A model generated the notes under the pieces. That model ran no database searches, was not told the origin of the DNA, and saw only the letters and a program-made list of their open reading frames with translations. A DNA stretch of 64,000 bases from NCBI GenBank assembly GCA_030619885.1, contig JAUXAN010000003.1, positions 21,958 to 85,957 of the forward strand, written 5' to 3'. The number at the start of each line of letters is the position of its first letter. The first letter of the stretch is position 1. The DNA is from a bacterium (GTDB lineage Bacteria; Hydrothermota; DG-26; JAUXAN01). This document shows, one piece after another, positions 1-64,000 of this stretch. A program made the position numbers and the translations under genes.

Positions 1-476
1 ACACCAAGACGACATTTGAGATAGTTACAGATGAACTTGGTGCAAAAAATTCTGTTCTGGGTGGTGGAAGATATGACTATCTCGTTGAGGAGTTGGGTGG
101 GGACTCCACACCTGCAATAGGTTGGGCATTTGGTGTTGATAGATTGGTCTTGGCACTCGAGTCAGCAAAATTTAGATTTCCTGACGAGAGTAAAAAATTG
201 ATATTCATTGCATGGACGACTGAAACTGCAAAGAAACAGGCATTCAAAATCGCAAGGCGGTTGAGAACGGAGGAGTTTCGATGTGAAATGAATTATGAGA
301 AGAGTTTAAAAGCACAGTTAAAACTGGCTGATAGATTGGAGGCAAAACTTACCGTAATCGTTGGAACTCATGAATTAAAAGAAGGGAAGGTCATTTTAAG
401 AAATATGGAAGACGGCTCCCAGAGGAAAATAGATATCGAAAAGATAGAATTGGAGTTGAAGCAAATAATGTGTTAA
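1..476 (+). CDS. hisS: Histidine--tRNA ligase, C-terminal part (truncated by window start)
   Basis: Frame is open from the window start: TTFEIVTDELGAKNSVLGGGRYD...PAIGWAFGVDR (class II motif 3), followed by the anticodon-binding domain. Confidence 0.95.
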   Translation, partial: TKTTFEIVTDELGAKNSVLGGGRYDYLVEELGGDSTPAIGWAFGVDRLVLALESAKFRFPDESKKLIFIAWTTETAKKQAFKIARRLRTEEFRCEMNYEKSLKAQLKLADRLEAKLTVIVGTHELKEGKVILRNMEDGSQRKIDIEKIELELKQIMC

Positions 477-478
477 TA

Positions 479-653
479 AACCACAAGATTAACACAGATA
501 AGTGAATACCAGTCCACAGGATCCGTATGGAATGGAGAAGTCAGATTATCAAAAATCAGAAGAACATATATCTGGTGCTCTGATGTCTGAAACCTTATTC
601 TGATACTCTGATGTTCTGATACTCTATTCTTCAATATCTGTGAAAATCTGCGA
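479..653. repeat. Composite intergenic repeat cluster (inverted CACAGAT-type arms, half TCCGTATGGA palindrome, TCTGAT short-period repeats)
   Basis: aaccacaagattaacacagat (479-499) pairs with tatctgtgaaaatctgcg (~635-652); atccgtatggaatgga at 521-536; ttctgatactctgatgttctgatactct at ~598-625. Confidence 0.7.
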
Positions 654-674
654 TAAATTTTATAAAGAAAAAGA

Positions 675-702
675 TTGACTTTTGAAACTAAATTATTATA
701 TT
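675..702 (+). promoter_or_regulatory. Putative sigma70 promoter upstream of the radC remnant and island
   Basis: TTGACT (675-680), 16 nt spacer, TATATT (697-702). Confidence 0.5.
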
Positions 703-793
703 TATCCTAAATAATGCGTAAAGAGAAATTCCAAATACTACTAAATCACATTTGTAATATTATTTTGGGAAATATCCAAAGGCAAAATATAGT

Positions 794-951
794 ATGAAAT
801 ATCCTACAATCAGAGACATGGCATGAGTAAAAAAACGAGAAAACGGCTAATGAAAAAAGGTCTCGAAACCCTAATGGACTCCGAACTTTTGGCAATTCTT
901 TTGGATTCAGAATATAAAGAGAAAAAACAAGCAAGGAGAGAAACATGGTAG
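794..951 (+). pseudogene. radC: RadC/JAB family N-terminal remnant (frameshifted, truncated)
   Basis: 794: MKYPTIRDMA*; frame from 823: KTRKRLMKKGLETLMDSELLAILLDS, matching the RadC N-terminal pattern (RPRERLLxxGxxxLSDxELLAILL); ends at 951, overlapping the next ATG. Confidence 0.75.
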
Positions 952-2522
952 TTAAAAAACTGTCAGTTAGAGAAGAAGAATTCAAGAAGTTTAACATCAC
1001 TGAAGAGCAATTTGGTCCGGTGATGCTTAGCAGATTGGGTAAGGGTCTATATAAAAATTCTTTACATTGTGTTCGTGAATACATTCAAAATGCTGTGGAT
1101 GGAATTAACAAGTTCAATAGGGAATTTCCCGATGATCCAACAGACAAGATCATTAGAATTCAGGCTGAGGGTGATACTATAATTTTTCATGATAATGGAA
1201 TAGGTATGAATAAAGAAGATATTCTTACAGCCATAAGCTTTGGAGTTTCTCTAAAAGAAAGAATATACGACGCTGGTTTTTTGGGAATCGGTATTTTTTC
1301 TGGCGCTGCGATTGCTGATAGGTTACGAATATATACTACCAAGAAGGATGAGGTGAAGGCATTGGTGTTTGAAATTGACTTCAAATACATTGACAAAAAT
1401 TATAAAGAGTACACAAGTGGTCTGAAATTATTGAGGGATGCAACTCAATTTCAAGAAGTGGATGAAGACGAAAACAAACACTATTGCGAAGCCACTCTTT
1501 ATGTAAATAAAGAATATCGATCTTTGCTTAAAAATGATGCAGAGATTAGACGATATATTTCGAATGTTTGTCCAGTAGATTTTCCAGATGAGTTTGAATA
1601 CAAACCAATTATTACCGATTTTTATAAAAAATATGAAATAGAAGATCAAATTTTTGACATTCGATTAAATAAGATTCCCGTTTATCGACCATTTCCAACG
1701 AAAGTTAAAGAACCTGAATTTAAAGAGGTAATACACAAAGGTAAGCGATTGGCTGTATATTGGTACTGTGAAAATAAAAAGAAAGGTGTCATTGAAGGAA
1801 AAGAGAAAAAGAACGAAGATGATATAAGATACATAACTTATAGGTGGCGCAATTTCTTGATAGATGATCCTGACAGGCGAGATTATGCTGCTAGAGAGTT
1901 ATTTAGAGGAAGACCTGAATTGATGAAAAATTATTTTGGAGACATTCATATATTGGACTTGGAGGATATTGAACCTGATTTGGAGAGAACAGGAGTTAGG
2001 CACACAGACACATATAAGCAATTTAAAGGTAGTATTAGAGATAGAAAAAATCCTAACAATATATTACTACTCTATGACCAAGCACACGATGTATCTAAAC
2101 AAAAAACGTTGATGAAGGAAGTTGAAAAAGTCGAAGAAATTTGTAATAAAATCAATGAAAGAAAGCTTCCAACTAAGACGGAAGAACTTTATAAGAAAAA
2201 ATTTGAAATCGAGGAACAGAAAAAGAATATAATGAAAAGGAAAAGGGAGAGCAGGGGCAGGGCTTATGATAAACTTTCAACTCCCGAAAAACAAAAGGTA
2301 GAAAAAAGCATAAAGAAATTAGAGAAGAAAGAGAAGAAAATAGAAAAGCATATTGTTGAATCACAGAAGGATAGGACCAAACCCAAGGAACCCCGTTTTG
2401 ATTCCAAGATTGAGATAAAAATTGAACAGGTATTAAGGATTCTTAAAAGACATCTTAAGAATCATGCAACTCTTTATAATGCTATTATTAAAGATTTAGA
2501 AGCGTTGGTCAAAGGCAAGTAA
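945..2522 (+). CDS. GHKL (HSP90/MORC-like) ATPase with C-terminal coiled coil
   Basis: GHKL motifs VREYIQNAVD, HDNGIGM, GFLGIG; K/E-rich helical C-terminus. Confidence 0.85.
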   Translation: MVVKKLSVREEEFKKFNITEEQFGPVMLSRLGKGLYKNSLHCVREYIQNAVDGINKFNREFPDDPTDKIIRIQAEGDTIIFHDNGIGMNKEDILTAISFGVSLKERIYDAGFLGIGIFSGAAIADRLRIYTTKKDEVKALVFEIDFKYIDKNYKEYTSGLKLLRDATQFQEVDEDENKHYCEATLYVNKEYRSLLKNDAEIRRYISNVCPVDFPDEFEYKPIITDFYKKYEIEDQIFDIRLNKIPVYRPFPTKVKEPEFKEVIHKGKRLAVYWYCENKKKGVIEGKEKKNEDDIRYITYRWRNFLIDDPDRRDYAARELFRGRPELMKNYFGDIHILDLEDIEPDLERTGVRHTDTYKQFKGSIRDRKNPNNILLLYDQAHDVSKQKTLMKEVEKVEEICNKINERKLPTKTEELYKKKFEIEEQKKNIMKRKRESRGRAYDKLSTPEKQKVEKSIKKLEKKEKKIEKHIVESQKDRTKPKEPRFDSKIEIKIEQVLRILKRHLKNHATLYNAIIKDLEALVKGK

Positions 2523-2523
2523 G

Positions 2524-3471
2524 ATGATAGATGTTTTTACTGGAGGTCCAGTTAAGGATAAAATAAGAAAGGAGTTGGATGCTCCACTTATAAAAGAGGT
2601 TAGTAAAGACGGAAAAGAAAAGTTGTCATATTTTGGCCTATCTGGTCCATTGCTCTATGATATTATCGAATGGCAAGACTACTTGAAAGACTTTACAGTA
2701 GTTGAGGAAAGTTATACTGGAAGAAAAGAAAGGAGTATGGAAAGAAACCGCCAAGAGTTACTTCTAAAGAATTCTTTTATTACACAATTACGAGATGGTA
2801 GAGGAGTAATCAATGATTTTCTTGCAGTAATATACGGAGACATTGATAGAGATATCATTCTAAAAGGCAAAGGAGATTTTGGTAAGGAATTACCAAGACA
2901 ACAGTTTGGGCTTATATATCTAGACTACTATGGCGGTATCTTCAAAGCCAAACACAGAGAAGATGCAATCAAGAAACTTATTTCCAATCAGAAAGAAATT
3001 TCTGAAAAGGATTATGATTACGTTTTGCTCATTACAGTGGAAAATTTGGATAAAGGAGAGGCAGAAAAAAGGAAATTAGCGAATGAAATATTGGATAATT
3101 TAAAAAATGCTCGAGTAGAAAATGGGTCTATAGAGAACTTTAATAAGTTTTTACAGGGTTGTAGATATGGGTTATTGCAGAAAATATATGTTCCTATCCA
3201 GATATATTTGTATACAAAGTTTTGTGGAGATGGAATAAAATTTTATGAACCTGTTATTTATCAAGAGAATAAAATCGAGATCAAGAAAAGTGCCGAAATG
3301 CTTCATTTTAGATCTATTATTTCAATTCAGAAAGGAAAAAGGACAACCACGCCTTTAATCAAAGATATAGTAGGTATTTGTAATTTGAAGCTTCTGACTG
3401 TAGAAAATGGTAAAATTGTTCCATACAAAGAGCAATTTCCTGAATTATACCTAAATAAGAAAGCACAATGA
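2524..3471 (+). CDS. Hypothetical protein, putative divergent class I SAM-dependent methyltransferase fold
   Basis: Strand order LSYFGLSG / FTVVEE / VIYGDID / LIYLDYYG / YVLLITV resembles a Rossmann MTase; starts 1 nt after the ATPase stop. Confidence 0.5.
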   Translation: MIDVFTGGPVKDKIRKELDAPLIKEVSKDGKEKLSYFGLSGPLLYDIIEWQDYLKDFTVVEESYTGRKERSMERNRQELLLKNSFITQLRDGRGVINDFLAVIYGDIDRDIILKGKGDFGKELPRQQFGLIYLDYYGGIFKAKHREDAIKKLISNQKEISEKDYDYVLLITVENLDKGEAEKRKLANEILDNLKNARVENGSIENFNKFLQGCRYGLLQKIYVPIQIYLYTKFCGDGIKFYEPVIYQENKIEIKKSAEMLHFRSIISIQKGKRTTTPLIKDIVGICNLKLLTVENGKIVPYKEQFPELYLNKKAQ

Positions 3472-4616
3472 AAAAAAATGTTCTACTTGTTGAACCAGCA
3501 TATAAGAACCCATATCCTCCTTTGGGTATGATGAAAATTTCAACATGGTATAAGAGAAAGGGAAATGATGTCCAGTTTATTAAAGATACCCTCCATAGTC
3601 CCGAACTCGATCGTTTTGATAAGAAAAGGATGTGTTACAAGAAACTCAAGGATTACTATGATATTATATATATAACAAGTTTGTTCACATATCAAGCCCA
3701 TTATGTTATTGCTTCAACAAATTACTACAAAAACAGGTTCCCTGATACTCAAATAAAAGTGGGGGGGATCATGGCAACCCTCATGCCAGAACATATCGAA
3801 AAAAAGACTGGCATAAAACCGCATATTGGGCTACTCCGAGGAGCTGAAAACTGTCCACCAGATTATTCTTTGTACCCTAACCTAGAATATTCGATCACTT
3901 TCACAACTAGGGGATGTCCTAGACATTGTCCTTTCTGTGCCGTAAGGAAGCATGAACCAGAGTTTATTTTAAAAGAAAATTGGTTGGAAGACATTGACAT
4001 TACAAAAAAGGGCATAATTTTCTGGGATAATAATTGGTTTTTTTCACCCAATTTCGAAAAGGATATTAAAAGGCTTATTGAATTTCAGAAAGTAGGAATA
4101 ATCCAAATTGATTTTAATCAAGGTCTAGATTGCAGATTATTTGATGAAGATAAAGCCAAACTTTTGAGCAAAGTAAAGATTAATCCACTGAGATTTGCAT
4201 TTGATAATTGTTCAGAAGACAAATATATACAGAAAGCTATACAGTTGGCTCAAAAATGTAGATTCAAAGACATAAGGGTTTATGTCTTATATAATTTTGA
4301 AGATAATAACGATACACCAGAATACTTTTATTATAGAATCAATGAACTGAATAAATTGGGGGTACTGACATATCCAATGCGTTATCGTCCTTTTAGTCTC
4401 AATGGTCAGTATGTCTCTCCCAAATGGGATAAACAACTGCTAAGGGCTCTAAAATTATCTCTTATGTTCTATTATACGAAAGGAATGATTAGAAAAAGCC
4501 GAGAAGCTTTTAAAGATATCTACGGAAACAATGCTAATGAATTTAAGAATAAATTATATAAGATATATGAGAATGATAAATTAAAAAATAAAAACAAAAC
4601 TGAGGACATAAATTGA
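3468..4616 (+). CDS. Radical SAM protein with N-terminal cobalamin-binding-like domain
   Basis: TTRGCPRHCPFC (CxxxCxxC); N-terminus VLLVEP..YPPLGMMKIS..IYITSLFT..VGG typical of B12-binding radical SAMs; ATGA overlap with the upstream gene. Confidence 0.85.
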   Translation: MKKNVLLVEPAYKNPYPPLGMMKISTWYKRKGNDVQFIKDTLHSPELDRFDKKRMCYKKLKDYYDIIYITSLFTYQAHYVIASTNYYKNRFPDTQIKVGGIMATLMPEHIEKKTGIKPHIGLLRGAENCPPDYSLYPNLEYSITFTTRGCPRHCPFCAVRKHEPEFILKENWLEDIDITKKGIIFWDNNWFFSPNFEKDIKRLIEFQKVGIIQIDFNQGLDCRLFDEDKAKLLSKVKINPLRFAFDNCSEDKYIQKAIQLAQKCRFKDIRVYVLYNFEDNNDTPEYFYYRINELNKLGVLTYPMRYRPFSLNGQYVSPKWDKQLLRALKLSLMFYYTKGMIRKSREAFKDIYGNNANEFKNKLYKIYENDKLKNKNKTEDIN

Positions 4617-4689
4617 AAAACAGATTGAAAGTGAGGATCGCGAGAACCTTTAAATATAAGGTGAGAAAGAAATTGAGATTTTCATCATT

Positions 4690-5727
4690 ATGGGAAAGGT
4701 GAAGGCAACAAGAGAAATATATGAAGGCACATTGCCATTGCTAATACCTGAAAAGGTAAAGCCTGTCAAGCTGCCTATCCGAATAAAATACAAGGAATAT
4801 CCAATGCTTGATGGGTCAAGAAAAAATTTAGTTCAACAGGTTGGAGATGGAGCAATTATCAAGCGATTCGAAAAAACACCAGTGCCTCAAAAGAAAATAG
4901 ATGTAGTATGCCCACATTTTCTTGAACTAAAATGGGCTACTGGTTGTCCTTACGACTGTTCGTGGTGCTACCTAAAAGGGACTTTCCGCTTTTTGCCTTA
5001 CAAGACTAAACCCCATATAAAAGATTTTGATAAGATTAAAAAACATACTCAAGTGTTCTTGGAATATGTCGAAGAGCCTGAAATCTTAAATACAGGTGAG
5101 TTAGCAGATTCACTAATGTATGAAGGAAACAAAAAATCGTTTGTAAATTTTATAGTCCCTTTATTTGAAAATAAAAGTAAACATAAGGTCCTTTTCTTAA
5201 CCAAATCAGATAGAATACAGAATCTCATGAAACTTGATTCTCATAAGCAAGTAATAACAAGTTTTAGCTTGAACGCCATCCCTGTGGCTTGTAAGTGGGA
5301 ACTTAAAGCCCCGTCTGTAAAAAGACGAATAAAGGCCGCAAAAACACTTTATGACGAAGGATTTGAGGTAAGAATACGTATAGATCCTATGGTTCCTATA
5401 GAAAATTGGGAGAAATTATATCTTGAGTTAATTGACGATTTATTTGATTCACTTATACCCGAAAGGATAACTTTGGGTTCTCTTCGTGGATTACAAAGCA
5501 CTATCAACGGGGCAACAGATACATCATGGGTTAAATATCTTTCAGAATATTCAAATTGGGGTAAAAAAATAGATATAAATTCAAGACTTGCTATGTATAA
5601 AAATCTTATTTCATATCTACAAAAGAAACACAATTTTACCAAAGTAGCTTTTTGTAAAGAAAGCGTAGCTGTATGGGAAATACTCAAATTGGATTACAAA
5701 GAAATAAGATGCAACTGTGTTTGGTAA
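4690..5727 (+). CDS. Spore photoproduct lyase-like radical SAM protein
   Basis: ATGCPYDCSWCYL, NTGELADSL, FLTKS and IRIDPM motifs typical of the SplB family. Confidence 0.8.
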   Translation: MGKVKATREIYEGTLPLLIPEKVKPVKLPIRIKYKEYPMLDGSRKNLVQQVGDGAIIKRFEKTPVPQKKIDVVCPHFLELKWATGCPYDCSWCYLKGTFRFLPYKTKPHIKDFDKIKKHTQVFLEYVEEPEILNTGELADSLMYEGNKKSFVNFIVPLFENKSKHKVLFLTKSDRIQNLMKLDSHKQVITSFSLNAIPVACKWELKAPSVKRRIKAAKTLYDEGFEVRIRIDPMVPIENWEKLYLELIDDLFDSLIPERITLGSLRGLQSTINGATDTSWVKYLSEYSNWGKKIDINSRLAMYKNLISYLQKKHNFTKVAFCKESVAVWEILKLDYKEIRCNCVW

Positions 5728-5739
5728 AAAGGATAAACT

Positions 5740-6837
5740 ATGGTTGTTAAAGAAACAATATGGAAGATTGAAGCACATACACAAGCGAAGCACGCCGTAT
5801 TGGACAGATATCTGAAAGCTTGGCTTCCCATAATGAGTAAGTGGAATGGTCGGATTCTTTATATCGACGGTTTTGCAGGGCCAGGTAAATACTTTGATGA
5901 GGAGAATTTGCCAACTATCGATGGGTCTCCACTCATTGCCCTTAATGCAGCAAGAAAACATAAACTTCAGCTAAATGCAGAAATAGTATTCCTTTTTATT
6001 GAAGCAAGACATGATAGGTGTGAATATCTTAAAAGCCTGCTTGAATCAATAGATATACCTAAAAATATGAGATACGAAGTAATAGAAAGCAAATTTGACG
6101 AAACTCTCTCTTCCTTGCTTGATTATCTTGATGAACAGAAGAAAAGGCTTGCTCCAGCTTTCGTATTTATTGATCCATTTGGCTACTCGGATACTCCTTT
6201 TTCACTCATTAAACGAATAACAGAAAATAAAAAATGTGAGGTGCTTATCACATTTATGTATAGTTTTATTAAAAGAGCACTTACTAAATCTGACCAAGAA
6301 GGACATTTAGATAGACTTTTGGGAACTCAAGATTGGAGAAAGGTTCGTAATATCAATATTCCTCTAAAGAGAAAAGAATTTATTCAGCAACTTTATAAGA
6401 AACAACTGGAGGAAGAAGCAAAAATAAAATATGTCCGATTCTTTGAAATGATCAATAAATTCAACCAAACTGAATATTTCCTTTTCTTTGGAACCAATAA
6501 TCTTGAGGGACTTAGACAAATAAACGCTGCCATGTGGAAGGTTGATCCAAAGGGCACATTTCAATTCTCGGATAGAACAAATCCTAACCAAACAGTGCTC
6601 TTCACTCCTGAACCTGACTATAATTTACTTAAAAAGTTAATTGTCCGAGAATTCAGGGGTAAAACAGTTCCAGTTGAAGAAATTGATGAGTTTGTTTTAA
6701 TATCTGGGTTTACTCATTTCAAAAGGAATATTTTGAAGCCAATGGAAAAAGCAAAACCTCATGAGATAGAAATAATTGAGAGCAGTAGGGAGCGGAAAGG
6801 AACTTATCCTCCGGATTCACTTATTAAGTTTTTATGA
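5740..6837 (+). CDS. tcmP: Three-Cys-motif partner protein (TcmP family, methyltransferase-like)
   Basis: HTQAKHAVLDRYLKAW, YIDGFAGPG, FIDPFG, YFLFFGT...MWKVDP signature motifs. Confidence 0.88.
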   Translation: MVVKETIWKIEAHTQAKHAVLDRYLKAWLPIMSKWNGRILYIDGFAGPGKYFDEENLPTIDGSPLIALNAARKHKLQLNAEIVFLFIEARHDRCEYLKSLLESIDIPKNMRYEVIESKFDETLSSLLDYLDEQKKRLAPAFVFIDPFGYSDTPFSLIKRITENKKCEVLITFMYSFIKRALTKSDQEGHLDRLLGTQDWRKVRNINIPLKRKEFIQQLYKKQLEEEAKIKYVRFFEMINKFNQTEYFLFFGTNNLEGLRQINAAMWKVDPKGTFQFSDRTNPNQTVLFTPEPDYNLLKKLIVREFRGKTVPVEEIDEFVLISGFTHFKRNILKPMEKAKPHEIEIIESSRERKGTYPPDSLIKFL

Positions 6838-7043
6838 CTTGGGTAAAAATTATGAAGGCAGATAATACAGAAGTTAAAAACAAATTTTCTGAAAGGCCAA
6901 AGTTACTTAATCGCCCACGTTGTTATACTTACAATCCAAAAGACGGCTGTTTGTATTGCGGGAATAAAACTTTCCGGTATTATTCTTCTGTATTTGGGAA
7001 AAAGTACTATCAATGCGAAAAATGCGGGGGTATAAATCATTAA
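6834..7043 (+). CDS. Small Zn-ribbon protein
   Basis: CLYCG...YQCEKCG; ATGA overlap with the tcmP stop. Confidence 0.55.
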   Translation: MTWVKIMKADNTEVKNKFSERPKLLNRPRCYTYNPKDGCLYCGNKTFRYYSSVFGKKYYQCEKCGGINH

Positions 7044-7189
7044 CTTTGAAATTTCTTGATGTTACTGAAACAAGAAGAATTTGACTGCATAATGAAACTT
7101 AAGCAGTTCAAAAATGATGATGAAATTAACTTATTCTATTCTATCGGGCGAATGACCCCATATTTTCAGTTAATGTATGAGATAGAATT

Positions 7190-7867
7190 ATGAAAGCGTG
7201 TTTTTTTGATTTTGGCGGAACATTGATGGACGACAAGAGTGACAGACTTGCTCATCTGGAGGTCATAAAGAAGATAGAACAGACCTACAAGGTTGAGACC
7301 CCCTCAGAAAAGATACTCTCTCAACTGGAAACATATATAAGATTTTTTGCAGAGAAACGTGCGAAGAGATGGATTAAATCAAAAAGTTTATTTTTAGATT
7401 CTTTTAAAAATATACTCGGTCTTGAAATCGACCCGGATTGGTTTATGAAAATCTACTACGATGCCCATAAACGATGCTGTAAATTATTTCCTTATGCTAA
7501 ACAAGTATTGAAAGATGTGAAAGAGATGGGATGGTATTTGGGGCTCATCTCCGATATAGACGATGAGTATCTGTATTTTCAACTTGGTGAATTTTCTATA
7601 AGCGAAGACATTTTCGATTCGATAACCACATCCGATGCGGTGGGTGTTGGGAAACCGACCCCTTTGATATTCAAAACAGCACTCGATAAATGTGGAGGTG
7701 AGCCAAAAGTTGCTTTCTACATAGGAGATTCGCTTGATAAGGATATAAAAGGGGCAAAGAGGATGGGTATGCAAACGATATGGTTTAAGGGCAATAAACA
7801 CGAAGATGCAGATTATGTGATAAGTCAACTGAATGAAATCCCGCTGATTCTATCTAATGAAGGTTAG
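7190..7867 (+). CDS. HAD-superfamily hydrolase
   Basis: FFDFGGTL, GKP, IGDSLDKDIKGA motifs. Confidence 0.9.
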   Translation: MKACFFDFGGTLMDDKSDRLAHLEVIKKIEQTYKVETPSEKILSQLETYIRFFAEKRAKRWIKSKSLFLDSFKNILGLEIDPDWFMKIYYDAHKRCCKLFPYAKQVLKDVKEMGWYLGLISDIDDEYLYFQLGEFSISEDIFDSITTSDAVGVGKPTPLIFKTALDKCGGEPKVAFYIGDSLDKDIKGAKRMGMQTIWFKGNKHEDADYVISQLNEIPLILSNEG

Positions 7868-8486
7868 CAAACTCGTTTCTTTTCTGAATTCAAAATATCC
7901 ATTTAAAATCTCCTCCAGAGAGCCATTTAAAGTATTGATCTCCACAATTCTATCTCAGCGTACCCGTGATGAAAATACCGAGATTGCATCTTCTAATCTG
8001 TTTTCAAAATATACCACACCCCAGGCTATAGCGGATGCAAGGCTCGAAGATATAGAGAGCCCAATCAAACCAGCAGGTTTTTACAGAGTAAAGGCAAGAA
8101 GGATAAGAGAAATTTCAAGAATCATACTGCGTAGGTTTAATGGTAGGGTGCCGTCTTCTTTTGAAGAACTGCTCACTCTACCAGGGGTAGGGAGAAAGAC
8201 TGCAAATTGTGTTCTGGTATTTGCTTATGGGAAAGATGCACTACCCGTAGATACCCATGTTCATCGTATATCAAACCGCCTCGGTTTAGTCTCGAGCAGA
8301 ACTCCTCATCAGACTGAAGCCAAATTAAAATCTGTAATACCCAAGAGGCATTGGAAACCGATAAACGCACAACTCGTTCAGTTCGGTCGTGAAATATGCA
8401 GACCTATAAATCCACAATGCTCTATCTGTGGACTGAACGCTCTCTGTCAATTTAGAAAAAAGAGACTACAGATTAAACAGAAATAG
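7857..8486 (+). CDS. nth: Endonuclease III
   Basis: HhH LPGVGRKTAN, VDTHV, Fe-S CRPINPQCSICGLNALC. Confidence 0.93.
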   Translation: MKVSKLVSFLNSKYPFKISSREPFKVLISTILSQRTRDENTEIASSNLFSKYTTPQAIADARLEDIESPIKPAGFYRVKARRIREISRIILRRFNGRVPSSFEELLTLPGVGRKTANCVLVFAYGKDALPVDTHVHRISNRLGLVSSRTPHQTEAKLKSVIPKRHWKPINAQLVQFGREICRPINPQCSICGLNALCQFRKKRLQIKQK

Positions 8487-8603
8487 TAAGTTAGAATCTT
8501 TAAGAAAAGTTTTTGAAGGTAACCAAGTGGAAGGAATTTTCTTTTTTTCTCTGTGGGCAATTTTTTTCTTGACATTATCTCTGTTTTATTTTTATTATAT
8601 AAT

Positions 8604-9617
8604 ATGAAGGTAAAAGAAATCGCCAGAGCTGTTGAAGGAAGATTGATAGGAAATGGAACCATTGAGATAGAAAATGTTGTGCCTATCAAAGAAGCAAAGA
8701 AAGGGGATATTACTTTTTTTCATGATAAGAGATATATCAAATATTTGCATAAAAGCAAGGCATCTTGCATAGTCGTTCCACAAGGGATGGAAGAGCTAAC
8801 GACTACAGTCATAGAAGTAAAAAATCCTGCCCTTGCCTTTGCCAAAATTCTAAACTTTTTTGCTCCTCAAAAGAAAATGGAAAAGGGGATACATAATACT
8901 GCAATCATTGGAAAGAATGTATCTATCCACAAGACCGCATCTATTCAAGCCTTCTGTTGCATCGGTGATGATGTGAGAATTGAAAAGGGTGTCTGTATCT
9001 TCCCTTATGTCTATGTCGGTTCAGGAACTACGATAAGGGAAAACTCAAAGATTTATTCCAATGTAACAGTTAGAGAAAACTCAAAGATAGGAAAGAGGGT
9101 GATAATCCATTCTGGAACTGTAATAGGTTCGGATGGCTATGGATATGTGAAGGGCGACGGTCATCATCGCAAGATTCCACAGATAGGAAAAGTAATAATT
9201 GAGGATGATGTCGAGATAGGTGCCAACACCGCTATAGACCGTGCAACCCTCGGCGCTACAGTGATAGGGCGAGGTACGAAGATAGATAATCTTGTCCATA
9301 TAGGTCATAATGTAAGAATAGGAGAAAATTCGCTCATAATCGCCCAGGTTGGAATATCTGGCAGCGTAGAAATCGGTAAAAATTGTGTACTCGCAGGACA
9401 GGCAGGTATTAGTGACCATATAAAACTTGGAGATAATGTAATAGTTGGGGGTCAGGCAGGGGTTACAAAATCTTTCCCGTCCAATATGAAAATCTCCGGT
9501 TATCCTGCAAGACCCCACTCCGATGCGCAAAGGTCTTATGCAACTATTTCAATGTTGCCTGAACTGCTGCATAGATTGAAGAATCTGGAAAAAAAATATG
9601 CAGAGAACATTAAATAA
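8604..9617 (+). CDS. lpxD: UDP-3-O-acyl-glucosamine N-acyltransferase (start moved to MKVKE)
   Basis: Hexapeptide repeats, [18 protein letters not shown]. Confidence 0.95.
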
Positions 9618-10881
9618 AAAAGGTTCTTTTACTGGAACGGGGCTTCATACAGGAAACAAGACGACCATAACCTTTAATCCATCCCCAGATGATAGTGGAA
9701 TCAAATTTGTGCGGACAGACCTCAAAGATAGACCCGTCATTGAAGCAGACATTGACCATGTAGTGGAGACTGATAGAGGAACGACCATATCTTTAAATGG
9801 CGTAAAAATCCACACGGTCGAACATGTGCTTGCGTCTATATCTGGTCTTGAAATTGATAATGTGAGAATCGAACTGAACGGTTCTGAACCACCTGTCGGC
9901 GACGGAAGTTCTCTACCATTTGTTGATACGATAAAAAAGGCAGGCATTAAAGAAGGGCAGAAAGAAAGGGACTATTATGTAATTCGCAAACCTTATGTTT
10001 TTTCCGATGGTGATGTTCATATAGTTGCAAATCCCGCAGATAACTTGAAAGTATCGTTCACAATAGACTACCCGAATCCTATAGTGAAATCACAGTATAT
10101 ATCCCTGTCAATAGACCCGAAGACTTTTTCGAAGGAAATCGCACCTGCAAGAACTTACTGTTTTGCTGAAGATGTGGAGAGGCTGAGAAGTAAGGGGTTG
10201 ATAAAAGGCGGAAGTTTTGATAATGCAATAGTAATAACAAAAGATGGTTTTATGAACGAAACACCACTCAGGTTTCCCAACGAGTTCGTGCGGCACAAAA
10301 TAATTGACCTTCTTGGTGACCTGGCACTCTTGGGTGGTCCTCTCAATGCCCATATAATCTCTATAAAATCCGGCCATAGAACTAATGTTAAATTTATACA
10401 AAAGTTAAAAAAATATGTTCAAAAAGAAAAAGCTGGATCTTTTGATATTTCAAATATACTCGAAGTTATGCCTCATAGATACCCTTTCTTGCTCGTTGAC
10501 AGAATCATTGAACTTGAACCCAAAAGGGTTGTTGGGATAAAAAATGTCACTTTTAACGAACCTTACTTTCAAGGACATTTCCCTGGAGTGCCGGTAATGC
10601 CTGGTGTGCTCATTGTAGAGGCGATGGCTCAGGTAGGTGGGTTTCTTCTACTCCACTCGGTAGAGAAGAAAGAGAACAAACTCGTCTATTTTGTAGGAAT
10701 AGATGGGATAAAATTCAGAAGACCTGTGAAACCTGGGGACCAAATCAGGTTTGAACTCAATCTACTTAAACACAAGGCAAGGATGTACAAGATGTCAGGG
10801 CATGCATATGTGGATAATCACTTAGTATGCGAGGGCGAACTTCTTGCCCAGGTAGTGGAGAAACCAGATGGAAATAGATAA
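9598..10881 (+). CDS. lpxC: Bifunctional LpxC/FabZ
   Basis: [22 protein letters not shown] (LpxC) fused to [27 protein letters not shown] (FabZ). Confidence 0.95.
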
Positions 10882-11638
10882 GACAGCGATCGTAAGCTCT
10901 GAAGCGAAACTCGGAAAGAATGTGAAGATAGGTCCATTCAGCACCATCGATAAGAATGTAACCATTGGTGATGGAACTAAGATAGGTCCGAACTGCCACA
11001 TAACTGGATGGACAGAGATAGGGAAGAATTGTGATATCTTACACGGGGTGGTAATCGGCAATCCACCACAGGATGTGAAATTTAAAGGTAAAAGGAGTTT
11101 TTGCGTCATAGGAGATGGAAACATGGTAAGGGAATATGTGACGATCCATAGAGGTTCGGACTATGAGAGTAAGACGGTAATAGGTTCCAGTAATTTTTTA
11201 ATGGCATATTCACATGTCGGACATAACTGCAACATTGGAAACGGCATAATACTCGCAAACGCAGCTAACCTCTCTGGATATGTTGAGGTAGAGGACTTTG
11301 CCTTCATATCAGGGCTTGTTCCTGTCCATCAATTCGTGAGAATAGGCTGTTACTGTATGATCGGAGGTGGTTACAGAGTACCAAAAGATATTGTTCCATA
11401 TTCACTTGCAGGTGGTTATCCGATCCGCATATGTGGGCTCAATACCGTGGGTCTGAAACGGCACAAGTTTAAAGCCGAAATAAGAAATATACTGAAGGAG
11501 GCATACAAGATAATATTTTTTTCCAACCTCAATACGCATCAGGCGATTGCAAGGGCAAAGACAGACCTCCCACAGAGAGAAGAGGTAAAACATCTGATAG
11601 AATTTATTGAGAATTCTACCAGGGGTATCGTAAAATGA
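10868..11638 (+). CDS. lpxA: Acyl-ACP--UDP-N-acetylglucosamine O-acyltransferase
   Basis: PPQDVKF, REYVTIHRG, HVGHNC, VHQFVRIG. Confidence 0.95.
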   Translation: MEIDKTAIVSSEAKLGKNVKIGPFSTIDKNVTIGDGTKIGPNCHITGWTEIGKNCDILHGVVIGNPPQDVKFKGKRSFCVIGDGNMVREYVTIHRGSDYESKTVIGSSNFLMAYSHVGHNCNIGNGIILANAANLSGYVEVEDFAFISGLVPVHQFVRIGCYCMIGGGYRVPKDIVPYSLAGGYPIRICGLNTVGLKRHKFKAEIRNILKEAYKIIFFSNLNTHQAIARAKTDLPQREEVKHLIEFIENSTRGIVK

Positions 11639-12747
11639 ATAAAAAGTTAGAACTGGATGCAGTCTTAGAAGATATGGTTAAAAGGGAAGGTTCTGACCTT
11701 CATTTGAAAGTGGGAGAACCGCCTATGTACAGAATATTTGGAAAGCTTACCAGAAGCAGGTTTCCAATAGTAGATGACGAATCGATTAACAGGATGATAT
11801 ACGGTATTCTTACAGAAGAGAGGAGGGAGAGGTTCGAAAACGAGTCTGAATTGGACCTCTCATATGAAATTCTTGACTTTGCAAGATTCAGGATGAGTGT
11901 CTTTCGCCAGAGTGGTCACATAGGTGCGGTCTTTAGATATATACCTTTAGAGATTAAGAGCATAGATGATTGGGAACTGCCTCCTGTGTTGAAAAGACTT
12001 GCACTTCTACGAGGTGGACTCATCCTCGTAACCGGGCCAACGGGTTCAGGCAAATCTACTACCCTCTCTGCAATGATACTCCATATAAATGAGAGTGTTC
12101 GCAGACATATCATAATTATAGAAGACCCTATAGAATTTCTTCACAAGGATATAAAGTCTACCATAGAACAGTTAGAACTGGGTATAGACACCCTTTCTTT
12201 TGCCGATGCTTTGAAGTCGGTAGTGCGTCAATCACCCGACTTGATAATGGTGGGTGAGGTAAGAGATCTGGATACTTTGAGAGAGGCATTGAATGCTGCA
12301 GAGACAGGACATTTAGTGCTGGCTACCTTGCACACTGCCGATGCTTCCCAGACTGTTGATAGAATCGTAGATATGCATCCCCCAGGTGAGATACACAAAG
12401 CCCGACTGCAACTATCGAACACCCTTCATGCAGTAATATCCGAATCTCTACTCCGAAGATTGGAGGGGAAGGGTTTGGTTGCTGCATTTGATATACTGAT
12501 ATGCACCGACGCTGTTCGTACCTGTATTAGAGAAGGGAAAACCCATCAGATACCTTCAATAATTCAGACGGGGACAAAATTTGGAATGCAACTTTTGGAT
12601 GACAATTTGAAGGAACTCTATCTCAACGGTATTGTTGCCTATGATGAGGCGTTATCAAAATCGTCCAATCCGGATGATTTTGAGAAAAGCGTATCAAAAC
12701 CTGCTTTTGCATCACTTAAGGAGCGTGTAAAGGATGGAGCTGGCTGA
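11635..12747 (+). CDS. PilT/PilU-family type IV pilus retraction ATPase
   Basis: GSDLHL, GPTGSGKSTT, IEDPIE, AAETGHLV..TLH. Confidence 0.9.
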   Translation: MNKKLELDAVLEDMVKREGSDLHLKVGEPPMYRIFGKLTRSRFPIVDDESINRMIYGILTEERRERFENESELDLSYEILDFARFRMSVFRQSGHIGAVFRYIPLEIKSIDDWELPPVLKRLALLRGGLILVTGPTGSGKSTTLSAMILHINESVRRHIIIIEDPIEFLHKDIKSTIEQLELGIDTLSFADALKSVVRQSPDLIMVGEVRDLDTLREALNAAETGHLVLATLHTADASQTVDRIVDMHPPGEIHKARLQLSNTLHAVISESLLRRLEGKGLVAAFDILICTDAVRTCIREGKTHQIPSIIQTGTKFGMQLLDDNLKELYLNGIVAYDEALSKSSNPDDFEKSVSKPAFASLKERVKDGAG

Positions 12748-13786
12748 GTTATTACTTACGATGCACCAGAATAAGGCATCTGACCTCATTCTGAAGGTGG
12801 ATAGTCCACCTCTCGTGAGGATAGATGGTGAAATCGTTCCGCTCGATATGGAAAGACTGAAACCTGTGGATGCATTGAATATCATGAAGAGTATAGCAGA
12901 TGAGAAACAGTTGGGTGTATTCAAAGAGAAGAAAGTAGTTGACATCGCATTTACCATACCAGAATTGGCGAGGTTCAGGGTGAATATATTTCGACAGAGA
13001 AAAAACATCGGGCTCGTATTTCGGCTAATTCCACTCCAGATTCCTAAGATTGAGGAACTCAATCTACCAAAAATCTTAACCGATCTTGTGTTGAGACCGA
13101 GAGGACTCGTGATTTTAACAGGACCTTCAGGTTGTGGTAAGTCGTTTACCATAGCAGGAATGATAGAATATAGAAACCAGAATAAGGAGTGTCATATAGT
13201 TACGATAGAGGACCCGATAGAATTTGTGTTTAAGGATGAGAAGGCTTTGATAAACCAGAGAGAAGTTGGAGGCGACACTCTTTCTTATTCGAGGGCACTG
13301 AAGGCTGTACTGAGGCATGACCCTGACTGTATAGTTATCAGTGAGTTGAAAGACCTTACGACTATCTCACAAACAATCACTGCTGCAGAGACAGGGCATT
13401 TAGTGCTGACTACCTTGCACACAGTAGGAGCTGTTCCAACGATAGAACGTCTAATAGATGTATTCCCAGGACATCAACAGCAGCAGGTAAGGATGCAGAT
13501 TTCAGCAAATCTGATTGGCGTTATAACACAGGTGCTGGTAAAAAAGAAGGAAGGAGGAAGAATACCAGCATTTGAGATACTGATTTCCACTGCTGCTATC
13601 AGGAATTTAATCAGAGAGGGAAAGACCCATCAAATAAACAGTCTTATACAGACGGGTCATAAATCAGGAATGATTCTTTTGAACCAATCTCTGGCGCAAC
13701 TTGTAAAAAGCAATGTAGTATCCACTGATGATGCACTCTCTGTCTCTTCTGACAGGACACAACTCCGCAGTTTAATCGGTGCGTAG
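12734..13786 (+). CDS. pilT: PilT-family retraction ATPase
   Basis: GPSGCGKS, TIEDPIE, AAETGH, AIRNLIRE signature. Confidence 0.88.
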   Translation: MELAELLLTMHQNKASDLILKVDSPPLVRIDGEIVPLDMERLKPVDALNIMKSIADEKQLGVFKEKKVVDIAFTIPELARFRVNIFRQRKNIGLVFRLIPLQIPKIEELNLPKILTDLVLRPRGLVILTGPSGCGKSFTIAGMIEYRNQNKECHIVTIEDPIEFVFKDEKALINQREVGGDTLSYSRALKAVLRHDPDCIVISELKDLTTISQTITAAETGHLVLTTLHTVGAVPTIERLIDVFPGHQQQQVRMQISANLIGVITQVLVKKKEGGRIPAFEILISTAAIRNLIREGKTHQINSLIQTGHKSGMILLNQSLAQLVKSNVVSTDDALSVSSDRTQLRSLIGA

Positions 13787-13926
13787 TCCATATTTTCCCT
13801 CTCTCAAGAACACCTAACCCCATACCTGTGACCTCTTTCCGTATTTATCCGTCCATTCCATACGGATACTGCGCAACGGATCCAGAGATGTCAACATCAG
13901 TGCAGTGAGAACTCTGCAGTTTTCTC

Positions 13927-13955
13927 TTGACACATCGTCCTTTTTGAGGTATATT
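13927..13955 (+). promoter_or_regulatory. sigma70 promoter, probably leaderless, for the neuB-like gene
   Basis: TTGACA, 17 nt, TATATT; ATG 7 nt downstream. Confidence 0.7.
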
Positions 13956-13962
13956 AAAAAAG

Positions 13963-15003
13963 ATGAGAAAGATAAAAATAGGAGATAGGTTTATAGGAAA
14001 CGGCGAACCTATCTATATCATTGGAGAAGCAGGTGTGAATCATAACGGAAACTTGGATTTAGCCTTTGAACTCGTTGATATAGCAAAAGACGCAGGATGC
14101 GATGCGGTTAAGTTTCAGACATTCATTGCAGAAGATGTGGTTTCAAAATATGCCCCAAAAGCCCCTTACCAGAAAGCTCTCAACGGAAGTCAGTTAGATA
14201 TGGCAAAGAGGCTCGAATTGAAATTTGAGGATTTTAAAAAACTCAAAATATATTCCGATAAAAAGGGTATCACCTTCTTGTCTACTCCGTTCGATCCAAG
14301 AAGTGTCGACTTTCTTGATGAACTTGGGGTTCCCTTATTCAAAGTGGGTTCAGGGGAACTCACCAACCTTCCATTTCTAAAATACATTGCAGAAAAAAGA
14401 CGCCCTGTTATACTCTCAACGGGTATGTCCACACTTGGTGAGATAGAAGAGGCATTGGGAACGATCCAATCTGCAAAAAACGAAAATGTGGCACTTCTTC
14501 ACTGCACTTCAAACTATCCATCCACTCTAAAAAGTTGCAACCTTCTGGCTATAAAAACCCTTAAAGAGGTTTTTGATACACCTGTTGGCTACTCTGACCA
14601 TACATTGAGTCTATCGGTGCCTTCCGCATCAGTGGCACTTGGTGCATGCATTATTGAAAAACATTTCACAAAGGATAGAAATTTGCCGGGTCCAGACCAC
14701 CGTGCATCTGTGGACCCTTATCAATTAAAACAGATGGTATGTATGGTGAGGGAAACAGAAGAGGCACTCGGTTGTGCTTTGAAAAGGCCACAGGATGAAG
14801 AATTAGAAGTAGCAAAGGTAACACGCAGGTCAATAGTAGCTGCTGTGTGTATAAAAAAGGGCACAGAGATAAAAAGAGAGATGGTAACATTGAAAAGACC
14901 GGGATATGGAATGCCACCCAAGTTCCTAAAATTCGTTTTTGGAAGAACTGCGAAAAGAGATATTGCAAAAGATGAGATTATAAAATTGGAGGATTTGAAA
15001 TAG
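13963..15003 (+). CDS. neuB: N-acetylneuraminate synthase family (NeuB/PseI/LegI) with SAF domain
   Basis: EAGVNHNG, AVKFQ, STPFD, GYSDHT, IEKHFT, GPDH. Confidence 0.88.
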   Translation: MRKIKIGDRFIGNGEPIYIIGEAGVNHNGNLDLAFELVDIAKDAGCDAVKFQTFIAEDVVSKYAPKAPYQKALNGSQLDMAKRLELKFEDFKKLKIYSDKKGITFLSTPFDPRSVDFLDELGVPLFKVGSGELTNLPFLKYIAEKRRPVILSTGMSTLGEIEEALGTIQSAKNENVALLHCTSNYPSTLKSCNLLAIKTLKEVFDTPVGYSDHTLSLSVPSASVALGACIIEKHFTKDRNLPGPDHRASVDPYQLKQMVCMVRETEEALGCALKRPQDEELEVAKVTRRSIVAAVCIKKGTEIKREMVTLKRPGYGMPPKFLKFVFGRTAKRDIAKDEIIKLEDLK

Positions 15004-18000
15004 ATGCAAAACTATTATGATAATATAGTTGGTGTCTTAAAGACCATCAGAAATAGAGAAGTGAAGTTTTCTTTATACTCTCACTCTTTGATTCTATTTT
15101 TAACTCTTGCTTCGGTGCTCTTACTATACATAATTTTCAGTATATTTATTCACTCACCCGTATTGGATAAGATATTTTTATTCACTTCTTTCGCTCCGAT
15201 TGCTTTCTTTCTGGGATATTCTCTCTTTCGGGGCTTGAAGATATGGCCACTCGAAAGCGTCTGTATCAGAATTGAAAACAGGTTTCCTCAATACAAGGAT
15301 AAGATATTACCTGCTGTGCAGTTATTTAGAAAAAGAGACTCGAAGGAAAATTATTCAGAGGCTTTAATAAATACCATACTTTTTAATATTGATAAACTTT
15401 TTAAAAAATTAGATATAAATGGACTGGTTGATAAATCGAGACTGCAAAGCCTCGAAAGAATTGCACTTGGAAGTTTTATCTTTATACTCGCTCTTGCGGC
15501 TTTTATACCGTCTAAATTTTACCTTCCGCTGTTTCTATTTGGAAAGTATCAAAGTTACCATAAGACTATATTGAAAGTCTTCCCCAAGGATGCAGAGGTC
15601 ATAAAAGGCGATGATGTAGTAGTTACGGTGCACACACTCGGCAGACCACCCAAAGAGGTCTTTCTCTGTTTAAAAGAAGATGGAAGCAGTTGGAGAAGAA
15701 AAGACCTGTATGAAAAAGAGAAGGGTATATACCAGACAGAACTTTTAAATTTGCAAAGGGATTTGACTTACTACGCTGCTACAGATAAGCGTAAAAGTAA
15801 ATCTTATCTCCTATCGATTGTAGAACTGCCAGAGATAACAAACCTGAGCCTCAAGTTTTTCTACCCTGCTTATACAAAACTTCCCCCGCTTACTCTAAAT
15901 GAAAATAACGGAGACATCCTCTCAATCGTTGGAACGGCGGTGGAAATTGAAGGAGAGTCGAGTAATGAACTTTCTGAATGTGAAGCAGTATTCAGTGACT
16001 TCACAATCAAAACTGGCAGAGTCAGGGAGAATAGTTTCAAGCTCAACCTTACCGTTGTGAAGGCTCTCAGTTATCATATCGAAATTGAAGATAGATTTGG
16101 GAATAGAAATCGGGAACCTATCGAATATACGATAGCGCCGGTTATAGATGAATTCCCCTCAATAAAAATTCTCTACCCTGCTAAAGATATTGAGCTGCCA
16201 AGAGAGATGGAGGTAGATATAGAATGTAAGGTACTGGACGATTTTGGAATAACGAAGACCGAACTTTGTTACAAAACAGATGATGACTCATCCGTGATAG
16301 AAATTTCTGACCTTGCAGGTGATGTTTCAGAGAAGGTATTAACTTATAGATGGGATTTAACTACACTTGGTCTCCTCCCCGGTGATCTGGTTGAATACTA
16401 TCTTAAAACTTTTGATAACGACACTTACTCTGGTCCCAAGAGTGCGAGGAGTAAACTCTATACGATCAGATTTCCAACTATGCTCGAAATATATAAAAAG
16501 GTTGCAAAAAAGCAGACAGAAAGTATGGATGAGATGAGTGAACTACTACCAGAGCAGCGCAGGTTGAAAGAGGAACTTGAGAGAATAATAGAAGAACTCA
16601 AGACGACGAATGTTCTATCATGGGGAGAGAAAAAATCTACAGAGGAGCTTATCAAACACCAGCAAGAACTGATGGAGAGAATGGAAAAGACCGTATCCGA
16701 TTTAAAGGGTGCAATTGAGGAGATGAATAAGTCGGTGATAGTTGATGAGGAAGCGTTAAAAAAGATGCAAGAGATTGCAGAACTTCTCTCTGAGGTATTG
16801 ACAGAGGAGATGAAGAAAGCCCTTCAAAAATTGCAGGATGCGATGGAGAGTATGAATCCTGAAGAGGTCAAAAAAGCCCTCGAGGAGTTGAGGCTCTCTC
16901 AGAAAGAGTTGAAAGAGAGACTGGACCGCACACTTGAAATATTAACCCGGTTGAGACAGGAACAGAAACTGAAGGAACTACTTTGCGAGTTGGACCAACT
17001 GATTGCTGAAGAGGAGAGTCTGAGGGATAGAACAGAAAAAGATTCAGAACTCGAACCTCTATCATCACACCAGGAGGATATAAGGAGACATCTTGAAGAG
17101 ATAAAGAACGATGTGGATAAATTGAGTGAAGAACTTGCTGATAGTGATTATGAAGTTTCATTTTCACTTAAGGAAGAGGTCAAAAATCTTACGGAAATAT
17201 CTCAAAAAATGGCTGAAATTTCTTCTTCACTTTTAGAAGAGAACAGAAAAGAGGCATTATCAAAAGAAGGCGAAGTGCTTTCAAATTTATCGAGTCTGAG
17301 AGAAGGGCTTGCGAGTGCTTCTGCATCCCTCGTATCGGAGAGAAAGAAAGAACTCGAAAAGGCGATAAACAATGTCATTAAAGACCTACTATATCTTTCC
17401 AGACGGCAGGAGGAGATAAACAGAAAGATTGCAGATGCCCAAAAATCATCGAGTGTGGATACCAGAGAATTGGCGGTCATGGAAGAAAATCTAAAAATGG
17501 GGTTAAGGCGAGCAGCAGATAATGTGTATAATCTCTCTCAAAAGACCCTCTTCATTCAACCTGTTACTGGGATGCATCTCGGAAGGGCGATTGCAGGTCT
17601 CGAATCAGGAAAAGCAAGTCTGGAAAATGGGGATCCGCGGCGTGCATTCACTAAAGGGATTGGTATTATGTCCAGTTTGAATCAGGCAACATTGACTCTT
17701 TTGGAATCTCAGAATGAACTCTCCGCCGCTTCATCATCTGCAGGATTACAGGAGGCTATGCAAAAATTGGCTGGACTTACCGCTCGTCAGGCAGCTTTGA
17801 ACAAGGCGACACAGGAACTCTTTTCATTTGGAGAAGGTTTAAGTATGGAAGCGAGGGCATCTATGGCAAGACTTGCGGCAGAACAGGAGGCGATAAGGAA
17901 GGGGATGGAGGGTGTGGCAAGCACATTCGATGAACGAGCAGAGCTGGCAGGCAGGCTTGATAAGGTTATAGAGGAGATGAAACAACTAACCGAAGATTTA

Positions 18001-18273
18001 AAAAGTCAAGCTATCGACAGAAGGATGATCGAACGGCAGGAAAAGATTCTCACAAGGCTCTTAGATGCACAGCGTTCTGTTAGAAGAAGGGATTACAGCA
18101 AAAAAAGGAAATCGGAGGTAGGGGAGGATGTGCACAGAAGATCGCCATCTCTTTTGGATGCGGAGGAAAGGGAGAAAAGAATAAAGGAAGACCTTCTGCG
18201 TGCCCTCAAAGAGGGTTATCCACCTGAATATGAAGCATTGATAAAAGCTTACTTCAGAGCACTTTCCGAATGA
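15004..18273 (+). CDS. Large membrane-anchored coiled-coil protein (DUF4175-like)
   Basis: N-terminal TM helices, beta-rich middle region, long coiled coil, C-terminal YPPEYEALIKAYFRAL. Confidence 0.6.
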   Translation: MQNYYDNIVGVLKTIRNREVKFSLYSHSLILFLTLASVLLLYIIFSIFIHSPVLDKIFLFTSFAPIAFFLGYSLFRGLKIWPLESVCIRIENRFPQYKDKILPAVQLFRKRDSKENYSEALINTILFNIDKLFKKLDINGLVDKSRLQSLERIALGSFIFILALAAFIPSKFYLPLFLFGKYQSYHKTILKVFPKDAEVIKGDDVVVTVHTLGRPPKEVFLCLKEDGSSWRRKDLYEKEKGIYQTELLNLQRDLTYYAATDKRKSKSYLLSIVELPEITNLSLKFFYPAYTKLPPLTLNENNGDILSIVGTAVEIEGESSNELSECEAVFSDFTIKTGRVRENSFKLNLTVVKALSYHIEIEDRFGNRNREPIEYTIAPVIDEFPSIKILYPAKDIELPREMEVDIECKVLDDFGITKTELCYKTDDDSSVIEISDLAGDVSEKVLTYRWDLTTLGLLPGDLVEYYLKTFDNDTYSGPKSARSKLYTIRFPTMLEIYKKVAKKQTESMDEMSELLPEQRRLKEELERIIEELKTTNVLSWGEKKSTEELIKHQQELMERMEKTVSDLKGAIEEMNKSVIVDEEALKKMQEIAELLSEVLTEEMKKALQKLQDAMESMNPEEVKKALEELRLSQKELKERLDRTLEILTRLRQEQKLKELLCELDQLIAEEESLRDRTEKDSELEPLSSHQEDIRRHLEEIKNDVDKLSEELADSDYEVSFSLKEEVKNLTEISQKMAEISSSLLEENRKEALSKEGEVLSNLSSLREGLASASASLVSERKKELEKAINNVIKDLLYLSRRQEEINRKIADAQKSSSVDTRELAVMEENLKMGLRRAADNVYNLSQKTLFIQPVTGMHLGRAIAGLESGKASLENGDPRRAFTKGIGIMSSLNQATLTLLESQNELSAASSSAGLQEAMQKLAGLTARQAALNKATQELFSFGEGLSMEARASMARLAAEQEAIRKGMEGVASTFDERAELAGRLDKVIEEMKQLTEDLKSQAIDRRMIERQEKILTRLLDAQRSVRRRDYSKKRKSEVGEDVHRRSPSLLDAEEREKRIKEDLLRALKEGYPPEYEALIKAYFRALSE

Positions 18274-18453
18274 TATTTTCGAAAGACCTCCGTGTACTAT
18301 CTCATACGACCTGTATTGGTAGTTTCATTATTCCTTGACCGCATAGGAATTTAATAGGGAGGCTCTTTTGAAAAATTGAAAAGTCTATGAAATGCTTGGT
18401 ATTAGATGGTATAAAAATTCTTAAATCTGTGTTAATCTGTGGTTTCTTTTTCC

Positions 18454-18481
18454 TTGACAAATTTTTTGAAATGATTATATT
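18454..18481 (+). promoter_or_regulatory. sigma70 promoter for hslV-tilS-C25 operon
   Basis: TTGACA, 16 nt, TATATT; directly preceded by the repeat aatctgtgttaatctgtggtt. Confidence 0.6.
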
Positions 18482-18511
18482 ATATATTAGGAAGTAGTAA
18501 TTTGCTCTCAA

Positions 18512-19048
18512 ATGAATACTTTTAGATCTACGACTATTATAGGTGTGAGGCGTAATGGCAAGGTTGCACTGGGTGGTGATGGACAGGTCAGTTTCGGTGA
18601 TACTGTTATAAAACAGGGTGCAAATAAGATAAGAAAAATATATAATGATACAGTGCTGGTCGGCTTTGCCGGGACTGCTGCCGATTCTTTTACACTTTAT
18701 GAAAAATTTGAGGGCAAATTGGAAGAACATAAAGGCAATCTTAAAAGAGCAATCGTCGAACTGGCAAAGTACTGGAGGTCTGATAGGATATTGAGAAGAC
18801 TTGAGGCACTTCTTGTAGTGCTCGGCAAGGAACATTCATACATTATTTCAGGACAGGGTGAGGTAATAGAACCCGATGATGATATAGTCGCTATTGGCTC
18901 CGGGGGACCCTACGCTCTGGCTGTAGCAAGAGCACTTGCCAAACATTCCAAATTGTCTGCAAGGGAGATCGTGGAGGAATCGATACGCATCGCTGCCTCT
19001 ATCTGTGTATATACAAACGAAAATCTGACAGTGGTAGAACTTGGTTAA
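18512..19048 (+). CDS. hslV: ATP-dependent protease subunit HslV
   Basis: STTI N-terminal Thr nucleophile, GDGQV, GFAG, GSGG. Confidence 0.95.
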
Positions 19049-20411
19049 AAAAGTTGAATCTTCTATAAGAAAATACGACCTTATATGTAAAAACGATAGG
19101 ATTCTCGTTGCCGTTTCAGGTGGTCCTGATTCTGTCTGCCTATTGTATATTTTAGTTGGTCTAAAAGATAAATATTCGCTATCATTCCATATAGCCCATC
19201 TTAACCATTCATTTCGCGGAAAAGAATCACAGAGGGATGCAACATTTGTGAGAAATCTTGCAAAGAGGATTGGAATACCCTCTACCATTGAAAAGATGAA
19301 TGTGAGCAAAATAATTAAAGAGAGAAAATTGTCAAAAGAGGATGGTGCGAGGGAGATAAGGTATGAATTTTTAGAAAGGGTTGCTGAAGAGCAGAACTGC
19401 AACAAGATTGCTTTGGGGCATACAGCCGATGACCAGGCGGAAACGGTGCTCCTCCGACTGTTTAAAGGAACGGGCAGGACCGGAATCTGCGGTATTCCCC
19501 CGAAACGCGGAAAGATAATAAGACCGCTTATAGAAGTTAGAAGAGAAGATGTGCTCCAGTATTTGAATAAGAATAAGATCCCGTGGTTGATGGATTCTTC
19601 AAATCTTGAGAGGAACTATCTCAGAAATTTCATACGATTGGATATAATTCCGACACTGAAGAAAAGAGTCAACCCGAAGCTGATAGATGCCATTTCAAAA
19701 TTCGTCGTGCTTTCCCGCATAGACGAATCCTACCTCGATATGGAGGCGGATGAGTTGTATACTGATGCAATCATTGAGAAGAAAAGAAGTGAGATAGTTT
19801 TGAAAATAGATAGTATTCTTTCGTCTCACACCGCCATATCGATGAGGATGGTTAGGAAAGCCATAAAAGATTTTAAGGGAGACCTGCGCAAGGTGACTGC
19901 AAAGCACATCGAGTCCATTCTGAGACTATGCAGGGGCGAAACGGGTAAAAAGGTATCGCTCCCTTTTCATATCATTGCCGAAAAAAGTTATGACAGATTG
20001 ACACTTTCAAAGATTGGTGAGTCGGTTAAAGGATATAAGGGAGTGGTTAAAATACTTGGTGTGTGTGTAATAGATGGTTTGAAAATCTTTACTGCAGTGC
20101 AAAAAAAGTTTAAAAAGCAATGGAAGAATAAAAATGATTTCGAGGCATATTTTGACCTTGACGAGATCAGTCCGCCACTCTATATAAGAAATAGACTTCC
20201 TGGGGACAAGTTCATTCCGTTGGGGATGAAAGGGGAGAAGAAGATAAAGGATATATTCATTGATGACAAGGTCCCAAAAGACGAGAGGAATAAACCACTG
20301 TTAATAGACAAAAAAGGTATATTATGGATAATAGGGAATAGAAGAAGTGAGCGTGCAAAACTAAAGAAAAGAACAGAGAAGGTATTATATATGAAAGTGG
20401 AGAAATTATGA
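19041..20411 (+). CDS. tilS: tRNA(Ile)-lysidine synthase
   Basis: [30 protein letters not shown]. Confidence 0.95.
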
Positions 20412-23400
20412 ATAGCCTCAGTCTGGTCTTTCTGGTATTTTTTACTTCCACTCCTGCTGAGTTGGTGGCAGCGAATAGAACAGGATTTACACTTGAAGTA
20501 TCTATCCCTGAAATATCCGAGAGTGAGAAAAATATTGAAGGAAAGTTTTTTAGTTCATTATCCTTTGATGGGTGTAGTTATACATCACAGATAGGAAAAC
20601 CTAAAATTCCTGTCGTGACAAAACTCGTGGAACTCCCTTATGATGCAGAAATCAATACTATAATTAAAAATTTTACAGTGAAAGAATGTGGAGTAAAGTA
20701 TCCTGTTTTACCTGTTCAACCTCCTGTTCCGAAAATTAGAGGGGCAAGGGTCGAATTCAGAATCGATGAAGAATTTTATTCAAAGGACACTTATTATCCA
20801 GAAGAGATTGTAAAGGTAGTTGAGATAGGGATAATCCGTGGGCATAGAATAGGGTTACTTGAAATCTCTCCTGTAAGATATAATCCTTTAAAAGGAAAAT
20901 TCGAGTTCTATCAAAGAATGCGTATAGAAGTCGAATATAAGAATTCAGACTTCACAAAGACTGTACAGAATATAAACAAATATTATTCGCCACCATTTGA
21001 GAGGAGTTTAAGAAGGGTTCTGTTCAATTACGGGGTTTTTGAAAAGGGACTGAAATTGCAAACCATTGGTTATCTCATAATTACTGCTGATGATTATTTC
21101 ATATATTTGGACTCGTTCATAGAATGGAAAGAAGCGGTTGGCTACGATGTCAGAGTGGCGATGACATCCGAAATCGGTTCAGATACCACATCTATAACGA
21201 ATTATATAAAGGAGACCTATAATAATTGGCCAACTCCACCTACCTTTGTCCTTCTTGTAGGGGATGTGGACGATATACCATGTTACCAAAGGGGTAGCAT
21301 AGCAACCGACCTATACTTTGTCACAGTTGATGGAGATGACTATCTGCCAGACATTGGTATAGGAAGATTCGCAGTGAAGGGTAATGCTCAATTGAATAGG
21401 ATTATCGAAAAGACAATAACTTATGAAAAAAGTTTTATAGAAAAACTGTATTTCATTGCATCTGATGCTTCAGACGGACACACGATAGCGGAAGGAACCC
21501 ATAACTACTGTATAGGATTAGCAAGGGAATATGGGATGGTCTGCGATTCACTCTTTTTATGGGACGATTATGGCGGAACACCCATTCCGGATGCCGTAAA
21601 TGATGGAAGATCGATGGTGATATATTCAGGACATGGTGGTGTAAATAGTTGGGTAGATCCATCATTTGATCAATCAGATATACGAGAACTTTACAATCTC
21701 AGATACCCTGTGGTATTCAGTTTTGCATGTCATACAGGCAAGTTTACTTATGCAGAGTGTTTTGGTGAAACATGGATTAGAGAGGCAGATAGAGGTGCGG
21801 TCGCATTCTGGGGGTCTTCCACTACTTCTTATTGGGATGAGGATGATATCTTGCAGAGGGGGATGTTCGATGCGATATTTCCCGATAAGAAATGGGGAGT
21901 CTTTGAAGCTTTCAATGAGGGGAGACTGCGACTTCTTAAGGAGAGTGGTATTGATACAGATTATGTGCAAGACTATTTTGAACAGTATAATCTGCTTGGA
22001 GACCCGTCACTTTCTTTTGTAATTGATAAGATAGTTTTAGAAAACTATTGGCTCGATGATGATGCTATCGGTATGAGTCATGGGAATGGGGATGGTAATC
22101 TCAATCCTTTAGAAACTGTTGAACTGGAAATAACTCTAAAAAATTACAGCACAAATCCAAAGGATGACGTTATCGGAATTTTGCACACAGATGACCCGTA
22201 TGTTACAATATCCGATTCGATAATGAACTTTGGTTATATTGACTCCTTTGCATCGGTGGATTGTGATATGCCTTTTGTCTTTACTGTAGGTGATATACCA
22301 GATAACAACATAAAGCTTGGATTTGAACTCGTGGTTAAAGATGCGAATGACTCTGTGTGGGTATCGAGATTTAATATCGTTTGTGGGTTCCCTGAAGTTA
22401 TCTATTACAGTTGTTCTGTTGACAGTTTTATAAACCCTGGTGATACGGTCGATTTAAAGATATTGTTTAAAAATGTAGGACCATTCATTGCCAAAGATGT
22501 TTCTGCAGTGCTCGGGACTGGTGATGAAAACATCACTGTTATGGACTCTATTCAGTTCTACGGAAGTATCGAACCAAACAGTGTATCTTCTACAGTCATT
22601 GGCAATTATAAAATAGCAGTAGGAGATCAAATCGTACCAGGAACCAAAGTTCGATTTTTTCTCGATGTATACCTGAAGGGGAATTTTCACAATACTGAGA
22701 GTTTCAAACTTCTAATCGGGAGGGGTGGTGACTTTTTAGTGTGGGACCCTGACTCTAATCATTCGAGCGGTCCAATTATAAAAGAGATTTTGGATGCGAA
22801 CGGTTATTATGGTTTCTATACGGACAGTCTTGGGGGATACTACGATGTCCTCCCGTATTTCAAGAGCATATTCGTATGTCTTGGTGTATACAATCAAAAC
22901 TATGTGATAGATGCCACAAGTGCTGATGCAGAATCACTGATAAGTTATATAGTGAACCATAACGGGAACCTGTATATCGAGGGTGGTGATGTATGGTTTT
23001 ATGACCCAAGGGAGAAAGGGTTCGACTTTTGCCCGTTTTTTCATATTAACCCAATCAGTGACGGACCTGTATCTGGAAATTTGTATGCAGTAACTGGAGA
23101 GAATGGAACTTTTACCAATGGTATGGAATTCAATTATGTAGGCGAGGATTCATCTATAGATATAATAGAATCTATAGATAATGCATTCGAAATTTTTTCA
23201 AACCAAAACGACTCATGTATAGGCGTTGCTTACGACGGTAAAGATTACCGAACTATAGCACTCTCCTTTGAACTTGGCGGTTTAGTCGACAGAGATTTTA
23301 CGAAGGAAGTTCTTCTCGATTCGATAATGCACTTCTTCACGAAAGAAAGACGAATACCACCAGGCCCCCCGATACTTTCCCAGAACTTTCCGAACCCATT

Positions 23401-23656
23401 CAGCTCTTCCACCACACTTTGCTACCAGATACCCTCTGCTGGCACCTATCATTCAGTACCTATTACCTTGAAGATATACAATGTAGCAGGACAACTCATC
23501 AAAACGCTCGTTGACGGACCCCAGTATCCTGGTTACTATTCAGTTACCTGGGATGGGAAGGATAACAATGGCGGAAAAGCAGCCTCAGGCGTATATTTCT
23601 TCAGATTGACAGTGGAGAACAGCTCCAGAACTACGAAGACAGTTTTGATAAGATAA
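20408..23656 (+). CDS. Secreted C25 (gingipain-like) cysteine peptidase with C-terminal FlgD-Ig/T9SS-type domain
   Basis: Signal peptide, propeptide, VLLVGD, catalytic YSGHG and FAC, NLLGDP, C-terminal QNFPNPF...WDGKD...SGVYF. Confidence 0.85.
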   Translation: MNSLSLVFLVFFTSTPAELVAANRTGFTLEVSIPEISESEKNIEGKFFSSLSFDGCSYTSQIGKPKIPVVTKLVELPYDAEINTIIKNFTVKECGVKYPVLPVQPPVPKIRGARVEFRIDEEFYSKDTYYPEEIVKVVEIGIIRGHRIGLLEISPVRYNPLKGKFEFYQRMRIEVEYKNSDFTKTVQNINKYYSPPFERSLRRVLFNYGVFEKGLKLQTIGYLIITADDYFIYLDSFIEWKEAVGYDVRVAMTSEIGSDTTSITNYIKETYNNWPTPPTFVLLVGDVDDIPCYQRGSIATDLYFVTVDGDDYLPDIGIGRFAVKGNAQLNRIIEKTITYEKSFIEKLYFIASDASDGHTIAEGTHNYCIGLAREYGMVCDSLFLWDDYGGTPIPDAVNDGRSMVIYSGHGGVNSWVDPSFDQSDIRELYNLRYPVVFSFACHTGKFTYAECFGETWIREADRGAVAFWGSSTTSYWDEDDILQRGMFDAIFPDKKWGVFEAFNEGRLRLLKESGIDTDYVQDYFEQYNLLGDPSLSFVIDKIVLENYWLDDDAIGMSHGNGDGNLNPLETVELEITLKNYSTNPKDDVIGILHTDDPYVTISDSIMNFGYIDSFASVDCDMPFVFTVGDIPDNNIKLGFELVVKDANDSVWVSRFNIVCGFPEVIYYSCSVDSFINPGDTVDLKILFKNVGPFIAKDVSAVLGTGDENITVMDSIQFYGSIEPNSVSSTVIGNYKIAVGDQIVPGTKVRFFLDVYLKGNFHNTESFKLLIGRGGDFLVWDPDSNHSSGPIIKEILDANGYYGFYTDSLGGYYDVLPYFKSIFVCLGVYNQNYVIDATSADAESLISYIVNHNGNLYIEGGDVWFYDPREKGFDFCPFFHINPISDGPVSGNLYAVTGENGTFTNGMEFNYVGEDSSIDIIESIDNAFEIFSNQNDSCIGVAYDGKDYRTIALSFELGGLVDRDFTKEVLLDSIMHFFTKERRIPPGPPILSQNFPNPFSSSTTLCYQIPSAGTYHSVPITLKIYNVAGQLIKTLVDGPQYPGYYSVTWDGKDNNGGKAASGVYFFRLTVENSSRTTKTVLIR

Positions 23657-23658
23657 AT

Positions 23659-23686
23659 ATAGGGAACAGACATGTCTGTTCCCTAC
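23659..23686. repeat. REP-like palindrome (GTAG family)
   Basis: ATAGGGAACAGACATGTCTGTTCCCTAC; related copy at 27142-27169. Confidence 0.8.
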
Positions 23687-23828
23687 AGTAACTCATTGAT
23701 TCATATAGAGTCCATACGGATCCTGATGATTAGCAAAATTGTGGCTAAATTTTTGGGGGAATGTCCAGAACACTTTACTATTGACAACCAGGAAAATCAA
23801 TAATATAAACGAACATAAACCATAATGT

Positions 23829-24809
23829 ATGAGAGTAGAATTTAAAAGAACAATTTCTTTAAAAAACAGTGATGTGAGGCTGGATAAATACCTTGTCTCT
23901 GCAGGAGTCGGACTTTCGAGGTCTCAAATCCAGAAGTTAATAGAGGAAGGGAAAGTTGTAGTTGGTAATAAGAGAGTGAAACCCCATTATCACCTCCATG
24001 GAGGTGATGAGGTCTATGCTGTCTTTGAAAAACAAGAGCGTCCACAGATTGAACCCGAGGATATACCACTCAACATAATCTATGAAGACGATGAGATAAT
24101 AGTTGTGGATAAACCTCCAGGGCTCGTCGTCCATCCTGCGAGAGGAAATTTGACTCATACTTTGATAAATGGGCTCCTGTTCCACTGCAAGACCCTTGCC
24201 AAATCAGATGATAAGGTGAGACCCGGGGTGATTCACCGTCTCGATAAGAATACATCAGGACTTCTCGTATTTGCAAAAACAGATGAGGCACTCCGTGGAC
24301 TGGCTTCGCAGATAGCAAAGAGGGAGATGAACCGTGAATATAGGGCATTCTGCTGGGGCAGATTTCCACAGAGTAGTGGAGCGATAGAAGCGCCTCTTGG
24401 TAGACATCAAATAGATAGGAAAGTAATGACTGTTACACCCTTTTCTTGCAAGACCGCAGTGACAAAATTTGAGGTGATAGAAAAGTTCAAATTCATAACC
24501 TTTCTCAAACTGAAACTATTAACAGGAAGGACACATCAAATAAGAGTCCATCTTTCATATTTTGGTTATCCTGTAGTCGGTGACCCGACTTATGGTGGGA
24601 GGAAAAAGACTATACTGCTCAGTATAGGAAAAATCTATGCGGAGAAGATGGATGAAGTATTACAGATAATGAATCGACAGGCACTCCATGCGTATTCACT
24701 CGGATTTGAGCATCCGATAAAGGAAAAATACATGGAATTTGAATCGCCATTGCCAGAGGATATGGAAAGATTACATAACTATTTGAGAACAGGAGGGGGA
24801 GATGTTTAA
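23829..24809 (+). CDS. rluD: RluA/RluD-family pseudouridine synthase
   Basis: S4 domain, HRLDKNTSG, TGRTHQIR. Confidence 0.92.
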   Translation: MRVEFKRTISLKNSDVRLDKYLVSAGVGLSRSQIQKLIEEGKVVVGNKRVKPHYHLHGGDEVYAVFEKQERPQIEPEDIPLNIIYEDDEIIVVDKPPGLVVHPARGNLTHTLINGLLFHCKTLAKSDDKVRPGVIHRLDKNTSGLLVFAKTDEALRGLASQIAKREMNREYRAFCWGRFPQSSGAIEAPLGRHQIDRKVMTVTPFSCKTAVTKFEVIEKFKFITFLKLKLLTGRTHQIRVHLSYFGYPVVGDPTYGGRKKTILLSIGKIYAEKMDEVLQIMNRQALHAYSLGFEHPIKEKYMEFESPLPEDMERLHNYLRTGGGDV

Positions 24810-25461
24810 AATTGTGCCTTCATTACTTTCAGCAGATTTTTCAAAATTGAAAGAGGAACTGGCACTTGTGGAAGAGGCAGAGTGTGAAATCATGCACCTG
24901 GATGTGATGGATGGACATTTTGTGAAAAATATTACCTTTGGTCCGATTATAGTAGAGGCTATTCGAAAATTGACAGATTTGACATTGGATGTTCACCTCA
25001 TGATTGAGAACCCTGAGTTTTATATTGAAAAATTTGCAGAAAGTGGTTCAGACTGGATTACTTTTCATATAGAGACGGTGAGTGAAGTAGGCCAGATTAT
25101 AAACAAGATTAAAAAGTATAAGAAAAAAGCGGGTATATCTTTAAACCCGTCAACACCAATTGAAAATGTAGAACCTTATCTATCCGATCTGGACCTTGTA
25201 TTGGTGATGAGTGTCAACCCTGGTTTTGGGGGTCAGTCATTCATCCCAGAAGTCATACAGAAGATAAAAGCTTTGCGGGGATTCATACATGGAAACAGTC
25301 CAAAAATTGAGGTGGATGGGGGGATAAATAAGGAGAATATAAAGGATGTAGTGAACGCAGGTGCGGAACTATTAGTATGTGGCTCTGCTATTTTCAAAGC
25401 CGACGACCCGAAAGCCATGATAAACCAGTTGAACAAGCGGGTTAATAGTTCAAAAGTATAA
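24802..25461 (+). CDS. rpe: Ribulose-phosphate 3-epimerase
   Basis: HLDVMDGHFV, DVHLM, MSVNPGFGGQ, VDGG. Confidence 0.96.
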   Translation: MFKIVPSLLSADFSKLKEELALVEEAECEIMHLDVMDGHFVKNITFGPIIVEAIRKLTDLTLDVHLMIENPEFYIEKFAESGSDWITFHIETVSEVGQIINKIKKYKKKAGISLNPSTPIENVEPYLSDLDLVLVMSVNPGFGGQSFIPEVIQKIKALRGFIHGNSPKIEVDGGINKENIKDVVNAGAELLVCGSAIFKADDPKAMINQLNKRVNSSKV

Positions 25462-25634
25462 AAAATTTCTCATCAACTGGCTCAAAATCTACGAAATCTA
25501 TACCACCACTCACAACTGTGCTGTTCTTTTTTCATTAAAAATTTGTAGGAAGATTGCTCACAGAACTGTAGATTAGTCTCTGTGGTTAATTTTTTATTGA
25601 CAAAGAATCTCGAATATTTAGAATACGATTGATT

Positions 25635-26561
25635 ATGGGCTATGATTTGACCATCATCGGGGGAGGAGCAGCAGGTTTAACAGCAGGCATTTATGCATCA
25701 AGGGGAGGGCTCAAAACCCTCCTGGTCGAAAAACTTCCATTGATAGGCGGACTTGCAAGAACAACAGATAGAATAGAAAATTATCCTGGTTTTCCTTCCG
25801 CTATCACAGGTACAGAATTGATGGAAAATATGAAACAACAGGCGCAAGGTTTTGGAGTCCAAATCCTTACAAAAGAGATAGTCTCAATAGATTTTAAATC
25901 CGAAATCAAATCCATCTCTACAAAGGATGAAGAATTCAAAGCAACTTCCATAATAATCGCTACGGGAACCCAGCCTGTAAAATTGGGAATTCCAGGAGAA
26001 GAAAAATTCATGGGAAGAGGTGTTTCATATTGTGCTACCTGTGATGGGCCGCTCTTTAAAAACAAAAATATTGTCATTGTAGGCTGTGGTAACTCGGGAT
26101 TGCAGGAAGGACTCTTTTTGCTCAAATTCGTTAATCATATAACATATATTGAATTCCTCCCATATATGACCGGTGAGAAGATTCTGCAGGATAGAATAAA
26201 AGATAAAAAAAGAACGACTTTTTATTCAAATACTATCTTAACAGAGATAAAAGGGGGCGATAAGGTAGAGGCGGTAACTGTAAAAAATAGAGGGAATAAT
26301 GAATTGAAAGAGATACCCGCAGATGGCGTATTTATCTATGCAGGTTCGAAACCGAACACACTCTTTTTAAATGGTGCGGTAGAACTCGACAAAGCTGGTT
26401 ATATAATTACTAATGAAAGAATGGAAACATCCGTTTCAGGAATCTATGCGGCCGGAGATGTTAGAAAGAAAGATTTACGTCAAGTAGCCACTGCAGTAAG
26501 TGACGGGGCAACCGCCGCTTTTATGGCGATTGAATACATTGAAAGAAAGGAGAGTTTATGA
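25635..26561 (+). CDS. trxB: Thioredoxin-disulfide reductase
   Basis: GGGAAG, CATCDG, AAGDVR. Confidence 0.92.
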   Translation: MGYDLTIIGGGAAGLTAGIYASRGGLKTLLVEKLPLIGGLARTTDRIENYPGFPSAITGTELMENMKQQAQGFGVQILTKEIVSIDFKSEIKSISTKDEEFKATSIIIATGTQPVKLGIPGEEKFMGRGVSYCATCDGPLFKNKNIVIVGCGNSGLQEGLFLLKFVNHITYIEFLPYMTGEKILQDRIKDKKRTTFYSNTILTEIKGGDKVEAVTVKNRGNNELKEIPADGVFIYAGSKPNTLFLNGAVELDKAGYIITNERMETSVSGIYAAGDVRKKDLRQVATAVSDGATAAFMAIEYIERKESL

Positions 26562-27052
26562 AGAAAATATTGGTTTTCGCCTTAATTTTAATAATATTTA
26601 CAGGATTTGGATGCTCGGATAAGGAGAGTACATCGTCAAGAAAGACACCGATTGATTTCACTTTACCAGATTTGGATGGAAATGATGTAAAACTGAGTTC
26701 ACTCAAAGGTAATGTCGTTCTCGTTGATTTCTGGGCAACATGGTGTCCACCCTGTAAAGCAGAAATTCCGCATTTGATTACATTATATGAGACATACAAA
26801 GGAAAGGGGCTCGTCGTTTTGGGAGTAGGACTGGATGATGAACAAAAATTGAAAGATTTCGCAGAAGAATATAGCATCACCTATCCAATTCTCATAGGCA
26901 CAAAAGACCTCTCGCAAAAGTATGGAATAATCGGTATACCTACCACCTACCTTATAGATAAAAAAGGAAAAATCGGTTTTAAACACATCGGATTTCGTGA
27001 GGGGCTTGAGAAGGAGATGGAAAGGGAGATAAACATACTCCTTGAAGAATGA
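26558..27052 (+). CDS. TlpA/ResA-family thiol-disulfide lipoprotein
   Basis: Lipobox FGC, DFWATWCPPC, GIP. Confidence 0.9.
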   Translation: MKKILVFALILIIFTGFGCSDKESTSSRKTPIDFTLPDLDGNDVKLSSLKGNVVLVDFWATWCPPCKAEIPHLITLYETYKGKGLVVLGVGLDDEQKLKDFAEEYSITYPILIGTKDLSQKYGIIGIPTTYLIDKKGKIGFKHIGFREGLEKEMEREINILLEE

Positions 27053-28374
27053 GAGACCTGCGCGACGATGCATTAAAAATTTTTAATTACTCTCTGAAAG
27101 CAGCCAATGCTGGACATGCGGTCGATCGCCATTTGAAAATTGTAGGGAACAGGCATGCCTGTTCCCTACTTGTCGCAGACGACTGTGAATACGAGCTTAA
27201 AAACTATGAGAATATCTATGTGGTTGGGGCAGGAAAGTGTAGCGGTGCCATGGGGGCTAAACTTGAGCAGATACTGGGGAAAAGAATCACCCGTGGTCTA
27301 CTCATTGTAAAATATGGACAGAAAAGGTATTTGGAACGAATAGATGTGGTTGAAGGGGCTCACCCTGTTCCTGATAGGGTATGCATCGATGCCACCAGAA
27401 AGATTGTAGAACTTCTCTCAACGACAACATCGAATGATTTAATTATATGCCTTCTATCAGGTGGTGGTAGTTCTCTCCTTACATTACCTCAAAACGGAAT
27501 AGAACTCGAGGATCTTGAAAAAGTCACTTCTCTTTTTTTAGAATGTGGTGCGACCATATCAGAAATCAATACCGTAAGAAAACATCTATCAAGGGTCAAA
27601 GGTGGGAGGCTCGCCAGAATTGCCTTTCCTTCGCAGATGGTAACCCTTATCCTTTCGGATGTAATCGGTGACCCTTTGGATGTGATTGCTTCAGGACCAA
27701 CCGCTCCCGACCCTTCCACATTTCAAGACTGTATAACTATGTTTAAAAAATACGAGATTGAAAGAAAAATACCGGAACCGATTTTAAGGTATATCAAAAC
27801 TGCACCTGAAGAAACACCTAAAGATTCTGATCCTGTATTTAAAAGGGTGAAGAATATAATAGTGGGAAATAATAGACTTGCTATCGATGCGGCAGAAAGA
27901 TGCGCATCAGAACTCGGGTACAACACCCTGATTCTATCGTCTTCAATTGAAGGTGAGGCAAGGGAGATTGCAAAGATTCATTCTTCCATCGCAAAAGAGG
28001 TTCTAAACTCAGGCGACCCTGTAAAACCACCCGCGTGTATCATCTCTGGTGGGGAAACTACAGTCACTCTGTCAGGGAAGGGCAAAGGGGGGAGGAACAC
28101 AGAATTTGCACTCGCATCAGCTCTGTGTATAGATGGGCTGGACAGAGTAGCCATACTGAGCGGTGCCACCGATGGTACGGATGGTCCTACCGATTCTGCG
28201 GGGGCAGTTGTTAATGGGAAAACTGTAAAGAGAGCGGCAAAAAAAGGTATTGATGCAAAAGCGTATTTAAAAAACAACGATTCTTACAATTTCTTTGCCC
28301 ACATCAAAGACTTGCTCAAAACAGGCAACACCGACACCAATGTTATGGACATCCAGTTAGTCTTGGTGAGATAG
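27049..28374 (+). CDS. Glycerate 2-kinase / MOFRL family
   Basis: GAGK, HPVP, LLSGGGSSL, GGETTV, GGRN, TDGTDG, TNVMD. Confidence 0.9.
   Translation: MRDLRDDALKIFNYSLKAANAGHAVDRHLKIVGNRHACSLLVADDCEYELKNYENIYVVGAGKCSGAMGAKLEQILGKRITRGLLIVKYGQKRYLERIDVVEGAHPVPDRVCIDATRKIVELLSTTTSNDLIICLLSGGGSSLLTLPQNGIELEDLEKVTSLFLECGATISEINTVRKHLSRVKGGRLARIAFPSQMVTLILSDVIGDPLDVIASGPTAPDPSTFQDCITMFKKYEIERKIPEPILRYIKTAPEETPKDSDPVFKRVKNIIVGNNRLAIDAAERCASELGYNTLILSSSIEGEAREIAKIHSSIAKEVLNSGDPVKPPACIISGGETTVTLSGKGKGGRNTEFALASALCIDGLDRVAILSGATDGTDGPTDSAGAVVNGKTVKRAAKKGIDAKAYLKNNDSYNFFAHIKDLLKTGNTDTNVMDIQLVLVR
27142..27169. repeat. Perfect 28-bp REP-like palindrome inside the glycerate kinase CDS
   Basis: GTAGGGAACAGGCATGCCTGTTCCCTAC. 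Confidence 0.85.
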
Positions 28375-28386
28375 ATAAGGAGAGCA

Positions 28387-29394
28387 TTGCCACCTCAAAA
28401 GATATTTCTTAAAGAGAGGATTAAAAGAGGGTTAAGACTATTTTTGATCATCACTATAATAACTCTCATCATAATCCTTCTTTTAACCATTAAAAAAGAG
28501 ACATGGGGTTCTTTCAAAAAGTTGAAGGCACAATATTTCTTAATAATAGGAGCTTTGTGGATGATCTATATTCTTTTCGATGGTTTGAGGTTAATGACAC
28601 TGGTAAATTCTCTTGGAGGTAGAATAAATTTAAAGGCATCGATTGATGTCATATTAGCAGGTATATTTCTTGCAGCAGTGACCCCGTTCCAGTTAGGTGG
28701 ATTTCCACTCCAACTTTATATACTTAACAAAAAATCTTTATCACTTGGTAAAGGAAGCCTTGCTCTCATATCTAGAGGTATCTTGACGGGTGTGCTACTT
28801 TCAACTATTTTCCCTTTCATAATTGTCTATTATAGAAATTATTTCACAAGGGGACCGATTAGGGTGCTCTTTGGCTACCTCTCAGTAGTATACATTATTT
28901 TCATCACTTCCTTCGTTCTCTTTCTTGTTTTCCCTGCACGTTTAAAAAGATTTTTTTCTTTTCTGAAAAAATATAGATGGCTGGGAAGATTTTATGATAA
29001 ATTCTTCTATGAAGTTTATGAAATGAGAAGTGGATTTGGAAATTTTTTTACCACCCAAAAGGCTATGCTACTTGTGGCATTTCTGTATACTATTGTTTCT
29101 ATGGGAGCATACTATCTGATGCCGTTCTTTATAATCACAGGGCTCGGAGTTGATGCTCCATTTATAAATGTTACTGTTTTACAGATAATAATACACTGTC
29201 TACTTATGTTCATTCCAACCCCAGGGGCATCGGGTGTTGCAGAAGGGGGGTTCACTTTCCTTTATAAAGGTATCTGTCCTTTAGAACTCTTGGGAATCTA
29301 CACCTTGATATGGCGATTTTTCACCTTTTATCTGGGAGCAGCGATTGGAGGTATATTCATTGTGAAACTGCTTAAAACAAAAGAAATCTTGTGA
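28387..29394 (+). CDS. Lysylphosphatidylglycerol synthase TM-domain / flippase-like protein
   Basis: TPFQLGG, PTPGASGVAE, IWRFFTFY; multiple TM helices. Confidence 0.85.
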   Translation: MPPQKIFLKERIKRGLRLFLIITIITLIIILLLTIKKETWGSFKKLKAQYFLIIGALWMIYILFDGLRLMTLVNSLGGRINLKASIDVILAGIFLAAVTPFQLGGFPLQLYILNKKSLSLGKGSLALISRGILTGVLLSTIFPFIIVYYRNYFTRGPIRVLFGYLSVVYIIFITSFVLFLVFPARLKRFFSFLKKYRWLGRFYDKFFYEVYEMRSGFGNFFTTQKAMLLVAFLYTIVSMGAYYLMPFFIITGLGVDAPFINVTVLQIIIHCLLMFIPTPGASGVAEGGFTFLYKGICPLELLGIYTLIWRFFTFYLGAAIGGIFIVKLLKTKEIL

Positions 29395-30221
29395 ATGAGA
29401 GAATATATATAAGGAAAGTCTTAAAACAGACCTCTATTCGTTTGAACAAAAAACTGGGTCAGACTTTTCTCATAGATGATGGAATAGCAGAAAAGATAGT
29501 AGAATCAGCACATATAAAAAAAGACGATGTCTGCCTGGAAATAGGCGCTGGATTTGGAGTGTTGACTCAAAAGATAGCACGAAGAGCCAAAAAGGTTATA
29601 GCGGTTGAAATAGACAGGCGGATATTTGAAATTTTAAAAAAAAGATTGAAATGCAGTCAAAATTTAACCTTGCTCAACGATGACATTTTAAAATTGGGCT
29701 TGGAAGAGATATTTCAAAAATATGGTAAAGTAAAAATAGTATCCAATCTGCCTTACAGTATCACCACGCCTGTAATTGCATACTTGATAAGGAATAGAGA
29801 ATTTATCGATGGCTGTATCCTTACAATGCAAAAAGAAGTTGCAGAAAGATTGGTGGCTCGACCTGGCACGAAGGCATACGGTGTACTCACGGTTAAAGTG
29901 AAATATTTCATAGAAACGCATCCTCTATTCTATATACCGAAGGACAGATTCCTACCTTCTCCAGAAGTAGATTCAGCTACGGTGAATTTGGAATTTTTAG
30001 ACAAACCGAGGATCAGCGTGATCTGTGAAGATCTTTTCTTTAAAGTTATAGATTTGAGTTTCCAGCAGAGGAGGAAGATGTTAAAAAACTGCATCTTTAT
30101 ATCGAAAAAAGATGCATCCCAACTACCTATTGACTTGCGTCGGAGAGGAGAAACTTTAAGTGTGGAAGAATTCGCAAAGCTGGCAAATGGTCTGACCAAA
30201 ATTGGTATCACTTCTCTGTAA
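29391..30221 (+). CDS. rsmA: 16S rRNA A1518/A1519 dimethyltransferase
   Basis: LGQTFL, LEIGAG, NLPYSI, QKEVA, PEVDS. Confidence 0.95.
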   Translation: MNERIYIRKVLKQTSIRLNKKLGQTFLIDDGIAEKIVESAHIKKDDVCLEIGAGFGVLTQKIARRAKKVIAVEIDRRIFEILKKRLKCSQNLTLLNDDILKLGLEEIFQKYGKVKIVSNLPYSITTPVIAYLIRNREFIDGCILTMQKEVAERLVARPGTKAYGVLTVKVKYFIETHPLFYIPKDRFLPSPEVDSATVNLEFLDKPRISVICEDLFFKVIDLSFQQRRKMLKNCIFISKKDASQLPIDLRRRGETLSVEEFAKLANGLTKIGITSL

Positions 30222-30250
30222 TTAAGTGAACGAGTATTGTAATCATACGC

Positions 30251-31105
30251 TTACATCTTCAAGAACTTCCTTATGGAGATTGCACTCCCGATATATCCGA
30301 GAACGCATCCAAAGATTACTATTCCTCCTACAAGTTCCTTTACAGGGAATATTATCCCATGGAATTTTATCGTCACTAGTTTATAGAGTCCGAAAAGGAC
30401 GCAGGATGCAAAAAAGCCTCCGAAGAGTCCATAGAAGAATCCTTCGAGGAGGAAGGGCCTTCTTATAAATCCGCTTTTTGCTCCAACGAGTTTCATAATT
30501 TCGATGGCATCTCCTCTTGTAATTAAAGTGAGTTTTATGGTATTTGACACAACAAAAATCGATGCGAGCCCTAATGCAATACCCAATATCAAATCCAATA
30601 TAACCCCTCCTGTAATTATCTTCTGGAGACGCTCTACGGTTTTTTCCCCATATCTGACTTCTTCTACGCCAAGCATGTTTTCAATCATGGATGAAATTTT
30701 TGCCACTGCCTCTTTTGTTTTAAATCTGTCTTCGAGTTTTATCCTGAAGGATGCAGGGAGAGGGTTCGTCTTTATAGCAGAGAGTAGTTCTGGTGTGTCC
30801 TGTAACTCTTTGCTGAATTCTTCCATCGCTTTCTCTTTCGAGATGAAAACAATTTCCTCAACGCCACCTATAGTTAAAATCTCTTTCTGTAACTTTTCTA
30901 TATTTTCTTTGTCCATGTCGTCTTTGAGGAAAGCGGTTATTTCAACCCTTGTTTTAAAAATATCTATAATCTCAAGCAGATTGACTGTTACAAGGAGGAA
31001 GAGTCCGATTATGAATAATGAAGCGGTTGTTACTCCGATTGTAAGAAAAGTAGTGGTCTTTCTTTCTTTGAATGACCTAAAGGCTTCGTTTACGGCGTAG
31101 CCCAT
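30251..31105 (-). CDS. ftsX: Cell division permease FtsX
   Basis: NPLP, NTIKL, IEIMKLVGA; follows ftsE. Confidence 0.92.
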   Translation of the reverse strand: MGYAVNEAFRSFKERKTTTFLTIGVTTASLFIIGLFLLVTVNLLEIIDIFKTRVEITAFLKDDMDKENIEKLQKEILTIGGVEEIVFISKEKAMEEFSKELQDTPELLSAIKTNPLPASFRIKLEDRFKTKEAVAKISSMIENMLGVEEVRYGEKTVERLQKIITGGVILDLILGIALGLASIFVVSNTIKLTLITRGDAIEIMKLVGAKSGFIRRPFLLEGFFYGLFGGFFASCVLFGLYKLVTIKFHGIIFPVKELVGGIVIFGCVLGYIGSAISIRKFLKM

Positions 31106-31766
31106 CTTCGTCTCCCTTTATCTCTCCGTGTTCCATACTTATAACTCTAAAGGGTAAACTTTTAACAATGTCAAGATTATGTGTTGCCATCAAAATGGTA
31201 GTTCCTTTCGCATTTATATCTTTGAGTAAATCGATTATCTCCTCCGATCCCTCAGGGTCAACATTCCCTGTTGGTTCATCGGCAAGCAGGATAAAAGGTT
31301 CCTTCACCAACGCCCTTCCAATGGCAACCTTCTGCTGTTCACCACCTGAAATCTGGTATGGATATTGACTCCTTCTGTGCTGAAGTCTTAAATCAGTCAA
31401 AACTTCCAGAACTTTTCTTTTTATATATTTTTTTGCCGCTCCTGTAACCTCAAGTGAGAAGGCTATATTATCGAAGACATTTCTATCAGAGAGTAGTTTA
31501 AAATCCTGAAAGATAACACCAACCTTCCTCCGTAGATGAGGTATATCTTTTCCCTTAATCGTCTTTGACGAATAGTTTAGAACTGTAATTTCTCCTGTTG
31601 TCGGTCTTTCGTCCATATATATGATTTTCAACAGAGTACTCTTTCCTGCTCCTGTAGGACCGAGGAGGAAAGCGAATTCACCCTTATCAATTTCCAAGTT
31701 GATATCATTCAATGCCCTCCAGTCTTTTTTGTAGACTTTGGATATATCTTTGAATTCAATTATCAT
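31077..31766 (-). CDS. ftsE: Cell division ATP-binding protein FtsE
   Basis: GPTGAGKST, FQDFKLL, SGGEQQ, LADEPTGN. Confidence 0.94.
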   Translation of the reverse strand: MIIEFKDISKVYKKDWRALNDINLEIDKGEFAFLLGPTGAGKSTLLKIIYMDERPTTGEITVLNYSSKTIKGKDIPHLRRKVGVIFQDFKLLSDRNVFDNIAFSLEVTGAAKKYIKRKVLEVLTDLRLQHRRSQYPYQISGGEQQKVAIGRALVKEPFILLADEPTGNVDPEGSEEIIDLLKDINAKGTTILMATHNLDIVKSLPFRVISMEHGEIKGDEDGLRRKRSL

Positions 31767-31817
31767 TTTTACAGTAGTTCCAGTCTAATACACGGTACTG
31801 GATTACCTCTCTCCCTC

Positions 31818-31873
31818 AAAGAACGAGATAAAATCCGTAGCATTTAATATAATATAAATAGGAACTTTGTCAA
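31818..31873 (-). promoter_or_regulatory. 56-bp promoter segment, identical copy at 32755-32810
   Basis: Minus strand TTGACA-16-TATATT; exact direct repeat. Confidence 0.8.
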
Positions 31874-31973
31874 GTATTTAGTGTAGACGGTTTAATACAT
31901 GTTAACCAGGGGACTCTATTTTCGTAGGAAATAGAGTGTTTTCGCATCGTTATGGGAGGACATTTTTCCTTGA

Positions 31974-32090
31974 ATAATGAAAGTATAAACGCTATTTGAA
32001 AAAGATTTTTGACAAATTTCTGGTTTTATGGCATACTCAATTTGATTATTCGTGTATTTCGTGTGATTCGTGGGTTCTTTTTTCTTGACA
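31974..32090 (+). repeat. 117-bp dispersed repeat, second copy at 59997-60113
   Basis: About 9 mismatches by eye; contains two TTGACA boxes and TTCGTG repeats. Confidence 0.9.
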
Positions 32091-32127
32091 CAGAGTCTTT
32101 GATATGTGTCAGGCGAAGGTTTGAATT

Positions 32128-32745
32128 TCATTCAATTTTAATTCCTATTTTTTTTAAATCATGAATCATTTTATCATGCGAACTTACCGTAAGGCTTTTT
32201 ATCCCCATTTCAGATGCGCTCTTGACACAATCATAATTGTCATCTAAATACACAATCCTTTTGGATCCAATATTCAAGTATTTTAACACAATTTCATATA
32301 CCTTGTGTTCAGGTTTCCTGACCTTTATTTCGTGTGAGCAAAATATCTTTTCAAAAAAATTCAAGGCCTCTGCATATTTTATTTTCCAAACTTTTGAATG
32401 TATAACATTTGTGTTCGTTAAGGCAACCAATTTATAATTGATTCTTAATGCTCTTAGTGTATTTAGAATGCCCGGAACCATTTCTTCATAAATCGAATTC
32501 CATCCCTTTTCAAACTGCTCCTCTGTCAACTCGAATCCTAACTTATTAGAAACATGTTTCATAAATTGATTGGGAGTGATTTCATTTTTTTCGAATTGTT
32601 TAAAAGCCCCATTGAACTCAAATCGTTGACTAACCTCGTTTGGTTCCAGATTTAAAATTTTTGCCCAATAATTAAAAGTATTTTCAAAGGAGAATTTGAA
32701 TATTACGTTACCTAAGTCGAAAATTATCGCTTGATAATTATTCAT
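32128..32745 (-). CDS. HAD-family phosphatase (YihX-like; start moved to MNNYQ)
   Basis: IIFDLGNV, LTNTN, RKPE, YLDD. Confidence 0.88.
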   Translation of the reverse strand: MNNYQAIIFDLGNVIFKFSFENTFNYWAKILNLEPNEVSQRFEFNGAFKQFEKNEITPNQFMKHVSNKLGFELTEEQFEKGWNSIYEEMVPGILNTLRALRINYKLVALTNTNVIHSKVWKIKYAEALNFFEKIFCSHEIKVRKPEHKVYEIVLKYLNIGSKRIVYLDDNYDCVKSASEMGIKSLTVSSHDKMIHDLKKIGIKIE

Positions 32746-32754
32746 TTTTAAGAT

Positions 32755-32810
32755 AAAGAACGAGATAAAATCCGTAGCATTTAATATAATATAAATAGGA
32801 ACTTTGTCAA
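32755..32810 (-). promoter_or_regulatory. 56-bp promoter segment, identical to 31818-31873
   Basis: Exact direct repeat, lying upstream of the HAD gene. Confidence 0.8.
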
Positions 32811-33007
32811 CCATTTAATATTTTATTGGATACATGGTGTCAAGTTTTGACTTGACATTTATTCTAAGACAGTTTTCCTATTATGTCAAGAACCGTCTCC
32901 GAACTTATCAAGTTCCAAGACCAACATACGACCTTATACCGGAATTTGTAACAACATTTCTTTTTGCGTTATTTTCATCAAACCATCTTATTCCAGGTAC
33001 ATTTGCT

Positions 33008-34012
33008 CTACAGTAGATTGGAGAAAAAGAAAGAAAGGTTATCCTTTACCAATCTCCCAAAGGATTTATCGCTATAAGCCCTAATTGCCACGTAGCACTC
33101 TCCGCATTTATTGCGCTTTGAGAATCCCTCCAACATTTCCGCTTGTGTTGAATATACCCGATGATGGGAGCGCATTGAACATGGGATTAAATAGCCGTTT
33201 GGCCTGACAACTAGAGATCTTCTTCCAGCATTACAATTAAGAATATAGCCATCCCTAAAGAATTCATATGTCCTCATCAAAGTGTATGTTGAATTGAGAA
33301 TTCTTCTCTTTTCCTTTTTCATTTGTATAAGCTCATGAATTTTTTGCTGTAACATTTCCAGGTCTTCTTTGGAGTAGATAAAAAAACTTTTATCTCCCGT
33401 ACGTAAAACGCCATAGGCGCTATAGGATACGGATACACCCCATTCCTCGGCTTTATTAACCAAATCTACCAGGTATAGCAAGTTTCTTCGGGTTATTGCA
33501 GAATTCAACACAATGTCGTTATAACCAAACTCGGCTACAAGACGCGGGATGGTTTCCTCCAAATGAGCATATAGACCAGGATGTCTGCGAAACTCGTCGT
33601 GCTTCTCATTAGGGAAATCTAGCGATACAGAAAAGCGGTCAACGCCAGCTTCCTTCAATTGTGCATAATTCTCTTTATTCAAAAGGGAACCATTGGTAAC
33701 CAGAATCACATATGGAAGCCCGTTAGGATACTTTTTAGTCGCTTTAACTATATCTACCAAGTCTGTTCTGAGAAGTGGCTCACCACCTGACACTTGCACC
33801 ACAGAAGGGCGTAATGATAACACCAGAGCTGTATAGCCTGCTGGTTCGAGGAGATCATTTTCTTCAATTTTCCCTCCTCTATTACAGTGCAGACAATTAC
33901 AAGTACAGGAATATGTAACTTCAAATGAAATAACCAATGGTTTATTGGCTATATAATTACGCAAGCCTCGTTGTGCAATGCGCACAGATTGAGCCAACGA
34001 CATACCTTTCAT
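33008..34012 (-). CDS. Radical SAM protein with SPASM/Twitch-like C-terminus
   Basis: CTCNCLHC, SGGEPLLR, TNG, SVSLD, CNAG...PCS...CGEC. Confidence 0.88.
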   Translation of the reverse strand: MKGMSLAQSVRIAQRGLRNYIANKPLVISFEVTYSCTCNCLHCNRGGKIEENDLLEPAGYTALVLSLRPSVVQVSGGEPLLRTDLVDIVKATKKYPNGLPYVILVTNGSLLNKENYAQLKEAGVDRFSVSLDFPNEKHDEFRRHPGLYAHLEETIPRLVAEFGYNDIVLNSAITRRNLLYLVDLVNKAEEWGVSVSYSAYGVLRTGDKSFFIYSKEDLEMLQQKIHELIQMKKEKRRILNSTYTLMRTYEFFRDGYILNCNAGRRSLVVRPNGYLIPCSMRSHHRVYSTQAEMLEGFSKRNKCGECYVAIRAYSDKSFGRLVKDNLSFFFSNLL

Positions 34013-34106
34013 TCGTATTCCTCTTTATCTACTTTTGACAGATTTAAGATTTTATAAACTTGGTCAGTTCTCATAGCATATCATAATACTAATAATAAAC
34101 ATGTCT

Positions 34107-34760
34107 TTATAATTTTTTGTTTTTAGTCTCTTGGCGAAACCAAGAAATAACTATTAAAGTAAACAGGAAAACGAACAATAGAGCAATAATTTTATTTGGT
34201 AGTACAACAATATGACCAAAGTACGCCAACGTATAAAAGCGAGGAGTTCTGCCAAGGATAATAGCTAGTAGATATTTTTTCACTGAGTACCTGCTCACAG
34301 CGGCAATTATTCTGAATGGATAAAACGGTACAGGAGTAATTGCAGCGATGACTAAACTAACAAAAGGCACCAATAAAAAGTAGTGTATCGCTTTCTGAAA
34401 AGTTTTACGCTTCTTTAAATCATCCAATCGTGGAATCTTAAAAAATATTGTTACTAACATGTAGTTTAAGTACTCAGTAAGAACAGTCCCTATCAACGTT
34501 ACCCATGTTACTGTAAATGGATGATATAACTTGCCAAAATAAATAACCATTGGTTCTTGGGGTACAATAGCGATGAGAAACTCGGCTGGTATAGTATATA
34601 AAAACAGAACCCAGAGTTCATTATACTGAGGGTAAAAATATAGGGTTATCCAGAGTGTAACTCCCAAAATTGCAGTAACTGAAATTATAACTAACCAAAG
34701 GGTTCGGCTCCACCGTACTCTTTTTCTCATACCATTGACCACATACTCAAGATATTTCAT
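34107..34760 (-). CDS. DedA/VTT (YqaA-like) membrane protein
   Basis: TM helices, AAITPVPF, GRTPRF motif. Confidence 0.75.
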   Translation of the reverse strand: MKYLEYVVNGMRKRVRWSRTLWLVIISVTAILGVTLWITLYFYPQYNELWVLFLYTIPAEFLIAIVPQEPMVIYFGKLYHPFTVTWVTLIGTVLTEYLNYMLVTIFFKIPRLDDLKKRKTFQKAIHYFLLVPFVSLVIAAITPVPFYPFRIIAAVSRYSVKKYLLAIILGRTPRFYTLAYFGHIVVLPNKIIALLFVFLFTLIVISWFRQETKNKKL

Positions 34761-34837
34761 TGCTTTTTACAAAAATTAAATACATGGTGTCAAATCTTGA
34801 CTACAGCAAAAAGTCTGCATCGTAATCCTGTGGAAAA

Positions 34838-34864
34838 CTTGTCCATAGGATTCGTATGGACAGG
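34838..34864. repeat. REP-like palindrome, TGTCCATACGGATCCGTATGGACA family
   Basis: cttgtccataggattcgtatggacagg; related copies at ~512, 13852, 23710, 35152, 46990, 47049-47089, 48727. Confidence 0.75.
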
Positions 34865-35043
34865 CTCTCTTTTGATAGCGAGTAGATTTTCAAAAAATAT
34901 CATTTTACCATTGTGTAGAATAAATATAATCTATTTTTAAAACTTGTCAAGTTTTTTTTCTTTACACCGAGCCTTTAGGGTGAAGAATTTGGGGACGCTG
35001 CTTGACTCTGTGACTCTATGATACTTGGGTGTAAGATAAAGAT

Positions 35044-35172
35044 ATGAGGATAGCAAGGGTAACTTATAAGGGTGCATATCACCGTGTGATGAACAGGGGA
35101 ATAGAAGGAAAGAATATATTTGCGGATGACAGAGAAAAAACTTCTTTGGGTATCCGTATGGACAAGATTTAA
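35044..35172 (+). pseudogene. Truncated RAYT/IS200-like Y1 transposase N-terminus
   Basis: MRIARVTYKGAYHRVMNRGIEGKNIFADDREK resembles the RAYT start (GAxYHVxNRGxxxxxIFxDD); breaks off at a TCCGTATGGAC repeat. Confidence 0.7.
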
Positions 35173-35224
35173 AAAGCAGGGGCTAAAGACCCTGTTCTAC
35201 CTTCTGAGAATTTTTTATAACCTG

Positions 35225-35250
35225 CCCCGCACTTATGCATAAGTGCGGGG
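35225..35250. repeat. Perfect 26-bp palindrome
   Basis: CCCCGCACTTATGCATAAGTGCGGGG. Confidence 0.85.
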
Positions 35251-35277
35251 TGAATGTGTTTCGTGGTTGCTTTTATC

Positions 35278-35306
35278 TTGACAATGGAATGAAAAAATAA
35301 TATAAT
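35278..35306 (+). promoter_or_regulatory. Consensus sigma70 promoter of tRNA-Ser
   Basis: TTGACA-17-TATAAT. Confidence 0.88.
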
Positions 35307-35317
35307 CTCTACAATAG

Positions 35318-35402
35318 GGAGGGCTAGTCCTAACCGGTAAGGCAGCGGATTTGAAATCCGCCGGGTTTTATACCCATGGGGGTTCGAATCCCTCGCCCTC
35401 CG
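35318..35402 (+). tRNA. tRNA-Ser(TGA), CCA not encoded
   Basis: GGAGGGC/GCCCTCC acceptor stem, GCGGA-TTTGAAA-TCCGC anticodon arm, long variable arm, GTTCGAATC. Confidence 0.95.
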
Positions 35403-35626
35403 TTCAAAAAACATTTTAATAGGACGCAGATTTCCGCTGATAATCGCGGATTTTTTTATTACTTTCTCAAATTATTAAATGTCTTATGCTTCTGCTTTAG
35501 GATAAGTTCAGTAGCAAACCGACTTCTTCTAAAAATCCATATCCAAAGGTATTATAAACATTGTAGAGGGTTTTAATAATCTTTTCAGTTAGATTTGTAT
35601 ATTTAAGATCCTAAGAATCTGCGTTC

Positions 35627-35706
35627 ACCCCGTTAGAAAGAACGGGGAGAGGAGTTTCTTCTAATGAATTATTTCCATTTATCTTAAATGAACTTTCTGA
35701 CGAGGT
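35627..35706. repeat. MITE/REPIN-like element with ACCCCGTTAGAAAG terminal inverted repeats
   Basis: accccgttagaaag ... ctttctgacgaggt (2 mismatches); GTTCA at both ends. Confidence 0.6.
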
Positions 35707-35753
35707 TCATCTGGGTCCCTATTTTTAGAATGACTTACATATTACATAAATCC

Positions 35754-37208
35754 CTATTTAGAATGGATCGTTCTTAACGCTTCAAGTACCTTTGGGTCGT
35801 ATGCTTTACCGCTTTCGAGTTCCAATTTTTTTTCTGCTTCCTCAGGGGAGAATTTATCCTTGTAGATATACTCATCGTATGCATTGGCAACTGCAATGAT
35901 TCTCGAACCGATGGGTATCTTTTCCCCCTTCAACTTACTGCGGCAACTCCCGTCCCATCGCTCATTTATATACCTGATAATTGGTTTCGACGTCCCAAGA
36001 AATCTTATTGGCGATATGATCTTCTCAGATATGGATAGATACTCTCCTTGTGGCGTAACAATTTTGCCTATGTCGTGAAACATCGCTGCATATTTGATTG
36101 CAGAGATTTCACCTTCGGGCACACTCAGTGCATATGCGAGTTCCCATCCAAGATTCGCTACCCTTTCTGAATGCTCTTTCATCTCTTTGTCAAGCGCTTC
36201 CTCAATCGACATCAGAGAAAGGGATGCTTCAAAATAACTCTTCTGCAGGGAATTGAACAGCAGAGAGTTCTGTAAAGCGATACTTGTAGCCTGCGAGATG
36301 GTTGATAAAAATTCAAGGTCACTCTCGTCAAAATTCTCCCCATCCGTCCTGTCTGCTACACAGATTATTCCATAAGTTTCATCCTTTTCCTTCAATGGAG
36401 AACAGGCAAATATCTTTTCAGGCTCGCCAAATTTCACAAGCATTGCTTCTCCCAGAGGAATAACCGGGGCAAATTCGCTTTGAGACAGCGAGAGTCTGGA
36501 ACCTCTGGGAAGCAATTTATCAATTCCTATACTCGATTTTACGAACAATTGATTACTTCTTACTTCAGAGAGCATTAGAACACCCCCAGTGGTCTCCATA
36601 GCTTCAACCGTCATCTTTACAGAGGACTCGAGGAGTTTTGTCAAGTCTCTCTCTAAAAGTAATTGTCCCATCAAATGGTTCAGTTTTGTCAATGCGTTTT
36701 TTTTCTTCTCCAATTTTTTATCTACCCTTGCCTTCTCGTCTGCAAGCTCGGCATGTGCCTGCTCAAATTCATAATTCGTCTCCTGTAATTTTTGGGATAA
36801 ATCTGTAAGTTCTTCGAGTAACGCTTTCTTTTCTTTCAGCGCATTTCTTTTGTCCAATGCATTTCTCACCAACGATTTTATCTGTGACTCCTCGAATGGT
36901 TTTAAAATGTAGTCGTATGCCCCCAGCCTCAAAGCCTCGGTCGAAGTCTCTAAGGATGCATATCCTGTTATCATTATCACCTGAATATCTGAACCTACTT
37001 CCTTTATCGCTTTCAAAATCTCCATTCCTGACGGATCGGGAAGCATTATGTCTAAAAGGACTACATCGAGAGATTTCTCAATAGACTCCAACCCATCTGA
37101 AGCGGTCGATGCTGTTGTTACCTCGTAATCTTCTGCAAACAACTTTGTAAGCAATTTCAGAACAGTATCTTCGTCATCCACAATTAACAGTCTTGGTTTA
37201 TCTGCCAT
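35754..37208 (-). CDS. Response regulator REC-coiled coil-GAF-HD-GYP (degenerate)
   Basis: LIVDDE, LLDIMLP, GAF region, HSERV, HDIGK. Confidence 0.85.
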   Translation of the reverse strand: MADKPRLLIVDDEDTVLKLLTKLFAEDYEVTTASTASDGLESIEKSLDVVLLDIMLPDPSGMEILKAIKEVGSDIQVIMITGYASLETSTEALRLGAYDYILKPFEESQIKSLVRNALDKRNALKEKKALLEELTDLSQKLQETNYEFEQAHAELADEKARVDKKLEKKKNALTKLNHLMGQLLLERDLTKLLESSVKMTVEAMETTGGVLMLSEVRSNQLFVKSSIGIDKLLPRGSRLSLSQSEFAPVIPLGEAMLVKFGEPEKIFACSPLKEKDETYGIICVADRTDGENFDESDLEFLSTISQATSIALQNSLLFNSLQKSYFEASLSLMSIEEALDKEMKEHSERVANLGWELAYALSVPEGEISAIKYAAMFHDIGKIVTPQGEYLSISEKIISPIRFLGTSKPIIRYINERWDGSCRSKLKGEKIPIGSRIIAVANAYDEYIYKDKFSPEEAEKKLELESGKAYDPKVLEALRTIHSK

Positions 37209-37210
37209 AG

Positions 37211-38290
37211 TTATTTTGGTAAAACTATTGTGAATTTTGTTCCTTTTCCTTCTTTACTCTCTACACCGATCGTTCCTTTATGGTCACAGATTATACGATA
37301 TATTATTGATAGACCTAACCCCGTGCCTCCTTTCTTGGTGCTGAAGAAAGGGTCGAATACCTTTTTCAGTTTCCCGGGTGGGATACCAGTGCCTGTATCT
37401 TCAACCTCAGCAACCAGATTTTTAGAAAGTGATTGAAGATTTATCGATAGGATTCCTCCATCTGGCATCGCGTCTTTTGCGTTTAAAAACAGATTCAAAA
37501 AGACTTCTCCAATCTGATCATCATCGAGGGAGATTTTACCGAGTTTTTCGGGATAGTTTTTTTTGACCTTAATCTTTAAGGATTCAAAATCTTTTTTTAA
37601 TAAAGTGATATTACGCTCTATAATTTCTCTAATATCACAGGGTGATAACACAGGTTTTGGTCTTTTTGAGTAGGAAGTCATATCAATAACGAACCTGTTC
37701 AGCCTTTTGAGTTCCCCTTCCACTATATTCAGTATTTCACTGGCATCCTTGTTTCCTCCGATACTCTTTTTAAGGGAATCTATACCCAATTTCATTCCAC
37801 TAAGAGGATTTCTGATCTCGTGTGCTAAAGAAGCCGCCATTTCACCGAGCGATGCCAACCTCTCTGACCTCTTCATTCGCTCCTCAAGTTCCTTCGAATC
37901 TGTCAAGTCTCTTACTATCCCAATTGCACCTTTCACATTGCCCTTCTTATCTTTAAGTAATGAAGTGGACATTCCGAGAATCATCGTTTTCCCATCTTTT
38001 TTCTCAATATTCAATTCCAATCTATTATACTCTCTTTTATTCTTGAGTGTCTTTTTAAATATTGACTCTTCACCATAAGATGCAGGGAAGAAGATATCCA
38101 CATCTCCGTTTATCAATTCCTCTCGAGGATAGTCGAGGAGTTCTGCGAAAGATTCGTTTACCCTGATTATTTTACCATCACTGTCAACTATAACGATCCC
38201 ACTCGTTATACTTTCAAAGATGGATTTACTGAACTCTTCCAATGATTTTATTTCCGGGGGGGGATTTTTTAATTTAAATCTCATCTTCAC
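37211..38290 (-). CDS. PAS sensor histidine kinase (NtrB-like)
   Basis: PAS domain, LAHEIRNPL, NLFLNAKDA, DTGTGI, GTGLGL. Confidence 0.92.
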   Translation of the reverse strand: MKMRFKLKNPPPEIKSLEEFSKSIFESITSGIVIVDSDGKIIRVNESFAELLDYPREELINGDVDIFFPASYGEESIFKKTLKNKREYNRLELNIEKKDGKTMILGMSTSLLKDKKGNVKGAIGIVRDLTDSKELEERMKRSERLASLGEMAASLAHEIRNPLSGMKLGIDSLKKSIGGNKDASEILNIVEGELKRLNRFVIDMTSYSKRPKPVLSPCDIREIIERNITLLKKDFESLKIKVKKNYPEKLGKISLDDDQIGEVFLNLFLNAKDAMPDGGILSINLQSLSKNLVAEVEDTGTGIPPGKLKKVFDPFFSTKKGGTGLGLSIIYRIICDHKGTIGVESKEGKGTKFTIVLPK

Positions 38291-38344
38291 TCAAAGTCGA
38301 TGAAATCACCTTAGAGACTTGATGAAGTATATCTATCTTGTTTC

Positions 38345-38608
38345 TCATTTGCCTACCAGTTTCTCAAGGTGTTCTTTTGCAGAGGTGAAATTTTCATCTA
38401 AACTCAGTGCTTTTCTAAAAGATTCTTTGGCAAGATCCAGTATGTTCATACTTTCGTAAACAATTCCTAAATTATAGTGAAGATGTGGGTCATTGGGGTT
38501 GAGTTTTATCGCCTCTTTATATTTTTTCACAGATTCCTCAAATTTTTTATTCAAAAAATAGAATTTTGCCAGCTCAGCAAGTTCTTCCGGTTTCTCTTTT
38601 TGACTCAT
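38345..38608 (-). CDS. TPR protein
   Basis: YKEAIKLNP..HYNLG..FRKALSLD. Confidence 0.8.
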   Translation of the reverse strand: MSQKEKPEELAELAKFYFLNKKFEESVKKYKEAIKLNPNDPHLHYNLGIVYESMNILDLAKESFRKALSLDENFTSAKEHLEKLVGK

Positions 38609-39291
38609 AATTTTTTAATCTTCTCCAATGATGCATATTCACCAAGGAGATAGAGTCTATCTCCACTCTGTATATCGTCTCCAGCAACGGGTGCGATCTT
38701 TGTCTCTTCGGAAAACTCTGTGTCGCCATCCTCTTTTACTATAGGAATCTTTCGCTTTATAGCAATACAACTGACTCCATATTTTGACCTGAGTTTAATT
38801 TCTTTGAGGGTCTTACCTTCAAAGGACTTTGGTGCGACTATCTCCATCATAGAGTGAGTTGACGACAGTTCTATGAAATCGAAAATCTTTGGTGTTATCA
38901 AACTTTCTGCTACTCTTATTCCCATATCCCTTTCAGGGAAAACGACTCTATCGCAACCTATTTTTACAAGAATTTTTGCATGCAGTTCATCAATCGCCTC
39001 AGTAACGACTTCTTTCACGCCCAATTCTTTCAATATGACGGTGATCAGTATGCTCGCTTCTATATTTTTCCCCACGCTTACTATTGCACAATCAGAATCC
39101 TGCGCACCAATCTCTTTTAATGCCTTCTCATCCGTAGCATCCAGTGTTGCAACCTGGGTAGCGATACTTTCGAAGTTTTGAACCTTCTTGCTGTCTTTAT
39201 CTATTGCGAGCACTTCAAGACCTTTCTTAGATAAAGCTTCTGCTATCGATGAACCAAATCTTCCCATACCGACTACCAAAAATTGTCTCAT
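38605..39291 (-). CDS. ktrA: Ktr/Trk potassium uptake NAD-binding subunit
   Basis: GMGRFG, DATD, VFPERDMG. Confidence 0.9.
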   Translation of the reverse strand: MRQFLVVGMGRFGSSIAEALSKKGLEVLAIDKDSKKVQNFESIATQVATLDATDEKALKEIGAQDSDCAIVSVGKNIEASILITVILKELGVKEVVTEAIDELHAKILVKIGCDRVVFPERDMGIRVAESLITPKIFDFIELSSTHSMMEIVAPKSFEGKTLKEIKLRSKYGVSCIAIKRKIPIVKEDGDTEFSEETKIAPVAGDDIQSGDRLYLLGEYASLEKIKKL

Positions 39292-40658
39292 CCTATAACC
39301 AACCTTGTTTCAGGGAATTTTATCTTCTCTTCTTTTGGCAGTAGCACTGCTGATCCAATAGTGAGTGGTCCTATCCTGCCTGAGAGCATGGTTAAAATTA
39401 TTATTAACTTACCAAAGGGAGTGAAGTTATGGGCTAGACTCAAGTTTGGATTACTGAAAGAACCTAATGAGAGACCAACGGTTCCAAGTGCAGAGGTCTG
39501 TTCAAACAAAACTCCTAAAAACCCCTTATTTTTGCAGACTTCTCCTTCAGTAAAGAGCAGAATAAAGGTACCAAGTGAAATTATTGATCCAGCGATGACC
39601 GTTATTAGAAATGCCCTTCTAATTGTATCATCTGCTATTTGCCTTTTGAAAAGATTGACAGGTGAAGACCTGCTCATATTTTTTATAGAATGTAAAACTA
39701 TCCCGAAAGTGGTCGTTTTTACCCCGCCTCCAGTCCCCCCTGGTGATGCCCCCACAAACATGAAAAAAATTATGCATGCTATAGTTGGCAATGTGAAATT
39801 GCGTATATTGAATATAGAAAATCCGGCTGTTCTTGGTGTGGTTGCATGAAAAAAGGAGACCATCAGTTTATCTTTTAGCGCCATCTCGTTGAATGCATTC
39901 CCCCATTCATTGAAAAGAATCAAAATAGTTCCGCAAACAATGAGTGTCAGAGTGATGAGAATTGTAAACTTCGTATGTACAGAAACAGCCTTGGTTTCTC
40001 TCTTTAGATAGGTTTTGTACAAATCACTTATGCATATAAATCCGACACCGCCAATGATAAAAAGGACTGGTACTGTTATGGCGATAAAGAAGTCATTTTG
40101 ATAATTAACGAGATTTGTTGAAAAACAAGAAAAACCGGCGTTACAAAATGCAGAAATAGAATGGAAAATGGATACCCCTGCTGATTTCAGATATGGAAAA
40201 AAATTGGTGAATCTAAAAAACAGAATAAAAGCCCCTATGAATTCTAAAATGAGTGAAATCTGCAATACCCTTATAGAAAATTTAGCCAGGTCTTTAAATG
40301 TGAGTTGATTGAAGGATTCTTTTATGATCAATCTTTCTCTTAAAGATATTTTCCTTTTCAAAATTACCGAAAATGTTGTTGCAAGGGTCATATATCCGAT
40401 CCCACCGGCTTGTATCAGAAGGAGAATAATAACTTTTCCGAATAGAGAAAAATCGTATTCGGTATCTTTAACGATGAGACCTGTGACGCAGACTGCAGAG
40501 GTAGCGGTAAAGACTGAATCTATGAGTGAACACCTCTTTTGTGTAGATGAGAATGGCAGAGTCAAAAGCAGTGAACCAACAATGACGAAAAAGAGATATC
40601 CAAAAATGATGAATCTGGTTGGTGTGAGTTCTCTTCTATAAAAACTCCCTATACTCAT
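39288..40658 (-). CDS. ktrB: Ktr/Trk potassium uptake membrane subunit
   Basis: TSAVCVTGL, FCNAGFS, RTAGF, GASPGGTGGG, GTVGLS. Confidence 0.9.
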   Translation of the reverse strand: MSIGSFYRRELTPTRFIIFGYLFFVIVGSLLLTLPFSSTQKRCSLIDSVFTATSAVCVTGLIVKDTEYDFSLFGKVIILLLIQAGGIGYMTLATTFSVILKRKISLRERLIIKESFNQLTFKDLAKFSIRVLQISLILEFIGAFILFFRFTNFFPYLKSAGVSIFHSISAFCNAGFSCFSTNLVNYQNDFFIAITVPVLFIIGGVGFICISDLYKTYLKRETKAVSVHTKFTILITLTLIVCGTILILFNEWGNAFNEMALKDKLMVSFFHATTPRTAGFSIFNIRNFTLPTIACIIFFMFVGASPGGTGGGVKTTTFGIVLHSIKNMSRSSPVNLFKRQIADDTIRRAFLITVIAGSIISLGTFILLFTEGEVCKNKGFLGVLFEQTSALGTVGLSLGSFSNPNLSLAHNFTPFGKLIIILTMLSGRIGPLTIGSAVLLPKEEKIKFPETRLVIG

Positions 40659-40665
40659 CTCGAAT

Positions 40666-40694
40666 ATTATAGGTTATACAACAAAATCTGTCAA
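40666..40694 (-). promoter_or_regulatory. Consensus sigma70 promoter, probably leaderless, for ktrB operon
   Basis: Minus strand TTGACA-17-TATAAT, ATG 7 nt later. Confidence 0.85.
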
Positions 40695-40877
40695 GGAAAA
40701 AGAAACCATGAACACAGATTGGGATCAGTCCAACAAATTACAAATACGGACTGACTCGCTTTCATACGATAGAAATAGACTTCTTAATACAAATAAATGG
40801 ACGCTGATATTATTCGTGTAATTTGTGTGATTCGTGGGTTCTTTCTTCTTGACATTTCATCTTAATCAAAAATTTCT

Positions 40878-41651
40878 CTACACCTTTTTTAATCTTATCA
40901 TTAGAAAAACTGAAAATACGAGCAGAGATAAAGATGCAAACTGATTTATGGTAAATTCAATTCCCCATCGTTTTAAAATTATGTTACTTTCTTCGTAATA
41001 CCTTATGAAGTCTATAAAAAATCTAAATATCGAATAGGAGATTAAATAGAAGGAGAAAAGAAATCCATCGTATCTCCTCTTTCTACCAAGCACTATCAAT
41101 ACAAAGAAAATTAGAAATCCAGTGAGTGATGAGTAGAGTTGTGTAGGATGTATTGTTTCGGTTGGAAACTGATGGTAAGGGTAGGAGCCAGGAGGAAATC
41201 TCACACCACACCCTAACTGTGTCGGTTTACCGAAACAGCACCCGTTCAAAAAGCATCCGATTCTCACTATTCCTATACCAAGAGCGATGGCGGGTGCGGT
41301 GAAATCTGTGACCTTCCACACATTGAGTTTCTGCTTTTTCAGATAGAGGATACCCACCACCACCGCAGGAATCAATCCTCCATAGAAGGTGAGCCCTCCC
41401 TCCCATATCGCTACTACCCTCCACAGTTCGTCCCTATAATCACCGAGATGGGTGACTACGAAAAGAACCCTTGCACCTGCTATCGCTGTAATGAGAACCC
41501 AGAATGCGAAGTCATATATCTTCTGTGAGTCAATTCCATTTTTCTTCGCTTTGAATTCGACTATGTATATACCCAAAAATACAGCAATGGCAAGTGCCAC
41601 GCCATAGGAGTGAATGGCGAAGGGTCCAATTTTAAACAACGTAGGAGACAT
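40878..41651 (-). CDS. lgt: Prolipoprotein diacylglyceryl transferase
   Basis: WEGGLTFYGG, RIGCFLNGCCFG, HPTQLY. Confidence 0.94.
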   Translation of the reverse strand: MSPTLFKIGPFAIHSYGVALAIAVFLGIYIVEFKAKKNGIDSQKIYDFAFWVLITAIAGARVLFVVTHLGDYRDELWRVVAIWEGGLTFYGGLIPAVVVGILYLKKQKLNVWKVTDFTAPAIALGIGIVRIGCFLNGCCFGKPTQLGCGVRFPPGSYPYHQFPTETIHPTQLYSSLTGFLIFFVLIVLGRKRRYDGFLFSFYLISYSIFRFFIDFIRYYEESNIILKRWGIEFTINQFASLSLLVFSVFLMIRLKKV

Positions 41652-42850
41652 CAGTAGAAAAGCCTCCTTCTTTTGATATTCAATAAAAGCCCTACGGATA
41701 TGAGGGATACTACCAAAGAAGAACCCCCATAACTTATGAATGGAAGTGGCACCCCTGCAACAGGTAGTATACCGAGTGCCATACCAAGGTTTATTAGAGT
41801 CTGTGACAAAAACAGACTCACAATTCCACTGCCCAAAAGACTTGCAAAATTATTTTTGGTGTTCTTTGTTATAACTATTGCCCTGTATATCAAAATAAAG
41901 AAAAGTCCGATAACTACTGTACTCCCAATAAAGCCCATCTCCTCACATATTACAGAATAGATAAAATCTGTATGAACACCCGGTAAGAATGAGAGTTTTT
42001 TCTGTGTGCCTTGAAATAACCCTTTACCAAATAGACCTCCTGAACCGATGGCTATCTTCGACTGGATGATGCTCCATCCAAATCCCTTCGGGTCTGAACC
42101 TGGATTTATAAAAGAGAGTAACCTCTTCTGCTGGTATCCTTTCAAAGAACCCCAGAAGACCGGGGTGAGTATACCGATAACAGAATTTACTGAAAAGAGA
42201 CACAGGATTTCGGGAAATTTTATTCGAAAAAGAACCAGACATGTTAAAAGCAGAATTATGAAAACTATCCAACTGACAGGGTGAAAAGCAGTTGCTATAC
42301 TTAAAAGTGGGGTTACGAGCAGAAGTATATACAATGTGCGCACATTCCTCCACAACAGCATCCCCATTAAAATGCAGTAAAGGATAAAAGCGGTGGTTAG
42401 ATCTGGTTCCACAATGGTTAGGGCAAAAGGAATAAGAAAAACTAAAAAAGCAAAACATATCGCAGATAACTTCTGGGGGTTGAATTTTATATTGGATAAT
42501 AGATTTGCGAGGGCAATGATGAGCCCAAGTTTTGCAAATTCTGAAGGTTGGAAGCTTATTCCTCCGAATGATACCCATCTTTTAATAGACCCAGATGAGA
42601 ATAATAGAGGCATTGCAAGAAGAACAACTGTTAGAAAATATATGATATATCCGAATGCCCAGAAAGTCTTAAAGTGCATAATATAACTGAGGACGAGGAG
42701 TATTACACCGACTGTTAGTGCAAAGAAGTGGCGTTGAGGAAAGGTATTCGGTTGTAAATATTCCACCTGTGTCGAACTGTTTACCATTAAAAGTCCTAAA
42801 AGGACCAATCCCGCAGTTGTAAATAGTAAAGGTATATCAATTTCTCGCAT
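41651..42850 (-). CDS. rodA: Rod shape-determining protein RodA (start moved to MREID)
   Basis: FQPSEFAK, EPD, HTDFI, PLPFISYGGS. Confidence 0.93.
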   Translation of the reverse strand: MREIDIPLLFTTAGLVLLGLLMVNSSTQVEYLQPNTFPQRHFFALTVGVILLVLSYIMHFKTFWAFGYIIYFLTVVLLAMPLLFSSGSIKRWVSFGGISFQPSEFAKLGLIIALANLLSNIKFNPQKLSAICFAFLVFLIPFALTIVEPDLTTAFILYCILMGMLLWRNVRTLYILLLVTPLLSIATAFHPVSWIVFIILLLTCLVLFRIKFPEILCLFSVNSVIGILTPVFWGSLKGYQQKRLLSFINPGSDPKGFGWSIIQSKIAIGSGGLFGKGLFQGTQKKLSFLPGVHTDFIYSVICEEMGFIGSTVVIGLFFILIYRAIVITKNTKNNFASLLGSGIVSLFLSQTLINLGMALGILPVAGVPLPFISYGGSSLVVSLISVGLLLNIKRRRLFY

Positions 42851-44540
42851 ACAGGTATCTTTCAAGTATTTTTTTTGCGAGTGGAGCAGCAACACCTCCA
42901 CCCGTACCTATATTCTCAATAAATAAACAGAGGGCAATCCTGGGGTTCTCTACTGGAGCATAACAGTAGAAGATGGCGTGGTCTTCCCCCCAAGGGTTTT
43001 CAGCAGTCCCGGTTTTACCAGCGATTCTAATTTTGGAACTCCGAGCTAAGCCCCCAGTTCCATGTGGTGCATTAACCACATCATCCATAGCAGTTTTTAG
43101 AAACTCTATAGTCTCTTTTGACATTGGTAGTTGCTTAAAAGTAGGTTTAAACTCGTATAATATCTTTCCATCAGTATCAACTATTTTCTTAACTATGTGA
43201 GGTGTAAAAGATTTACCACCTGCCCCTATTGCCGAAGCGAACTGCACTAACTGTAAGGGTGTAACTAATATCTCTCCCTGTCCAATTGATAGATTCAATA
43301 CCACACCCTCAGACCATTTCCCCTTTCCAAATTTCTTATCATACCATTTTGAATTTGGTACAAGTCCTCTATTTTCATTTAAAAGATCCACCCCGACAAG
43401 GTCTCCAAAACCGTATTTTCGTACATTTTCACATAACCGATTCAGTCCAATCTCTTGTCCCAACTGGTAGAAATAGATATCGCATGACTGAATTATTGCA
43501 TCTTTGAGTAAAACTTTACCGTGAGGTTTCCAGCACTTGAATACCCGTCTTCCAAATCGATATTCTCCAGTGCATTTTTTGAATTTTTTCTCCTCTTTTA
43601 TTACATCACAATCTAAACCACATCCAGCCACGGCGAGTTTGAATACAGACCCTGGAGGGTAGCCACTCGAAATTGCACGATTGTACAATGGAGAATTAGG
43701 GTCGCTTGAGAGAGATTCCCACATTTCACAAATTTCATTCGGGTCAAAATTGGGTTTAGAAAGCATTGCTAATATTTCGCCTGACTGCGGATCCATCGCC
43801 ACGCAGGCACCAGCACCGAATTCTTCCAAAGTCTCTTCAACTATTTTCTGCAGTTTGAAGTCTATTGTGAGATAGATATCATTTCCAGGCACAGGATCTC
43901 TCCCTTTCTTCTCAGAAAAAATTTCCAATTCTCTGCCTCTCGCATCCATCTCTATGTATTCTGCCCCATCTTCACCTCTCAAAAAGCCCTCGTATTTACT
44001 TTCAACCCCCATCAATCCGATCTGAACCCCATACTGATATACATCGGAAATTTCGCCCACATACCCAAGGATATGTGAGGCAAATCTTTCATAGATATAT
44101 TTTCTTCTGGGCTCCACCTCAACAGAAACCTCGGGAAACTCTTCGTTCCTTTCCTTTAGATAGGTTACTATGTTCAAATCTACACCCCTTTTTAATCTCA
44201 CAGGTGAAAAAAATCCACGATGTGGCACAAGCCGTTTCTCAATCGTTTTTGCCTCTATACCTAATGTCCTTGATAGGTGCTCAATCTCGTCTTTCTTTCC
44301 ATCTATCTCAGGGGTTACATAGATGGAAAATTTGGCTTCGTTATCTACTAAAAGGACTTGATTTCGATCAAATATCTTTCCTCTCGGTGCTCGTATTATC
44401 GAAATCTTAACTCTGTTTTTTTCCGAAAGTGTTGCATATCTTTCGAATTGAAATAACTGAAGGTGTGCAGATTTGAAAAGTAGGGACAAAAATCCGCATA
44501 CGCAGATGAATATAAATATCTTTACCCTTGCTTTTGACAT
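42837..44540 (-). CDS. mrdA: Penicillin-binding protein 2
   Basis: PGSVFK, SCD, KTGTA motifs; mre operon context. Confidence 0.93.
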   Translation of the reverse strand: MSKARVKIFIFICVCGFLSLLFKSAHLQLFQFERYATLSEKNRVKISIIRAPRGKIFDRNQVLLVDNEAKFSIYVTPEIDGKKDEIEHLSRTLGIEAKTIEKRLVPHRGFFSPVRLKRGVDLNIVTYLKERNEEFPEVSVEVEPRRKYIYERFASHILGYVGEISDVYQYGVQIGLMGVESKYEGFLRGEDGAEYIEMDARGRELEIFSEKKGRDPVPGNDIYLTIDFKLQKIVEETLEEFGAGACVAMDPQSGEILAMLSKPNFDPNEICEMWESLSSDPNSPLYNRAISSGYPPGSVFKLAVAGCGLDCDVIKEEKKFKKCTGEYRFGRRVFKCWKPHGKVLLKDAIIQSCDIYFYQLGQEIGLNRLCENVRKYGFGDLVGVDLLNENRGLVPNSKWYDKKFGKGKWSEGVVLNLSIGQGEILVTPLQLVQFASAIGAGGKSFTPHIVKKIVDTDGKILYEFKPTFKQLPMSKETIEFLKTAMDDVVNAPHGTGGLARSSKIRIAGKTGTAENPWGEDHAIFYCYAPVENPRIALCLFIENIGTGGGVAAPLAKKILERYLYARN

Positions 44541-44992
44541 AATCTATTAAGTATCTGAAAAACCAACACTCCAGCGACTCCAGTATAGAAAGTAGACGGA
44601 ATGATGGATAGAACAAGAATTTCAGGAAAACTTTTGACGGACATTATCAACGAATAAAGAGTCAGATAAAATAGACTCGATAGAAAAAGGACCAGAAACT
44701 GGGCATATACCTTAGTTTTATCAATTTTATTCGCTATATTGCTGAGAAAGAATCCAACTATGGAAAAGATTAGAGCCTGAGCACCTAAATAGCGTGGAGA
44801 GAAACAATCTAAGAGAAATCCACCGATAAAACCAAATAGTGTCCCCCTTTTAATTCCCGAGTCCATTGAAATATAGATGAGAAAAATGAACAAAAAATAT
44901 GGGCGCACATACCCGATCGAAATTAACCTGCTTACAGTTGTATCGAGTGACAATCCTATAAATATGAGCAAGATAGAGATGAAGATATTCAT
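44522..44992 (-). CDS. mreD: Rod shape-determining protein MreD
   Basis: Hydrophobic, GFIGGFLLD; position in operon. Confidence 0.85.
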   Translation of the reverse strand: MNIFISILLIFIGLSLDTTVSRLISIGYVRPYFLFIFLIYISMDSGIKRGTLFGFIGGFLLDCFSPRYLGAQALIFSIVGFFLSNIANKIDKTKVYAQFLVLFLSSLFYLTLYSLIMSVKSFPEILVLSIIPSTFYTGVAGVLVFQILNRLCQKQG

Positions 44993-45849
44993 TCAGTTAT
45001 TTCTTCAACAAAGGGTGGAATTTCAAGAGATTCAGCTTCAATAGTGCGGATCAGTTTCTTTTCTTCCTTTGTAAAAAGTTTCTCTTCACTCCTGCCCAGA
45101 ACCACGAATACAAAATTTATCTTGGGAAAATTTACATAAGGTTTGACCCGTATCTTTTTGAAAAGTCCCATGTATTCTTCCCCTATCTCTTTGACAACCC
45201 CTATTTTCAGTCCTCCAGGAAAAATCCCTCCAATATCGGATGCAACGATTTCATCATTGAGTGAAATATTACTCTCTTTGGGGACGAAATTTAAAAAGAG
45301 ATCGTATGCACCCTTCGATTCAAGAATTCCACAAACTCCTGTCCGTTTAACTATCGAGCCCACCTTACACCCCCTATCCAGAATGGTCTGAACCGAAGCA
45401 GCATTCGGGAAGACCTCAATGACCTTTCCAATCAAGCCCTGATAGGAGACTACTGACATACCAGTTTCTATTCCATCTTTAAATCCTTTGTCAATAGTGA
45501 GGATTCTTATGGGACCTCCTACATCTTTGCCTATAATTTCACATGGGAGCAGATTAAAAATCCCTTCTCGTTTAAATTCTAAAAGGGGTCTCAACTGTTC
45601 GTTCTCGAATTTGTATTCATATAGTTGGGCATTTTCTAAAGCGAGTTTAGTAGCAATACTTGTAAGTCTCTGATTTTCTTTATAAACAGAAAAGATATTT
45701 TCTAAAAAAGTGATGCTTTTATTGATTGGAAAAGCGAGTGAAAAACTCACAACCCTAGCGGTTTTTAATTTACGGTTCTGGTCAAGTAGAATAAAACACA
45801 GTGATAAAAAAAATAGTATAAAAAAAAGGAGAGTGTTTGATTTTTTCAT
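44989..45849 (-). CDS. mreC: Rod shape-determining protein MreC
   Basis: TM, coiled coil ENEQLR, IDKG, GGIFPGG. Confidence 0.9.
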   Translation of the reverse strand: MKKSNTLLFFILFFLSLCFILLDQNRKLKTARVVSFSLAFPINKSITFLENIFSVYKENQRLTSIATKLALENAQLYEYKFENEQLRPLLEFKREGIFNLLPCEIIGKDVGGPIRILTIDKGFKDGIETGMSVVSYQGLIGKVIEVFPNAASVQTILDRGCKVGSIVKRTGVCGILESKGAYDLFLNFVPKESNISLNDEIVASDIGGIFPGGLKIGVVKEIGEEYMGLFKKIRVKPYVNFPKINFVFVVLGRSEEKLFTKEEKKLIRTIEAESLEIPPFVEEITE

Positions 45850-46895
45850 TCTCTCTTTGACTTCATAAGAAGTTTTTCATATTTAGAAAGATTATCCAGT
45901 ATCTTACCAGCGCCAAGTACTACGCATTCAATTGGATCGTTCACAGATTTGATTACCAAATCGGTCTCCGCCTTTATTAAATCGCCGAGCCCGTGCAGTA
46001 GAGAACCTCCACCTGCCATATAGATACCCCTATCAACTATGTCGGAAGCAAGTTCCGGGGGCGTCTTTTCCAAAGTCAGTTTAAGTGCTTCGACTATCAT
46101 ACTCACGGGTTCTTTCAACGCTTCCCTCATCTCTTTTGAATTGGTATCTATCGTTTTAGGTATGCCCTTGACCAGGTCTACCCCTTTTACACTCATCGAT
46201 GTTTCATCTTCAAGGGAGTAGGCAGAGCCGATATTTATCTTTACCATCTCGGCGGTCTGGTCTCCAATCAGGAGGTTATATTTCTTCTTTATATATAGAA
46301 CGATAGCATTATCCATCTCATCTCCTGCCACTCTGATAGAAGAGTTAGAGACTATTCCCGAGAGGGATATGACAGCAATCTCTGTTGTGCCTCCACCAAT
46401 GTCTATGATCATATTACCCGAAGCTTCCTCTACAGGCAGACCTACACCAATCGATGCGGATATAGGTTCGGAGACTAAATAAACATCTCGTGCACCTGCA
46501 TGTTCTACAGAGTCTCTTACTGCCCTCATCTCGACGGCTGTGATACCAGATGGGACACAGACGATAATCTTGGGTTTGAGCAGAGATCTCCGTTTAATCG
46601 ATTTTGAGATAAACCCACGGAGCATGTGCTCAACAACCTCAAAATCGGCAATGACCCCATCTTTCATCGGTCTGACGGCTCTGATTTTATCGGGTGTCTT
46701 CCCAAGCATATTCTTAGCCTTTTTGCCAAAGACGATGGGTCTATTCGTTTTATTATCCAGTGCGACCACAGACGGTTCGTTCAAAACTATTCCCTGACCT
46801 TTTACATATATCAATGTCGTGGATGTTCCAAGGTCTATTGCTATATCGGTTGTTATCATTTTAGAAAAACTATTTTTAAGAAATTTAAATCTCAC
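45846..46895 (-). CDS. mreB: Rod shape-determining protein MreB
   Basis: IDLGT, EPSVVA, DIGGGTTE, PPEL. Confidence 0.97.
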   Translation of the reverse strand: MRFKFLKNSFSKMITTDIAIDLGTSTTLIYVKGQGIVLNEPSVVALDNKTNRPIVFGKKAKNMLGKTPDKIRAVRPMKDGVIADFEVVEHMLRGFISKSIKRRSLLKPKIIVCVPSGITAVEMRAVRDSVEHAGARDVYLVSEPISASIGVGLPVEEASGNMIIDIGGGTTEIAVISLSGIVSNSSIRVAGDEMDNAIVLYIKKKYNLLIGDQTAEMVKINIGSAYSLEDETSMSVKGVDLVKGIPKTIDTNSKEMREALKEPVSMIVEALKLTLEKTPPELASDIVDRGIYMAGGGSLLHGLGDLIKAETDLVIKSVNDPIECVVLGAGKILDNLSKYEKLLMKSKRE

Positions 46896-46943
46896 AGATC
46901 CTCCTTCAGTCTTAATATTATTATATATTTAAAACACTAACAG

Positions 46944-47119
46944 TGTCAAGGAAAAAAAAACCACAGTTTTCACAGACTAAGGCACAGAAGTCCCTATGGA
47001 TCCGTATGGAAGGAATAGGAGAAGAAAAAAATATTCAAATTTCTACTTTCCATACGGATCCCATATCCCTACGAATCCGTATGGACAGGTCTGCGACCTG
47101 TGGAAAATTTATACTTGAT
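46944..47119. repeat. Composite intergenic repeat; last 32 bp identical to 48735-48766
   Basis: tgtcaag..accacag..cacaga; three TCCGTATGG half-sites; ggtctgcgacctgtggaaaatttatacttgat. Confidence 0.8.
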
Positions 47120-47129
47120 TGTAGAGCTT

Positions 47130-47600
47130 TTAAGATGTAATATCCAAGTCCTTCTCTTCTTTTTTAAAGATTTTTATTACTTCTTTTACATTCCTCGCTT
47201 TTAATAAAGATGCTCTAAACGAATCCTGATTGAATAGCCTAAATATCCTTACCATATATTCTACGGATTCATCAACCCTGTTATGAGGTATACCACAAAA
47301 CATGAGGATTCTAACTTTTGCATTATCGAGAGACTCATAATCTATTGGTTCTTTTGTGATGATAAAAGAAAAACAGAAATCCTCAATGAACTCTGAACAC
47401 GCCCTGGGAATTGCCACTCCCTTTCCAACGCCAGTCGAAAGAAGTCTCTCGCGAGTCATAATTTTTTTTATCACTTCTTCAATGTTTTTTATCTTCCCTG
47501 AGTTATAGGCGAGTTCAACAAGTCTTCTAACTGTCTCTGACTTGGTTTTGACATCGAGATTAATTTCGATTACCTGTTCGTTTAACAGTTCTATTAGCAT
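47130..47600 (-). CDS. PTS EIIA (fructose/Ntr type)-like protein lacking the catalytic His (start moved to MLIEL)
   Basis: RERLLSTGVGKGVAIPR (His replaced by Arg), DYESLD. Confidence 0.8.
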   Translation of the reverse strand: MLIELLNEQVIEINLDVKTKSETVRRLVELAYNSGKIKNIEEVIKKIMTRERLLSTGVGKGVAIPRACSEFIEDFCFSFIITKEPIDYESLDNAKVRILMFCGIPHNRVDESVEYMVRIFRLFNQDSFRASLLKARNVKEVIKIFKKEEKDLDITS

Positions 47601-48619
47601 ATTCTCGGTAGTTGTTCCCCCTCCAGCATCAAAAGCGGTCTCTTTCCACCTGTTAGAGTTGAAATCCATACACCGTTGGGACTGGCGATGACCTTTCCTA
47701 TAATCGCTGCATCCCTACCGTATCTATTTTTCTTCATCTTCGCAACGATCGACTCTGATGCATCTTTGGATGCTACGCATATCAATTTCCCTTCATTTGC
47801 AGCATATAACGGATTTAGTCCTAAAAGTTCACAGACTGCTCTAACACCCTCTTTAATGGGTATACGATCCTCATAAATGAGTATACCAACCTCAGACTTT
47901 GATGTGATTTCATTCAAGGCTGTTGCTATGCCGCCCCTTGTAGGATCCCGTAGGGTATGTATCTCATTGCCGGATTCTCCAAAAGAAGTTGCGGACAATA
48001 TATCTTCGACTAGCGAATTTAAAGGTGCTGTATCAGATGAAATTTTGGTATTCAGGCCAAAATCTTCTCTAACAGTTAACACAGCTACCTCGTGGTCGCC
48101 CACCGAGCCTGATAGGATAACTCTATCGCTGATTTGAGCATTACTCCCTGAAATATTGAGTTTATTATCGACAATTCCTACCCCTGTAGTGGTAATAAAA
48201 AGATTATTTCTGCCTTGATATTCAATGACTTTAGTATCTCCTGTGATAATTTTTATGCCAGCCTCTTGTGCAGTCTTACTCATAGAACGAACGACCTTTT
48301 CCAGGATTGAAATCTCAATGCCCTCTTCAATAATGAAGGAAGCAGAGAGGTAAAGGGGTTTAGCGCCACACATACAGAGGTCGTTGATAGTACCACAGAC
48401 AGAGAGTTTACCAATGTCTCCTCCGGGGAAAAAGAGTGGGTGCACAACATAAGAATCCGTAGTGAAGGCAAAATTAAAATTTTTGTGTAAAAATATTGCA
48501 GAGTCATCGAGTTTATTCAGAAGTGGATTGGAGAAATATTTAATGAATACATCCTGGATGAGGAGATGCATTTTCTCGCCTCCACTGCCGTGTGAAAGAA
48601 GAATCCTGTTGTTTTTCAT
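47594..48619 (-). CDS. hypE: Hydrogenase maturation protein HypE
   Basis: HGSGG, TTDSYVV..FFPGGDIG, RDPTRGG, C-terminal PRIC. Confidence 0.95.
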   Translation of the reverse strand: MKNNRILLSHGSGGEKMHLLIQDVFIKYFSNPLLNKLDDSAIFLHKNFNFAFTTDSYVVHPLFFPGGDIGKLSVCGTINDLCMCGAKPLYLSASFIIEEGIEISILEKVVRSMSKTAQEAGIKIITGDTKVIEYQGRNNLFITTTGVGIVDNKLNISGSNAQISDRVILSGSVGDHEVAVLTVREDFGLNTKISSDTAPLNSLVEDILSATSFGESGNEIHTLRDPTRGGIATALNEITSKSEVGILIYEDRIPIKEGVRAVCELLGLNPLYAANEGKLICVASKDASESIVAKMKKNRYGRDAAIIGKVIASPNGVWISTLTGGKRPLLMLEGEQLPRIC

Positions 48620-48658
48620 AGGCGAGCTTTCAATCTATTTATAATATTTACTACAATC

Positions 48659-48766
48659 TGTCAAGAAAAAAGACACCATAGATTAACACAGAGTAAAGCA
48701 CAGGAAATCTTTCTCCATTTCTCCTTTCCATACGGGTCTGCGACCTGTGGAAAATTTATACTTGAT
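48659..48766. repeat. Composite intergenic repeat related to 46944-47119
   Basis: tgtcaag..accatagattaacacaga; ttccatacgg; 32-bp identical tail. Confidence 0.8.
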
Positions 48767-48835
48767 ATGACTGGCTTTTTTCTTGACAAGATACCATTTT
48801 TTTATTGTATTAGAGTATACTAAAACTTGGGAGGA

Positions 48836-50083
48836 ATGATGGAATTCAAGTTATTGTCAGACAGTGATAAAAAGGCGATTGATGCGTTAAAAGAATCGCA
48901 TGGCGGTGCTGAGGGAATCAGCAAAACTATTGAGGAGATGCGCAAATTTGAGACAAGAAAGAAAATCCTTGCTGAAAAGGGTTTCGGTGAAATGATTGAA
49001 GAGGCAGAAGAGTTGGTTAAGAAATTTGGCAAAGTTGGAGATTTTGAAAAAAGTAACGGTATTTCTCATAAAGATGGTATGGGACTCGTTACCACTCAGG
49101 TCTCCGGCTTTCAGGGAGCAAAAGTTACCCATCATTGTATGAAGAGAATTGCCGAAAGTGCTTCAAGTGATATACCAGCTTTGGTACCTTCAGAAATGAT
49201 TTCCATCATGGCTTTGACTGATGACTATGTTTACAACGGTGCTCTGCTGGCTACTCTTACTATGGCTGAAGATATTATGAAGGTCAATAAGTTTTGTAAC
49301 GCCAATTTGATAGGAACTCCTCTGCCCATAAAAAGATTTCAGGATATTGAAAAAGTAACTGGCAAGAAGTTTGAAACTATACCCGCTGATAATGATATGG
49401 CACAAGTCAAGTTGATAAATCAGGGAACATTCTTTGGTAATTTCGGCGGTATCGAGGTAGCAAATGACAACCATCTAATCTATCTTGATGGTATAACACG
49501 GTGTGCAAAAACTACCGGAGGGAACTTTTATCTGAATCCAAGTTGGAGCAGTATCGTCGCAGCCTGTTACTATGCACGAGACATTCCCAATCTCGATTTT
49601 AAAGTTTCGATGCTTCTCTCAACCCAAAATTTAATCCAGTTCAGAATGCTTTTAAATATTATGAAGGAATACATTAAAGACGATATGACGAGTGCAATAT
49701 ATGAAATTAACATAGGTAATGCTTGCAGTCCCGAAACTTTTATTCAGTGTGGTAAAGAACTTGAAGAAAGCGGTGTCAAAGGCGTCAGTCAGGCTGCCCA
49801 TATTCGCATCAATCCTGACCTCGGGATAGCTAACTTTCATTGGTTTGATAATGCCGTCAAGGTTGCAGAAAGTGGTTGTAACATAACCATTAAATACGAA
49901 AGCGACGGCGAGAGCAGGGAGATGGATACGATGGAGGCATATTTCCTTTCAAAAGAAGAGCTGGAGGCAAATTTCGAAGCAATTGGTGATGTCATCTACT
50001 GTAAAACTCTGGGATGCACCAAGGACGCCAGGGAGATGATGAAAAGAGGTTTAAAAGTAAAGTTTGGAGGGAGTGCATATTAA
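48836..50083 (+). CDS. Hypothetical cytoplasmic protein
   Basis: Long ORF (~415 aa) with GGAGG SD; family not recognised. Confidence 0.75.
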   Translation: MMEFKLLSDSDKKAIDALKESHGGAEGISKTIEEMRKFETRKKILAEKGFGEMIEEAEELVKKFGKVGDFEKSNGISHKDGMGLVTTQVSGFQGAKVTHHCMKRIAESASSDIPALVPSEMISIMALTDDYVYNGALLATLTMAEDIMKVNKFCNANLIGTPLPIKRFQDIEKVTGKKFETIPADNDMAQVKLINQGTFFGNFGGIEVANDNHLIYLDGITRCAKTTGGNFYLNPSWSSIVAACYYARDIPNLDFKVSMLLSTQNLIQFRMLLNIMKEYIKDDMTSAIYEINIGNACSPETFIQCGKELEESGVKGVSQAAHIRINPDLGIANFHWFDNAVKVAESGCNITIKYESDGESREMDTMEAYFLSKEELEANFEAIGDVIYCKTLGCTKDAREMMKRGLKVKFGGSAY

Positions 50084-50202
50084 GGCAAAGTGTAACTAAC
50101 TCATATCCCATCATTAGAGGATGTATTCCTGAAGAGCCAAATGACCGGAATGGACAAGTTTGGTTTTGTGAAGGGCACTGAATAATCGAAAGGAGGTTTA
50201 AG

Positions 50203-51249
50203 ATGTCTACTCTGCAAAACTTAATTTTAATCATATCTTTGGTTCTAATACCTTCCACTCTCTATTCAGATGGAAGAGTTAAAATTGCAGTTTTTGATTT
50301 TGAACCATTCGGCGTAGACCATGCCACCATGCAGGTAGGTTCTATACTTTTTATAGAATCTCTGGTTGGAACAGGGAAGTTTGATGTCGTAAGGATAGAA
50401 GAAGAGATAAAATGCTATCGGGTTGAATGTGCTGTAGAGATAGGGAGAAATTTTGGTTTTGAAAAGGCAATTGTAGGAAGAATGGTCAAATTAGGAGAGA
50501 AGCTAATATTGACATTGAATCTCATTGATATAGCGAGTGGTGAAATAGAATTCAGTGACAAATTCGTCTGTACCTCTTTGGAGGATCTGGATACTATTTT
50601 AGAGAGAGCAGCCCAAGGAATGGCAGAGAAGAAATCATTCATAGAGACAGCAGATGTGGGAAAGATTACTGAAATGGAAACCGAAGAAGTTCGCAGAAGA
50701 AAACCTTATTCAAGTGTAGGTTTAAGAACAGGTTACCTGTTTCCTGTAAGCAAATCTTACGGAAATGTAAAAAAAGAGATGGTCACTCTTGACGCTGTGA
50801 TATTTCATGAGGCCAGAGATATCTTAGTAGAAGGACTTGGAGGGGTAAGTGCAACCGACCATACAAGTGACTGGCACTTTGACTTGCTGCTGCATAAGAT
50901 TTTCTTAACTTCTGATTTCGCACCATATCTCGGTGGGGGACCAGGAGTCCATAAAGTGACGGTTAAAGTTGAAGATTACTATTTGTCAGAAACAAAATCA
51001 GATGATGGCTTAGCACTGAGCATTTCTGGAGGGATTATAGGTTTTAGAACATATGATTTCAGAATATTTTTGAGCGGGAAATACACCTGCACCTTTGTAG
51101 ACATAGGTAATACCTCCACTCAGCATGGGTTCAGTTTAACTTTTGGGCTCACATCCCCAAGTATGGGTAAGGAAGGAGAAGCTTTTAGGATATTAGGCGG
51201 ATATCTGGGATTGTTACTATTATGTATGGTTATCTCCGCTATTGATTAA
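50203..51249 (+). CDS. Exported protein, CsgG/TolB-N-like domain plus outer-membrane beta-barrel-like region
   Basis: Signal peptide, IAVFDF..CAVEIG, alternating beta strands, PYLGGG. Confidence 0.55.
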   Translation: MSTLQNLILIISLVLIPSTLYSDGRVKIAVFDFEPFGVDHATMQVGSILFIESLVGTGKFDVVRIEEEIKCYRVECAVEIGRNFGFEKAIVGRMVKLGEKLILTLNLIDIASGEIEFSDKFVCTSLEDLDTILERAAQGMAEKKSFIETADVGKITEMETEEVRRRKPYSSVGLRTGYLFPVSKSYGNVKKEMVTLDAVIFHEARDILVEGLGGVSATDHTSDWHFDLLLHKIFLTSDFAPYLGGGPGVHKVTVKVEDYYLSETKSDDGLALSISGGIIGFRTYDFRIFLSGKYTCTFVDIGNTSTQHGFSLTFGLTSPSMGKEGEAFRILGGYLGLLLLCMVISAID

Positions 51250-51419
51250 AAATCAGAAAAGATGAACTAAATTAAATCCTTTTGAACCATTATGCAATCT
51301 GGGGCAAAGTTATTTATAGCATTTCATTTAAATGAAAGTAAATTTTAAAGGCTTAACCCCATTGTTGTATTCTTGGAAAAAGCAGTATATGGTTGCAAAT
51401 GTCAAACTCAGAAGAGTAT

Positions 51420-51450
51420 GCCCCATCCTCTATTAGAAGATGGGGCTTTT
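51420..51450 (+). terminator. Rho-independent terminator-like hairpin
   Basis: GCCCCATC-loop-GATGGGGC-TTTT. Confidence 0.6.
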
Positions 51451-51552
51451 GTATGTCTTGATTTGAGACTCGGAGTTCATTATTTATCCCAGAACCCTAT
51501 TAAGAGTGACTGTGGTAGAGGATAGGGAGACGGTCTATTAAAACTTATTTTT

Positions 51553-51933
51553 TTACTTTGATTTCCGAGCATTTTGGTTCCTCCTATTTTCTTTTTGAGT
51601 TAAATAGTGGCCTCCAATGAGTGCAAGGCCTATGAAGAGCGGCACAAGTCCACCAACGATTTTCTCAGCCACTCCTGCAATTGGTAATCCAATTACGAGA
51701 GCCAACCCGATTGCACCAAAAACGAGACCAGTTACTAGGAGTACTATTCCCTTCCCACCACTTGGAGCTTCTGTGAGTCCATGCTCGATCATAGCGATTT
51801 TCTCTTCATGTCTTGCTTTTACGAGTTTAAAGATGAAGGTAAAGAGCATCACTATGAGGACTATAGGTATCGCAAACGCTCCAGCGACTGCCAAAATGGC
51901 TGTGATTCCTCCTGGTATTATTTGTTCAAACAT
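51553..51933 (-). CDS. Membrane protein, DUF6249-like (start moved to MFEQI)
   Basis: ARHEEKIAMIEHG motif, 3 TM helices, AAGGAGG SD; divergent from the ECF sigma. Confidence 0.65.
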   Translation of the reverse strand: MFEQIIPGGITAILAVAGAFAIPIVLIVMLFTFIFKLVKARHEEKIAMIEHGLTEAPSGGKGIVLLVTGLVFGAIGLALVIGLPIAGVAEKIVGGLVPLFIGLALIGGHYLTQKENRRNQNARKSK

Positions 51934-51972
51934 TTTTACCTCCTTTTTGATAAAATTTTCATTTTTCATAAT

Positions 51973-52040
51973 ATTAGACTTACAGAGGGAGGAAAAAGTT
52001 GCATTCGTATGAAACTTTTCCCACATCTTTTATGTCTAAT
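51973..52040. promoter_or_regulatory. Back-to-back twin ECF-sigma promoters
   Basis: Plus strand TGAAACTTTT-N14-GTCTAAT (52010-52040); minus strand TGCAACTTTT-N14-GTCTAAT (52003-51973). Confidence 0.75.
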
Positions 52041-52054
52041 TATTTAGGAAGGAG

Positions 52055-52615
52055 ATGAAAGAACTGAAAGATGAAGAGCTTGTCCTCCTTTCTCAAAAAG
52101 GTGATAAGCAAGCCTTTGGCGAATTGATCGAAAGATATAAAGGGATGATATTTACAATGATAAATAGAATATTAGGCGACCCAAGTATAGCTGATGATGT
52201 TGCACAGGATGTCTTCATAAGAGCATACAAAGCACTTCCCAGGTTCCGGAAAGAGGCGAAATTCTCAACCTGGCTTCACAGAATTTGTTATAATCTATGT
52301 ATTACAATAGTTAAGAAAAGGAGGAAAGAAGTAGATCTTTCCTACAGAATGGAACAGTATCAAAATAGTATAGAAATGGCATACGAAAGAAAAGAGATTC
52401 AGGAGAAAGTGAGATGGCTCATATCCGAATTATCGCCGGTTTATAGCTCAGCGATAACTCTTCGACATATTCACGGTCTGTCTTACAAAGAAATTTCCGA
52501 AATTTTGGGTCAGCCCCTGGGAACTACAAAATCTACAATTTTAAGAGCACGAGAACAACTCAAAAAGTTAGCACTGGAAAAGATTGGGTGGGATGTGATC
52601 AAGGAGGTTCTATGA
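52055..52615 (+). CDS. ECF RNA polymerase sigma factor
   Basis: DVAQDVF, FSTWLHRI, LSYKEIS..GTTKS..RAR. Confidence 0.93.
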   Translation: MKELKDEELVLLSQKGDKQAFGELIERYKGMIFTMINRILGDPSIADDVAQDVFIRAYKALPRFRKEAKFSTWLHRICYNLCITIVKKRRKEVDLSYRMEQYQNSIEMAYERKEIQEKVRWLISELSPVYSSAITLRHIHGLSYKEISEILGQPLGTTKSTILRAREQLKKLALEKIGWDVIKEVL

Positions 52616-53136
52616 GGTGTAAAGATGTAAGAAGCAGACTTCAGAATTATGTACTCGGAGAAATCTCTGAGGGAGAAAAACTCGCAATAGAAAACCATTT
52701 AAATTCTTGCCAGGAGTGCCAGAAGGAAGAGCAAATCAGGAGATGGCTTATTGTCACCTTAGAGTCTGATGTGATGGAGGAACCCTCTGCAAACTTTGTT
52801 CAGTCAGTCATGGAGAAGTTACCAGAGAGAATTCCAGCCGTGTCTATAAAGTTCCTGTTTGCATCTATTCTTTCTCTAACCCTTGGGGGTCTCTTCGGGT
52901 TAGGATTTCTGTTCAGAGAGAAGTTGCTCCAATTGACCTACGACCTTCAGATATCAGTCGCAAAAGCACTTTCAAGTTTAGACCCGGAAGCCTTTCTCGC
53001 AAATTTTCTGATGCCTAAAATGGGGTCAATCTATCTTGTGACTTTGGGGTTCGCTTGTCTATTAGTCACTGTATCAATCATTTGGTTTGCAAGATACTAT
53101 TGGGAGCCTGTCCAATATAGAATTGAACCGAAGTAG
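52612..53136 (+). CDS. Zn-binding anti-sigma factor (zf-HC2) with TM helices
   Basis: HLNSCQEC (HxxxCxxC); overlaps the sigma stop. Confidence 0.88.
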   Translation: MRCKDVRSRLQNYVLGEISEGEKLAIENHLNSCQECQKEEQIRRWLIVTLESDVMEEPSANFVQSVMEKLPERIPAVSIKFLFASILSLTLGGLFGLGFLFREKLLQLTYDLQISVAKALSSLDPEAFLANFLMPKMGSIYLVTLGFACLLVTVSIIWFARYYWEPVQYRIEPK

Positions 53137-53149
53137 GGGCAAAATCGGG

Positions 53150-53923
53150 TTAAAATATCTTGATATATTTTCTTGGATTCTCCTTGAAATCCTTTATTAC
53201 TTCCCGCAGTTCTTTTGCGGCGGCTGTCAACTCGTTATAGAGCGTTTCATCTTTGAGCAATTTCCCTGCCGTCCCTTCACCTCTATTTATTCTTTCTATT
53301 AAAGTATCTGCTTTGGCGGTGAGGCGGTTCAGTTTTACAAGTTCATCTTCAAATTTACCTCTGTTTTTTTCAATCATTCTACCCAGTTTATCAGATGTAG
53401 TCTTTAAACTCTTCGCCATAGCCCTCGTTTCACTCAATATCTCATCCAGGTCTATCTCTTTACTTGTCTTAATGAGAGAAAGCAATTTTGCTGTACCTTC
53501 TGCAAGCTCACTCACAGAAGATAGAATTTTAGTGAATTCGAAGGCGCACTTCCCTTCAAGCGGTTTTTCCCTGTCGTAAATAGTGGAGTCTGTGCCCGGG
53601 ATTATCAGTATCCTCCGTTCACCAAAGAGCCCTGTTGACTCGATTATACCTTTCGCATCTTTTCTTAAGAGGACATCTTTTTCGAGCCATACCCGTACCC
53701 TTATGCCATCTGGAAGAAGGGCAACTTTATCCACACCGCCTTTTTTAATTCCAAATACGAGCGCAGGGTCCCCCTTTTTTAATCCACTTGCATCGGAAAA
53801 ATTTATCTCGATGAAGTAGCGATTCCTTCTCATCTCCATATTAGTGAGCCAGTATAGACCGACCAGGAGGATTATTATCGCGCAAGTAGTGATAATGCCG
53901 ACTTTTAATTCTTTCTCTTTCAT
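53150..53923 (-). CDS. mlaD: MlaD/MCE family protein
   Basis: ASGLKKGDP..G..GV; follows mlaF. Confidence 0.88.
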   Translation of the reverse strand: MKEKELKVGIITTCAIIILLVGLYWLTNMEMRRNRYFIEINFSDASGLKKGDPALVFGIKKGGVDKVALLPDGIRVRVWLEKDVLLRKDAKGIIESTGLFGERRILIIPGTDSTIYDREKPLEGKCAFEFTKILSSVSELAEGTAKLLSLIKTSKEIDLDEILSETRAMAKSLKTTSDKLGRMIEKNRGKFEDELVKLNRLTAKADTLIERINRGEGTAGKLLKDETLYNELTAAAKELREVIKDFKENPRKYIKIF

Positions 53924-54687
53924 ACCTTTCCTTTATTAATCCTTCTGAATCTTCGACGGAATGTCCCTGATGATTTTAAAAATTCTTTCACTCGAGGGTC
54001 TCTGTTCTCTTTCAACTCCTTTTCAGTCCCTTTGAATATGATCTTTCCGTCCGCTAACATCGCAAAGGTATTACCGATTTTGAATGCACTCGCTATGTCA
54101 TGTGTAACCGTGATGGAAGTAGTTTTTAACTTTTTCTGTATCTCGATTATTAAATCATTTATCTTATCAGCCAACACCGGATCCACCCCAGTAGTGGGTT
54201 CATCGAACAAGATATACAAAGGTTCCATAACCAGTGCCCTCGCCAGTGCTACCCTCTTTTTCATCCCACCGGAAAGTTCAGCAGGTCTCAAATTTTCTAT
54301 CTGTTCAAGACCTACCAGTCTTAATTTCTCTTCAACTACCCTCCTTATATCTTCATCTGAAAGTCGGGTATGTTCTCTGAGTGGCAACCCGATATTCTCT
54401 CCCACAGTCATTGAATCGAATAAAGCACCACTTTGAAATAGCATACCGAATTTCTTTCTCATCTCATACAATTTCTTCCTTCTAACCTTCGTTATGTCAA
54501 TCCCATCTATTCTAATTTCCCCTTCATCAGGTTTAAGCAGCCCTATTAGATGTTTTAAGAGAACTGTCTTGCCGCATCCGCTCTTTCCAATTATGACGAG
54601 CGTATCACCATCTGAGATGGTCAGATTCACGCCGTTTAATACCGTTTCTCCATCGAATCTCTTATGCAAATTTTTAATCTCAATCAT
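53920..54687 (-). CDS. mlaF: MlaF-family ABC ATPase
   Basis: GKSGCGKT, FQSGALFDS, LSGGMKKR, DEPT. Confidence 0.9.
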   Translation of the reverse strand: MIEIKNLHKRFDGETVLNGVNLTISDGDTLVIIGKSGCGKTVLLKHLIGLLKPDEGEIRIDGIDITKVRRKKLYEMRKKFGMLFQSGALFDSMTVGENIGLPLREHTRLSDEDIRRVVEEKLRLVGLEQIENLRPAELSGGMKKRVALARALVMEPLYILFDEPTTGVDPVLADKINDLIIEIQKKLKTTSITVTHDIASAFKIGNTFAMLADGKIIFKGTEKELKENRDPRVKEFLKSSGTFRRRFRRINKGKV

Positions 54688-55433
54688 CTAAATATAAACG
54701 ACCCTACAAAATAATCTGCCATTAAAATAAGAACAGAAGCAGCTACCACTGCTTTTGTCGTTGCAATCCCTACACCCTCTGCTCCACCTTTTGCTTTTGC
54801 ACCGAAGTGATAGCCCATTGTAGTAATTATTATGCCAAAGAAGACCGCTTTGACTAGACCACCGAGTAGGTCTTTGATCTCGAAAAACCATCTCAAACCT
54901 TCCAGAAAGGAGTGTAAACTCACTCCTATAGATAGTGTTGAAATTAACATTGCACTTATGATGGCTATAAAATCTGTAAATATCACCAGGATTGGCACCA
55001 TAATCATTCCTGCAAGCAGTCTTGGCAAAAATAAATATTTAACGGGGTCGATAGAGAGTGATTCGAGTCCATCTATCTGTTCTGTCACCCTCATCGTTCC
55101 TATCTCTGCCGCTATTGATGCTCCGACCCTGCCTGAAAGGACGAGAGCTGCTAACATCGGGCCAAGCTCAATGAATATCATCTTCGAGATACCTACACTG
55201 AGAAGTTCCAGTGAGACATATTCCTTTATCTGATAGGCTGTCTGGATAGATGCGACCATTCCTGTGAAGGCGGAAGTTAGAACGATAAGTGGAAGTGAGG
55301 TATAGCCTATTGCAAATAGCTGTTGTGTAAGTAAATTAAAACTTTTGAATATCTTCGGAAACTGTACAACAGCCATTCCAAGAAGCATGAATACAGAACC
55401 TATGTTTGAGAAGAAGTACTTTGTTCTATTCAT
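54684..55433 (-). CDS. mlaE: MlaE-family permease
   Basis: ELGP, GRVGASIAAEIGTM, GGAEGVG. Confidence 0.92.
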   Translation of the reverse strand: MNRTKYFFSNIGSVFMLLGMAVVQFPKIFKSFNLLTQQLFAIGYTSLPLIVLTSAFTGMVASIQTAYQIKEYVSLELLSVGISKMIFIELGPMLAALVLSGRVGASIAAEIGTMRVTEQIDGLESLSIDPVKYLFLPRLLAGMIMVPILVIFTDFIAIISAMLISTLSIGVSLHSFLEGLRWFFEIKDLLGGLVKAVFFGIIITTMGYHFGAKAKGGAEGVGIATTKAVVAASVLILMADYFVGSFIFR

Positions 55434-56776
55434 CCTTCTGATACATATTCAGGGATAACCTCGCCAATCCCCTCTGAATGCGATACAAATCTTGCATAGT
55501 CTTTCTGGAAGGTCAATTTTAATTCACCTGTTGGTCCATTTCTCTGTTTAGCGATATAGAGTTCCGCGATTCCCTGTGCATCTTTTGAGTACATTTCGGG
55601 TCTGTATAAAAAGATGACCACATCCGCATCCTGTTCTATGGCTCCAGATTCCCGCAGGTCGGAGAGGACAGGTCTTTTTTTCTCTCTCGATTCAACTGCC
55701 CTTGACAGTTGTGAACATGCGACAACGGGAACATTCAGTTCTTTTGAGAGCGATTTCAATGCCCTTGTAATTTCAGCGATTTCTTGCTGACGAGTGTCGG
55801 TCTTTGGACCTTGAACAAGTTGTAAATAGTCTACGATGAGCAGCTTGATATCAACTTCTGCTTTCAGCCTTCTTGCTTTGGTTCTTAATTCTAATATAGG
55901 TATAGCAGGTGTATCGTCTATATGTATATCTGCATCCCTCAATATACCAGCGGCGGTAGCGAGCCTTGATATATCCTCATCTGAACCGTATCCTGTTCTG
56001 ATTCTATGGGCATTTACCCTCGCCTGCGAAAAAAGTATCCTCTGTACTAAAAGTTCTTTTGACATCTCTAAAGAAAATATTGCTACAGGGAGTTTTTCTA
56101 CAATTGATATATGCTCCGCAATGTTCAAAACGAGTGAGGTTTTGCCCATTGAAGGTCTGCCTGCGACTATGATCAGATCCGTAGACTGAAAACCTGATGT
56201 TAGTACATCGAGGTCTTTGTAACCAGACGGAACGCCCGTTACGAATCTCTTGTGTTTTACAAGGTCATCGAAATATGATATAGAAGTCACCAACAACTCT
56301 CTTATTGGTGTGAATCCCTTTCGCAGTCTCTTCTCTTTAATTGAGAATATGAGTTGTTCTGCCTTATCAAGCAGTGTATCTGCATTTTCAGTAGCGGCAT
56401 AAGAATCCTGAACTATCTGTGTAGCATTACTTATGAGCCTGCGCAGAACAGATTTTTCAAGTACTATCTTCGCATGATGTTCTACATGGGCAGTGGTATC
56501 TACATTCTCCTGCAGAGAAACTAGATAGACAGCACCTCCTATCTCATCAAGTTCACCTTTTTTCTTTAACTCTTCGGTAAGGGTGACGAGGTCGCAGACC
56601 TTGGTCGTATCGAAGAGTTTGACGATAGCCGTATATATCTTCTTGTGTGTACTCAGATAGAAAGATTCTGGTTCGAGATATTCCATCACTTTAGGGATCG
56701 TGGTATTATCTATGAGCATGGCTCCAAGGACTGATGCTTCTGCCTCTATTGATTTGGGATACTCTTTCTCTGCCAT
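55430..56776 (-). CDS. dnaB: Replicative DNA helicase
   Basis: GRPSMGKT, DYLQL, SQLSR, SDLRESGAIEQDAD, KQRNG. Confidence 0.97.
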   Translation of the reverse strand: MAEKEYPKSIEAEASVLGAMLIDNTTIPKVMEYLEPESFYLSTHKKIYTAIVKLFDTTKVCDLVTLTEELKKKGELDEIGGAVYLVSLQENVDTTAHVEHHAKIVLEKSVLRRLISNATQIVQDSYAATENADTLLDKAEQLIFSIKEKRLRKGFTPIRELLVTSISYFDDLVKHKRFVTGVPSGYKDLDVLTSGFQSTDLIIVAGRPSMGKTSLVLNIAEHISIVEKLPVAIFSLEMSKELLVQRILFSQARVNAHRIRTGYGSDEDISRLATAAGILRDADIHIDDTPAIPILELRTKARRLKAEVDIKLLIVDYLQLVQGPKTDTRQQEIAEITRALKSLSKELNVPVVACSQLSRAVESREKKRPVLSDLRESGAIEQDADVVIFLYRPEMYSKDAQGIAELYIAKQRNGPTGELKLTFQKDYARFVSHSEGIGEVIPEYVSEG

Positions 56777-57465
56777 TACTCTTCCTTATTATCGTAAAGT
56801 TTTCTCACCAACTTCACATCTTCCCATGTTTTAACTTTCAAATTTGGATTCCTCAAAAGAGCAGCAGGATGATAGGTAGGAACTACCTTTAAGACGGGTT
56901 TCTTTGAAGGGTATGGGAATATCCTTCCACGCATTGTGTACATAGGTTCTTTAGATGAAAGAAGGGTCTGTGTAGCAATCGCCCCAAGTGTTACTATTAT
57001 TCTTGGCTTTATTATTTCTATCTGTTTTGTAAGAAATGGCATACAACTATTTATCTCGGATTCTTGCGGTGTTCTGTTATTCGGTGGTCTGCACTTCAAG
57101 ATATTGCTAATATACACTTCCTCACGCCTTAACTTTATTGCATTTAGTATCCTGGTCAAAAGTTGTCCTGCTGCTCCTACAAAAGGTCTTCCCTGTTCAT
57201 CCTCATCCCTACCCGGTGCCTCACCAATGAGAACTATTGGAGCATTAGAATCTCCTTCCCCCAAAACGATATTCTTCCTCGTCCGATAGAGTCCACACTC
57301 TTTACAGTTTACGATAGATTTGTATAGCATGCTGAGCAAATCCTTTTTGGACGGTTCTTTGTTCTTCATATTTAAAAAAAATTCACTATCACCATATTCA
57401 CTCTGCTGTCGAAGATAGTTTTTTAGCAACCTGAGAGGTTCTCTATATCGTTCTCTCGTTTCCAT
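56776..57465 (-). CDS. Uracil-DNA glycosylase, family 4
   Basis: CKECGL, GEAPG, PFVG, KCRPP, YHPA. Confidence 0.92.
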   Translation of the reverse strand: METRERYREPLRLLKNYLRQQSEYGDSEFFLNMKNKEPSKKDLLSMLYKSIVNCKECGLYRTRKNIVLGEGDSNAPIVLIGEAPGRDEDEQGRPFVGAAGQLLTRILNAIKLRREEVYISNILKCRPPNNRTPQESEINSCMPFLTKQIEIIKPRIIVTLGAIATQTLLSSKEPMYTMRGRIFPYPSKKPVLKVVPTYHPAALLRNPNLKVKTWEDVKLVRKLYDNKEE

Positions 57466-57472
57466 TCTTTCT

Positions 57473-58642
57473 TTATGCGGCTTTGATACGGTCGATTATC
57501 TGTTCTGCGAGTTCTTTTTTAGTTGTCCTGGGAAGTTTCTCAGTCGCCCCTGTTTTATCTATGATGATTACTTTAGCCGTATCTGAGCCCAGAGCGGTAT
57601 CATCATTCAACACTATAAAATCCAGTCCCTTCTCTTTCAGTTTCTTTTCGGCATTTTCGATATGTTTACTGGTCTCGAGTGAAAAACCGCACACTTTCAA
57701 ACCCTTGATATGTTCAGCCTTGACTGAAGAGAGAATATCATCAGTCCTTATAAGCGGAAGATTTATTTTATTCTTTGTCTTTTTGAGTTTCTGTTGAGAA
57801 AAAGATTCTGGTTTATAATCTGTAACCGCAGCCGTCATTATCAGCACATCTGTATTTTTCACTTTTTTTAAAACCTCTTCCTTCATCTGGTCTGAAGTTC
57901 TTACTTGAGTGAATTCTATACCCTGTGGTGGGTCGAGAGTGGATGGACCGCTTATGAGCGTGACATCAGCGCCTCTTTTCTTTGCAGCCTCTGCGATTGC
58001 ATAGCCAAATTTACCCGAAGACCGATTGGTCATAATCCTCACAGGGTCGAGCGGTTCTTCTGTTCTCGATGCAGTGACCAGAAAATTTTTGCCTTTCAAA
58101 TCGAGTTTAGGATTTAAGATGTCTATAATACTTTTAATGATCTTCTCTTTGGTAGCGAGTCTTCCCTTCCCGATTTTGCCAGAAGCGAGTTCTCCAGTAT
58201 CAGGCTCTACGAAGTGAAAGTTGAATTTTTTAAGGGTCGATACATTCTTATGCAGTATGGGATTTCGCCACATATTGACATTCATAGCCGGGGCGATGAG
58301 TACAGGTGACTTTGTTGCGAGGGTGATGGTTGAGAGTATATCGTCTGCTATGCCCGAAGCAAGTTTCCCAATTATGTTCGCGGTAGCAGGTACAATTGCA
58401 AGCAGGTCCATCCATTCTCCCAGGTCTATATGTGGCATAGACTTTTTATTCCACAAAGAATCAATGACTTCATTAGAGGAAATTGTCTTGAAAGACAGAG
58501 GTGTGACAAATCTCTTCGCATTCTCTGTCATCACTACGACTACATCCGCTTCAAGTCTTTTAAGTTCTCGAACTATGTCTAAAGATTTATAGGCTGCGAT
58601 ACTGCCCGTCACTCCCACAACTATTTTCTTGTTTTCAAGCAC
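57473..58642 (-). CDS. coaBC: Phosphopantothenoylcysteine decarboxylase/ligase
   Basis: GVTGSIAAYK, PATAN, PAMN, DPVR..NRSSG. Confidence 0.95.
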   Translation of the reverse strand: MLENKKIVVGVTGSIAAYKSLDIVRELKRLEADVVVVMTENAKRFVTPLSFKTISSNEVIDSLWNKKSMPHIDLGEWMDLLAIVPATANIIGKLASGIADDILSTITLATKSPVLIAPAMNVNMWRNPILHKNVSTLKKFNFHFVEPDTGELASGKIGKGRLATKEKIIKSIIDILNPKLDLKGKNFLVTASRTEEPLDPVRIMTNRSSGKFGYAIAEAAKKRGADVTLISGPSTLDPPQGIEFTQVRTSDQMKEEVLKKVKNTDVLIMTAAVTDYKPESFSQQKLKKTKNKINLPLIRTDDILSSVKAEHIKGLKVCGFSLETSKHIENAEKKLKEKGLDFIVLNDDTALGSDTAKVIIIDKTGATEKLPRTTKKELAEQIIDRIKAA

Positions 58643-58850
58643 CTTATTTTCAAATATAAAATATTTTAAAAAGTGTCAAGTAAAAAGTTTCAACTACAGA
58701 GAACACAGAGTTCACAGAGAAAAGTACATCTTTCTCTTTGAGTTTAGATTTGCGATTTAATGTATAATTTCCTATACAATCAAGGGAAAAGTGTGTATCC
58801 TTGTTGTGCTGAAAGCTTGACATTTCTTTTCCCTATATATATTTTCAATA

Positions 58851-59993
58851 GTGAAAATGAATTTCTACAAGAAGATTCAGGTTCTGGGAGGATCGGCAAA
58901 GTATGACCTTTGCGGTTCTTATCTATGTACAAGCCCTCCCCGGAAGCGAGACCCGTTAGGGCGGTGGATTTATCCGGCCGTCCTTCCTGAAGGCAAAACC
59001 ATCCTTCTTCTTAAGATTCTCCTTTCAAATGCCTGCGAGAACGACTGCAAGTATTGTCTCAACCGGTGCAGCAGAGACTTTCACCGAATGGGTTATCAAC
59101 CGGATGGCCTTGCTAAACTTTTCATTAACCTCTTCTCTCATTGCAAGGTTCAGGGGCTTTTTCTGAGTTCTGCAGTTTGCACGAGTGTTGCATCAACTAT
59201 GGAAAAGATGATAAAAACAGTGGAAATATTGAGATTTAAATATAGATTTAAAGGTTATATTCATCTCAAAATACTACCCGGTGCTGGTTTTGACTATATA
59301 AAACGGGCTGTTCAACTATCGGATAGAGTATCGGTTAATCTTGAAGCACCAAGTAGAGATAGGCTCAAAAGTATAGCAAGTGACAAGAACCTCGATAAAG
59401 ATATTCTCTTACCGTTGAAATGGATTAAGGTCTTGAGGTCTGAAAAAACCGGGGCTCCCGCTGGGCATACTACCCAGTTTGTCGTAGGTGCATCAGGTGA
59501 ATCTGATAAAGAAATCCTGAAGACTACATCCATGCTCTATTCCGAATTTGACCTTACACGTGCCTACTTCAGCAGTTTCCAACCTGTGCCTGGAACCCCA
59601 CTTGAAAACCATCCTCCAACCCCCCTTCTTCGTGAACATAGACTCTACCAGTCTGATTTTCTCCTTCGAAAATATAACTTCAAATTTGAAGAGATAATCT
59701 TTGATAGTTCTAAAAACTTGCCTCTCTCACGAGACCCAAAGCAGATATGGTCACTCACTCACCCAGAACGATTTCCTGTCGAGGTGAACACAGCCACTAA
59801 ACAACAGCTGTTAAGAGTGCCTGGTATTGGCCCCAAGTCTGCAGAACGGATAGTGAGAATGCGAGGGAGGAATAATTTTTATACATTAGAAGAATTAAGA
59901 GGAGTTGGAGTTGTAGTGAAATGGGTGCGTCCATTTATACTAATAAATGGTAAAAAGCAGAGTGGAGGATTTCAATGCAGACTTTTCCCTTAA
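58851..59993 (+). CDS. Putative DNA modification/repair radical SAM protein (TIGR03916-like) with HhH
   Basis: AKYD, CENDCKYC, GLFLSS, YIHLK, REHRLYQ, LLRVPGIG. Confidence 0.85.
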   Translation: MKMNFYKKIQVLGGSAKYDLCGSYLCTSPPRKRDPLGRWIYPAVLPEGKTILLLKILLSNACENDCKYCLNRCSRDFHRMGYQPDGLAKLFINLFSHCKVQGLFLSSAVCTSVASTMEKMIKTVEILRFKYRFKGYIHLKILPGAGFDYIKRAVQLSDRVSVNLEAPSRDRLKSIASDKNLDKDILLPLKWIKVLRSEKTGAPAGHTTQFVVGASGESDKEILKTTSMLYSEFDLTRAYFSSFQPVPGTPLENHPPTPLLREHRLYQSDFLLRKYNFKFEEIIFDSSKNLPLSRDPKQIWSLTHPERFPVEVNTATKQQLLRVPGIGPKSAERIVRMRGRNNFYTLEELRGVGVVVKWVRPFILINGKKQSGGFQCRLFP

Positions 59994-59996
59994 TCT

Positions 59997-60113
59997 ATAA
60001 TGACAGTATAAACGCTATTTGAAAAAGATTTTTGACAAATTTCTGGCTTTATGGCATATTCAACCTGATTACTCGTGTAATTCGTGAAATTCGTGGGTTC
60101 TTTTTTCTTGACA
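59997..60113 (+). repeat. 117-bp dispersed repeat / tRNA-Val promoter region
   Basis: Copy of 31974-32090; ends in TTGACA 30 nt before the tRNA. Confidence 0.9.
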
Positions 60114-60143
60114 AATTTATTCTGTTTTTCTATTATTTATTAA

Positions 60144-60216
60144 GGGCGAATAGCTCAGTGGTGAGAGCGCCTGCCTTACAAGCAGGAGGCCGTCCGTTCA
60201 AATCGGATTTCGCCCA
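60144..60216 (+). tRNA. tRNA-Val(TAC), CCA not encoded
   Basis: GGGCGAA/TTCGCCC acceptor stem, TAGCTCAG, CCTGC-CTTACAA-GCAGG, GTTCAAATC. Confidence 0.95.
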
Positions 60217-60246
60217 TATTGTATTAGTTAAATTTAAGGAGGGACA

Positions 60247-60753
60247 GTGGTAGGAAGACGAAGGTACTATACAAGAAGGGGGATTAAACCTCATCTCCAG
60301 GACCCATATCTTTTGAGATACTCCTATAAAGAACCAACCGTATGTCCAGAATGTAACTTGATATTTCATGATGGAAGATGGTATTGGGATTCTTCAAAAC
60401 TCAATGAATTAAAAAAGATGACTGTGCACTATCAGAAGTGCCCAGCATGTAGAAAAATCGAAGACCGCTATCCGATGGGAATAGTTCATCTCAAAGGTGA
60501 ATTTTTGAAAAATCACATAGAGGATATGACTCATCTCATAAAGAACGAAGAAAAGAGAGGGCTTGAGAAAAATCCTTTGGAACGCATAATAAAAATTACT
60601 AACAAAAGCGATGAAGAGATAATCGTGGAGACAACAACTGAGAGTCTTTCACTCCGCATCGGAAGGGTAGTAAAACGCGCTTTCAGCGGAGAGATAGAAT
60701 ATAAATTTAGTGATGGAGTAAAACTCATCAGGATAGAATGGTTCAGGGATTAA
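60247..60753 (+). CDS. BCAM0308-like Zn-binding protein
   Basis: DPY, CPECN..GRW.W, CPACRKI..YP.G, NPLERI. Confidence 0.7.
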   Translation: MVGRRRYYTRRGIKPHLQDPYLLRYSYKEPTVCPECNLIFHDGRWYWDSSKLNELKKMTVHYQKCPACRKIEDRYPMGIVHLKGEFLKNHIEDMTHLIKNEEKRGLEKNPLERIIKITNKSDEEIIVETTTESLSLRIGRVVKRAFSGEIEYKFSDGVKLIRIEWFRD

Positions 60754-60942
60754 TGAAAAAACACTTGACAAATAAAAATTTTTTTATATTATCTCTATCT
60801 GCAATTTAAATGAAATTGCCTTTTGAAAGAAGGTGGAAGGAGGAATTAATAGGAATTGCAAATATAAACATTAAAATTGAACCCGCGGTATATATCCATA
60901 CTAATACTCGCGGTCATCCAAATGGCAAAGGAGGGATAGCCT

Positions 60943-61230
60943 ATGAAGTTCAAACCCTTGTCAGATAGAATACTTGTCAAGAGGCTTAAAGAGGAAGAGG
61001 AGAAGAAAGGTGGTATAATAATACCTGATACAGCAAAAGAAAAACCGCAGCGTGGCGAGGTGATTGAAGTCGGACCAGGAAGATTGGACGAAAAAGGAAA
61101 AAGAGTGCCCATGGAAGTTAAAAAAGGAGATAAGATAGTCTTTTCTAAGTATTCCGGGACAGATATCAAAATGAGAAATGAGGAATATCTGATAATAAGA
61201 GAAGATGATATCCTTGGAATAATTTTATGA
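60943..61230 (+). CDS. groES: Co-chaperonin GroES
   Basis: [23 protein letters not shown]. Confidence 0.97.
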
Positions 61231-61240
61231 GGGAGGATGA

Positions 61241-62875
<1,635 letters not shown>

Positions 62876-62877
62876 AA

Positions 62878-62906
62878 TGGGAGGGGAATACTCCCCTCTC
62901 ATTTTT
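62878..62906. terminator. Hairpin between convergent groEL and tatA
   Basis: TGGGAGGGGA-ATAC-TCCCCTCTCA followed by TTTTT. Confidence 0.65.
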
Positions 62907-63060
62907 CATCCTCGTCTTTATCCATTCCTCGCATCCCCTCTTTGAATTCTCTTATACCCTTTCCTATGGCCCTTCCTACCTCAGGAAGTCTCTTTGCACC
63001 AAAGAGAAGAAGTGCAAGGAGAAGAATGAGTAATATCTCCTGCCATCCTATAGAACCCAT
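62899..63060 (-). CDS. tatA: Twin-arginine translocase TatA (start moved to MGSIG)
   Basis: IGWQEILLI..LLFGAKRLPEVGRAIGKGIREFK; AAGGAGG SD. Confidence 0.93.
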   Translation of the reverse strand: MGSIGWQEILLILLLALLLFGAKRLPEVGRAIGKGIREFKEGMRGMDKDEDEK

Positions 63061-63199
63061 ATCTACCTCCTTGATATGGATGATATAAAAGATAAATTTC
63101 CTGTCAATACAAAAGAAACCACCCATATCCCTCTGATTTGTGAGTATAAACGAACTTCAGATAAATTCTACATAATTAATTTCTATTTTTCTCATGAAA

Positions 63200-64000
63200 T
63201 TATTTCTTCTTCTGTGCTTTTTCGATCTTTGCCCATGTATCACGCAACGGTACTGTCCGATTGAATACGAGTACACCCTTAGATGAATCAGTATCGACGC
63301 AGAAATAGCCCTGTCTCTCGAACTGGTATCGGCTGCCTGGTTTCGCGTCTTTAAGATTTGGCTCAACACGACATTCTGTCAATGTCTCCAAAGAATTTGG
63401 ATTCAGATTCGATTTAAAATCAGCACCTTCCTCGACGTCGTCCGGATTTGCCTTGACAAAGAGACGATCGTACAAACGCACCTCGGCCTTGAGGGCATGG
63501 GCAGCTGAAACCCAGTGCAATGTGCTCTTGACCTTGCGTCCGTCTGGGGAGTCACCACCCCGTGTCTTCGGATCATAGGTACAGTGTAGTTTCACCACCT
63601 TACCAGCTTCATCCTTCACTACATTCACACATTTAATAAAATACGCATATCGTAGCCTTACCTCACGACCCGGTGCCAAACGGAAGTACTTTTTCGGCGG
63701 TTCTTCACGAAAATCCTCTTGTTCAATGTACAGCACGCGTGAAAAAGGAACCTTTCGTGTCCCCATAATGGGATCCTCTGGATTGTTCACAGCATCTAAC
63801 TCTTCCACCTCGTTTTCTGGATAGTTATCTATGACCACCCGAAGAGGACGCAATACCCCCATCACACGCGGCGCTCGTTTATTTAAATCTTCGCGAAGGC
63901 AGTGCTCAAGCAGTGCTATATCGACAAGGCTATTACTTTTAGACACTCCGATGCGTTCACAGAAGTTTCGAATTGCCTCTGGTGTGTAACCAAGTCTCCG
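63200..64000 (-). CDS. glnS: Glutamine--tRNA ligase, C-terminal part (truncated by window end)
   Basis: [34 protein letters not shown]. Confidence 0.95.

Follow-up and report, generated by a model that had tools for sequence, protein, structure and literature searches.

A rare, foreign gene island in which an Hsp90-like ATPase travels with radical SAM enzymes: a candidate DNA-modification or defence cassette

We analysed a 64,000-nucleotide stretch of bacterial DNA (the window) in which six genes, p1–p6, form a foreign and rare island that was probably acquired horizontally, its foreignness being seen in a low G+C content (Table 1). We give an even chance to the reading that this island is a rare, undescribed DNA-modification or defence cassette with restriction-modification-like logic, in which p1–p4 form the core and are joined here by TcmP and a Zn-ribbon protein. 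Synteny, gene fusions, family matches and foreign composition were observed directly; from these we infer that DNA is the substrate, and likewise the chemistry and a role in defence. Judged by sequence, the p1–p4 gene set appears to be an undescribed variant of GHKL-associated restriction-modification-like systems, and we found no description of it in the literature. A preliminary description of this DNA had proposed a DNA-modification or defence system. Its outline is partly borne out by the rarity and foreignness of the block, the defence genes that neighbour its relatives and the synteny of p1–p2–p3, while its MORC ATPase, its pairing of p2 with a radical SAM enzyme and its fixed TcmP and Zn-ribbon components were not upheld.

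Table 1. Features of the island, with positions in the window.
Feature	Position	Strand	Evidence or context
AT-rich island	477..7189	.	Between hisS and HAD hydrolase/nth genes; G+C 0.332
radC stump, UPF0758_N (N-terminal) part only	823..951	+	PF20582 match; ends inside p1 start
p1, Hsp90-like GHKL ATPase, 525 aa	945..2522	+	PF13589, E 8.4e-8
p2, 315 aa, distant relative of NCBIfam PP_RS20740 family	2524..3471	+	Constant downstream partner of the ATPase
p3, short radical SAM protein, 382 aa, N-terminal B12-binding-like domain	3468..4616	+	CX3CX2C; phrog_9298
p4, SPL-like radical SAM protein from a clade paired with or fused to TcmP	4690..5727	+	PF20903, 54.6 bits
p5, TcmP, RlmJ-like methyltransferase fold, weak C-terminal wHTH match	5740..6837	+	TIGR04474, 226 bits
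p6, small conserved Zn-ribbon protein	6834..7043	+	Cys pattern; start may be 6852

The layout is as first reported: six co-oriented open reading frames, whose successive junctions are TAA-G-ATG (1 nt), an ATGA overlap at 3468–3471, gaps of 73 and 12 nt, and a second ATGA overlap at 6834–6837, set between the 3' end of hisS on one side and the HAD hydrolase and nth genes on the other. The impression that the block is AT-rich also held, the genome as a whole having a G+C content of 0.396. Only 0.31% of 1956 genome windows of 6.7 kb are equally low (sd 0.020), and GC3 is 0.27–0.31 in the six genes as against 0.34–0.385 in the flanking genes. No direct repeats longer than the chance length flank the island. 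The broken radC at its start is indeed present, as a frame of 52 codons in which PF20582 matches 829–927 over profile positions 8–40 of 77 (E 1.4e-5; 26.5 bits, just under the cut-off of 27.1). An intact radC lies directly 5' of p1 in a related locus (L001) and another on a different contig of the source genome, and the stump more likely derives from a radC carried by the island than from an interrupted host gene.

The first gene, p1, encodes a GHKL ATPase, as had been proposed: it scores 32.8 bits against PF13589 (cut-off 25), and the residues of its motifs E45..N49..D52, D83NGIGM and G111FLGIG are invariant in the alignment of its family (A4). The more specific label, MORC, does not hold. 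When the p1 profile was compared with the PDB, the best 60 of 169 matches were all to Hsp90, TRAP1, HtpG or Grp94; a search with the single sequence was likewise Hsp90-like, and the A4 profile matched the N-domains of Hsp90, TRAP1 and HtpG at 1.7e-16. We therefore rejected a closer kinship with MORC or MutL than with other GHKL branches, and p1, as far as its sequence tells, is Hsp90-like, not MORC-like. Beyond residue ∼175, the part in which a MORC ATPase would have its S5-fold domain, no sequence match was found, Pfam seeing the ATPase domain alone. The coiled coil ascribed to p1 is reflected in composition only, the C-terminal third being rich in lysine and glutamate, with 30% K+R and 18% D+E in residues 381–525.

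The second protein, p2, had been called methyltransferase-like, which we could not substantiate: there are collinear motifs but no significant match anywhere. We found no match to p2 in Pfam, PADLOC or the PDB and no significant similarity to proteins of known function, and hhalign paired it with TcmP at a probability of 9.7% (E 0.0033). Against NF047698, the model of the PP_RS20740 family, p2 reaches 20.8 bits, below the curated cut-off of 200, and 53 of 60 wider relatives match this model at E<=1e-3 (best E 1e-16). The p2 family has 152 representatives at E<=1e-3; the close families are tiny and matched in size, with 14 relatives of p2 and 16 of p1 among 5.8 billion proteins. A p1-type ATPase gene lies directly upstream of p2 in all nine related loci with upstream sequence, and a HATPase_c_3 ATPase gene directly upstream of the distant p2-like gene in three of three cases; no radical SAM gene was found beside these distant pairs. 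The constant partner of p2 is the ATPase, not a radical SAM enzyme. Of the two radical SAM–methyltransferase pairs originally put forward, p4–TcmP is supported, by fusions and an adjacent pair, and p2–p3 is not, the invariant neighbour of p2 being the ATPase.

Directly downstream of p2, p3 is found in six of the seven related loci with downstream sequence, the exception being L009, where p2 is truncated and p3 absent; phage p3-like genes stand alone. The B12 domain ascribed to p3 was not confirmed as described: PF02310 (B12 binding; 23.3–25.5 bits, cut-off 32.1) and PF04055 (radical SAM; 27.2 bits) both fall below their cut-offs, although p3 has a CX3CX2C motif at residue 150, kept in 5/5 copies compared, and a match to phrog_9298 (1.7e-59). 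The source genome has nine B12-binding domain matches, counting the sub-cut-off match of p3 itself; CobS was not found there.

For p4, the description as an SplB-like radical SAM enzyme was confirmed, its PF20903 score of 54.6 bits exceeding the cut-off of 27, with a CX3CX2C motif at residue 86 and a match to solved SPL structures at 1.4e-7. It is not, however, a true spore photoproduct lyase, since it scores 68.1 bits against TIGR04070, for which the equivalog cut-off is 400. The TcmP label of p5 is equally secure (226.2 bits, cut-off 53), and the PADLOC candidate PDC-M30A matches p5 at 8.2e-60. The TcmP profile matches the RlmJ methyltransferase at 1.7e-4; PF22560 (wHTH) gives 18 bits in p5, below its cut-off, and 45 bits in the fusion of L033. 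TcmP is the usual and often fused partner of the clade of p4: within the same phylum there are four fusions, to whose radical SAM parts p4 is 57–63% identical, and one adjacent pair (L036; 62%). The Zn ribbon of p6 was verified as five Cys (C30, C39, C42, C61 and C64) that are invariant across 19 aligned homologues. The homologues, 26 in number, 62–83% identical and one from an archaeal MAG, begin at the residue aligned with M7, and the true start of p6 may be the later one given in Table 1.

What recurs elsewhere is p1–p2–p3 together with an SPL-like radical SAM gene, and the single, syntenic six-gene system first envisaged is retained to that extent. TcmP was present in none of 10 p2-related loci and the Zn ribbon in none of five extended TcmP–radical SAM loci; p5 and p6 are therefore not established as fixed parts. 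The SPL-like gene is in the same operon as p1–p2–p3 in L003, L004 and L008. L003 and L004 share a block of 6231 nt at 92.7% identity that runs exactly from the SPL-like gene through p3, with flanks that are unalike. In a further genome, G178, a radC–p1–p2–p3 contig stops about 27 codons short of the p3 stop, and another contig opens with a p3-tail-like peptide and stop, followed by a p4 homologue (62% identical); we infer that p3 and p4 are adjacent there across the assembly gap. TIGR04474 found no TcmP in this 76%-complete genome, including the 1.5 kb downstream of the p4 homologue. An SPL-like radical SAM enzyme accompanies p1–p2–p3 in every lineage with readable flanks, namely the window, L003/L004, L008 and, probably, G178. 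A HerA ATPase like the C-terminal part of DndH (3e-60) precedes p1 in five of the seven loci with upstream sequence; none was found in the source genome with the L003 protein as query.

It is possible, if on the unlikely side, that the island holds two unrelated, independent systems that merely lie side by side, an ATPase–p2–B12 radical SAM system (945–4616) and a PDC-M30-like system of TcmP, a radical SAM enzyme and a Zn ribbon (4690–7043). The 73-nt gap would fall between them, all other junctions being 1–12 nt or overlaps, and the absence of TcmP from p2-related loci has its counterpart in the absence of p1–p3 near other TcmP genes (0/28 loci with 1.5 kb flanks, 0/5 extended loci), five loci having TcmP–radical SAM units without p1–p3. 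Moreover, p4, so close to the TcmP-fused enzymes, shares only about 30% identity with the SPL-like enzymes encoded in HerA-type cassettes, and the recurrence could therefore be two unrelated recruitments. On the other hand, an SPL-like gene is with p1–p2–p3 in each readable lineage, the p4 homologue of G178 follows the p3 tail where TcmP was not found, and the source genome, 2.46 Mb in size, has only two p4-like genes, the second without TcmP and without p1–p3.

That the island is instead one cassette concerned with defence is suggested by the company its relatives keep, in agreement with the association originally claimed. The distant ATPase–p2 pair of L061 adjoins a Dcm–HhH-GPD fusion, and those of L062 and L063 adjoin DndC-like proteins (1e-119 to 1e-129), L063 having an N6/N4 methylase as well; the ATPases of the distant pairs match the N-terminal parts of type II REase models built from REBASE. 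With a Dcm methylase or DndC-like enzymes as neighbours of these pairs, a logic resembling restriction-modification is indicated, in which p3 would fill the ‘modifier’ slot. Near related cassettes we found MqsA/SocA antitoxin, SIR2, PD-(D/E)xK, BglII-like and type III RM genes, the BglII-like gene being 3' of p3 in L007; in L003 the match is only weak and falls beyond the block common to L003 and L004. Both p2-like genes (5/272 genomes) and TcmP (28/272) are patchily spread. PADLOC, suggested as a check alongside DefenseFinder, gave no match for p1–p4; because TcmP is already catalogued there as PDC-M30A, the statement that the genes belong to no named system holds for p1–p4 only.

A pathway outside defence seems to us improbable, whether one in which radical SAM enzymes tailor a peptide or cofactor and the Hsp90-like ATPase is the chaperone, or one of SPL-like repair of DNA lesions. 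In its favour, natural-product pathways often contain B12-type radical SAM enzymes, the nearest relatives of the p1 ATPase domain are chaperones, p4 has a single characterized relative, a repair enzyme, and none of the six proteins was recognised as a nuclease or other effector in family and profile searches. Yet neither a transporter gene nor a precursor-peptide-like one is present in the block, a wHTH domain occurs in TcmP fusions, and the patchy spread, the defence genes around the cassettes and the DNA methylases and DndC-like genes beside ATPase–p2 relatives all speak against such a pathway. Least probable is that the window copy is a decaying remnant, no longer working as a system after the loss of its HerA-type motor and of the greater part of radC: radC is down to a 33-residue match, the HerA-like ATPase of most relatives is missing and L009 is clearly truncated, but every one of the six ORFs is intact and the ATPase and CX3CX2C motifs are kept, and the HerA-less form with radC upstream recurs in G178 with proteins 61–74% identical to those of the window, which argues for selection on this form.

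Several known systems resemble parts of the island. SPL acts directly on DNA, and p4 shares with SplB its Pfam family and the CX3CX2C motif; unlike SplB, the clade and relatives of p4 are linked to TcmP or a HerA-like ATPase, and p4 lies on a mobile island. In the TcmP/DUF5131 system (TIGR04474; PDC-M30), TcmP is also paired with a radical SAM-type enzyme, and p5 passes the TcmP model. The partner differs: DUF5131 accompanies TcmP in 4/4 other loci tested and is not in the window, its alignment consensus is C-x6-C-x2-C in place of the CX3CX2C of p4, and hhalign relates the two at a probability of 7%. The gene order of the TcmP fusions is the reverse of that in the window. PDC-M30 is itself a candidate, for which the available literature yielded no experimental test. 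As for the Dnd phosphorothioate system, distant ATPase–p2 pairs carry a DndC-like gene and most close relatives an ATPase resembling the C-terminal motor of DndH (of DndFGH), whereas the window is without DndA, C, D, E, F and G and without a DndC- or DndH-like gene, and has a radical SAM enzyme in the modifier slot.

With the MORC/paraMORC ATPases, p1 has in common its GHKL fold, intact ATP motifs and location on a mobile island, and its distant relatives lie beside Dcm and N6/N4 methylases, as in MORC-containing restriction-modification operons (Iyer, Abhiman and Aravind 2008, PMC2292703). Unlike them, p1 has an ATPase domain nearest to Hsp90, the window has no SF2 helicase, and the fixed partner is p2 and the neighbours radical SAM enzymes; the available text of that paper has 0 mentions of radical SAM. 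Tiamat and other Hsp90-like antiphage ATPases (10.64898/2026.09.30.754977) share an Hsp90-like N-terminal ATPase and a defence setting. In distinction from these, p1 has 525 aa with a Pfam ATPase domain only, is never alone and always has p2 next to it; it gave no PADLOC TmtA match at E<=0.01.

Were the preferred reading of a single DNA-modification or defence cassette correct, a p1 dimer with p2 would form an ATP-driven DNA-handling pair. A mark would be written on DNA by p3, most likely as a methyl group that a cobalamin-dependent radical reaction places on an unactivated carbon; we propose p3 as the writer because it occupies the place of the Dcm methylase or DndC-like enzyme in related ATPase–p2 pairs. 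A second radical reaction on DNA would be run by p4, guided by TcmP. For the step that harms unmarked DNA the window has no recognisable gene; in most relatives it would fall to a DndH-type HerA motor. Taken to its full extent, and rather unlikely in that form, this would be the first restriction-modification-like immunity with a DNA self-mark written by radical SAM enzymes, through C-methylation by p3 and an SPL-type reaction by p4/TcmP, with an Hsp90-like clamp acting with p2 and the ATPase–p2 pair as a chassis also for Dcm- and DndC-type modifiers.

At four to six genes, the cassette is compact enough to be tested directly. If the reading is true, the writers of the epigenetic marks used in bacterial immunity would include, besides methyltransferases and the Dnd/Ssp/Dpd enzymes, radical SAM enzymes, a cobalamin-dependent one among them, and one or more undescribed DNA bases or sugars would be predicted. 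Restriction-modification-like systems would gain a new exchangeable core in the ATPase–p2 pair, and the function of three unstudied sets of proteins would become approachable for the first time: PP_RS20740-like proteins, TcmP and the SPL/DUF5131-type enzymes of mobile elements.

The six genes form a block (see table) bordered by the 3' end of hisS on one side and by a HAD hydrolase gene and nth on the other, and their junctions are as first described: TAA-G-ATG between p1 and p2, then ATGA, 73 nt, 12 nt and ATGA. The AT-richness attributed to the block is borne out by a G+C content of 0.332 over the island (477–7189), compared with 0.396 in the genome and in the rest of the window. An equally low G+C was found in 0.31% of 1956 genome windows of island length (sd 0.020), and GC3 is 0.27–0.31 in p1–p6 against 0.34–0.385 in the flanking genes. 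Neither flanking direct (att-like) repeats nor promoters or terminators rose above chance around the island, and an Rfam scan of 1–7400 returned no element and no cobalamin riboswitch. In a comparison of hisS/nth synteny, the nearest genomes were 40–48% identical at nth, too far off to reveal an empty site.

Genes of the island in the window
Gene	Product	Positions	Strand	Length (aa)
p1	GHKL ATPase	945–2522	+	525
p2	ATPase partner	2524–3471	+	315
p3	B12-type radical SAM	3468–4616	+	382
p4	SPL-like radical SAM	4690–5727	+	345
p5	TcmP	5740–6837	+	365
p6	Zn-ribbon protein	6834–7043	+	69

The preliminary description had the block start inside a broken radC. A stump is present: 829–927 resembles positions 8–40 of the RadC N-terminal family (E 1.4e-5, 26.5 bits; cut-off 27.1), within a 52-codon frame that reaches into the start of p1. 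However, the stump more probably derives from a radC carried by the island than from a host gene interrupted by insertion, because in L001, a locus from a second Hydrothermota genome (G178), p1 is preceded at a distance of 2 nt by a complete radC of 231 aa, and another contig of the window's own genome carries an intact radC. L001 is a 14231-nt contig (C17) that stops about 27 codons short of the p3 stop. Contig C15 of the same genome begins with 14 codons and a stop, resembling by eye the tail of p3, followed from nt 40 by a p4 homologue (62% identical over residues 21–345). The interruption of p3 on C17 and the p3-like tail on C15 argue that the contigs are very probably neighbours, which would give the order radC-p1-p2-p3-p4 across the assembly gap. 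No TcmP was found downstream of the C15 p4 homologue, or anywhere in the 76%-complete G178.

The ATPase had been labelled MORC. p1 passes PF13589 at 32.8 bits and retains the GHKL motifs, and its PDB matches argue for an Hsp90-like protein instead: a profile of 21 relatives finds the N-domains of TRAP1, HtpG and Hsp90 at 1.7e-16, the best 60 of its 169 matches all lie in the Hsp90 branch, and a single-sequence search agrees. The composition of the last 145 residues (30% K+R, 18% D+E) is consistent with a C-terminal coiled coil. The close p1 family (16 relatives) is on a par in size with that of p2, for which 14 relatives of 57–83% identity were found among 5.8 billion proteins. P0189 (867 aa), checked as a possible ATPase–p2 fusion, is not one.

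p2 has no match in Pfam, PADLOC, PHROG or PDB, and shows weak kinship (20.8 bits; cut-off 200) to NCBIfam PP_RS20740, a family that appears in the accessible part of the literature only as a hypothetical protein (PMC9630843). A profile search gave 152 p2-family representatives; PP_RS20740 is matched at E<=1e-3 by 53 of the 60 that were aligned, and none of these 60 has a Pfam match. Comparison by hhalign with a single TcmP sequence gave a probability of 0.13% with either of two p2 alignments, and profile against profile it gave 9.7% (E 0.0033), with collinear motifs. A p2-like gene is present in 5/272 genomes of the phylum, and two queries found none in plasmids.

Scans of genomes and metagenomes, each run once and seeded from p2, yielded ten loci, of which nine are metagenomic and one is from a MAG; no close relative stems from a cultured organism. 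Wherever sequence before p2 is available (nine loci), the gene immediately preceding it is p1, and p3 immediately follows p2 in six of the seven loci with downstream sequence. The exception, L009, has a p2 copy (3–632) with a diverging C-terminus and an early stop, after which come unrelated ORFs in the opposite orientation, and is therefore a decayed or recombined cassette. TcmP occurs in none of the ten loci, and p6 gave no match there at a threshold that is insensitive for a 69-residue query. Thus, of the co-occurrence proposed for all six genes, p1-p2-p3 synteny is conserved but the link to TcmP is not.

Two genes immediately precede p1 in L003, L004 and L008, one for an SPL-like radical SAM enzyme and one for an ATPase of 455–459 aa, separated by gaps of 5–10 nt or overlapping. 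This ATPase matches the DndH C-terminal motor at 3e-60, and also mad8. A HerA-type ATPase likewise precedes p1 in L006 and L010, bringing the count to five of the seven loci with upstream sequence; it is missing from the window and from L001. L003 and L004 have one block in common, 6231 nt at 92.7% identity, whose limits coincide with the SPL-like gene at one end and the p3 end at the other while the flanks differ, and this marks a five-gene cassette. Of two BglII-like genes, that of L003 is weak and falls outside this block; that of L007 is clear (3.4e-19) and follows p3. The L003 cassette is flanked (873–1691 and 8683–10947) by MqsA/SocA-Panacea antitoxin-like, PD-(D/E)xK (PDC-S26-like) and SIR2-like genes.

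More distant relatives bear on the role of p2, which had been proposed as the partner of a radical SAM enzyme. The three distant p2-like genes of the phylum (L061–L063) each have a 540–552 aa HATPase_c_3 ATPase directly upstream. In L061 the pair's neighbour is a fusion of a Dcm methylase with an HhH-GPD glycosylase, in L062 it is a DndC-like protein, and in L063 a DndC-like protein together with an N6/N4 methylase; the E-values of the two DndC-like proteins against DndC are 1e-119 to 1e-129. The L061 fusion (563–2218), upstream of the pair, joins a C5-methylase to a glycosylase-like domain of mismatch-repair type. The three ATPases match the N-terminal ends of two models for type II restriction enzymes, with one of which p1 aligns over the ATPase domain (probability 94%). 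The constant neighbour of p2 is therefore the ATPase, which argues against the proposed partnership. Because each distant pair has DNA-modifying genes beside it, the pair is the constant element and the modifying enzyme the variable one, a slot that p3 occupies in the window's family.

A second GHKL island lies outside the window on another contig of the genome (L064, contig C54, 3028–11801), adjoined by a radC N-terminal fragment. Besides two methylases, one of Eco57I type and one N6/N4, it encodes a 751-aa protein with an N-terminal HATPase_c_3 and a C-terminal histidine-kinase-type HATPase_c domain, and two further proteins of 334 and 289 aa; the 334-aa gene beside the ATPase is not p2-like. 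Its layout resembles the MTase and HATPase part of the five-gene system Ambrosia, as presented in the accessible part of its source (10.1101/2025.09.30.679545).

p3 had been designated a B12-domain radical SAM enzyme. It has a CX3CX2C motif at residue 150 and a strong match to phrog_9298; the Radical_SAM and B12-binding Pfam matches are both below threshold. In the phage loci L012 (Marinitoga camini virus 1, 4998–6080), L013 and L014, p3-like genes (27–37% identical) are solitary, surrounded by genes for replication and recombination; in L012 the gene adjoins HerA and a NurA-like exonuclease on the other strand. The window's genome contains nine B12-binding domain matches, including the sub-cut-off one of p3. 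A search for CobS in the genome, which is 97% complete, found none, and cobalamin would therefore need to be imported or salvaged.

p4 had been called SplB-like, which holds for the broad SPL Pfam family but not for true SPL, whose equivalog model it matches at 68 bits against a cut-off of 400. Plasmids and phages contain only distant SPL-family matches to p4 (24–29% identity), and the single region inspected among them was devoid of annotation. Two clades, with about 30% identity between them, make up the SPL-like enzymes: p4 belongs to the one linked to TcmP, and the other is linked to HerA. A second p4-type gene of the same genome (L065, contig C51, 6066–7031; 61% identical) has no TcmP, and the 249-aa gene upstream of it has merely a weak DUF3800 match.

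The assignment of p5 to TcmP holds (226 bits), and DUF5131, the partner named for TcmP, is its neighbour in four of four loci tested. p5 matches the PADLOC candidate PDC-M30A at 8.2e-60, and the TcmP profile matches the rRNA m6A methyltransferase RlmJ at 1.7e-4. TcmP is present in 28 of the 272 genomes of the phylum. Ten of its DUF5131 partners share 55–61% identity with the first one. A p4-type enzyme (57–63% identical) takes the place of DUF5131 in five loci, which come from four genomes; it is fused to TcmP in four (673–704 aa) and adjacent in one. In L040–L043, of which two were checked, TcmP is fused to a third radical SAM type (Radical_SAM with weak DUF5131; 585–592 aa). Alignment of DUF5131 with p4 by hhalign gave a probability of 7%; the accessible part of the RadicalSAM.org account places DUF5131 and SPL as sister groups in one megacluster (PMC9477430). 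A type III RM system adjoins one of the loci that pair TcmP with a radical SAM enzyme, and the TcmP fusion in L033 carries a wHTH at 45 bits.

The Zn ribbon p6 is a real conserved gene, with 26 homologues, including one from an archaeal MAG, and five invariant Cys (19 aligned); identity is 62–83% over the C-terminal ~48 residues, an unusual degree of conservation in so small a protein. The homologues begin at the residue aligned with M7, and the true start may be 6852. No relative was found in viral contigs, nor in other genomes of the phylum beyond one weak match in 271.

The main rival explanation is that two independent systems are merely co-located in one island. This view still deserves serious consideration, since p4 falls within the TcmP clade and TcmP–radical SAM units occur on their own; p1–p3 and a p6-like gene are absent from the other such loci.

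PADLOC v2 has no match for p1–p4, and hence none of p1 to Tiamat (10.64898/2026.09.30.754977), a near but different system as far as its accessible text goes; the same text-limited comparison sets Ophion and Ambrosia near to, and apart from, this gene set. MORC/paraMORC ATPases of RM operons are described without radical SAM in the accessible part of Iyer (2008; PMC2292703), whereas radical SAM is present here. The literature, supplementary candidate tables aside, yielded no description of the gene set. The earlier view that no named system matches thus stands for p1–p4 but not for TcmP, already a candidate, and the set may possibly have been catalogued elsewhere.

We conclude that the block fits a modular restriction-modification-like cassette, in which no effector was recognised within the window. 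SPL acts on DNA; because, in addition, the ATPase–p2 pair adjoins methylase or DndC genes and TcmP fusions carry a wHTH, we infer that DNA is the substrate. The core would comprise the ATPase, p2, the B12-type and the SPL-like radical SAM enzymes, and individual lineages would extend this core either by a DndH-type motor or by TcmP together with the Zn ribbon, as well as by radC, with putative radical chemistry by p3 and p4 and a putative role in defence.

Follow-up and report, generated by a model that had tools for sequence, protein, structure and literature searches.

A recurrent cassette of a GHKL ATPase, a predicted methyltransferase-fold protein and a radical SAM enzyme beside a TcmP module

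The window analysed here, a 64,000-nucleotide stretch of bacterial DNA, contains a six-gene island with two radical SAM (rSAM) genes. The earlier note had proposed that an open reading frame of 315 aa (ORF315) is a distant paralogue of the three-Cys-motif partner protein TcmP, and that the island is a pair of modules, a methyltransferase followed by an rSAM enzyme and then the reverse. All six genes are read from the same strand, no more than 73 nt apart, and share one low-GC stretch (0.33–0.35, against about 0.38–0.45 further on), flanked by the housekeeping genes hisS, a HAD hydrolase gene, nth, and lpxD. Neither a tRNA gene nor a convincing pair of flanking direct repeats marks the island ends, and promoter-like and terminator-like sites are no commoner than in shuffled sequence. 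A RadC remnant, considered as a mark of the left end, was dropped (pairwise E 0.013; tblastn not significant). The evidence below corrects the annotation of the island, which is better read as two mobile modules independent of each other than as a single symmetrical system.

ORF315, its family and its predicted fold

ORF315 (2524–3471, + strand) encodes 315 amino acids from an ATG start. It begins 1 nt past the TAA of the upstream gene (945–2522), and its stop codon and the start of the downstream rSAM gene (3468–4616) overlap as ATGA. The overlap and the four motifs quoted in the earlier note are all present in the sequence and its translation: YFGLSG at residues 36–41 (nt 2629–2646), VVEE at 59–62, GDID at 105–108, and LIYLDYYG at 130–137. 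These are no chance strings, as they are conserved across 73 relatives. In the alignment of 73 family members from which all conservation counts are taken, Y36, G38, and D134 occur in every sequence. Position 61 is Glu in 65, Gln in 7, and Asp in 1; G105 is kept in 66; position 106 is Asp in 49 and Asn in 10; position 135 is Tyr or Phe in 71; and G137 and G138 are found in 65 and 62, respectively. Position 41 is more variable, with Gly in 57 and Ser in 14. Compared with a second copy at a locus denoted L001 (described below), ORF315 has 69% amino-acid identity and a dN/dS of ~0.16. ORF315 is a real gene under purifying selection.

Searching with a profile of the ORF315 clade yields 152 representatives at E ≤ 1e-3, which make up the whole superfamily. 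The NCBIfam model NF047698 matches ORF315 at E 1.9e-4 over residues 22–202 with 20.8 bits, below its curated cutoff of 200, and is matched at E ≤ 0.01 by 69 of the 73 relatives (best 4.1e-18). PF28273 (PP_RS20740) is found on 47%, 26%, and 94% of the members of the three nearest Atlas clusters. These profile matches place ORF315, divergent and on a long branch, in the uncharacterised PP_RS20740 family (NF047698; PF28273 according to the Atlas). The one paper found to name PP_RS20740, PMC9630843, treats it as a hypothetical protein and reports that overexpression of its V338F mutant raises furfural tolerance in Pseudomonas putida.

K11, Y36, G38, D46, W50, D134, and Y246 are invariant across the 73 sequences, and H261 and F262 are also among the invariant family residues that ORF315 retains. 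Outside the clade, 46 positions of the family show conservation of at least 70%; the clade keeps 35 of these, and G38, G41, E61, G105, D106, and the pair D134-Y135 are present in all 7 clade members within the family alignment. The other 11 positions are altered, including N132, N173, R175, and G253. At position 40 the clade has Ser or Ala in place of the family Pro, and ORF315 differs further from the rest of the family by an extra segment of ~30 residues between strands 2 and 3. Its branch is the longest internal one of the family tree (1.62 versus a median of 0.16). Because of the 11 altered positions and this long branch, ORF315 may have changed or lost activity.

The earlier note saw a Rossmann-like strand order in ORF315 and called it methyltransferase-like, and structure prediction bears this out. 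An AlphaFold2 model built from 73 sequences has a pLDDT of 92.6 and a pTM of 0.92; a model from 15 close relatives only (pLDDT 45.1) was discarded. A Foldseek search with the former as query matches at least 404 PDB chains at E ≤ 1e-3; those listed are all SAM methyltransferases, methyltransferase domains, or related enzymes, among them NNMT, INMT, M.TaqI, O-methyltransferases, TrmM, and Trm1. The TMq values are only 0.30–0.42, so the likeness is at the level of fold or superfamily. In BFVD, 47 matches reach E ≤ 1e-3; those with names are mostly methyltransferases of DNA, RNA, or the cap, including several DNA adenine methyltransferases. A model and a structure search that could have placed ORF315 outside class I thus failed to do so, and the protein is predicted with high confidence to have the class I SAM-methyltransferase fold.

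On the model, the motifs fall at the sites of class I motifs I–IV. Strand 34–38 leads into a Gly loop, Y36-F-G38-L-S-G41-P, at the position of motif I, which is degenerate relative to the textbook GxGxG. E61 closes strand 54–61, G105-D106 follows strand 100–104, and D134 closes strand 130–134. As modelled, ORF315 retains the SAM-site residues expected of class I enzymes (the Gly loop, E61, and G105-D106), and the invariant Asp-aromatic pair D134-Y135 occupies the position of catalytic motif IV.

Neither the clade profile nor the family profile of ORF315 has a significant match among PDB sequences, and ORF315 itself has none in Pfam, PADLOC, or PHROG. Curated methyltransferase families match 0 of the 73 relatives and 0 of 13 longer relatives by sequence, and these 13 carry no additional Pfam domain. 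The Atlas lead for ORF315 is Methyltransf_35, with a score of 0.93. Searches by tblastn with ORF315 and with the most central family member, P0019, gave no match in plasmid or phage collections.

A triad with an ATPase and a radical SAM enzyme

ORF315 is the middle gene of three, in the order GHKL ATPase, ORF315, rSAM, with junctions of 1 nt or overlapping. The GHKL-type ATPase (945–2522, + strand, 525 aa) combines a Bergerat ATP-binding domain at the N-terminus with a C-terminal half rich in Lys and Glu. Its match to Pfam HATPase_c_3 scores 32.8 bits against a gathering score of 25. NCBIfam gives weak HSP90/HtpG/sacsin matches, and a PDB sequence search returns TRAP1/Hsp90 N-domains at E 4e-4. 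No PADLOC model matches the ATPase at E ≤ 0.01, the best being an insignificant hit to ZorA (E 0.084); none of the three proteins matches a PADLOC model, and no nuclease or other effector can be recognised in the triad.

The third gene (3468–4616, + strand) encodes an rSAM protein of 382 aa with an N-terminal B12-binding-like domain. Its CxxxCxxC motif, C150-x3-C154-x2-C157, is found without exception in all 42 relatives. Both Pfam matches of the window protein lie below gathering score (Radical_SAM, 27.2 bits against 29.5; B12-binding, 23.3 bits against 32.1); among the relatives, at E ≤ 1e-3, Radical_SAM is matched by 39 of 42 and B12-binding by 30 of 42. The PHROG family phrog_9298, a “radical SAM domain protein”, matches it nearly full-length (E 1.7e-59, residues 4–336). 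No named NCBIfam family matches it, and PDB sequence searches with the single sequence and with its profile detect no relative. With the B12 match below gathering score and no solved relative, cobalamin use and methylation are assumptions.

Of the three proteins of the cassette, the rSAM protein is the best conserved and much the most widespread. It belongs to a virus-rich family of 4981 homologues at E ≤ 1e-3, far larger than that of ORF315 with its 152 representatives; the rSAM protein hence does not need ORF315. Each of the 119 relatives listed has an identity of 60% or more, and some come from sources named as archaea. Identities of 70–80% are seen among listed relatives from several bacterial phyla and from archaea, as judged by source name; the phage and plasmid homologues are 27–37% identical.

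The pairing of ORF315 with the rSAM gene is conserved elsewhere. A profile search of genome contigs with the close-clade ORF315 alignment found a single locus, L001, in which the three genes have the same order and tight junctions, with 62% (ATPase), 69% (ORF315), and 74% (rSAM) identity to those of the window. The dN/dS of the cassette genes against L001 is 0.05–0.16. The DNA similarity runs from 915 to 4535, where the L001 contig ends, and the upstream neighbours in L001 (RecG, DUF4837, an aminotransferase, and RadC) differ from those in the window. L001 is the one independent locus read for the cassette, and its contig ends within the rSAM gene. Metagenomes were approached by a proxy for co-occurrence, the exactly identical nucleotide size of the contigs of two relatives. 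In this measure, 6 of 14 ORF315 relatives match one of the 119 closest rSAM relatives in contig size, compared with 0.16 on average in a shift control. Among the 12 listed members of ten distant ORF315-relative clusters, none has a contig that is size-matched with those of the listed rSAM relatives, and none has one that is size-matched with those of the listed TcmP relatives.

L001 and the metagenome contigs, at least six by size identity, therefore speak for the coupling proposed in the earlier note. The unit is not a methyltransferase-rSAM pair, however: what is conserved, and recurs at a different chromosomal site elsewhere, is the triad with the GHKL ATPase. Complex prediction for the rSAM protein and ORF315 scored 0.00 in two runs without controls, which speaks neither for nor against binding.

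Further afield, the rSAM family is found in phages and plasmids. In four phage loci (L003, L006, L011, and L012), as in Bacteroides and Selenomonas plasmid loci, the rSAM gene stands without an annotated ATPase or DGQHR neighbour. An HMM scan of L003–L006 and L010 turned up no GHKL ATPase and no ORF315-like gene (L011 and L012 were assessed by annotation only), and the ORF315-family HMM has no member in the 9 plasmid or phage loci scanned. In one Bacteroides phage, the neighbours are exonuclease VIII, NinB, a helicase, VRR-NUC, a replication initiator, and a DNA methyltransferase. All four alphaproteobacterial plasmid loci examined (pNL1 and others) carry a DGQHR protein, the rSAM protein, and a GHKL ATPase, together with PIN-like, SNF2/DEAD-helicase, or ParB genes. 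On these plasmids the rSAM gene stands between that of the DGQHR protein, which is DpdB/DndB-like, and that of the ATPase. Homology between the triad ATPase and the GHKL ATPases flanking the rSAM gene on pNL1 extends along the length of the triad protein (E 2e-21 and 7e-14). The plasmid DGQHR proteins match PADLOC DpdB (E 7e-11 and 1.6e-17), and the helicase matches ZorD/DpdE.

A literature search, with subscription journals outside its coverage, found no account of a cassette of ATPase, ORF315, and rSAM, no description of the plasmid block among work on radical SAM with DndB, DGQHR, GHKL, or MORC, and nothing that matches the cassette among work on B12-binding radical SAM and defence systems. 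Passages in PMC10853773, PMC7159879, PMC3226654, PMC9723712, and the Tiamat preprint have no bearing on the cassette.

We tentatively read the triad as a tightly packed mobile DNA-modification or conflict cassette that is independent of the adjoining TcmP module, with a probability of roughly 0.45. Such a cassette would act on DNA. The rSAM enzyme would install the mark, possibly by radical methylation, a chemistry considered because of its B12-like domain. ORF315 would take the slot held by the DNA-binding DpdB/DndB-like protein in the plasmid version and would supply SAM-dependent methyl transfer, target recognition, or both. The GHKL ATPase may contribute an ATP-driven DNA-clamping or sensing step.

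The TcmP module and competing explanations

The triad is followed, after a gap of 73 nt, by a gene for a spore-photoproduct-lyase-like (SPL-like) radical SAM protein (4690–5727, + strand, 345 aa; Pfam SPL, 54.6 bits). Its matches to TIGR04070 and rSAM_mob_pairB are under cutoffs, and phrog_13321 matches at E 6e-10. Next is TcmP (5740–6837, + strand), which scores 226.2 bits against TIGR04474 (cutoff 53) and has a C-terminal wHTH-like tail. TcmP proteins are, by family name, encoded beside a “three-Cys-motif” radical SAM partner. With 1359 homologues, TcmP matches the PADLOC candidate PDC-M30A at E 8.2e-60 and is the sole match to PADLOC-DB 2.0 among the triad and TcmP; a PDB sequence search with its profile found nothing significant. 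A 69-aa candidate ORF (6834–7043, + strand) overlaps the TcmP stop. By eye, it is Cys-rich with zinc-ribbon-like Cys pairs, and it has no match in Pfam, NCBIfam, PADLOC, or PHROG. The SPL-like, TcmP, and zinc-ribbon genes appear to form a separate candidate-defence module that is a neighbour of the triad by chance.

If ORF315 were instead a diverged TcmP paralogue, the island could be a single system in which two mirrored modules of methyltransferase and radical SAM enzyme cooperate. There are likenesses that would fit. The six genes share strand, close spacing, and low GC; ORF315 and TcmP are of similar size, open with a helix bearing an invariant Lys, have a G-x-x-G-P type loop and, after the fourth strand, an Asp-aromatic pair followed by Gly, and each is encoded beside a radical SAM gene. 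In hhalign, the motifs of the ORF315 family and TcmP align in the same order over 123 columns (YFGLPGP with DGFAGPG, VE with IE, and LDYxGG with IDPFG). This collinear alignment fits a shared superfamily and proves nothing. Its score of 17.4 (E 0.19) is no better than that of the reversed profile (16.6) and lies inside the null of 40 column shuffles (mean 16.5, sd 2.5, max 23.6). BLASTP of ORF315 against TcmP gives E 2.5, TIGR04474 at E ≤ 0.01 matches none of the 73 family members, and the two proteins have no detectable sequence relationship. They differ in that TcmP has a C-terminal wHTH, which ORF315 lacks, and in their partners, SPL-like for the true TcmP and of the B12-domain type for ORF315. 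The proposal that the modules travel together finds no sign elsewhere: 0 of 14 ORF315 relatives lie on contigs size-matched to those of the 119 closest TcmP relatives, a single rSAM/TcmP coincidence in contig size (2429 nt) is within chance, and no TcmP-family member is found in L001–L010, although L001 ends before the point where one would lie. The paralogy drawn in the earlier note was not upheld, and a single mirrored system is very improbable.

Two further explanations keep the triad and change what it does. ORF315 could be a catalytically inert protein of the methyltransferase fold, serving the rSAM enzyme or the ATPase as a scaffold or as a subunit that recognises substrate or senses SAM/SAH. 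Its long branch would suit this, as would its altered residues, of which N132, N173, and R175 lie close to strands 4 and 5, and so would the degenerate motif I with Ser or Ala for Pro at position 40 and the slot it fills, which in plasmid cassettes belongs to a non-enzymatic DNA-binding protein. Retention of the expected SAM residues and D134-Y135 throughout the clade, and of K11, D46, W50, Y246, H261, and F262, argues against inertness, which is rather unlikely. The other explanation is that the triad does not act on DNA and makes or alters a small molecule, such as a viperin-like modified nucleotide, or that its target for methylation is a protein or peptide, as for some cobalamin-dependent radical SAM enzymes. 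Natural products, cofactors, or peptides are the substrates of most B12-dependent radical SAM enzymes that have been characterised. The structures that ORF315 matches best belong to N- and O-methyltransferases of small molecules (NNMT, INMT, TomG, and Rv0187), and Pfam and NCBIfam recognise no DNA-binding domain in the triad. But DNA adenine methyltransferases are also among these matches (M.TaqI, and several in BFVD), and four libraries identified none of the six island genes as biosynthetic, as a transport gene, or as encoding a precursor peptide. Where annotated, the neighbours of the rSAM family are DNA enzymes: replication and recombination genes in phage, and DpdB/DndB-like, ParB, SNF2-helicase, and PIN genes on plasmids. 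A substrate other than DNA is rather unlikely.

Significance and comparison with known systems

For the DNA-modification or conflict cassette, we infer that DNA is probably the substrate. If so, the chemistry of the rSAM enzyme would have little precedent. Its uncharacterised family is large and common in viruses. Phages carry it alone, on plasmids it is accompanied by a DpdB/DndB-like protein and GHKL ATPases, and in the triad its companions are a GHKL ATPase and a predicted methyltransferase-fold protein. Such a distribution is typical of DNA modifications used by hosts and phages alike. The PP_RS20740-like proteins, hypothetical in curated libraries, gain a predicted fold and a genomic partner. 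A more specific proposal, unlikely as it stands, is that rSAM enzymes of the phrog_9298 type write an undescribed DNA mark, for instance by radical, cobalamin-assisted C-methylation or another carbon-centred base modification. Bacteria and archaea would carry it in cassettes for self/non-self distinction. Reading or policing of the mark would fall to the GHKL ATPase, and direction of it to a DNA-handling partner that varies, ORF315 here and the DpdB/DndB-like protein on plasmids; orphan copies in phage replication modules would serve to disguise the phages' own DNA. If this were true, ORF315 would be the first PP_RS20740-family member with an assigned role.

Among known enzymes, the rSAM protein resembles the class B cobalamin-dependent radical SAM methylases in having a putative B12-binding-like N-terminus followed by a CxxxCxxC core. 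It is unlike them in its sub-gathering Pfam scores and in matching no named NCBIfam family, and at 382 aa it is presumably shorter than most characterised members. ORF315 compares with M.TaqI (2adm) and Trm1 (3axs) at the level of fold only (TMq 0.31–0.39). Amino-methyltransferases such as M.TaqI have the motif IV D/N-P-P-Y/F, and Trm1 has D-P-F-G. The invariant Asp-aromatic pair of ORF315 likewise lies at the end of strand 4, but its motif, L-D-Y/F-x-G-G, lacks the prolines of the M.TaqI/Trm1 type.

The phrog_9298 family is solitary in phage replication modules, whereas the rSAM gene of the window sits in a triad. The plasmid DGQHR blocks share with the triad a homologous rSAM protein (E 1e-53 to 1e-57 with the family profile) and homologous GHKL ATPases in tight operons. 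They differ in gene order, in the length of the rSAM protein (~540 aa), and in the third gene, which encodes a ParB-fold DGQHR protein on plasmids and a predicted methyltransferase fold in the triad. The plasmid blocks are accompanied by PIN-like, HEPN, helicase, and ParB genes, neighbours that recall the Dpd DNA-modification and restriction system.

The conserved cassette and its setting

The first 7 kb of the window form an island of six ORFs, all running in one direction, with housekeeping genes on either side: the 3′ end of hisS (3–476) to the left, and a HAD hydrolase, nth, lpxD, and a fused lpxC-fabZ to the right. GC content is 0.33–0.35 across the island, compared with ~0.38–0.45 past it. 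The series opens with a GHKL-type ATPase (945–2522; Pfam HATPase_c_3, 32.8 bits), the 315-residue ORF in question (ORF315, 2524–3471), and a radical SAM enzyme with a B12-binding-like N-terminal domain (rSAM, 3468–4616), together termed the triad. One base separates the ATPase stop from the ORF315 start, and the ORF315 stop and rSAM start overlap as ATGA. A spore-photoproduct-lyase-like radical SAM enzyme (4690–5727), TcmP (5740–6837; TIGR04474, 226 bits against a cutoff of 53), and a 69-residue Cys-rich ORF that overlaps the TcmP stop (6834–7043) make up a second compact module (4690–7043). Among PADLOC models, TcmP matches that of the candidate system PDC-M30A (E 8e-60) and its spore-photoproduct-lyase-like partner matches none; the Cys-rich ORF has no family match. 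Downstream of the island are the fused LpxC-FabZ (9598–10881; NF009667, 559 bits), two adjacent PilT-family ATPases (11635–13786), and a NeuB sialic-acid synthase (13963–15003). Between hisS and the island, imperfect direct repeats resembling TCTGATNNTCTGATGT occur as three copies in 52 nt (571–622); they could serve regulation or recombination, or have arisen by chance.

A scan of species-representative genomes found the triad once, on a metagenome-assembled genome contig (locus L001). Gene order and tight junctions there are as in the window, with the ATPase 62% identical, the ORF315 homologue 69%, and rSAM 74%. Nucleotide similarity (71.7%) extends from window position 915 to 4535, where the L001 contig ends within rSAM, so the right-hand end of the cassette falls outside L001. 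The L001 triad has RecG, DUF4837, an aminotransferase, and RadC as its upstream neighbours, which places it at a different chromosomal site. This DUF4837 gene and the LpxC-FabZ fusion of the window suggest a host of the Bacteroidota/FCB group. The full-length RadC (L001 5721–6416) lies directly 5′ of the ATPase. In the window, a 41-codon ORF (826–951, forward strand) that overlaps the ATPase start at 945 resembles the RadC N-terminus over an ELLAILL-containing segment; the likeness is weak (pairwise E 0.013, tblastn not significant), and DNA similarity to L001 begins only at 915.

As a proxy for co-occurrence, the nucleotide length of the longest contig given for each protein relative was compared between lists for exact matches. 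Six of the 14 ORF315 relatives had a value (4240, 6724, 6728, 9199, 10834, 20924) common to one of the 119 closest rSAM relatives, against an average of 0.16 matches in a shift control. No value was common to the 14 ORF315 relatives and the 119 closest TcmP relatives, and the rSAM and TcmP lists had a single short value in common (2429), which is within chance. From L001 and these matches, the conserved unit is very probably the triad, ATPase included, and we regard the triad and its mobility as established. The earlier note had described the island as a pair of modules, methyltransferase–rSAM followed by rSAM–methyltransferase. The coupling of ORF315 to rSAM holds elsewhere, in L001 and by proxy in the six relatives, but the unit takes in the ATPase and the TcmP module gives no sign of travelling with it.

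Family and predicted fold of ORF315

ORF315 has no match among Pfam, PADLOC, and PHROG models. Its single match in NCBIfam is weak: 20.8 bits (E 1.9e-4) to the “PP_RS20740 family”, whose cutoff is 200. A word-indexed protein search returned only 14 relatives, 57–83% identical and all without names. An exhaustive search of 1.84 billion representatives with a profile built from them brought the number to 152 at E ≤ 1e-3, of which 46 pass E ≤ 1e-10; a gap separates the ORF315 clade from the next matches, which are 27–32% identical. NF047698 is matched by 69 of the 73 aligned family members (E ≤ 0.01). Independently of those matches, the nearest neighbours of ORF315 in a protein-language-model Atlas are clusters annotated with PF28273 “PP_RS20740” (scores 0.96–0.97), with a “Methyltransf_35” cluster at lower rank (0.93). 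The longest internal branch of the family tree carries the ORF315 clade (1.62 substitutions per site, median 0.16), and dN/dS against the L001 copy is ~0.16. Thus, ORF315 is a real gene under selection and a divergent representative of a family that is catalogued but uncharacterised. In the sole paper found to name it, PP_RS20740 is a hypothetical protein (PMC9630843). Longer family members, P0027 (454 aa) and others of 338–363 aa, have up to ~170 residues beyond the core; a Pfam search of 13 such proteins detected no domain in the added parts.

The AlphaFold2 model reached a pLDDT of 45 with close relatives only, and 92.6 with a pTM of 0.92 from the 73-sequence alignment. Foldseek matched the model to at least 404 PDB chains at E ≤ 1e-3, and those listed are nicotinamide and indolethylamine N-methyltransferases, M.TaqI, O-methyltransferases, a precorrin methyltransferase, ArsM, cap methyltransferase domains, TrmM, and Trm1. 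Among predicted viral structures there were 47 matches at E ≤ 1e-3, the named ones being mostly DNA adenine, RNA, or cap methyltransferases. TM-scores are modest (0.30–0.42), so the likeness is at the level of the superfamily, with no close structural neighbour.

The motifs quoted in the earlier note are present in the translation as written (residues 36–41, 59–62, 105–108, and 130–137), and in the alignment and model the conserved residues of the family fall at class I methyltransferase motif positions. A glycine loop follows strand 34–38 (G38 in 73 of 73 sequences, G41 in 57); E61, glutamate in 65 of 73, ends strand 54–61; G105-D106 follow strand 100–104; and strand 130–134 ends at the invariant D134, next to which come an aromatic residue, Tyr or Phe in 71 of 73, and then Gly-Gly. 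The model, the structure matches, and the residue placement support the fold proposed earlier, and the class I methyltransferase fold predicted for ORF315 is very probably correct. The rest of the family has 46 positions with conservation of 70% or more; the ORF315 clade retains 35 of them and differs at 11, including N132, N173, R175, and G253.

The comparisons gave no support to the proposal that ORF315 is a distant TcmP-like paralogue. BLASTP between the two gives E 2.5, and TIGR04474 matches none of the 73 family members (E ≤ 0.01). The family profile scored 17.4 (E 0.19) in hhalign against a 41-sequence TcmP profile, compared with 16.6 for the reversed TcmP profile and a mean of 16.5 (sd 2.5, maximum 23.6) for 40 column shuffles. 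The 123-column alignment pairs motifs quoted in the earlier note with TcmP counterparts, in order, which is expected of two class I methyltransferases, yet is also within noise.

The radical SAM family on mobile elements

The wider finding concerns the radical SAM partner, which has 4981 homologues (E ≤ 1e-3). Of the 119 relatives listed (P0166–P0284), 102 are 70–80% identical and the rest 60–68%. Where named, their sources include Chloroflexi, Poribacteria, KSB1, WS2, Thermodesulfobacteriota, Altiarchaeales, and Promethearchaeota. Such identity across bacterial phyla and archaea suggests a recent and wide horizontal spread, probably carried by viruses or other mobile elements. The enzyme matches phrog_9298 (E 1.7e-59), its nearest Atlas clusters are rich in viruses and archaea, and tblastn finds it in 17 plasmid and 16 phage records at 27–37% identity. 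Sequence searches of the PDB detected no solved structure as a relative.

In the four phage loci read, the homologue lies in early or replication regions, with no annotated ATPase or DGQHR neighbour; the Bacteroides phage copy sits amid exonuclease VIII, NinB, a helicase, VRR-NUC, a replication initiator, and a DNA methyltransferase. Four plasmid loci of Alphaproteobacteria were also read, from pNL1 (L002, 57258–70481), Rhizobium, Roseomonas, and Bradyrhizobium (L007, L008, and L009). In each, a longer homologue (~540 aa) is flanked by a DGQHR/DndB-family protein on one side and a GHKL ATPase on the other. Nearby are PIN-like, second GHKL, SNF2/DEAD helicase, ParB, or DGQHR-HEPN genes. The window ATPase is homologous to the plasmid GHKL ATPases (E 2e-21, 7e-14), and in PADLOC the DGQHR proteins match models of DpdB while the helicase matches those of ZorD/DpdE. 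Across the ten loci with an rSAM homologue (L001–L010), a homologous GHKL ATPase occurs in five and an ORF315-family member only in L001, so rSAM and GHKL are linked in half of them while the third gene varies. The enzyme is clearly independent of ORF315.

Proposed activity and relation to known systems

The best explanation, a class I fold within a triad that acts as a DNA modification or conflict cassette, is tentative as a whole (probability roughly 0.45). The ATPase would clamp or sense DNA and rSAM would make the mark, its B12-like domain, whose match in the window protein is below the Pfam gathering score, suggesting radical methylation. ORF315 would take the position of a partner that handles DNA, and may also contribute an ordinary SAM-dependent methyl transfer. 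The established ground for this mechanism is the ORF315 fold with its conserved SAM-site residues, together with the DNA-enzyme neighbours of the rSAM family. Orphan phage copies alongside host cassettes are a known pattern for DNA modifications in self/non-self discrimination.

Against action on DNA, none of the triad proteins has a recognisable nuclease or DNA-binding domain, or a PADLOC match. A substrate other than DNA would also fit the small-molecule methyltransferases that are the best structural matches of ORF315, but the company that the rSAM family keeps with DNA enzymes makes it unlikely. It is similarly doubtful that ORF315 is an inert adaptor. Least probable are two mirrored modules, since the TcmP likeness is within noise and TcmP relatives have no longest-contig value in common with those of ORF315.

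NF047698/PF28273 and phrog_9298 are already catalogued, each with no assigned function. In the openly accessible literature, no description was found of a cassette of GHKL ATPase, methyltransferase fold, and rSAM, or of the plasmid DGQHR–rSAM–GHKL block. There is a small chance that the triad represents radical DNA modification of a new type; the known kind to which we rate it as belonging is the multi-gene SAM-enzyme/ATPase conflict or modification cassette. Like the triad, the plasmid block has a homologous rSAM and GHKL ATPase, whereas its third gene is DGQHR/DndB-like where the triad has the methyltransferase-fold ORF315.
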